The position numbers and the translations under genes were made by a program. This document shows, one piece after another, positions 1 to 64,000 of a stretch of DNA of 64,000 nt. A model generated the notes under the pieces. That model ran no database searches. It saw only the letters and a program-made list of their open reading frames with translations, and was not told the DNA's origin. How positions within the stretch are numbered: position 1 is the first letter of the stretch; each line of letters opens with the position of its first letter. Origin of the DNA: Dictyostelium discoideum. Its lineage: Eukaryota. Location of the stretch: the NCBI GenBank assembly GCA_000004695.1, contig CM000153.2, positions 384,001 through 448,000 on the forward strand, written 5' to 3'.

Positions 1-103
1 AAAAGAAAAAAAAAAAAGAAAAAAAGAATATTAGTTTTAAAATTTAATTCTAAAAAAAGATAAAACAATATTTAAAAAGAGAAAATAAAAAAAAAAAACA
101 TAC

Positions 104-293
104 CTGCAATAGACCAATTGATTTGGAAAGTGAGTGGTAAAGTTTCATAAATTTTATAAGCATCTACAGCTTCATCTTTTGATAATGAAGTTTTCTTTAC
201 TTGGGTTTCTAAATTTAAAAGAGTTTCTTTAACATCTAAAACTGATTTCTTTGCTTGAGCTGGATCGAAACAAACACCTTTAACAAATGTCAT
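104..293 (-). CDS. First exon of an unidentified protein-coding gene; the rest of the gene runs past the window start. Reads MTFVKGVCFDPAQAKKSVLDVKETLLNLETQVKK...INWSIAG, then a GTATGT donor.
   Basis: ATG at 293. The open frame is 63 codons of non-low-complexity sequence ending at a canonical GTATGT donor near 103. No family recognised. Confidence 0.3.
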
Positions 294-754
294 TTTATTA
301 TACTATTAAGATTATTAATTATTATTTAAAGAAAATAAGGTGGCTAGTTTGTTGTATGAATTAATGAGAAAAAAAAAAAAAAAATTAGTAAATAAAAAAT
401 TATTTATTTTATATATATGTTACTATTATTTATTATCTATTTTGTTTGTTAAAATTACCTTTTTTTTTTAAAGTGTCAGGGTTTTTATAAAATAAAAAAT
501 AATAAAAAAAAAAATTTTATTTTTATAGGAAAAAAAAAAATAAAAAAAAAATAAAATTTAATTAAAAATATCTTTTAAAAAAAAAATTTTCAAATAAAAT
601 AAAAAAAAAAATAGATTTTTGAGAGGAGTATTCAGATGTTTATTATGAAAATAATGAAATAGTCAAATGTCACTTTTGGTGTGTGGAGGGGGTGTATTAT
701 AAAAAACTCGTAGAAATGTTTATGTTTTTAATTTTTATTTTATTTTTTTTATTT

Positions 755-785
<31 letters not shown>

Positions 786-2040
786 GATTAATAAAAATAA
801 AGGACAACTATTTTTTTTTATTTTTTTTATTTTTATTTTTATTTTTATTTTTATTTTTATTTTTATTTTTATTTTTATTTTTTTTATTTTATTTTATATT
901 ATTTTATTTGTTTATAATAATATCTAATTATTAGAAATTATATTTGTAATTATTTAGAAATCCACCAACCAAAAAAGAATTTAAATTAAAAAATAAAGGT
1001 AAAAAAAAAAAAAGTAAACTGATCGTGTCCTTTTTTTTTTTTTTTTTTTCATTGGATATTTAAATGAAAATAGATTAATATTTACTATTTTATTATTTTT
1101 TTTTTTTTCACTCCAATTGTGCCAAATTACAATTTTTTCCCCCTTTTTTTTATAAACGATTTAAATATGATATAACCATTATTATAAATTATTCAATGAG
1201 TTTTCATTTTGAAATTTAAATTTAATTTATTGTTTTTTTCACTTATTTTTAAAATAATATTTTCATTTTTTTCATTTTATTTTTTTTATTATTTTTTAAT
1301 ATGGATTTAGTATTGACAAATAGAACACTCGAAAATACATAAAATGATATCATAAATAAAAAAAAAAAAAAAAAATTAAAATGAAACAAAAAATAAAATA
1401 ATTATTTTTTTTTTTATTTATTTTATTTCTTTTTTAATCACAATTTTTTTTTTTTTTATTAGTTTATAATTATTTACCATTCATACACAGCAACAATGCA
1501 GTTTACTTAATAAGGATGCATTGATGAACCTGATAATCAAATGATAGAGAAAGTAAAGAAATTTCAATGTCATTATGGTTAATTTCAATCATTTAAATCC
1601 AGTGTCAGGGATCAAGGAACGATTATAAATCTATCTACTATGACATTAAGAATGATAAACAAATAAAAAAATTTTATTTTTATAAAAAAAAGCAAATTAA
1701 TAAATATAAATATAAACAAAATTTATTTTAATTCCAATGGATATTGTTTTTTTTTTTTTTAATTTTTATCATTTATATTGGTTAATATTAAATGATATTA
1801 ATATTATAATATTTATTAAAAATGTATATATTTATTATATAATATTAAAATGATTTTTTTTTTAAAATAAAGTTTTTTTTTATTTTTTTAATTTTTAGTT
1901 TTTTTATTTTTTATTTTATATGTACAATTAAATAAATTTGGATAATGAATCAACAGTCTCACCTAACCATTCAAAATTATGATATTCTGCAATACTTTTA
2001 AAGATAATTAAACTAAAATAAAAAAAAAGGAATTAGTCAT

Positions 2041-2079
<39 letters not shown>

Positions 2080-2093
2080 ATAATAATAAAAAC

Positions 2094-5000
2094 TTACTCT
2101 TTAGAAAATAAATTATTTGATTGAGTACATTCCCATTGACCAGAACATTGTGGACAAATATCACCAAGGTTATCAGATTTAACATCATTACATTTTGAGC
2201 ATCTTAAATCTTGTAATTGATAAGATAATGAACGTCTTTGAATGATTTCAACTAATTGACTTTCGATAGTATTTTTAGAATAATGACCTTTACATTGAAT
2301 ACAAGATAATTCTGGAACTCTAATAATATTGTCATCATCACCTTCATTTTCTTCATTATCATCATCACTATCATCACTGTCATTGTTGTTACTCTTTTGT
2401 TGAGAAGATAATCTTGAAGAGATAGAAGTTGTATTTGTATTTCTTAATAAATCAATATCTCTACATGAATGACAAGATGAACAAATTACATCAGGTAAAG
2501 TGAAAGACACGCATGGATCTTTGAATTTAGCTTCATCAGAGAATTCTCTAACTTTCATTGATGTCATTAATTTCATTCTTAAACGTGATACTCTTGATGA
2601 GATTGATTTATCAATTGATAATACATGACAAACGAATTTAATGAATTCTAATGGTGGATTATTTAATTTCAAATAACCACCTGGTAATTGTGGAAATTCT
2701 AATGATGATTGATTAACTTGGAAATGATCCAATAATGTAAAAATACGATTAACATCAATTAATAAATCAAATTTAGATGTAGCTTTCTTTGTTTTTGATG
2801 TAGTTGTAGTTGTTGATGATGATGAAGATGGTGGAATACTAATATCTTCATCCTCTTCTTCATTCCAAGTTGAACTTTTTCTTAAATCTGGTTTAGTTGG
2901 TTCATTAATAGTATCTTTTGTAGTTGTTGTTGTTGCTGCGGTTGAATCATTATTAGAGGAGGAGGAAGTTGTACTAATTTTTTGTTTTAATAAATATCTT
3001 TGTTGTTGTTCTTTTTGAATTCTATTTAATTCATCTCTTTCAGTATGCAATTTATAAATATAATCTGAAATGATAATAATGAAAGAAGTTTGAATTTGTG
3101 GTGGTAAAAATTCTGCAATATTCCAATTGGTTATGATTTTACCATTTTTAATTTTTTTTAATTTTTTATTTTTATTCTGTTGTTGCTCTTCTTCATTTTC
3201 AGATACATCATCATCATCGTCATCATCAGCATTATCTTGTTGTTGTTGTTGTTGTTGTTGATTTTTATTAATTAATGGATTAAAATATAAAATACCAGAA
3301 TAATTTGAATTATTTAACCATAATAAATTATGATAATAATTTGTTTGTTTAAAATTAATCCAACTAAATAATTCTTTCTTTTTAATTACAGCCAAGATAT
3401 AGTTACAATAAGAACGAGCATCTTCAATTGAATCCTTTTGAGAACAAATGATAATCTTATTGAAATTTGCATAAACTATTTTACTACCCAATTTTTTAAA
3501 TTCGAAAATCAATTGAATGAAAACTTTTTTCATTAATTGATGTAAAGTACGATAAAGGATAGGATCATAAAGTTTTGAATTGGTCGAGCTAATCCAACGA
3601 TAGAAATGTAATAAAAGATAATTTGAATAACGTGAACTAATTTCATTTCTTTTACTATTACTACCTGATACTAAATCCAATTTCCATTTTGATACTAAAT
3701 TTCTAAGAATATTAAATTCTTTTTCACAACCACTAATTTGATGATTAATTGCTGATCTAAATTTATTTGTAATTGATAATTTATCAAATGATGATGTTGT
3801 ATCATTTGTAGTATTTTGATTTGCACCATTTTTGGTATTGGAATTATTTGAAGTATTTTTAATATCATCAAACATTGCAACATTTGATTCATCACCTAAT
3901 TCATTACCTAAAATACCTTCAATTTCAGCCAAATGAATTGATTCCAAGATTGTATTTGTTGCTAAATTTTCAATATCCAATTCGAAACAAACTTGATTAT
4001 AACAATCTGAATTATTAATTTCAACATTATTTAATTCTTCATAGAATTTTGCATCATCTTCTTCTGAACCACCTAAATCTGGGAAGTTTGAATCAGACAT
4101 CCAAAGGAGATGTTTTTGTTCAACCAAAGAACGAGCATAGAGAATATCACACATGAATGATGCATTATCAGTTGGAATATTACCAATGGGTATATTTGCA
4201 TAACGTGACATATTTGCATAGTAAACCCAAAGTTTTGGTGCATCCATTAAACGTAATGGTAAGGGTTTCAATGAATGAACATCCCAATTGAATGGTGAAT
4301 ACATTGAATCGTTGTCATGGTAAGGTACTGGTACACGTGGGAATTCTCTAAGTATTGGAATTTGTTCCAATATTCCAATTGCATTTGGAACTTGTAGTAG
4401 AATGATAGTTGGTAAACCTTTACGTTGATATTCCATAATTAATGAACCAATTTCTTTTTTTGCCAAAGACATACTTGATTTTTGGTCCATTGTAAAGGTG
4501 ATTTCTGGTAGTTTCTCCTTTATGGAATTCAATACTCTTGCATCGATTTTGTTGGCGGCCATATAAGGATTTGAGAAAATAACTGAACATTGTTGAGTAT
4601 TCATATTGAAAAGAACGAAATAACCGTCTTTTCCATCACGACTATTATGATACAAAAAGAGTTGATTAAAGTTATGTTCTGCAAGATAATGAAATTGTTT
4701 ATCAGGTTTTGAAGCGATATCCTCCAAAGAGAATCTTGTGTTACTATTGACTATTTTAGTAAAGAATGGTGATACTCTTGACAAAGTAGCTACACAACCA
4801 CATTGAATAATGGCTTTAATATCCAATGGTACCTTTGTTTCATAGACACCCTCAATCATTGGATTGGTGAATAGTGTATTCAATTCCTTTGATTGTTCTA
4901 AAAATTGACTTTCACTCATTGTCACTGAAAAAACATTAAATCTTTGTTTACCTCTTGGTGGTATTACATTTGTATTCTTTTGTGCATCTTCATATGGATC

Positions 5001-8000
5001 GGTATCAATTGAATTTAAATAAAACACTCTACCAATGTCAACTTTAATTGGTATCAATTGATCCTCAATCAATGACCACATTTGATAAATACCTGGTTCA
5101 CCGCCATAAATTGGTTCAATCGATATAATATTCCAATATCCTTTTTTAATTATATCTGATTGACTCTTAAAGAATGACGATGATGAACTTTCTCTATTTG
5201 TTAATTTTGAACCAATTCTAAAACTATCACTATCAAATAATGATCCACCTAATCTTTGTCTTCTCTTTTTTAATAAACGTTGAATTTTCCATTTCTTTTT
5301 TGATATTGATAACCAACCTTGGAAATCTTTATCAATAGATGGTGTTTTAGTTTCCATAATTTGTTTTTCTTGTTCATTTGTAAATGTTTCAATTGATGAT
5401 TTTGATTTTTTAATTAAAAGACTTGAAACATCACTTGATGATTGTTTACTTCTTTTAAATTTAGTAACTTTTGGATTAAATGCTGGTAAATCTTTAAATC
5501 TTGATGAAAACATATTTTCAATATCATCAGTTTGTTGTGGTTTCGAATTATCATTATCATTATCGTTATCATTATCATTATCATTATCATTGTCTTGATC
5601 ATTATCTTCAGTTTTTTCAAAAAATGAAGTAATTGAAGTTTGTTGACGACCATCTTCATTTCTTCTAATTTCTTTTAAAATCCAATCTGGATGAATAACA
5701 CGTGGTACTGGATTTGTAACATTTTGAAGTGCAGCAGGAATTGTAATAATTTTTTGAATTACACCAGATAAACGTTGACGATAATAATCCCAATCGATTA
5801 ATTCACGAATATCTAAATCACCACTTGGAGATTTTGTCCATCTTCTAAGATAATGACAACGAGTTTCAAAATCTGCATCAAAAATTGCAACTGGTAAAGC
5901 ACGTTCAGTAATTGGTGAACCGGCTGGTTTATTGGAGATAATGTATTGACATGATAAACCTTTATCCTTGATCATATCGTCACCTAAAAACTCTGCTAAC
6001 TTTTTGGCAGTACTAATAGCTGAACTCTTTTGTGTACCATATTCTTCTAATTTTCTACTCATATTACTACTTTCGGTAATTAGTTCTATTAGATCCTTTT
6101 CTTCATAGTTTTCAGCATGACTATCTAGAATGTCTAACCAACGATTTGCAACGGCACCAACCGACTGATAACAGCCTTCCAAACTATCACCACCTAAAAA
6201 TTCTTTAAACACTTCAGATTGGAAAAGTTTAATCAATTTCAATTCACCACGTCTTTTAATTTCGAAACCTTTTAATTCACAAATACGACCTTCACGATTG
6301 AATACAGCGTAACGTTTCTTTAATTTCACATCTTTCTCTTTACTAGTTGGAATTAACATACAACGATAAGGACCATCACATTCGAATAGAATGGAACATT
6401 CGTCACGAATTGTATAAGTGTTGGTTTCAGCATTGTAATCTTGGTATTGATGATTTGTGAAACTTTTTGCAACTTTTTCATTCAACATTTCGCAAATGTA
6501 AGAAAAAGTAACTTTTTTACCAGTACTGGCTGATTTTAATGTGTAATTCTCTGGGAAATGTGATGGAAGTATACACCAAATACCATCGGTATCAATCTCT
6601 AATGGTCTACCCATTTGCTCTACCACTTCTCTTGCTTCTTTAATGATGTTTGAACCTGTATGTGTTACAATACCTGCCATTTGCATAGAATACCAACGAG
6701 CACCTTTTCTCATTACATAACCATAGAAAGAGTTTAGAATACACTTGTGAGCTAATTGAAGACTTTCATAGAGTACAACCATACCTTGTGCAGCTACCAC
6801 AGCAACACTATTGGTACCACCAGATTCTTGCATTGCTTGATCATACTTTATCTTCCAATCACGATGATGATTCTTGAAAACATAACGACGATCACGGAAT
6901 AGACGTACAGTATCGACGTAGAATGAATTTTCACGCATACAAATAGTGTCGGAACGAATTTCTTGTGTGATTTGATGGGTTTTTCTATAGACTTTTCTAG
7001 AGTACTCTTTTAAACGTTTTCTTAATAATTCATTACGTTTCTCTTCACTTAGTGATAAGAATGATTTTCTTTCATCTCCATCACCAAATTTCTCAGATTC
7101 CAATTGTTGTAGAATTAAACGATACTCTGACTGATTCGATGGTGAATAGTCACCCCTCCATTGCCAGTCGAGAGTACGTTGACATTGAGACTCTGGTTTA
7201 TTGTAGACACAAGTGGCACAAACCTCGTCATTGACCACTGCAGTTGGTTGAAGTTTATTGGTGAGAATAATATTGGGATACATAGCAGACACATCAAGAT
7301 GGTAAATTAATGGATGTGATTGTTGTTTTGGATTCTCTTTTAACAATGTGAATTTCTTTAATACGTCTTCTTTCACTTCTTGATAATTACTAACGGTATC
7401 TAATGGAATGCCGCCCTCCTTCAATGCAAACTTCAAAACTTGATCAATGTTACCCATATGCTTTTCAATTGAAGCAGGGTCTAATGAGAAATTAGTTGGA
7501 ATATCTGATCTGAATACACCAGACTCTAAACACTCTACATGACCACCCACATAAGTCTCGCTCTCTAATAAATGACCCTTATACATACTATTAATATCAT
7601 CCTTATGTTTATTTGGAAATATTACATCAGCTTTAAAAGCTTGAGTCATTAACAAGGCTTCACATAATGTACCTGAACCTTTTCTAAGCACATCGTCTGG
7701 ATTCATTGGAATAATTGTACAAAGTGAGAAAATGAATGGATGAACATAATTCATATAGAGATAATAAGTTGCAACTGCATCGGAAACTGAGTAATTTGCT
7801 AAAGTTTCAGGATCCTCTTGAGCAGATTTTAACATTAACTCTGGATCCAACTCTAATGGATCGTATCTTAACTTTTCTCTTGTGACCGCTTTCAAACCGT
7901 GACTGCCATGTGGAAGATAACTGTCTCTCTTCACCCAGCAAAATGCATCCATATGAGGGTTGATCTTACTTCTATACTCGCCATTATCATTTCTAAATCC

Positions 8001-9596
8001 AATCTGATGAAACATACTCAAACCATGATACTCTGCTCTACTTTCAACAAAAGGCCAATCAAACATATCACCATTGTACGATACGAATATATGGGGTTTC
8101 TCTCTTTTAATTTCACTGAAAAACCTCTCCAATACTGATTTCTCATCGGGTTCATTAAAAACGGTGAATGGGCCATAATATTCAGGCTTTGGAGTATATT
8201 CGAAATCTTTGATATCCTCAGACACGATTTCACGATTTACAATTAAATAACCTTGTTTATCCAACATATAAGAGATCATCATAATTGAATCAATTGAAGA
8301 ATCTGGAAATTTCAAAGGTAGCTTAGTAGTTTCAATATCATATGCCAACACTTTTGGATCAGGTCTATCAACACGAGTCGTTAATTCATTCACTGTTGTC
8401 AATCTACCATTCTTTATAACTGTATACCATAACCCAACACGAATATTTAAATCAATTGCTGCTCTAACATAATATGGTACATCATATTCTCTAATATCTA
8501 ATATATATTCAGTTGCTTGTTTATTTAATTTACTATTATTATTATTATTATCATCTTTATTTAATTCTTTATTAAAATTATTATTATTTTGATTATTATT
8601 ATTATTATAATTTTGATGATTATTATTATTATTATTTCCTTTATTATAATATGAATTTAAAATTTTATTTAATGATTCATCTTCATATGCTTCACTTGTA
8701 TTTGATTTTTGTTTATTTCTTTTAATGATTGGGAATAAATCATTACGAACTGATAAAAGTGTTGAAACGTTATGAAAACGAATTTTTAAATATTTTCTTT
8801 TTAAACCTGATAAATGATTCTCTAAATCTAAATCCTCTTTATCCATAATATCAATACCTGCTATATCTTTTTCATAGGTACTCTTTAAATATGATTCTAC
8901 TTCTGATTGATGACCTTCCTTTACATAAATATAAAAATATGGATTATAAGGTATCCATACTCTAAATGATGTTGCATCATCTTGAATAAAAAATAATTCT
9001 AATGAAGCTTTTTCAATATCAAGTCCATCTTTTGATGATCCCTGGGGAGGGGGTTTATAAATAAAAAATAAAAAATAAAAAATAACAAATAATAAAAAAT
9101 AAAAAAATTTATTATTTTGGGGGTGGTAATAATTTGAAAAAATTATTAATTTGGTAATTTAAAAATAGAAATGAAAAAATAAAAATAAAAATAAATATAA
9201 TTATTAGTATAAAAAAGGAAAATTTATTTATATCATAATTAAAAATAGAAAAAAGTAAATTACTATTATTATAATTTTAAGATTTTATTTAGATAGTAGT
9301 TATAATAATAATAATGTGGTGGTGGTTGTGGTGGGTAGTGTGTTTATGTGTGATTTTTATATAAAAATAAATAATTTATAGCAATTGCTATTTATGAATG
9401 TTTATTTGATATTAATCGTTTATCGTTGTTTTTTTTATTTTTGAAAAAAAAAAAAAAAAAAAAAAAAAAAGGTACTACTTACAGGTTGCATATTTAATAA
9501 CCAACCCTCCTTTTCATAATTTTTGAAACCAACATATTTATCGTTTTCATCTTTTTCATCTTTATTTTTTTTATTTTCATTCCATTTTTGAGACAT
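2094..9596 (-). CDS. pole: DNA polymerase epsilon catalytic subunit A. Two exons: 9483..9596 and 2094..9041; the intron is 9042..9482.
   Basis: Exon 1 reads MSQKWNENKK...YEKEGWLLNMQP and ends at a GTAAGT donor; human POLE has GWLINMHP at the same point. Exon 2 starts after a ...cccccag acceptor with GSSKDGLDIEKASLELFFIQDD..., matching the POLE N-terminus. The ORF carries the exonuclease motif DIETTKLPLKFPD, polymerase motif A YHLDVSAMYPNIILTN, YGYVMRKGARWYSMQMAGIV, motif C EIDTDGIW, and C-terminal Cys4 zinc modules. About 2353 aa in total. Confidence 0.9.
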
Positions 9597-9803
9597 GGTT
9601 TGATTATTATTATTATTATTTTATTATTTGCGTGTGTTTTTACACACCTTTGCTATTATTACTTAAAATGATAACAATTGATGTGAATTATAACACTTTT
9701 TTCATATAAAAAAAAAGTAATTTTTTTAATGAAAGAAAAAAAAAAAAAAAAAAAAAAAATAAAAAATAATTTTACAAAAAAAAAAAAAAATAAAAAAAAA
9801 AAA

Positions 9804-9814
9804 CCCGCCAAAAA
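9804..9814 (-). promoter_or_regulatory. E2F-like site in the pole promoter: TTTTGGCGGGTTT on the minus strand, about 210 nt upstream of the pole ATG.
   Basis: The + strand reads aaacccgccaaaa. Its reverse complement, TTTGGCGGG, matches the TTTSSCGC E2F consensus, and the gene is an S-phase replication gene. This is inference only. Confidence 0.3.
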
Positions 9815-10506
9815 TTTATGGAGGGAAATTGGATGAAAAATAATTTTGTTTCTGAAAATAAAAAAAAAAAAAAGAAATCTTGGATATTTTAAATACACCA
9901 AACACATATAATTTATATTAATATAATAATAATTTTTGGTTATACTAAAAAATAATGATTAATATAATTTCCCCCCTTTTCCCCCCACCACCTAATAATA
10001 TTATTGCTTTTATTTTTATATGATGTTTTAAAAAATCAATACTTACACATATCTAAGTACACCATTTCTTTATCCATAAAACACTAATAATTAATTAATA
10101 GTTACATATATGTAAATGCATAATTCATTATTACTATTTTTATATCAATCACCCCTCCACACATTTTTTATTAAAAAAAAAATAAAAATGAAATAAAAAA
10201 AAAAAAAAAAAAAAAAAAACTCTAGGAACCACATGGTGAAAAAGGGAAAGATCATCTTATATCTTTAAAAGTAAAAAAAACATGTGTTTTTTTTATTATT
10301 TCAAAACTTATTTTTTAAAATTTTTTTCATTTTATTTTATATTATTTTATATTATTTTTTATTATTTTTTAAAATTATTTGATTTTTTTATTTGTTTTTA
10401 CTATTTAAACTTTTATTTTTTTTTTTTTTTCATTTTCTTTTTCAAAGTTTTGAAATAATTTATACATTTACATACATAAATACACCAATTAAAATGATTT
10501 AGAAAG

Positions 10507-10546
<40 letters not shown>

Positions 10547-10761
10547 AAAAAGAAAAATTAATAAAACAAAAAAAAAAAAAAAAAATAAAGCTTACTATTA
10601 TTTATTATATTTATATATACATATAATATATATATATATACGATTAGTATTAATACAACCCATAAGAAATAAAAAATAAAAAAAAATAAAAAATTTAATA
10701 AATAAAAAAAAAAAAAAATAATTAAATAAAATAATAATAATAATAATAAAAATATAAAAAG

Positions 10762-12456
10762 ATGATAAAAAATAATAGTAATGAAAATATATTAGTTATA
10801 AATTCAAATGATAATATTGAATTAGAATTAGAAAGTGATTTATTATTATATGATAATAATAAAAAGGAAATGTTTATAAAGAAAGAGAAAAAGATAAAGA
10901 CAATAAATATATCAATAGTATTTGCAATATTATTTTTTGGTGAAGTTGCAAGAGGTATAATTATTCCAACAATAAATTACTATTCAATATTGGTAGGTGG
11001 TACAGCGACGACATTGGGAATGGTGATATCGGCATTTAGTGCCGGTAGATTTTTAGCAACGATAGTACTTGGTTATTTCTCGAAATTCGATACCTATAAA
11101 AACATATTCAACATATCAATGGTACTTTGTATTATCGGTTCACTTTGGTATAGTTTCAGTTACATAGACCAAGGTAATCCGTTCATTGGTCAATCGTCAT
11201 TGGTAATTTCAAGATTCGTTTTGGGATTTGGTGCTGGTACATTGAGTACTGCACGTTCATTCCTCGCTGATATAACCATTCCATCAGAGCGTACCACTTG
11301 GATTGCACTATCATCAGCACTCCAATTCCTTGGATTTGCAGTTTCACCAATCATAGGTTCACTCCTATCCTATATACCACCCTTCTCAATTGATGAAGTT
11401 ATTAAAATAGATTCTATAACTTTACCTGGTTGGTTTTTAACATTCCAAAATTTCATACTTTTATTAATGATCATTTTCTATTTTCAAAATCCAACTTTAA
11501 ATCAATTAGCATCAAATAATAATAATATGATTAATTCATCATCAGATTTAAATTTAAATAAAAAAAATAATAAAAGTGGTAGTAATAATAATAGTGATAA
11601 TGAACAAGATGATTTTGAAATCGAAAGTTCATCATTAAAAAGTAGTGGTGGTGATGGTGATGGTGGTGATGGTGGTGGTGGTGGTGATAGTAGTACTACA
11701 CAATTATTATTAAATCAACAATCATCAAATAATTCAAAACAACAACAACAACAACAACAAAATCAATCAATTTATAGAATATTATATAATAATAAAAGAA
11801 TTTTTATAAATTTAATTATATTTATAATTTTAAATTTCTTTATTAGAGCAATACTTGGTATTTATGAAACATTAGGTTCAACATTCTATAGTAAATTAGA
11901 TACTAGTATTAATAGTAGTACAAATTCTGGTTACTTTTTTGGTAGTATGGGATTCTTGGGTATTGTATTATTGCTTGTTATAAGTTGGCTTTGCAAAAAG
12001 GAATTGCTACATGACTATTGGATATTATGCTTTGGTAATTTAATAATCACGATTGGCTGTTTCGCAACTATGGTTCATCAATTAAGTTGGACTCGATTTG
12101 TATTTGGTTATATTTGCATTTGGGGCATTGGTTTCACTTTGGCTCAAACCGTCGTAGTTTCAATGTTTTCAAAAATTCTCTCAAACACAATTGGTAACGC
12201 ATCTCAAGGTACTTTAATTGGTATCATCACTGCAAGTGGTTCATTGGGTCGTGTAATTGGTCCATTATTCTCGGGTTTACTCTATAATGAAAATGACCTC
12301 TTACCATTATTCTCTTTTGCTTTTGCTTTATCTTTAATCATATTATTCTCTTCAATTTTAATGATTCCAAAAGATATTTTAAAAATTAAATATTTAAATC
12401 ATAATGATAATAATAATAATGAATATAATGAAGAAAATTATAATTTAATAAAATAA
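10762..12456 (+). CDS. Major facilitator superfamily (MFS) transporter, 564 aa, single exon.
   Basis: Real ATG at 10762. There are about 12 hydrophobic segments and an MFS motif-A-like loop (GRFLATIVLGYFSKFDTYKN). The central loop is N/S/G/D-rich. Confidence 0.6.
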   Translation: MIKNNSNENILVINSNDNIELELESDLLLYDNNKKEMFIKKEKKIKTINISIVFAILFFGEVARGIIIPTINYYSILVGGTATTLGMVISAFSAGRFLATIVLGYFSKFDTYKNIFNISMVLCIIGSLWYSFSYIDQGNPFIGQSSLVISRFVLGFGAGTLSTARSFLADITIPSERTTWIALSSALQFLGFAVSPIIGSLLSYIPPFSIDEVIKIDSITLPGWFLTFQNFILLLMIIFYFQNPTLNQLASNNNNMINSSSDLNLNKKNNKSGSNNNSDNEQDDFEIESSSLKSSGGDGDGGDGGGGGDSSTTQLLLNQQSSNNSKQQQQQQQNQSIYRILYNNKRIFINLIIFIILNFFIRAILGIYETLGSTFYSKLDTSINSSTNSGYFFGSMGFLGIVLLLVISWLCKKELLHDYWILCFGNLIITIGCFATMVHQLSWTRFVFGYICIWGIGFTLAQTVVVSMFSKILSNTIGNASQGTLIGIITASGSLGRVIGPLFSGLLYNENDLLPLFSFAFALSLIILFSSILMIPKDILKIKYLNHNDNNNNEYNEENYNLIK

Positions 12457-12518
12457 ATAAATAATTTTTTTTTTTAAAATTTACAAATTTATTATATCAT
12501 TAAATATTATTATTATTA

Positions 12519-13346
12519 TTACTTTTTGAAATTTCTAATCATTGTATAAAAGTGTGGTGCATCTTGTGTATTTGAATGTTGTTGATAAAATTTTGAAGTT
12601 TTAAAATTATGAGTTTTAAAGAATTGAGTGAATTCTAAATCACATTCAGTATAGATTGAAGCATTTTGACTATCAGCTAAATTTAAGACATGTTGAATTA
12701 AATCACTACCTCTTTTACTACGTCTATAGGAATGTTCAATTGCAATACAATTTAAATACCAATGTTTGTTTGGATGATTTTTCATCTCAGCTTGATGTAT
12801 ACGTTCTGCGAAATCTGATGATTTTAAAATTCTTGATAAAACTGATACACCCAATTTAATTGGTGCCATATACATACCAACTTTAAACATCTCTGCAATG
12901 CTAACACCATTTACATCATGTGGTGGTTGTGCTATCATTATACCACTAATTGTTTGTTTATTATTATTATTATTATTACTATTATTACTATTATTATTAC
13001 TATTATTATTAAGTTCAAAACATCCCCAAACTCTTGCTTTTTTTAAAGCATAGGTTAACATTTTATTACAAAACCAAGTTCCACCACTGATACGATATTC
13101 TGGTGAATTGTTGAAAAAGAAATTCATAAATATATCCTCACGTGTTGATTTCTCTAATAGTATTGCTGCTTCTTGAATATCATCTTGACAAAGTTCTCTT
13201 ATTATATATGGTTTATTTTTTGGTGTTTCTTTTATAGCTTTTTCTCCATTATTATTATTATTATTTATATCTCTAAAGTTTTCAATGTTTTGAATATTTG
13301 ATGACGATGATTCATCTGGTTGTTGATGATGTAATTGTTTATCTTT

Positions 13347-13384
<38 letters not shown>

Positions 13385-13589
13385 CCATATGTTTTATAAT
13401 ATCCCTTAAAGAATAATTTGGAGTAAGATCATTGGTTGTTATTTTAATATTACAAATTGGACATGTTTCTTTTTTTTGTAACCAAACTATAATTGAATCA
13501 TTAGAGAATGAATGACCACATAATTTAGAAATTACTGGATCACTCATTATTTCCATTGTTATGGGATCTAATAAAATATCATTATCCAT
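12519..13589 (-). CDS. U-box domain protein fused to a C-terminal GNAT-type N-acetyltransferase-like domain, 356 aa.
   Basis: The N-terminus LLDPITMEIMSDPVISKLCGHSFSNDSIIVWLQKKETCPICN...LTPNYSLRDIIKHM fits the U-box consensus. The C-terminus WYLNCIAIEHSYRRSKRGSDLIQHVLNLA...ASIYTECDLEFTQFFKTHNFK fits GNAT motifs A (R-x-x-G-x-G/S) and B. Poly-Q and poly-N linkers separate the two domains. Confidence 0.6.
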
Positions 13590-13871
13590 TTTTTTTTATA
13601 TTTCTAGATATGTTTGTAGAAAAAATAAAAAAATAAAAACAAAAAAAAAAAAAAAAAAAAACAAAAGGTGAAAAAATAAAAAAATAAAAAAAAAAAAAAA
13701 ATAAAAAAATAAATTCCCTAACCCCTAAAGTGTTGTCTCTCTAAAAATGGTTGATGTATGATATTCAGTGAAACCCACCCTTATATAATTACAAAATAAT
13801 ATATTTAAATGAATAAAATAATGTTTATTTTATTTTTTATAATTATGGCTTTTTTAAATGAAATTTTTTTT

Positions 13872-13909
<38 letters not shown>

Positions 13910-14027
13910 CGAAATTGGTTTGTTTTAATTTAAAGGGTCTATATTTATTTTTGTTGATTTAATTTAAATAAATATTTATTTGCTTATATTATTTTTTTTT
14001 AATTTTATCATATTTTCCAAAAACAAA

Positions 14028-14077
<50 letters not shown>

Positions 14078-14239
14078 CTCGATATTAAATTTTTTTTTTT
14101 TTTATTTTTTTTTTTTTGTTGATTAAATTTTTTTTTTTTTTTTTTTTAATTTTATTTTATTAATTTTATTTTTTTTAAAACCAAATTAGAGTTGAAGGAT
14201 TAACCAATATTTTTGGATATTGATAGAAAAGAGCTTTCC

Positions 14240-14570
14240 ATGGAAAGTAAAAAAAATAAAAATAGTAAAAAAAAAATAAATAAAAATAAAATTAATAAAA
14301 ATAACAATAAAAATAAACAACATGACAGATTATTAGGTGGTACTTCTATCACATGTGTTGATCAACTACAACAACAACAACAAAAAAAACAACAGCAACA
14401 ACAACAACAACAAAATATAACTTTAAATTTTGAAATTTTACCAAAGAAATCGTTAGAGAGTTCAAAAATATTTAGAAATTCAAGAGTAATTTACACTACA
14501 TATGGAAATGTGAGTTTAGTTAGTGCTAATCAAACTGGTTTTTTCCCTAATAATAATAATAATAATAATA

Positions 14571-14654
<84 letters not shown>

Positions 14655-14960
14655 GTAATAATAATGAATATAGTCTTTGTGTAAATAAAACTAAAAGTCT
14701 TGGGGATAAAATTGGACAACTGAATGAAAAAATAGAACAACAAGAGAGATTACTTGAAACAACTAAAATAAATGATAGTCCAACTGACAGTAAAAACAAT
14801 AGTAGCAATAACATTAACTGTAGCAGTAGCAGTAGCAGTAGCAGTAGCAGTAGCAGTAGCAGTAGCAGTAGCAGTAGCAGTAGCAGTAGCAGTAGCAGTA
14901 GCAGTAGCAGTAGCAGTAGCAGTAGCAGTAGCAGTAGTGGTGGCAGTTACAGTAATATTA

Positions 14961-14991
<31 letters not shown>

Positions 14992-15035
14992 TAGTAATAA
15001 TAATGCTAATAGTAATAATAATAATAATAATGATG

Positions 15036-15089
<54 letters not shown>

Positions 15090-15952
15090 GTAATAATAAT
15101 AAATGCCTTAACAAACCTGTTTTTTTGTGTTGTAAAATAAAAATCTGTCTTGATTGTGCATTAGAATCTCATCCAAAACACAAATATGCTTTAATCGAAA
15201 ATAATCATAGTAATAATAAAAGTGTACTTGACAATAATGATAATAAAAAAACTGTTATTGATTTAAATCAACAAAAGGAACTACCAACTGAAGATAATAT
15301 TTTAAAACCTCAAGCACTTCCAAAAGATGAAATTAATGATATTGCAGAGAAAACAAAGGATTTGAAATCAGTAAGGTGTAGTTTTCATAACAAAAATATA
15401 AACTCTCTATGTATATCTTGTGAGTTGGTTCCATTATGCGAGGAGTGCAAGACTAATCACAGAGGACACGAATTAGATAACTTGGATGAAAAAGTTGGTG
15501 GTTTTTTCAAGAGTTTAGACTTAAAACGACTTTACACAGATCTAAATAATGAAGAAAACTCTAAACATATAAATAAATATGCAGATGGGAATTTTTCTAA
15601 AGACTTCAACGAAATTTCTCAAGAATTTGAAAAGAAATTTAAAAAAGAAGTAATTTCTGTTCAAGAACAATTCAATAAACGAGATTCGGATTTCATAAGA
15701 AAAAAAACCAAACTTGAAGAAAAAAACAAATGTTTAATAGAAATGGGGGAACGTGTTTTAGAAAATGGTCATTTATATAATCCAAACTCTTTGAACGAAT
15801 CAGTTCACTATTATCAAAGGTTAATAGAATTGGTCCTAATTTCAAAAGAATTAGGGTTTAAACCAATAGATTTCCGTTCCTTGTTTCCTACAATTAGTAA
15901 ATTTTTATCGGAAATTAAAACCCTCGAAACTGATATCAATAATTTTTTATAA
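14240..15952 (+). CDS. B-box-type zinc-finger/coiled-coil protein, paralog A of a local family, with long poly-N and poly-S tracts.
   Basis: The ORF-track start at 14213 is TTG; the first ATG is at 14240 (MESKKNK...). It has a Cys-rich B-box-like module (CLNKPVFLCCKIKICLDCALESHPKHKY) and a second B-box (VRCSFHNKNINSLCISCELVPLCEECKTNHRGHELD). The C-terminal domain (LIEMGERVLENGHLYNPNSLNESVHYYQRLIELV) is shared with the paralog at 23180..25147. Confidence 0.6.
14823..14937 (+). repeat. (AGTAGC)n hexamer microsatellite encoding a run of about 38 serines inside paralog A.
   Basis: Perfect agcagt/agtagc repeats read directly from the sequence. They are flanked by (AAT)n poly-N tracts at 14540..14650 and 14960..15090. 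Confidence 0.9.
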
Positions 15953-16644
15953 ACAATTAGTATCATAAAACCATTTTATTATTTTTTTTTTGGTTTATTT
16001 TAATTTTAACCTGGAAATAATAAAAATAAAAAACCCAAAACATTTGAATCTGACAAAATTTTTTTTTTTTTTGGATTTTTTAAAATTTAGTCAAAAAAAA
16101 AAAAAAAAACAGAATGATTACCTTTTTTTTTTTTTTTTTTCTTTTATATCATTTTGTGTATTTTTGAGTGCTCTATTTATCTATACAAAACTCATATTAA
16201 AAATAAATAAAATTAAATTGTTGTTAAACACAACAAATTCAAAATGTGGGACTTTGTTAAAAGTGAGAATTTTTATATGGCCAAATTAAAAAAATTTGCT
16301 TTTATGCCTATGTTTTATACAAATAAAACCAGATTTTACAAAAATAAAATTAAAAAATAAATATTTAACAGTGTTTCTGAATTGTGGTATTTTGTTAAAA
16401 TAAAATAATAAAAAAATTAATCCAAACCAGCAAAATTGCAATTTTATTTTTTTTTTTTTTTTAAACAAAATGCCAATTTTTAACCGCTATTAGTGAATGG
16501 CCACAATTTTAATATAAATGTTTTTACCATCACGATATTATTTTAAAAAATTTCACTTTTTTTTTTTTCAAATTTTCTTTTTTTTTTTTTAAATTTTTTT
16601 TATTTTTTATTTTTTATTTTTTTTTTTTGTTTATTTACCAAAAA

Positions 16645-17257
16645 ATGATAAACTCAGAAAAACAATGTATACATCACAATAGAGATTTGGTAGTATTTTG
16701 TTTAAGTTGTTGTTATCCATGTTGTGTTGAATGCATGGCAAGTGAAAAACATCACTACCACGATTTTAAAAAAATAGAAGATGATAACTTTGATGTTTAC
16801 GATAATAAAAAAATTATCTCAATTCTAGAAAAATCAAAAGAAATTTTTGAAAATAAAAAAGCAAGTTACTATATAGATATCAAATCAGTTCATGATGGGT
16901 TTATTTTGATTCAAGAGCAATTAGAATTATTTAAAGATGGCATTTTAGAAAAACTGTTTAATTCTTTCAAGGAAAATTTGGTCATTAATGCAAAGATTGA
17001 AACTTTGGCTGGTGATATTTTAGTCACTGATAAAAATAGTGTATTTAAAATGATCGATCAATATAAAGAAAATAATATGGTAGGTTTGGTTCATACTTTG
17101 GTAGATAATATAAAAAACAATATAAACAATTGTTTTCAACAATTTAATGGAAACTATACAATTAATAAAAATAAAGATGCTGATAAAATTTCTGATTTTG
17201 AAAAAGGAACTATAGATCATATAAATAACAATCAAAATAATACCATCGTAAATAATA

Positions 17258-17317
<60 letters not shown>

Positions 17318-18258
17318 TTTTAATAGATAATAATGATAATATTAAAATAATAGTACCAAAAGATGTTGAATCATTGTCCTTAGATGGTTTAAAACAAGAA
17401 TTAATTATTGACTCAATTCCTAATTCTGTAATTCATCCCCCTTTAGAAGATGAATTCAATAAATGTACATTACACCCAAACAAAGACATAATATCCTTGT
17501 GTTTATATTGTGAATTAATGCCATGTTGTGCTCTATGTATATCAAGTGAAGGGGAGCATCATGGTCATAATTCTGATTCATTAAAATCAACTTCAAATAT
17601 TCTTTCATTAGCGAAAAATTTTAAAGATGATATATATCAAAAAGTAATAGGCAGAATAGAATCAAATCAAAAAATATTAAAAAAATCAAATGATATATAC
17701 TATGAAATTAAAAGAATTTACGATATTATTTCAATGATAGATTTAGATATTAAAAAACAATTAGAAACAACCTTTGACGATAATACATTAATAATAAATA
17801 CAAGTATAACTTCAATCAATAATGAAAATGAAATACTCTCAACAATAATTAATAATAATAAACATAACGATAATGATGTTGATAATGGTCAAACAGTAAT
17901 TGAAATATTAAATCAAATTATTATAAAAAACAATCAACAACTTGATAGAGATACAATTAAAATTATTAAACAATATCAACAATCATTAATAGTATTAAAT
18001 AATTATAATAATATATATAATTTTAATAAATTAAAAGAATATAAAAACCAAAGTATTCATTTTAATAATCAAATAATTGATGATATTAAAAATAATTTAA
18101 ATTCAATTTATATCTTAAATGACACTAATATTCATAAAAATAATAGATACAAAGTAGAAATCGATGAAAACAATAATGAATTTATTAACTGTAAGTTTTA
18201 TTTATACAAATTTTTTATAAATGATATTCACAATCTTCTAATTACCAAATATAGATGA
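16645..18258 (+). CDS. B-box zinc-finger protein, paralog B. It may continue by splicing into the FNIP-repeat array downstream (see findings).
   Basis: The ORF-track start at 16627 is TTG; the first ATG is at 16645 (MINSEKQCIHHNRDLVVFCLSCCYPCCVECMASEKHHYHDF). A second B-box is CTLHPNKDIISLCLYCELMPCCALCISSEGEHHGHNSD. A canonical GTAAGT sits at about 18192, 60 nt before the stop. Confidence 0.55.
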
Positions 18259-18382
18259 TGGTTTAAAGTTTTATATTTATACATATAGTGATTCTTTTAA
18301 ATTAAAAAATGGTTGTGGTATAGCATTTACAGACCATTGTAATATTTTATCAAAATTAAAAAATAAATTACCATTAAATGTA

Positions 18383-19732
18383 ATGCTGTTAGATGGATTC
18401 AATCAAAAATTAACACCAGGTATATTACCAGAAGGTGTTCAGTTATTGTATTTAGGTGATATTAAACAAGAATTAATGATTGGTTCAATTCCTAAAACTG
18501 TATTTAATGTCTATTTACTTGATGGATTCAATCAAAAACTATTACCAGAACGTGTTCGATCATTGCATTTAGGTGATATTAAACAAGAATTAATGATTGC
18601 TTCAATTCCTAAAACTGTATTAAGTCTCTATTTAGAAAATGGATTCAATCAAAAATTAACACCAGGTATATTACCAGAAGGTGTTAGATCATTGTATTTA
18701 CGTGATATTAAACAAGAATTAATAATTGGTTCAATTCCTAAAACTGTATCTAGTGTCCATTTAGAAAATGGATTCAATCAAAAATTAACACCAGGTATAT
18801 TACCAGAAGGTGTTATATCATTGTATTTATGTGATATTAAACAAGAATTAATAATTGGTTCAATTCCAAAAACTGTATATAGTGTCCATTTAGAAAATGG
18901 ATTCAATCAAAAATTAACACCAGGTATATTACCAGAAGGTGTTAAATTATTGTATTTAGGTGATATTAAACAAGAATTAATGATTGGTTCAATTCCTAAA
19001 ACTGTATCTAGTGTCCATTTAGAAGATGGATTCAATCAAAAACTAACACCAGGTATATTACCAGAAGGTGTTAAATCATTGGATTTAGGTGATATTAAAC
19101 AAGAATTAATAATTGGTTCAATTCCTAAAACTGTATCTAGTGTCTATTTAGAAAATGGATTCAATCAAAAATTAACACCAGGTATATTACCAGAAGGTGT
19201 TGAATCATTGGATTTAGGTGATATTAAACAAGAATTAATGATTGGTTCAATTCCTAAAACTGTATCTAGTGTCTATTTAGAAAATGGATTCAAACAAAAA
19301 TTAACACCAGGTATATTACCAGAAGGTGTTAAATCATTGCATTTATGTGATATTAAACAAGAATTAATGATTGGTTCAATTCCTAAAACTGTATTTAGTG
19401 TCTATTTAGAAAATGGATTCAATCAAAAATTAACACCAGGTATATTACCAGAAGGTGTTAAATCATTGCATTTACGTAATATTAAACAAGAATTAATGAT
19501 TGGTTCAATTCCTGAAACTGTATCTAGTGTCCATTTAGAAAATGGATTCAATCAAAAATTAACACCAGGTATATTACCAGAAGGTGTTAAATTATTGCAT
19601 TTAGGTGATATTAAACAAGAATTAATAATTGGTTCAATTCCTAAAACTGTAACTGAAGTGGTTATTTTTAGTAGTTTTAAACTACAAATTAAACCTTATG
19701 TTTCTGATACTGTTAAAATAACTATCGTGTAA
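18383..19732 (+). CDS. FNIP-repeat protein: 11 tandem repeats of about 41 aa (123 bp). It is possibly exon 2 (18255..19732) of the preceding B-box gene.
   Basis: The unit FNQKLTPGILPEGVxSLxLGDIKQELMIGSIPKTVSSVYLENG recurs 11 times. This is the FNIP repeat family typical of Dictyostelium. The frame stays open for 43 codons upstream of M18383, back to an AG acceptor at 18253-54. Confidence 0.6.
   Translation: MLLDGFNQKLTPGILPEGVQLLYLGDIKQELMIGSIPKTVFNVYLLDGFNQKLLPERVRSLHLGDIKQELMIASIPKTVLSLYLENGFNQKLTPGILPEGVRSLYLRDIKQELIIGSIPKTVSSVHLENGFNQKLTPGILPEGVISLYLCDIKQELIIGSIPKTVYSVHLENGFNQKLTPGILPEGVKLLYLGDIKQELMIGSIPKTVSSVHLEDGFNQKLTPGILPEGVKSLDLGDIKQELIIGSIPKTVSSVYLENGFNQKLTPGILPEGVESLDLGDIKQELMIGSIPKTVSSVYLENGFKQKLTPGILPEGVKSLHLCDIKQELMIGSIPKTVFSVYLENGFNQKLTPGILPEGVKSLHLRNIKQELMIGSIPETVSSVHLENGFNQKLTPGILPEGVKLLHLGDIKQELIIGSIPKTVTEVVIFSSFKLQIKPYVSDTVKITIV
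18395..19650 (+). repeat. 123-bp tandem DNA repeat array (x11) that encodes the FNIP repeats.
   Basis: ggattcaatcaaaaattaacaccaggtatattaccagaaggtgtt... recurs with over 90 percent identity. Confidence 0.9.
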
Positions 19733-19839
19733 AAAAAAAAAAACGGGTTTAATAAAGAATTCCAATAAAAAAAAATTGAAACCACAACATTTTAATTACT
19801 TTTTTTTTTTTTTTTTTTTTTTTTCCTTAAACCCTTAAA

Positions 19840-20110
19840 AACAAGTTAGAGTATTAGAACTAACCAATTATTCAACTTCAACTTCAATATCAATATCAAT
19901 ATCAATATCAACTTCAACTTCAACGAGCCCACATCGAGATCAACATCAAAAGCAAAGTCTTGGGGAGAAAATTAGACAACTTAACAAAGAAAATAAGACA
20001 ATAAGAAATATAACTTGAAACAACTAAAACAAATGATAGTCCTCCTGAAAAACAATAGTAATAGTAGTAGTAATAGTAGTAGTCAGCGGTGGTAGTAGCA
20101 CAATTTAATT
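19840..20110 (+). pseudogene. Decayed partial copy of the 5' region of B-box paralog A (14190..14830).
   Basis: aaagtcttggggagaaaattagacaacttaacaaagaaaat...cttgaaacaactaaaacaaatgatagtcc...agtagtagt closely matches 14690..14830 (aaagtcttggggataaaattggacaactgaatgaaaaaat...cttgaaacaactaaaataaatgatagtcc...agcagtagc). The 5' flank motif ttagag...aaccaat is also shared. The copy has no intact ORF. Confidence 0.5.
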
Positions 20111-20460
20111 ATCATTACCAAAATATAATCAAATTCCATTCAGATATTAAATATTCAAATTGAGATTATAATTGATGAAAATGAAATTATCAAAGATTTA
20201 TCATCAATTGTTGTAGGGAAATTTCAAAAAAATTTCACTACATTAACAGTAGTGATTTTTTGCAGTGAAAAACCAAAATGTATATTCAGTGAAAAAATTA
20301 ATAAACAATTACTTGATTGTTTAGATTAACAATTTACTTTCAAATTTGCGCCAAATTTTTTTTTTTTTTTAATTTTTTTTTAATTTTTTTTTTTTAATTT
20401 TTATAAAAAATATAAATATAAAAATGAAATAAAAAATTAAAGAAATATGAAAAAATGAAA

Positions 20461-20630
<170 letters not shown>

Positions 20631-20699
20631 TTTAAAAATAGTTGTTTTTTATTGTTTTGGTTAACAATTTTTATATTTTATTTTTCTTATTATTAAATT

Positions 20700-21930
20700 T
20701 ATTGTTATATAATGGAAATAGAGATATTAAAACTCATAATATTTTATTGGATGGAAAATAATGATCCAATATTAATTGATTTTGGATTGTCAATAATAAA
20801 GGAACCAGATAACTCCAATTTTACTTCTAAATGTGGAACCACAAAATATTTACCACCAAAAAATTCCACTATGACTGATAAAGCTGATATTTGGTGTTTC
20901 GGATTAGCCATTCTTGAAATGTTTGGTGAATTGAAAACAGATTCGAATAATTTGCCAATAATTCATACTCATTTATCAAATGAATGTAAAGAAGTATTGG
21001 AACAGCTCTTAGGGTCGATCCAAATCATAGGTACAGTGCTAAACAATTATTGGAACTACCTTGGTTTAAAGATAAAGATTTACTTTCAATTTTTAAACAA
21101 AATGGTACAGATAATAAAATAATCAATGGAGGTATCACCATTAATTTAAAATACAATGATTCTTATTATTTTTTAAATCAACAAAGATGCAAATTCCACA
21201 CGTTGAAAGTGATAAAAGAACTTTTTTCAATTTTTATATAAACACTAAAGAAATTACAGAAACTATTGGTCCTTACGAATTAAATATTAAAAAAGAGTTT
21301 AACGAAAATCAAAACTATCTAAATTATTTGTTGAGTGGCCGCTACAATGGAGAAGATATTTCAAGTATGGAAAATAGGGTCAATGAACTTGTTCCTCGGA
21401 TTGTCTATCAAACTATTATTCATTTTCCAAATAAATTCATTTTAAAACAAAAATAAAAAAAAAAAAACTAAAATAAAATATAATAATGTTTTACCTATAT
21501 CCTTTATGGATAAAAAGTGTTTTTTTGTATATCCCCTCAATCCTTTTTTTAAAAATAATTATTCAAGAACAACAACAATTATCATTACCACTTTTTTTAA
21601 TTTTAATCAAAAATTAGTACCTGGAATATTATATTGGATCCACTTTCTATGCAAAAAGGTGATATTAAACTACAAGTGATAGTTTCAATTCCCAATATTG
21701 TAAAAACTATCTATATAGAAAGTGGATTCAATAAGTATAAACACCTGCTATATCACACAGGGTGTTATAAAATTGCATTTAGGTGGATTATACCAATGTT
21801 TCAAAGAAGAAAAAGCAAGAAAAGTTTTCATTCCAAAATTTTCAATATTTCAAGGAGGAGAAAAAAAACGATTTCAGTTGGTAACCAACAACAAATTGAA
21901 ACTAATCAAAAATCAAACTAACAACCATTA
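20700..21930 (+). pseudogene. Remnant of a protein-kinase/FNIP-repeat gene. It carries frameshifts and is truncated at the 5' end by the (TAA)n tract.
   Basis: 20712..21040 encodes a kinase C-lobe starting at the DFG motif (LIDFGLSIIKEPDNSNFTSKCGTTKYLPPK...DIWCFGLAILEMFGE) with no N-lobe. The frame then breaks (ORFs 21050.., 21187..). 21634..21800 holds degenerate FNIP-like units (IPNIVKTIYIESGFNKYKHL, GVIKLHLGG). Confidence 0.4.
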
Positions 21931-22189
21931 ATTTTTTAGGTATTGATTAACCAATTTAAATCACCTTAATGACCCGACCATCACTCAACTCAAAGGCATT
22001 ACTTTCAAAAATTATAAAACATAAAATAAATATGTTATTAAACTCTTAAAGAGTTTGATGTAGTCAACTTGTTGTTGATCTATATTCTCTATCAAAAACC
22101 TAATTTGTAAATAAAAAAAAATAAAAAAAGGCCTTGTTGCCATTTTTATTTTAAAATTATCTTTTATTTGTTTTTTTTTTCAATATGAC

Positions 22190-22640
22190 TTTGAATGAGT
22201 TACCTGTACCCCATGCTCATCTTCTTTATAATAGGATGGTATGTGTACTTCTATTGTATTTAACTTGATTACTTTTAAACTCTTGGGATTAGTGCATCTT
22301 AATAATCGGAACTAAATTGCTTCAGTTGTTGTTAAATATGAACCTGATTGTTTTAATCTCCTTAAAGAGGCTGTATATTCTAAATAGGTAATTGATGCTG
22401 TTGCAAAAATAACAAAACTAAATAATAATAGTAACAATAAATTAGTTAAAAATTTTTTTAATTTAATTTTTACCTCTGAATCAGATGATATTACTGTTCT
22501 GAGGAATCTATTTTATTCAAATTTAAAATTCATCTATATGTTTTTTAAAATCTTTTTTATATATTGAAAAAAGTGTTTTTTCAAAAACAAGATGATTCGA
22601 TTATTGTTTTACTTGGCTTGGATAATTTTTAGAAAATTAT
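22190..22640 (-). pseudogene. Partial degraded duplicate of the isochorismatase-family gene at 25273..26244, covering parts of exons 3 and 2.
   Basis: 22190..22415 aligns at about 85 percent identity with 25270..25500 (tgactttgaatgagttacctgtaccccatgctcat... versus tgattttgagtgagttatctgtaccccatactcat...). 22480..22600 matches exon 2 (aaatcttttttatatattgaaaaaagtgttttttcaaaaac). Indels break the frame, and part of exon 3 and the intron are missing. Confidence 0.5.
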
Positions 22641-22643
22641 CTA

Positions 22644-22686
<43 letters not shown>

Positions 22687-23131
22687 AATTAAATTATTTT
22701 TGTTTAGGTTTTTATTATTTTTATTGTTTTGTTGTAAGGAATTATTATTTTTGAGTGGGCTATAGTTTTTTTTTTTTTTTTTTTTTTGCTTTTTATAAAC
22801 AAAATTAAAATAAGTAGAAACTAAAAACAAACTAAAAGAAAATAATAAATAAAATGTTTTTATTTTTTTTTAAAAAAAAAGATAATGGTTTTAAGATAAA
22901 ATAAAGTTTTTAAAAAAAAAAAATAAAAAAATAAAAAAAAACCAATTTTTGATTGATTAAAAAAAAAAAATAAAAATAACTTAATATTTTGAGAATTAAT
23001 TTTTTTTTTATATTTTAATTTGTTTTTTTATTTTTAAACCACCCAACCATTTTCCAACATAAATAAATATTTATTTTTACCCACCTTCATTTTTTTTAAT
23101 CAATAATTGTTTTCTTTAAAAAAAAAACCAA

Positions 23132-23172
<41 letters not shown>

Positions 23173-23179
23173 GATAAAA

Positions 23180-24038
23180 ATGGAAGATGAAGAGGATATT
23201 TTTGAAGATGTTGGAATTTTTAATTTTAATTTTCCAAGTATGTTTAAATCTTCTGGAAATGTTAATGATAATGATGGTTTCAGATGTTCGCAAGCAAATT
23301 GTAATAAAGCTTTTAAAAACAAAGGTCAACTATCTTCGCATGTTAGATGGCATAGAAGACTTGATGCACAATTAGAAAGTGAAACCGATAATGGTGAAGA
23401 AGAAGAGTATTCAAATCCAATTAAACCTTCACAAAGAGGAATTCAATTAAGAAATCAAATGATTCGTTATGGCTTAAGTTTATTTAGAGTAGATTCTCAT
23501 GGAAAATACCTTTGTTTCTTTGAAGGTTGTAATCTTCGAATGCTAACAAACTTTTCTAGACATATCCATAAACATGAACAAAGAAATGACAAAATTAAAC
23601 CTGATCTTGTTGATTTAATTCCAAACTCAAATAATATTCCAGAAACCCAAAATATAAGGCCATATTCTTTACCTTCATCACCAACAAATTGTAAAATTTC
23701 ACCAGTTTTTTCAAAAAACATTCAAAATTTAATTATTAATCAAAATAAATATAACAACAATTATAATACCAATAATACCAATAATAACTCTAATAATACA
23801 AATAGTAATACAAATAATTATAACCATAATGAAGAAAATCAAAAAACAATTGATTTTGATTTTAGAAAAAAAAATTTAAAATTTTTTAAAAATAAAATTG
23901 AATATAAAAATAAAAATGTTGTAAATAATAAAATTAATACTAATAATATTATTAATAATAATGATGAAAATAATGAAATTAATGAAATTAATGAAATTAA
24001 AGAAATTAACGAAACTAATGAAATTAGTATTAATAATC

Positions 24039-24106
<68 letters not shown>

Positions 24107-25147
24107 TATAATAGTAATTGGTTGAAAGGTGATCAAAAGTCAGTCTTTGAAAATATAATAAAAGAAACAAAATTAAAATTATTACATAGTGGAAAAGAAG
24201 ATCTCTCTACAAAAAAAAAGGATTTCAACAATGATCCATCGCAAAGATTTATTTTCAAAATTCAAAGAAAATTTGTAAAATATATGGTTTCTAAGTACTT
24301 AGAAAATCATACAATAATTCATAATCCAGAACAACTTAAATTATGTGCGCCACCAATCATTAAAGAATATCTTGAAGAATTAATGTTGGAACAATCTAGT
24401 TTTAAAGAATTTTGTGATTTAATTGCAACAAATATTGGAAATGATAAAATTTTTGATGGAATAATTAAAAACAATAATTTAATGAGCATTAATTTTATAA
24501 ACAACAATAATAATATTAATAAAAAAAGTAAAGATCAAAATATAGAAAATATTAAGGATTTACAATCAATTAGATGCAGCCATCACTCTGATAAATTCAT
24601 TAACTTTATATGCAAAGATTGCAACTATCTACCATGTTGCGAGAGATGTAAAGATATTTTTTATCATAAAAGACACCAAGTTGAAGAATTGGATGAAATC
24701 AATGTTGACAATTTCATAAACAATTTAGATAGAAAACGTTTTAATATTGAAGTAATTAATGAAAACAATTGTCAATCTATAAATAAAAAAATAAATGGAC
24801 TTGGTTTGGGACATTTCAAAGAAACTCTTACAAATTTAATAGATAAAATAAATAAATGTGTATCAAAGACTATTGAACCACAATTTACAGATAGGGAAAT
24901 AAAAAACTTGGAGAAAATCATTACAATTGATGAAAAAAACAATAAATTAAAAGAAATGGGTGAACTTGTTATGCAGAATGGTGATTTAAAAAATCCAAAT
25001 TCTTTAAAAACTGCCGTTCACTATCTTCAAAATTTAGTGGAATTTGAAGAAATTAAAAAAGATTTGGAATTTACTCGTATAAATTTTGAAAAATTATTGG
25101 ATCTACTCAAATTGTTTGAATCAACAATTTCAAACCCCAATTGGTAA
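23180..25147 (+). CDS. C2H2 + B-box zinc-finger/coiled-coil protein, paralog C, 655 aa.
   Basis: Real ATG at 23180. Two C2H2 fingers (FRCSQANCNKAFKNKGQLSSHVRWH; YLCFFEGCNLRMLTNFSRHIHKH), a B-box (IRCSHHSDKFINFICKDCNYLPCCERCKDIFYHKRHQ), and a C-terminal domain KLKEMGELVMQNGDLKNPNSLKTAVHYLQNLVEF homologous to paralog A. Confidence 0.65.
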
Positions 25148-25154
25148 ATCAATC

Positions 25155-25185
<31 letters not shown>

Positions 25186-25272
25186 CCATTTAAAAAATTG
25201 TATACATTTAAATAAACTTTTATTATTTTTTAATTTTAAATTTTTGAATGGCGTAGTTGTTTGTTTGTTTTT

Positions 25273-26244
<972 letters not shown>

Positions 26245-26684
26245 TTTCTTCTTCTTCTTTTTCAATTTTAATTTTAACGAATGGTTGTTGTATTAAAATT
26301 GAAAAGAAAAAAAAATAAAAAAAAAAATAAAATTTTTCATTTTATAAAAAAAAGCAATAAAAAAAATCTGGAGATATTTATTTTTATTTTTTTTTTATTT
26401 TTATATTTTTCTGTTTTTTCAATAATTTTTTTAATTACCAAATTTAAAATATTTTGATAAAAATAATAGAATTAATTCTTTTTTTTTGGGAAAAAAAAAA
26501 AAAATCTCAACTTATTTTTTCGATTACTATTTTATTTTCATCAAAACTATTTCTAAAAATATAAATATAACATTTTTTTTTTTTTTTTTTTTTTCTTTTT
26601 TTTTTGTTGAAAAAAAAAAAAATAATGCATAAAAAATAAATGTTATTAAATTAATGTATAATTATAAGTAAATTTACAATGATT

Positions 26685-26721
<37 letters not shown>

Positions 26722-27137
26722 AAAAAAAAAAATTAAAATCTAAGTATACTTTCACATAAATAAAAAGGAGAGTGAGATTGATAAGAAGAAAAAACAATGT
26801 GCCATTAATATTAAATTACAAATTGTAATAAAATTTTGAATAAAAAAAGTAATAAAATACAAACTTTTAAACCCAATTATAATGGGTTTCAAAATACAAA
26901 TTTTTTTTTTTTTTTACAACTAAATTTATTATTATAATTAATTTAACAGCTATTCATATGCAAAAAAACAAAAAGACAGTGTTTAAGTGGTAAATAAATA
27001 GAAAAAACAAATGTAAAATCTCTTTTATTTTATTTTTAATTTAATTCATTTTTTTTTATTTTTTTTTTTAATTGTTAATTCTGATGTGGTAAAATTGGGT
27101 GAGTGAATTATAATTTGAATAGTAATAATGGGATATG

Positions 27138-27170
<33 letters not shown>

Positions 27171-27565
27171 AATATGAAATACAAACAATTCACCACTTCA
27201 TTACACCCACAATAACACATATACACCCTAGACTTTTTACAATTACCAATTATATTTATTCAAATATTGTATATGAAAAAAAAAAAATAAAAAAAAAAAA
27301 TAAAATAATAAAAATAATAAAAAAAAAAAAATACAATGTTGCATCGCAATAGATTATCACACACACTTCGCACACTGTATAATATTAACACTAACACCCA
27401 TTTTCACACAACAAGTAATTATTTTTACCACTACAATTTTCAGCCATACCTATATGAATTCATATGATTAATTTACAATTATACATTGCTCAATGTTATT
27501 ATTATTATTATTATTATTTTTAAATTTATTTTTTTATTTTTTTTTTTTTTTTAAATTATTTATGA

Positions 27566-27598
<33 letters not shown>

Positions 27599-27735
27599 TT
27601 AAATAAATAAAAATAAAAAATAAATATTTTTTATAATTATAAAAGGGTATTAAATTTCAAATTCTTTTTCATTCATTCAATTTTGTAATTATAAAAAAAG
27701 GAATCAAATAATTATATATATATATAAAAATATAA

Positions 27736-58807: not shown

Positions 58808-59794
58808 ATGATTAGTGGTCTTTGTAAATCATTCCAAAAAATTTCAATCCAAAGAGTATGATTATTTAAAAACCGTATTGAAAAAAAAAAAAAAAAAATA
58901 TTATCAATTTATCATTTTCTAACACACCATTATACAATAATTTAAATATATTTATTTTACTTTATTATTAATATATAGGGATTCGAATTTTCAAATTCAT
59001 TAAAATATACAACCACAACAACAACAACAACAGTACAAAAAAAAACAGCAGCACAATTATTTGCAGATAAAACTATTGAAGTTCCAGTTTTAAATTTTAA
59101 TGATAAATTGAGCCCAATAGAAAATATTCAATTATCAAAAGATGTATTTTCAGTACCATTAAGAGTTGATTTATTACATAGAATGGTTAGATATCAAAGA
59201 GCAAAGTCTCAACAAGGTACACATCAAGCACTTAATATGGGTAGAATGGAGAGAACAAATAAAAAACCAACCCGTCAAAAGGGTTCTGGTAATGCAAGAA
59301 AAGGTACTAATCATTCAGTTCACTTTAGAGGTGGTGCTAGAACGTTTGCACCAACTATGCGTTCACATGCTCATGATCTTCCAAGAAAGGTATGTTTTTT
59401 TATTTTTTTTATTTTTTATTTATTTTTTTATTTATTTTTTTTCGTTATTAATTATTTATTTTTTTATTTTAAATAGGTTAGAAAATTATGTTTAAAAGTT
59501 GCACTTTCAACTAAATTAGCACAAAATAAATTAGTTGTTGTTGATGGATTTAATTTAGAATCACATAAAACCAAAGAATTACTTTCAAAATTACCAAAAG
59601 ATTGGGGTCGTACATTATTAGTTGATAGCGAGATTTCAGATTTTTTAAACAAATCAAGTTTAAATGTTCAAAAAATTGATACATTACCACAACTTGGTTT
59701 AAATGTATATACAATCCTTCAAAATGATACTTTAGTTTTAACAAAATCTTCTGTTGAAGCTTTACAAGCAAGATTAACTGAATCCGATAATTAA
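58808..59794 (+). CDS. mrpl4: Mitochondrial ribosomal protein uL4m (L4). Three exons: 58808..58855, 58979..59389, 59477..59794; about 258 aa.
   Basis: Exon 1 reads MISGLCKSFQKISIQR, then a GTATGA donor. Exon 2 reads GFEFSNSLKY...LSKDVFSVPLRVDLLHRMVRYQRAKSQQGTHQALNMGRMERTNKKPTRQKGSGNARKGTNHSVHFRGGARTFAPTMRSHAHDLPRK, then GTATGT (uL4 signature). Exon 3 reads VRKLCLKVALSTKLAQNKLVVVD... up to a TAA at 59792. Confidence 0.8.
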
Positions 59795-59931
59795 AAATAT
59801 ATATAAAATAAAAAAAAATAAATTAAAATTAAAAAAAAAAAAATTAGTACTTTTTTAATGTGAACTTGATTGGTTTTTTCATTTGTTTTTCCATATTTTT
59901 TTTTTTTTTTTTAGTTTTATTTTGGATATTA

Positions 59932-61571
59932 TTACCAATTTAAGAATATTAATATAATGAAAATTAAAAATAAAATTAATTGTTGTGGAATTAATAATTT
60001 AAAAGAGGTTGCAACGAATATAATGTATGGGTCATGATTTTCGTCATAAATCGGGAACGATAATTCTACTCTTGAAGATTTCTCATTAACCAATGAAGCC
60101 ATAACGCCAATAAATACTGAATTATAATCTATTGCTGGTTCATTCATTTTATAATTATTTCTATCTTCATAATAGGTATCTTTTAAATCAATTGGACCAG
60201 GTAATAATGCTCCCAAAATTGGATATTGATTATTAATAGGATTGAATTTATCAAAATTAATTGGATTATGAGATGGACGATGATGAATATTTATTGGAAG
60301 TTTTGAATTTTTAAATCCAAATTGAGAAACATATGAATAATGGTTACTATTATTTCCAAGAATAATTTCCATTTGTTTTTTTGAATAATTTATATTTAAT
60401 GTTGATTTTTTATTATTTTTTCCAAATTGATTCTAATAAACAACCACCTAAACTATATCTATTATTACCCCATTGATCAATAAAAAATAAACCATCATTG
60501 GTTTTTGGTACTTTGGTATTCCAATAATTAATTATTAAATTTGAAACATTAATATTTTCATTTAAATTCTTTTCGATGAATATACAAGCTGCTGGTAATT
60601 TATTTGCCCATGAATAAACAACATCCCATAGATTAATGTTTGATTTAAATTTATTACATTTATCTTGATAGTAGGGTTTATATTGATTAATATTTAATGG
60701 GTCAATAAAAGATAACCATGCTGATGCCCATACTATTTCATCTTGGTAACCGTCATTTGAATTATACATTTCAACATATGATGGAACACCTTGATGAGTA
60801 ATACCAAAATTCCATAATGATAATGCATGTTTCTTACATAATTTTGAATAATCAGAATCAATTGATTCAAAAACTTTTGAAGTTGAAGACATTGTTGCAG
60901 ACATTTCTAAAACAATGTCACTACTTGGATTATTCACATCAATGATTTGTTTTGAACAATCTCTTTTAATTGGTTGACCATTTTGGTCAATATATATTTC
61001 ATATGTTCTTTCCCATTTTGAATGATCAGCTTCAATTCCACATTGTCTATAAACTACATTTGGTTCTGGATGAGCTGCAATTAACCAATCAACACCAGTT
61101 TTTAAAGCTGATAAATACGCCTCAAGTAAACCACATTTGTCAATATTTGATTTAAATTCTAATAATGACCAAGATAAAGTTGTCATTGAAAATGATAATG
61201 GGTTTGAAATCTTTTGAAAATATATAATAAAATTAAATTAATAAATTATTAATATAAAAAAAATTATATTTGTTTAAAATAATTACCTTTAAATAATCAC
61301 CAGCATCAAAATAACCTCTTGATAGAAAACCAAAACCATGGTTATTTAAATCACCATTCATATAGGTATCAAATTTAGTTGAACTATTAATTTGCCAAGG
61401 AAACTCGGAAAATGGATCATTAATACCTGCTCTTTGTGCTTTGAAAAATAACAAACCTGCTTTCAAACCTTCACAGTAGTTAAAGTCATCATCAACAGGA
61501 ACAGAATAAATTAAATAAATATTAATAAAAAATATTATAGTAAATAAAAATAATAGTTTATTAAAAAACAT
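59932..61571 (-). CDS. Glycoside hydrolase family 9 endoglucanase (cellulase). Exon 1 is 61287..61571; exon 2 runs from about 61210 down, but an apparent 1-nt frameshift in an A6 run near 60395 splits it into ORFs 60413..61186 and 59932..60372.
   Basis: Signal peptide, then NYCEGLKAGLLFFKAQRAGINDP...RGYFDAGDYLK (GH9 N-terminal motif), a GTAATT donor, and an acceptor ...ttttcaaaag. This is followed by ISNPLSFSMTTLSWSLLEF, ...WGNNRYSLGG, and then in another frame QMEIILGNN.NHYSYV...NIHHRPSH...LGALLPGPIDLKDTYYEDRNNYKMNEPAIDYNSVF (GH9 C-terminal catalytic motifs). The C-terminus is a hydrophobic tail. Confidence 0.7.
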
Positions 61572-62639
61572 GATTTTAAATTGATTATATTTTTTTTGAT
61601 TATTTTTTTTTTTTTTATATTAAAATTACAATATTTATAAATTATTTTTTATTATACAAAGAATTAAACTTTTGGTAAAAAAGAAAATTAGTTTTTATAC
61701 CTTTTTTTTTTTTTTTTTTCAATAATAATTTAAATCATTTCAAATAAAATTAGTATCAGTTACAAGTTTCTACCAATGTTCAAAATAGGAATTTTTTTTT
61801 TTTTTGATTAATTTTTAAAAATATATAAAAAATAAAATTCAAAGTAAAAACATGTAGATTTAAATTGCAATCCCACTGCTGAGGGTTGGATTAATTTTAA
61901 AAATAGGAACTCTTCATAGTTTTTTTTTTTTTTTATTTTATTTTTTTTTAATAAAAAAAGAAATTTATATCTCTATATATATTCATAAAATAGTTCAAAC
62001 ACCAAAATAGTATTACTTTTTCTTTTACATTCTTTTTTTCAAATCAATTAGTTAATAAAATAATTAAGAAAAAAATGTTTATTTTGGATGTGTAACCACA
62101 CTAAATAGTTGTAAAAATAGAAAACCAAAAAATAATTAAAAATAAAAATAATAAAAAAAGAAATTAATATCTCTTTTAAAAAACACACAAATTTTATTTA
62201 TAAAAGAATTGTCATTTAATTCAAATAAAAAAAAAAAAAAATTTTAAAAAAAAAAAAAACAAATAAATAAACAAAGGTTATTTGGACCATAAATATATTA
62301 TTACTATTATTTTTTTTTTATTTTATTTTTATAAAATATTAAATTTCTTTTTGGTTATAAAATCCCAATAAATTGAATTTTTTAAGTGGACATAATTAAT
62401 TAATATCGGGAAAATTAAAATATTACCAAAAAAAAAAAAAAAATTAATTGGTTTTATTCCATTTATAGAAAACAAATAAATTAAAATTTTTTATTTATTT
62501 ATATATATTTATTTATTTAATTTTATTCCATTTATAGAAACCAAATAAATTAAATTTGTTTATTTATTTATTTATTTATAAATTAATTTATTATTAAAAT
62601 TAATTGATTTTATTATTATTATTATTATTATTATTATAA

Positions 62640-63716
62640 TTAAGTTTTTTTATGAGAAGATGGCCAAGTTGGCATTAATAAAGGATCTCTTGGTTGAGGA
62701 TTTTCAAAGAAATAAGGATGTTTTAATGCATCAGAAGCAGAGATTCTAGCTTCAGGATTTAATTCTAAAAGTTTATTTAATAGATCGAAAGCATTATCGG
62801 TGATATGAGGGAATTTTGATTTTAAGTTATTATAAGGTTGATCTGTAAGATTAAAATATTTAGCCAAAGGTAATTTAAAGAAAGCAGGCCAACTTTTTTC
62901 AGTGGGCGTACCAAATAATTTGAAAATTTTATCCATTTGGTCAATTTCAGAAGAGCCTTGCAACAAGACCTCCTTTGAGATGATCTCTGCGAAAATGCAA
63001 CCAACTGACCAAATATCGATCGCAGGCGTATAGATCTCTGTGTCTAACAAAAGTTCAGGAGCACGATACCAAAGTGTGACGACACCCTTTGATAATGGTT
63101 TAAGGGGTGACCCGTATTCTCTGGCGAGACCAAAGTCTGCAATTTTTAAGACACCCTTGTTTGTGTATAATAGATTGGCAGTTTTCAAATCCCTGTGTAT
63201 CACCCAATTGTCGTGCATGTATGAAACGCCATTTAGCAGTTGCTGTATTAGAGTTTTGATTTCTGATGGGAGGAAGGGCTTTTTGATGACCTCCATCAGG
63301 CCACGGAGGTCATGGTCGATGAATTCCATTGCCATGAAGATACTATTGATGTTTTTGCCCAACACGATCTCTTTGATTTGAACTATATTATCGTGTTTTA
63401 GTTCCATCAACACCTTTATCTCTCTAACACTTGTTATTGGTATACCCTCACGCTCTCTCTCCATTTTAATTTTTTTTAATGCTACAATCTCTTCTGTCTC
63501 TTTATCTTGAGCACAATATACAACACCAAATGCACCTTCATTAATTGTATATAATTTCTTAAAACAATCAACACTCCTACATGCTGAATATGGACTTCTT
63601 AAACTACTAAAATATTGTTTTTCTTTATTTTTAAAATTCTCTTTTAATATTTCTTTATTTTCATTTTCTTTAATATTACAAGTTTCTTTATTTTCATTTT
63701 CTTGAATATTTGACAT
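62640..63716 (-). CDS. cdk10: Cyclin-dependent kinase 10 (CDK10-like, PITSVRE motif), about 358 aa.
   Basis: The ORF-track start at 63722 is TTG; the first ATG is at 63716 (MSNIQ...). [105 protein letters not shown] and [22 protein letters not shown] match human CDK10 almost motif for motif. Confidence 0.85.
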
Positions 63717-63892
63717 TTTCAAAAAAAAAAATAATAAAAAAAAAAAAAAAAAAAAAAAAAAATGAAAAAAAAAGTAAAAAAATAAAAATTATAAAAATAA
63801 AAAGCAAATAAAAAAAATAATTATAATTATTATAATAATAATAATTATTATAATTATAATTATTAATTTATTATTATTTTATTTTTTTTTAA

Positions 63893-64000
63893 TAATTGTA
63901 AAAAAGTCACTTAAAAGATTACCAATTAAAATTTTACCATTATGTTCAATTGTGCTTGTAATTGTTGGAAAATCATTAGAGGTTTGGAAATAATTTAAGA
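63893..64000 (-). CDS. Possible 3' end (last 35 codons) of a minus-strand gene that runs past the window end.
   Basis: Reverse-strand frame ...NYFQTSNDFPTITSTIEHNGKILIGNLLSDFFTIIKKK* is open up to a TAA near 63893. No family recognised. Confidence 0.2.

Follow-up and report, generated by a model that had tools for sequence, protein, structure and literature searches.

The DNA analyzed here (the window) is a 64,000-nucleotide stretch of the Dictyostelium discoideum contig CM000153.2. On its forward strand, two neighboring open reading frames, ORF1 (16627..18258) and an FNIP-repeat ORF (18383..19732), are separated by 124 nt. ORF1 had been taken to begin at a TTG (16627), but its likely start is the ATG at 16645, which is also the start of the public gene call described below. 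The gene lies on the plus strand near DDB_G0283191. The coordinates of all features are collected in Table 1.

Table 1. Features of the locus, in window coordinates
Feature	Position	Strand	Remarks and basis
Exon 1 (proposed)	16645..18190	+	from the first ORF1 ATG up to the donor; 515 codons and one further base; Pfam
B-box zinc finger 1	16660..16764	+	about residues 6-40; Pfam, alignment to B-box 2
Relic FNIP-like repeat	17350..17457	+	residues 236-271, IVPKDVESLSLDGLKQELIIDSIPNSV...; ends the extra N-terminal module
B-box zinc finger 2	17458..17577	+	residues 272-311; best Pfam stretch for PF00643; family alignment
Intron (proposed)	18191..18254	+	64 nt, GT-AG, phase 1, 83% AT; read from the window sequence and recomputed
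5' splice site GTAAGT	18191-18196	+	sole GTAAGT within 18100-18400
Branch-point-like motif TCTAAT (wCTAAT)	18237..18242	+	sequence reading, paralogue conservation, PMC2483917
3' splice site ATAG	18251..18254	+	AG at 18253-18254, context AAATATAG
Exon 2 (proposed)	18255..19732	+	linker, FNIP array, family-typical C-terminus ...SFKLQIKPYVSDTVKITIV; stop 19730-19732
Linker	18255..18382	+	AT of the split Tyr codon, then 42 codons up to the ATG of the FNIP ORF
TGA stop	18256..18258	+	reached by ORF1 only with the intron retained; read-through tail CKFYLYKFFINDIHNLLITKYR
ATG opening the FNIP ORF	18383..18385	+	family alignment, repeat register, paralogue model
Tandem FNIP (leucine-rich-repeat) array	18393..19651	+	Tandem Repeats Finder; Pfam FNIP
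Doubtful second intron	19729..19849	+	121 nt; removes the natural stop; required by the 1062-aa model
Doubtful third exon	19850..20018	+	56 aa, low-complexity STSTSISIS stretch; codon usage +2.1 bits (neutral)

Exon 1 encodes, in this order, B-box 1, a putative coiled coil, a poly-Asn stretch, a single relic FNIP repeat, and then B-box 2 with another putative coiled-coil region behind it. Read off the translation, B-box 1 has the ligand pattern C-x2-H-x7-C-x7-C-x2-C-x5-H-x2-H, and its region is 29% identical to that of B-box 2 over 129 aa (E = 3e-10). B-box 2 is the one common to all single-module paralogues. The relic repeat resembles the first true FNIP repeat (47% identity, E = 8e-7). In exon 2, the array has a period of 129 nt (43 aa) and comprises 10 full 43-aa units plus a degenerate terminal half-unit; these double units carry GFNQKL..ILP and ..SIPKTV, and the 8.6 youngest copies (18540-19651) share 95% identity. 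Removal of the 64-nt intron gives an uninterrupted 1007-codon frame. On the 1007-aa product, Pfam zf-B_box (PF00643) scored 33.5 bits in two stretches (cut-off, 24.1), and FNIP (PF05725) scored 333 bits in 10 stretches (E = 1.2e-101). The sequence-only reading had predicted a B-box protein with 11 FNIP repeats; the fusion of B-box and FNIP held, with two B-boxes and 10 full units plus the half-unit. The two domain types would share one polypeptide through the inferred splice. The upstream ORF 14213-15952 ("paralog A") was considered as a close paralogue and dismissed, since its similarity is at the level of the B-box (34% over 35 aa).

The proposed intron shows the marks of a U2-type GT-AG intron: donor, acceptor, branch motif, restoration of the reading frame, and noncoding evolution. 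The presumed branch A at 18241 lies 13 nt ahead of the last intron base. The final base of exon 1 (T at 18190) is codon position 1 and, joined to AT (18255-18256), gives TAT, a tyrosine codon. Recomputation of the sequence and frame thus reproduced the acceptor AG, phase 1, and split Tyr codon of the sequence-only reading. In contrast, its intron length of 62 nt had to be revised to 64 nt, and its GTAAGT donor, correct as a motif, was misplaced: instead of lying at about 18192, 60 nt before the stop, its G is at 18191, 65 nt before the stop codon. The intron shares with typical D. discoideum introns the GT-AG ends, the GTAAGT donor, the wCTAAT branch motif, AT richness, and shortness; ACTAAT and wCTAAT are the commonest branch motifs of this species (PMC2483917). 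It is shorter than the species median (64 versus 103 nt) and slightly lower in AT content than the average (83% versus 89%) (PMC2483917), but both values fall inside the range of the homologous introns in paralogues (52-78 nt, 78-83% AT).

Since 25 different GT..AG pairs were found by enumeration in the window to join the two frames stop-free, an open frame alone is not decisive. Among these pairs, only 18191-18254 has a consensus donor and retains all of the sequence conserved in paralogues. The acceptor ACATATAG (18288), which is used in a D. cf. discoideum model, was also tried. With the donor at 18191 it leads in the window to a frameshift and an early stop, and only a poor donor, GTTTTA at 18195, would put it in frame; this acceptor was rejected. 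A 32-mer spanning the spliced junction had no exact match in a metagenome contig collection, a result uninformative for splicing.

Judged by its open frame, codon usage, and family alignment, the linker is coding sequence, not an intergenic spacer. The peptide after the junction reads DGLKFYIYTYSDSFKLKNGCGIAFTDHCNILSKLKNKLPLNV, followed by MLLDGFNQKL. The continuity of a 43-codon stop-free frame into this peptide had been noticed earlier and stands, but the frame is longer, being open from 18242, so that 47 codons precede the ATG at 18383; the TAA that bounds it (18239-18241) sits within the branch motif TCTAAT. The probability of 43 to 47 stop-free codons is 0.6 to 1.7% under three composition models and 0.7% by shuffling, in line with the earlier estimate of about 1%. 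The linker scores +32.6 bits for codon usage in the proposed frame versus -57 and -52 bits in the other two, which places it within the top 1% of 1445 AT-rich non-ORF control windows. Its longest A/T run is 6, compared to 18 to 25 in the flanking intergenic DNA. Furthermore, the codon-usage signal changes frame exactly at the intron, and the tail of ORF1 that is reached by reading through the donor has a noncoding look (-10.9 bits in the ORF1 frame). The block IAF.D.CN.LSKLKN.LP..VMLLD of the linker is conserved family-wide. The dN/dS values of the 45-codon linker against five paralogues (0.5 to 1.65) do not reveal purifying selection and, with about 25 synonymous sites, are uninformative.

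By the same alignments, the Met at 18383 is an internal residue of the protein and no start codon. Its column is invariant in 8/8 aligned family members (M288 in the first row), and in the repeat register KLPLNV-MLLDGFNQKL corresponds to IPKTVFNV-YLLDGFNQKL. Structure prediction was run on the paralogue DDB_G0289849. The model has beta-strands every ~21-22 residues (pLDDT 70-93), and the counterpart of Met 18383 lies in the predicted beta-strand VMLL. The first confident solenoid elements fall in the linker region. Long helices are predicted after the B-box (H59-135 and others); the whole B-box/coiled-coil part and the junction region are at pLDDT <50, and therefore the model offers no structural argument on the junction. 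Pfam on the linker alone gave no FNIP match upstream of Met 18383. A reading of the linker as a recognizable FNIP repeat is thus unsupported by sequence profiles, and only the repeat register and the structure model place it in the solenoid.

The intron has counterparts in the family. A phase-1 intron was found at the same codon in seven paralogues with B-box and FNIP repeats, including the AX4 reference gene DDB_G0289849. The latter has one intron of 61 nt (phase 1, codon FFK|W), whose 3' end, TTCTAATTACCAAATATAG, is identical to that in the window. Four further annotated paralogues from four other assemblies and a 608-aa gene adjoining DDB_G0289849 have the same intron (75, 64, 78, 52, and 61 nt); the lengths in the family are 52, 61, 61, 64, 64, 75, and 78 nt. 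The context of the site is ...EIDEN.N.F[FI]x then [WY]... in the window and in the seven paralogues. The GTAAG donor is kept in all paralogues and in the orthologue, together with a wCTAAy branch motif (TTCTAAT or TTACTAAC in paralogues), and 7/7 aligned homologues have the acceptor AAATATAG or AAATACAG. Indels in the family DNA alignment are restricted to the intron, and read-through meets a stop in 5/6 genes tested; the 78-nt intron of paralogue P0006 is open on read-through. At the protein level, the fused product aligns with the seven paralogues at 62 to 72% identity, gapless at the junction and with invariant columns on both sides. In D. cf. discoideum, the orthologue at the syntenic position is degraded: nothing there corresponds to window 16072-17547, a 2-nt deletion directly follows the conserved acceptor, and about one FNIP unit is left. 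The gene may therefore lack strong constraint.

These observations make it very probable that ORF 16627..18258 and the FNIP ORF 18383..19732 are two exons of a single gene, joined by removal of 18191-18254. The suggestion in the sequence-only reading that they form one gene is thereby supported by the intron homology, the gapless paralogue alignment, the codon-usage switch, and the public call. It is hard to maintain instead that a B-box/coiled-coil gene ends at TGA 18256-18258 and a separate FNIP gene begins at ATG 18383, with the splice-like motifs arising by chance. Each ORF is intact alone, an AATAAA is present at 18362, chance GT..AG pairs are abundant in AT-rich DNA (the 25 in-frame, stop-free joins), and one truncated paralogue model (P0015) is without FNIP repeats. 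Yet in the FNIP frame the codon score of the 124-nt gap is that of coding sequence, and long A/T runs are missing from it; seven paralogues keep the linker and its Met inside the protein; annotated introns homologous to this one exist; and the ORF1 tail scores as noncoding. Moreover, the solenoid fold starts upstream of the Met in the paralogue model (with moderate confidence), and the sole public call at the locus is a single gene. Regulated retention of the intron, by which the spliced B-box-FNIP protein would be accompanied by an unspliced 537-aa isoform with only B-box and coiled coil, ending ...CKFYLYKFFINDIHNLLITKYR, also appears improbable to us. A clean stop lies just 22 codons in, and the open P0006 intron indicates that retained forms are not always truncating; on the other side, the splice signals are strong and consensus-like, and the tail scores as noncoding and is not conserved as protein among paralogues, where indels break its frame.

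The intron could also be real by descent while the locus is a decaying or unexpressed pseudogene that yields no functional fused protein. In line with this are the degraded D. cf. discoideum locus, nearby relics (19954-20100, copied from a fragment of gene A, and 20712-21122, part of a kinase), the double-module structure that is unique within the family, and protein searches that returned no product of the locus from AX4 or other assemblies. The silence of these searches is weak evidence, because they also missed the index-recorded 1062-aa product. The junction-centered protein search gave 4 hits, 0 of them from this locus, and its only Logan match (P0014) was a diverged relative on an unspliced genomic contig; since this search missed the known family, its negatives carry little weight. 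Against decay, 1007 codons are open over two exons, in DNA where 43 random codons stay open with a chance of ~1%; both B-boxes retain the zinc-ligand pattern and score above the Pfam cut-off; the splice signals are intact; and the array copies are 95% identical and all in frame. We consider a pseudogene very improbable and retain the two-exon gene as our reading.

The assembly GCA_054883475.1 is 100% identical to the window over 16000-20300 and has one gene called at 16645-20018 (1062 aa). An exact look-up in the protein collection found none of four products (the fused 1007-aa protein, the ORF1-only and FNIP-only proteins, and the reconstructed 1062-aa protein); because its product was absent there, the structure of the public model was reconstructed by enumeration. 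When 1 to 3 GT-AG introns are allowed, a single structure yields 1062 aa, and 18191-18254 is among its introns. The resulting three-exon gene agrees with the 64-nt intron and differs at the 3' end only, where a second intron (19729-19849) is followed by 56 residues to 20018. RNA-seq is mentioned nowhere in the main text of the paper from which the annotation originates, and therefore the public model may be ab initio.

In favor of three exons are that this structure is the sole GT-AG solution for the call and that a long T tract lies upstream of the putative second acceptor; in introns of D. discoideum, poly(T) is most frequent 15 to 40 nt from the acceptor (PMC2483917). The second donor, however, is GTAAAA rather than GTAAG, and the wCTAAy motif is missing. 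In all paralogues, including DDB_G0289849, the protein ends at most one or two residues away from the natural stop. The third exon combines a neutral codon score with low-complexity content, and part of it duplicates, in diverged form, an interior segment of the B-box gene upstream: positions 19954-20100 of the window copy 14694-14843, within that gene, with 78% identity. Two AATAAA motifs (19751 and 19764) follow the natural stop by 20 to 35 nt, which is weak evidence in AT-rich DNA. On these grounds, the three-exon gene seems unlikely; its second intron and third exon look like an overprediction, and the two-exon, 1007-aa product ending at 19732 is favored as the better supported one.

In the two-exon gene, transcription would start in the T-rich region upstream of ATG 16645. 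U1 would pair with the GTAAGT at 18191, TCTAAT would serve as the branch site with its A at ~18241, and cleavage after ATAG (18254) would unite T(18190) and AT(18255-56) in the Tyr codon. Translation of the mRNA would then yield a protein of ~1007 aa, stopping at 19730-19732, with the predicted order B-box 1, coiled coil, poly-Asn, relic FNIP, B-box 2, and coiled coil, followed by the conserved 42-residue linker, 10 FNIP double repeats, and the C-terminal cap. That the intron is removed in living cells, and where the transcript begins and is polyadenylated, is what we infer from sequence. B-box/coiled-coil proteins and AreA (DDB_G0279871) suggest, by analogy, that the product would most likely act as a scaffold for protein-protein interactions, in which the B-box/coiled-coil part would oligomerize and the LRR solenoid would bind a partner.

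The intron in this gene is ordinary; introns of this kind are known, and this one has apparently been recorded at the locus before. The value of the result lies mostly in annotation quality, and it touches no long-standing open question. It illustrates that a real short intron in 80% AT DNA can be recognized, unaided by tools, from splice signals and an unexpectedly open frame. It would also settle how the exons are arranged in one gene from a large, rapidly evolving family of Dictyostelium; the public 1062-aa model of this gene probably takes in a duplicated gene relic. The two B-box/coiled-coil modules are unusual and may interest students of the expansion and decay of the FNIP/LRR family. 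In a joint reading, to which we give little credence, the gene would have arisen recently, in D. discoideum alone, when two tandem B-box/FNIP members fused, and the 64-nt intron would be a switch. Module 1 would have kept its B-box, coiled coil, and relic FNIP and lost the intron, linker, array, and stop; retention would give a 537-aa double-B-box/coiled-coil protein free of the solenoid, and splicing the 1007-aa receptor-like form. The sister lineage D. cf. discoideum would have lost, or never had, the N-terminal module. If true, the locus would offer a natural test case, on a small scale, of how genes for repeat proteins arise and die.

According to PMC4554924, AreA, an Atg101-interacting autophagy regulator of D. 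discoideum, has a B-box zinc finger and FNIP repeats and is the only experimentally studied Dictyostelium protein so described; both domains are regarded as protein-protein interaction modules. The likeness of the window product to AreA consists of shared domain types, by description only, and the two differ in DUF4559, which AreA has and Pfam did not detect in the window product. An autophagy role for the window gene is pure speculation. HHpred ties the AreA B-box to TRIMs (PMC4554924), and the window gene follows the same logic as TRIM/RBCC proteins, with a B-box, putative long helices, and a C-terminal repeat domain. The C-terminal domains of TRIMs are PRY-SPRY, NHL, or similar, whereas that of the window gene is LRR, and no RING-type domain was matched by Pfam on the 1007-aa product at E <= 0.01. 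Since RING, the defining E3 module, is absent and the C-terminal domain is LRR, we do not regard the product as a member of the TRIM family.

The strong PF05725 match connects the window product to the FNIP or FGxxFN (IP22) proteins, which occur in Dictyostelium and in giant viruses; crystal structures exist for Crov588 and Crov539. Indeed, it has the tandem ~22-residue repeats with FN and IP/LP submotifs by which this family is defined (PMC9525666). The repeat alternates two halves of 21 to 22 residues, ..GFNQKLTPGILPEGV.. and ..LxLGDIKQELxIGSIPKTV...; FN occurs in the first half only, and the G-F-N spacing is unlike the viral FGxxFN consensus. Viral FNIP proteins have crystal structures, whereas the window subfamily is known from a predicted model, the regular beta-strand solenoid of which (DDB_G0289849) fits the LRR fold in PMC9525666. 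The closest comparison is with DDB_G0289849 itself (E = 1e-163), for which Pfam finds B-box and FNIP in one polypeptide, and with its relatives, namely, DDB_G0289799, the ACTFIT_001129/001230 models, and the D. cf. discoideum ACTFIZ/ACTFIY models. The window gene differs from them in its extra diverged N-terminal module (residues 1-270), found in 0/7 paralogues, in its array of 10 rather than 2 to 5 units, and in its position on another chromosome-scale contig than the DDB_G0289849 cluster. Its second module and array are 62 to 72% identical to the family proteins, and it shares with them the order of B-box, putative coiled coil, conserved linker, and FNIP array, as well as the C-terminal cap ...SFKHQIEPYVSKNVKIIK, with SFK.QI.PYV conserved.

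The sequence-only reading had proposed that a short intron joins a B-box ORF to the FNIP-repeat array behind it. When the sequence was recomputed, the GTAAGT donor, the sole GTAAGT within 18100-18400, lay at 18191-18196 and not at about 18192. The acceptor was as described (...AAATATAG, last base 18254), and the interval between the two came to 64 nt instead of 62 nt. The proposed reading frame was reproduced: base 18190 ends exon 1 as codon position 1, splicing in phase 1 yields Tyr (T+AT), and the frame after the junction reads DGLKFYIYTYSDSFKLKNGCGIAFTDHCNILSKLKNKLPLNV and continues directly into MLLDGFNQKL of the FNIP ORF. The intron contains TCTAAT 13 nt from its end, which fits wCTAAT, the class of branch motif seen most often in approximately 17,300 D. 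discoideum introns; these introns are 89% AT and have a median length of 103 nt (PMC2483917).

The FNIP frame is open from 18242, corresponding to 47 codons above the ATG. It is bounded upstream by the TAA at 18239-18241, and since this TAA is part of TCTAAT, the frame opens at the first codon past the branch point. The probability of such a frame arising by chance, previously put at about 1%, came out at 0.6-1.7% for 43 to 47 open codons when three composition models were applied and at 0.7% when the sequence was shuffled. The open frame by itself is not decisive, because 25 GT..AG pairs can join both frames without a stop. Only one of them, 18191-18254, has a consensus donor and retains all family-conserved sequence.

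Ten further long ORFs of the window served to train a codon-usage score. Comparison of the scores of the linker and of the read-through tail of the B-box ORF (see the table) shows that the coding signal switches frame exactly at the proposed intron. The longest A/T run in the 124 nt between the stop of the B-box ORF and the ATG of the FNIP ORF is 6, compared to 18 and 25 in the flanking true intergenic regions. Furthermore, the Met encoded at 18383 falls within the protein and does not vary among the eight aligned family members; it also stands in repeat register (KLPLNV-MLLDGFNQKL versus IPKTVFNV-YLLDGFNQKL). In the AlphaFold model of DDB_G0289849, a paralogue from the AX4 reference, the confident solenoid (pLDDT 70-93) is predicted to start with elements in the linker, and the counterpart of this Met is placed within a strand; the model gives nothing on the junction itself, because pLDDT is <50 there. 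Pfam recognized no FNIP repeat in the linker, and linker dN/dS was uninformative.

Features at the locus and in its surroundings (window positions)
Feature	Position	Observation
MFS transporter gene, single exon	10762-12456	identical to DDB_G0283191 (XP_639212.1, AX4)
Upstream B-box ORF	14213-15952	above Pfam cut-off; very long poly-Asn and poly-Ser tracts
B-box ORF	16627-18258	likely ATG at 16645
Diverged B-box/coiled-coil module copy	16645-17457	residues 1-270; 29% identity, E = 3e-10; contains a poly-Asn tract of 22 residues
Relic FNIP repeat closing this module	17350-17457	47% identity, E = 8e-7
Intron	18191-18254	64 nt, phase 1
Read-through tail of the B-box ORF, 22 codons		-10.9 bits in the frame of the B-box ORF
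Linker, 42 codons	18255-18382	+32.6 bits in the proposed frame versus -57 and -52 in the alternative frames; ranks within the top 1% of 1445 control windows (AT-rich, non-ORF)
FNIP ORF	18383-19732	
FNIP array	18393-19651	129-nt period; 8.6 copies (the youngest) 95% identical, all in frame
Second intron of the public model	19729-19849	donor GTAAAA
Protein-kinase domain fragment	20712-21122	Pkinase 30.4 bits, slightly below the 31.7 cut-off
Short ORFs with FNIP-like remnants	21506-21921	FNQKLVPGIL, SIPNIVKTIYIESGFNK
Downstream B-box ORF	23180-25147	C2H2 finger and sub-threshold B-box

Residues 1-650 of the fused product, used as a protein query, retrieved eight Dictyostelium proteins, among them DDB_G0289849. 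B-box (PF00643) and FNIP (PF05725) domains were combined in one polypeptide in six of the eight, while P0007 and P0008 were FNIP only. The alignment revealed the same junction spacing in the family proteins as in the fused window product. Mapped to its own genomic DNA, DDB_G0289849 has exactly one intron (GTAAGC...TTCTAATTACCAAATATAG; 61 nt, phase 1), which splits a Trp codon, the counterpart of the Tyr codon in the window. The 608-aa gene adjoining DDB_G0289849 (61 nt) and four more annotated paralogues from four other assemblies (75, 64, 78, and 52 nt) likewise carry a phase-1 intron in this codon. At the DNA level, the family alignment places the donor, a branch-like motif (TTCTAAT/TTACTAAC), and the AAATATAG acceptor in register; indels occur inside the intron only, and on either side of it the alignment proceeds codon by codon. 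Read-through of the intron reaches a stop codon in five of the six genes tested. The homologous intron of the D. discoideum paralogue P0006 (L006 2330-2407) is 78 nt long, which is divisible by three, and lacks in-frame stops, so its retention would lengthen the protein by 26 residues without truncating it.

The window has a G+C content of 23.4% and contains poly-Asn tracts, FNIP repeats, and B-box ORFs. At 719-22479 it is 99.7% identical to the chromosome-scale contig CM142510.1 of D. discoideum assembly GCA_054883475.1, with zero differences at 16000-20300. Because of this match, the identity of its MFS gene to an AX4 gene, and its composition and repeat content, the sequence is D. discoideum nuclear DNA, and since its genes may have introns, bacterial-style ORF lists do not describe them. 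Islands of 37-40% G+C, against a background of 23%, were observed at 28001-29000, 33001-35000, 49001-50000, and 52001-53000; presumably they represent the coding exons with the strongest conservation (ORFs 28204-29523, 33224-35809, 48962-50347, and 52406-53353).

Assembly GCA_054883475.1 calls one gene at this locus, as seen in the gene index within the wide flanks of the MFS neighbor (L003 15861-19234). Its 1062-aa product corresponds to window 16645-20018 and begins at the ATG taken here as the start. Converted to contig coordinates, this gives about 5,145,023-5,148,396 on the complement strand of CM142510.1. We reconstructed its exon structure by enumeration rather than from the deposited protein sequence, considering all structures in which removal of one to three GT-AG introns (minimum length 25 nt) leaves an uninterrupted frame of 1062 codons. 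Exactly one solution was obtained, with introns 18191-18254 and 19729-19849, and the public model must therefore use intron 18191-18254. The assemblies used here probably originate from Holland et al. 2025 (PRJNA1300491; PMC12745789), whose main text makes no mention of RNA-seq. We treat the public model as a prediction made independently; it does not count as evidence from transcripts.

The model also implies a three-exon form, in which the second intron is followed by an added exon extending to 20018. We regard this form as unlikely and the second intron as probably an annotation overprediction. Besides having a GTAAAA rather than a GTAAG donor, this intron contains no wCTAAy motif, and it deletes a stop that matches the C-terminus of every paralogue within 1 to 2 residues (...PYVSKNVKIIK* versus ...PYVSDTVKITIV*). 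The added exon (56 aa) has a neutral codon score (+2.1 bits) and carries a low-complexity STSTSISIS stretch. Moreover, 19954-20100 duplicates 14694-14843, which lies inside the upstream B-box gene, and part of the extra exon seems to derive from this duplicated relic. Two AATAAA motifs lie 20-35 nt past the natural stop, which is weak evidence in DNA this AT-rich. We therefore favor, with reasonable confidence, the two-exon form with a 1007-aa product.

In summary, homologous introns, protein colinearity, the codon signal, and the public gene call all uphold the proposed fusion, and it is highly probable that the predicted intron joins the B-box and FNIP ORFs into one gene. This is a spliceosomal intron of the ordinary kind, and it is conserved within a known gene family. 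Its counterpart is annotated in the reference paralogue DDB_G0289849, and the intron is apparently annotated at the present locus in GCA_054883475.1. The spliced-junction 32-mer had no match in metagenome contigs. Protein searches did not return a product of this locus, which is uninformative, since the 1062-aa product of the gene index was also missing there. A 172-aa junction query missed known family members with long identical stretches, and its negatives do not mean absence of annotation.

In D. cf. discoideum, L002 8001-9976 is syntenic with window positions of about 15466-18495, and the flanking genes are approximately 93% identical. The counterpart of 16072-17547 is missing, and only about one FNIP unit is left. 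The donor, branch motif, and acceptor are all kept, and a 2-nt deletion directly follows the conserved acceptor. The automated D. cf. discoideum model P0008 (376 aa) compensates by using a later acceptor; it is chimeric and joins the upstream gene's tail to this gene via introns of 607 nt and 106 nt. These sequence changes suggest that the orthologous locus is decaying, though its splice signals are conserved. Mainly for this reason, we leave a small chance that the gene in D. discoideum is itself dispensable or poorly expressed.

The duplicated segment of about 150 nt shortly downstream of the gene (KSLGDKIGQLNEK... at 19954-20100, QSLGEKIRQLNKE... at 14694-14843; 78% identity) suggests a former tandem duplication of the gene pair. 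For the upstream ORF itself, the label "paralog" is too strong, since its similarity is at the B-box level only (34% over 35 aa). The region 20712-21921, in which the public assembly calls genes of 220 aa and 114 aa, may be a decayed kinase/FNIP gene.

Pfam analysis of the fused product revealed two B-box zinc fingers and ten FNIP stretches. Since all seven paralogues are single-module proteins, none with an extra N-terminal module, and two modules are present here, this gene has the appearance of two tandem family members fused together. The near identity of the FNIP units indicates recent amplification or homogenization of the array and fits unequal crossing-over or concerted evolution that is still in progress; copy number differs among the paralogous genes, from 2 to 10 units. 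FNIP repeats form a leucine-rich repeat class that is defined by structure (PMC9525666). Judged purely by analogy, the product is probably an oligomerizing scaffold with an LRR binding surface. Whereas TRIM proteins have a RING domain, Pfam found none in this product, which rules out a TRIM protein. The one studied Dictyostelium protein with B-box and FNIP domains is AreA (DDB_G0279871), which binds Atg101 and restrains autophagic flux (PMC4554924).

Follow-up and report, generated by a model that had tools for sequence, protein, structure and literature searches.

The laboratory strains AX4 and AX2 of Dictyostelium discoideum, which descend from NC4, have very probably lost a gene for a GH9 endo-beta-1,4-glucanase through a genuine and young pseudogenising frameshift. 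The encoded enzyme would probably be a secreted protein, tethered through a membrane or GPI anchor, and the lesion was probably inherited from the parent strain, its presence in NC4 itself being deduced from the two derivatives. The gene lies on the minus strand of the very A+T-rich, 64,000-nt stretch of DNA analysed here (the window) and loses its frame in a short A run within a length-variable tract, whereas intact orthologues read straight through. The frameshift is young relative to the approximately 4 % divergence from other isolates, and the event is of an ordinary kind and of modest practical interest. A literature search returned no mention of this GH9 locus or of DDB_G0283277.

A single GH9 domain in two reading frames

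An earlier, sequence-only reading of the window had described two minus-strand ORFs as parts of a GH9 cellulase gene, and their ends are found in the sequence as it gave them, with ORF 60413..61186 finishing in ...NNRYSLGGCLLESIWKK (also given as ...WGNNRYSLGGCLLESIWKK) and ORF 59932..60372 starting with MEIILGNNSNHYSYV. The gene itself begins further upstream than the first of these ORFs, with a separate exon 1 that starts at 61571. The features of the locus, all on the minus strand, are as follows.

59932..61571, minus strand: disrupted GH9 endoglucanase locus, flanked by cdk11 and the gene for mitochondrial ribosomal protein L4 (repaired product covers Pfam GH9 1-444/444; synteny)
61287..61571, minus strand: exon 1, with a signal-peptide-like N-terminus and the DAGD motif (translation)
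61307..61305, minus strand: Asp89, in the DAGD motif of exon 1
61298..61296, minus strand: Asp92, in the DAGD motif of exon 1
61211..61286, minus strand: GT..AG intron of 76 nt, 95 % A+T (removal of the homologous segment reproduces deposited orthologue proteins)
60413..61210, minus strand: upstream part of exon 2, in frame 0 to the premature TAA (60415..60413); with exon 1, a truncated product of 360 aa
60413..60432, minus strand: 20-nt stretch left open in frame 0 as well as in frame +1, site of the lesion (frame inspection)
60416..60421, minus strand: A6 run where the reading frame breaks, within a hypervariable (AAT)n/A-run stretch (multi-strain DNA alignment)
59932..60412, minus strand: downstream part of exon 2, readable in the +1 frame only (Pfam GH9 360-444; ATG-initiated ORF 60372..59932)
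Within 59932..60412, minus strand: QMEIILGNN motif, in the downstream part of exon 2
60285..60277, minus strand: HHR motif, in the downstream part of exon 2
60141..60139, minus strand: catalytic acid Glu452, aligned with E424 of Thermobifida fusca E4
59932-60030, minus strand: C-terminal hydrophobic tail, in the downstream part of exon 2

The homopolymer at the break, GGAAAAAAT, consists of A6 at 60421..60416 followed by a tandem TAA TAA at 60415..60410, so that the in-frame reading is TGG AAA AAA TAA TAA and the first of the two stops ends the upstream ORF. The 146-codon ORF at 60372..59932 sits in the +1 frame relative to it. Because this +1 frame is already open from 60432 onwards (the preceding stop is a TAG at 60435..60433), the lesion must fall within the 20 nt at 60432..60413, and a net loss of 1 nt anywhere in that interval, AATCAATTTGGAAAAAATAA, would rejoin the frames. 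Deletion of one A, the repair previously proposed, does join the two ORFs, into a product of 520 aa that matches Pfam PF00759 (Glyco_hydro_9) over profile positions 1-444 of 444 with 321 bits, above the curated cut-off of 27.7, and an E value of 1.7e-95. Taken separately, the upstream fragment corresponds to positions 1-342 of this profile (E 1.1e-65) and the downstream fragment to positions 360-444 (E 3.8e-21); hence the two ORFs are neighbouring pieces of a single GH9 domain. Nor is the open downstream frame a matter of chance, since a 146-codon open frame is expected at this base composition with a probability of approximately 1e-6; the other two frames of the segment contain 10 and 22 stops. 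A search for a second lesion found none in the GH9 gene besides the frameshift.

In GH9 enzymes, the two aspartates of the DAGD motif serve as the base, and the glutamate of the NEx(A)xDYN motif as the acid. The catalytic domain of T. fusca Cel9A/E4 (1JS4) matches over residues 29-494 (E 1.7e-53), with the DAGD aspartates and the NE(V/P)A.DYN glutamate of that enzyme aligned with the window gene (D89 and D92 with DAGDHVKF, E452 with E424), and other solved GH9 endoglucanases (2XFG, 1KS8) are matched as well. Since the match to solved GH9 structures extends over 466 residues, the repaired protein very likely has the (alpha/alpha)6-barrel fold. Unlike T. fusca Cel9A/E4, the window gene has no family-3c CBM after the catalytic domain, and it encodes a eukaryotic secreted or anchored form that is truncated before the catalytic Glu. 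The catalytic domain is followed instead by a conserved hydrophobic tail, FKLLIPQQLILFLIFIILIFLNW, which is present in all orthologues. As its appearance suggests a GPI-anchor signal or a membrane anchor, the intact enzyme may be tethered at the cell surface. The spore-germination cellulase CelA of D. discoideum (GH9 plus CBM) belongs to the same organism and family; it is, however, a different paralogue, with a CBM where the window gene has the hydrophobic tail, and it was not among the close matches when the repaired protein was used as query; the closest cluster of paralogues obtained in this way was 53 % identical. For such enzymes, a role in the remodelling of slime-sheath and spore-coat cellulose has been proposed (PMC3188802).

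Orthologues, synteny and alleles of the tract

The protein search with the repaired GH9 sequence identified six orthologues, each of them a single intact gene of 502-524 aa that reads straight through the break site. They come from two wild D. discoideum isolates (KAM9976157.1, 520 aa; KAM9967877.1, 521 aa), D. cf. discoideum (KAM9988766.1, 523 aa), D. citrinum (508-aa model), D. dimigraforme (502-aa model) and D. firmibasis (RB653_001585), and over the site their sequence takes the form ...GGCLLE(S/A)IW-(N)n-KKSTL(N)..KKQMEIILGNN. The sequence-only reading, which had envisaged one GH9 gene split by a frameshift in an A run and had named a comparison with orthologous GH9 genes as a check, is thus borne out, each relative having one continuous gene across this point rather than two separate ones. 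Like the window gene, the orthologues have a signal-like start, a GH9 domain and a hydrophobic tail, and they occupy the same position between cdk11 and mitochondrial L4 and contain the same intron; nucleotide identity in the discoideum clade is 95-96 %. Deletion of the homologous intron, the single one shared, yields three deposited proteins exactly (P0001, P0014, P0015). Where the flanks of the orthologues were read, the order Str_synth / Pkinase / GH9 / Ribosomal_L4 / L51_S25_CI-B8 is common to four D. discoideum-group assemblies, and the order kinase / GH9 / L4 is present in D. citrinum too. The window belongs to chromosome 4 of AX4 or of an AX4-identical strain, as its cdk11 is exactly the AX4 protein XP_639135.1/DDB_G0283279, its MFS protein is exactly XP_639212.1/DDB_G0283191, and the strictosidine-synthase-like upstream neighbour corresponds to DDB_G0283281.

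Some of the deposited models merit comment. Those of D. citrinum (508 aa; L007:2074) and D. dimigraforme (502 aa; L008:1937) use a far-upstream first exon, yet in both species, as in D. discoideum, the domain is immediately preceded by a conserved signal-peptide start, MFFNK/MFFDK, so that the deposited N-termini are probably mis-annotated. In D. dimigraforme, a further C-terminal intron seems to be present. In D. firmibasis, the cdk11 orthologue (RB653_001584) is modelled at 702 aa; the range in all the other species is 355-362 aa, and the D. firmibasis model has probably fused separate genes.

Multi-strain alignment shows that the DNA of the break site is a length-variable (AAT)n/A-run tract. 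The window allele reads TGGAAAAAATAATAAAAAATCA, one wild D. discoideum isolate has TGGAATAATAATAAGAAATCA, the second has one AAT more, D. cf. discoideum is longer again, and D. citrinum has TGGAATAATAAAAAATCA. Length differences among the intact alleles are multiples of 3, and all of these stay in frame through the tract, whereas the window lineage alone is out of frame, with a net gain of 1 nt and a premature TAA. The nearest intact alleles are separated from the window allele by at least two changes, for example AAT>AAA and then +A, and the claim that there is one A too many therefore holds as a minimal repair and not necessarily as the historical event. The exact ancestral mutation cannot be reconstructed, since a T>A substitution plus an added A (from an allele with 3xAAT) and two deletions (from an allele with 4xAAT) are equally parsimonious.

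Short-read Logan contigs add alleles from nearby lineages. Seven of them carry the exon-1 ORF of an allele close to that of AX4 (P0016); none reaches the site, the longest (L004, 1472 nt) ending approximately 60 nt upstream of it. Exact look-ups of the window's 257-aa and 112-aa ORFs returned no match. Contigs from SRR28564542 and SRR26869268 contain a GH9 allele nearly identical to that of the window, with Tyr77 instead of Asn77, one synonymous change and T7 instead of T8 in the intron, that is, three differences in 1.4 kb. In SRR28564540/43 and SRR26869256/57/67, cdk11 is identical to that of AX4, on cdk11 contigs only about 1.1 kb long. These runs appear to represent close wild relatives of the laboratory lineage.

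The orthologues are under purifying selection, every pairwise dN/dS value falling within 0.12-0.23; comparisons that involve the repaired window sequence are no exception and give 0.14-0.16 within the discoideum clade. Relaxed selection on the AX4 branch was sought as a sign of an old pseudogene; changes private to the window/AX4 (8 nonsynonymous, 7 synonymous) do not differ significantly from those on the other terminal plus shared branches (24 and 38; Fisher p = 0.38), a result that says no more about age than that the loss is recent. Given the low dN/dS and the absence of a significant difference in the private changes, the GH9 gene was constrained until recently.

Error, recoding or splicing

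The sequence-only reading had left two causes side by side, a homopolymer error and a genuine recent pseudogenisation, and it is the latter that the evidence favours, because the same A6 and stop recur in a second, independently made assembly, GCA_054883475.1. There, the two fragments of 360 aa and 146 aa are annotated as separate hypothetical proteins, ACTFIT_006845 and ACTFIT_006846, and the 146-aa ORF is on record in this assembly only. When 6.4 kb and 21.7 kb of it (28 kb in total) were aligned to the window, the two proved identical over 5.7 kb that include the whole GH9 gene. Across the 28 kb, 17 of the 60 homopolymers of at least 12 nt are discordant, the longer copy always being that of the window, compared with none of the 203 runs of 6-11 nt; the remaining differences amount to one SNP and one low-complexity patch. 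Because the assemblies differ elsewhere, GCA_054883475.1 is not the source of the window. The discordant long A/T runs lie at window positions 757-14046 and 57529-57689, and a Nanopore-based assembly that compresses long runs would fit the greater length of the window's homopolymers. The sole clean substitution (A versus T), at window position 9366 in an A+T-rich stretch, may be a true difference between AX4 and AX2, and the low-complexity patch at 57293..57362, with several small indels and substitutions between the assemblies, reflects either real variation or an assembly problem.

The depositing project produced de novo Nanopore plus Illumina assemblies of ten isolates, among which AX2-214 is the only AX4-like strain, the other D. 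discoideum isolates being diverged from AX4 (PMC12745789). For that reason, by elimination rather than from a strain label, we infer that GCA_054883475.1 is AX2-214. Its independence from the window assumes that it was not corrected against the AX4 reference, and the paper describes the assemblies as de novo. Presence in two assemblies that differ elsewhere makes it most likely that the lesion is real in the organism.

NC4 gave rise to AX2 and AX4 by separate derivations, and as both data sets carry the A6, the lesion would have been in their common ancestor stock.

Set against this is a small chance that the true gene is intact with A5 and that the extra A is an artefact of sequencing or assembly. 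The break does fall in a homopolymer of a genome with approximately 75 % A+T, and the gene is otherwise undamaged, with constraint that is not significantly relaxed. However, the two assemblies agree on the A6 while disagreeing at many long homopolymers and at none of the runs in its own length class, and one of them was built from Nanopore and Illumina reads. A run of six is well within the resolution of both Sanger and Illumina sequencing. In the protein search, neither fragment had an AX4 accession, nor did a joined model of any form, from which it appears that the AX4 annotation has no protein-coding model here; this suggests that the annotators accepted the disruption.

Production of a full-length enzyme by recoding, whether through +1 ribosomal frameshifting at AAA-AAA-UAA or through transcriptional slippage in the A run, is very unlikely. 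The AAA AAA TAA of the window resembles the +1 shift sites of Euplotes (AAA-UAA/UAG), a +1 shift would give ...WKKNKKSTL... at a length equal to that of the intact orthologues, and the downstream frame is intact, a state that is equally expected for a young lesion. Against this, all six of the orthologues are in frame and none has a shift site, and the local sequence is hypervariable, which together imply that there is no conserved recoding signal; a programmed +1 frameshift gene was accordingly rejected as a candidate. The likeness to Euplotes sites thus stops at the motif, which has no conservation among orthologues, and nothing points to the use of such recoding in this organism. UAA is the standard and efficient stop in Dictyostelium, where programmed +1 shifting is not known, and transcriptional slippage becomes appreciable only in runs longer than A6.

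That an unannotated intron removes the break, or that two separate genes are involved, has next to no likelihood. The gap between the ORFs is exactly 40 nt (60373..60412), as the sequence-only reading had held, and contains no GT. Although, further out than that reading went, 53 GT..AG pairs within 400 nt do restore a single ORF, all of them delete conserved coding sequence, the smallest removing 79 nt (60511..60433) that encode the conserved WGNNRY and are exon-like at 72 % A+T, compared with 95 % in the real intron. The orthologues are translated without interruption here, and their residues can be recognised on either side. The two-gene annotation in AX2 is at odds with the fragments themselves, since each covers only part of the GH9 domain and the second lacks a signal peptide. 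A spliceosomal intron across the break was rejected on the absence of GT from the gap, the loss of WGNNRY and the A+T content.

The truncated product and the laboratory lineage

The preferred reading, a genuine and recent frameshift, would work as follows. A net change of +1 nt, likely caused by replication slippage in low-complexity sequence, would have arisen inside the (AAT)n/A-run tract, which is predicted to encode an Asn/Lys-rich surface stretch. Translation would then halt at the TAA after residue 360, giving a product that would retain both catalytic-base aspartates, D89 and D92, and would be deprived of the last quarter of the GH9 domain (the profile beyond approximately position 342 of 444), of the HHR motif, of the proton-donor Glu452 and of the hydrophobic C-terminal anchor. 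Because the acid and the end of the domain lie downstream of the break, the 360-aa product, judged by GH9 enzymology, should not be able to act as a cellulase. The recent date of the event would account for the 146 downstream codons having stayed open and free of other damage.

In these respects the locus resembles lineage-specific unitary pseudogenes that arise from a single frameshift in a low-complexity tract. It likewise has one disabling indel, it combines homology to a functional gene with a premature TAA after codon 360, and the sister lineages keep an intact orthologue. Its neighbours are as in five other genomes and the position of the 76-nt intron is retained, and with intron and synteny both kept, the gene is not a processed copy. 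What sets it apart from other unitary pseudogenes is only its occurrence in the standard laboratory lineage.

The reference laboratory lineage would thus be without a conserved cellulase found in wild isolates and sister species, a matter of relevance both to laboratory strains as a baseline for cellulose remodelling and to cross-species CAZyme counts. For annotation, ACTFIT_006845 and ACTFIT_006846 should be treated as one disrupted GH9 gene, and the frame break should be left in place, not edited out as though it were a homopolymer mistake. The locus is also a clean example of how a coding (AAT)n/A-run tract, which is common in this genome, can give rise to a frameshift. A wider idea is offered only tentatively and is rather unlikely to hold in full: NC4, AX2, AX3 and AX4 might in effect be natural null mutants for a membrane-tethered GH9 cellulase, an enzyme that purifying selection has preserved in all other group-4 dictyostelids examined, in which case some 'wild-type' traits related to cellulose would set the laboratory strains apart from the rest of the species. 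If so, the traits affected would be the remodelling of stalk, slime sheath, spore or macrocyst wall. Less likely than this is that low-level +1 recoding at AAA-AAA-UAA still gives some full-length enzyme.

Elsewhere in the window, two long ORFs overlap on opposite strands, one of 307 aa at 33157-34080 on the minus strand and one of 861 aa at 33224-35809 on the plus strand.
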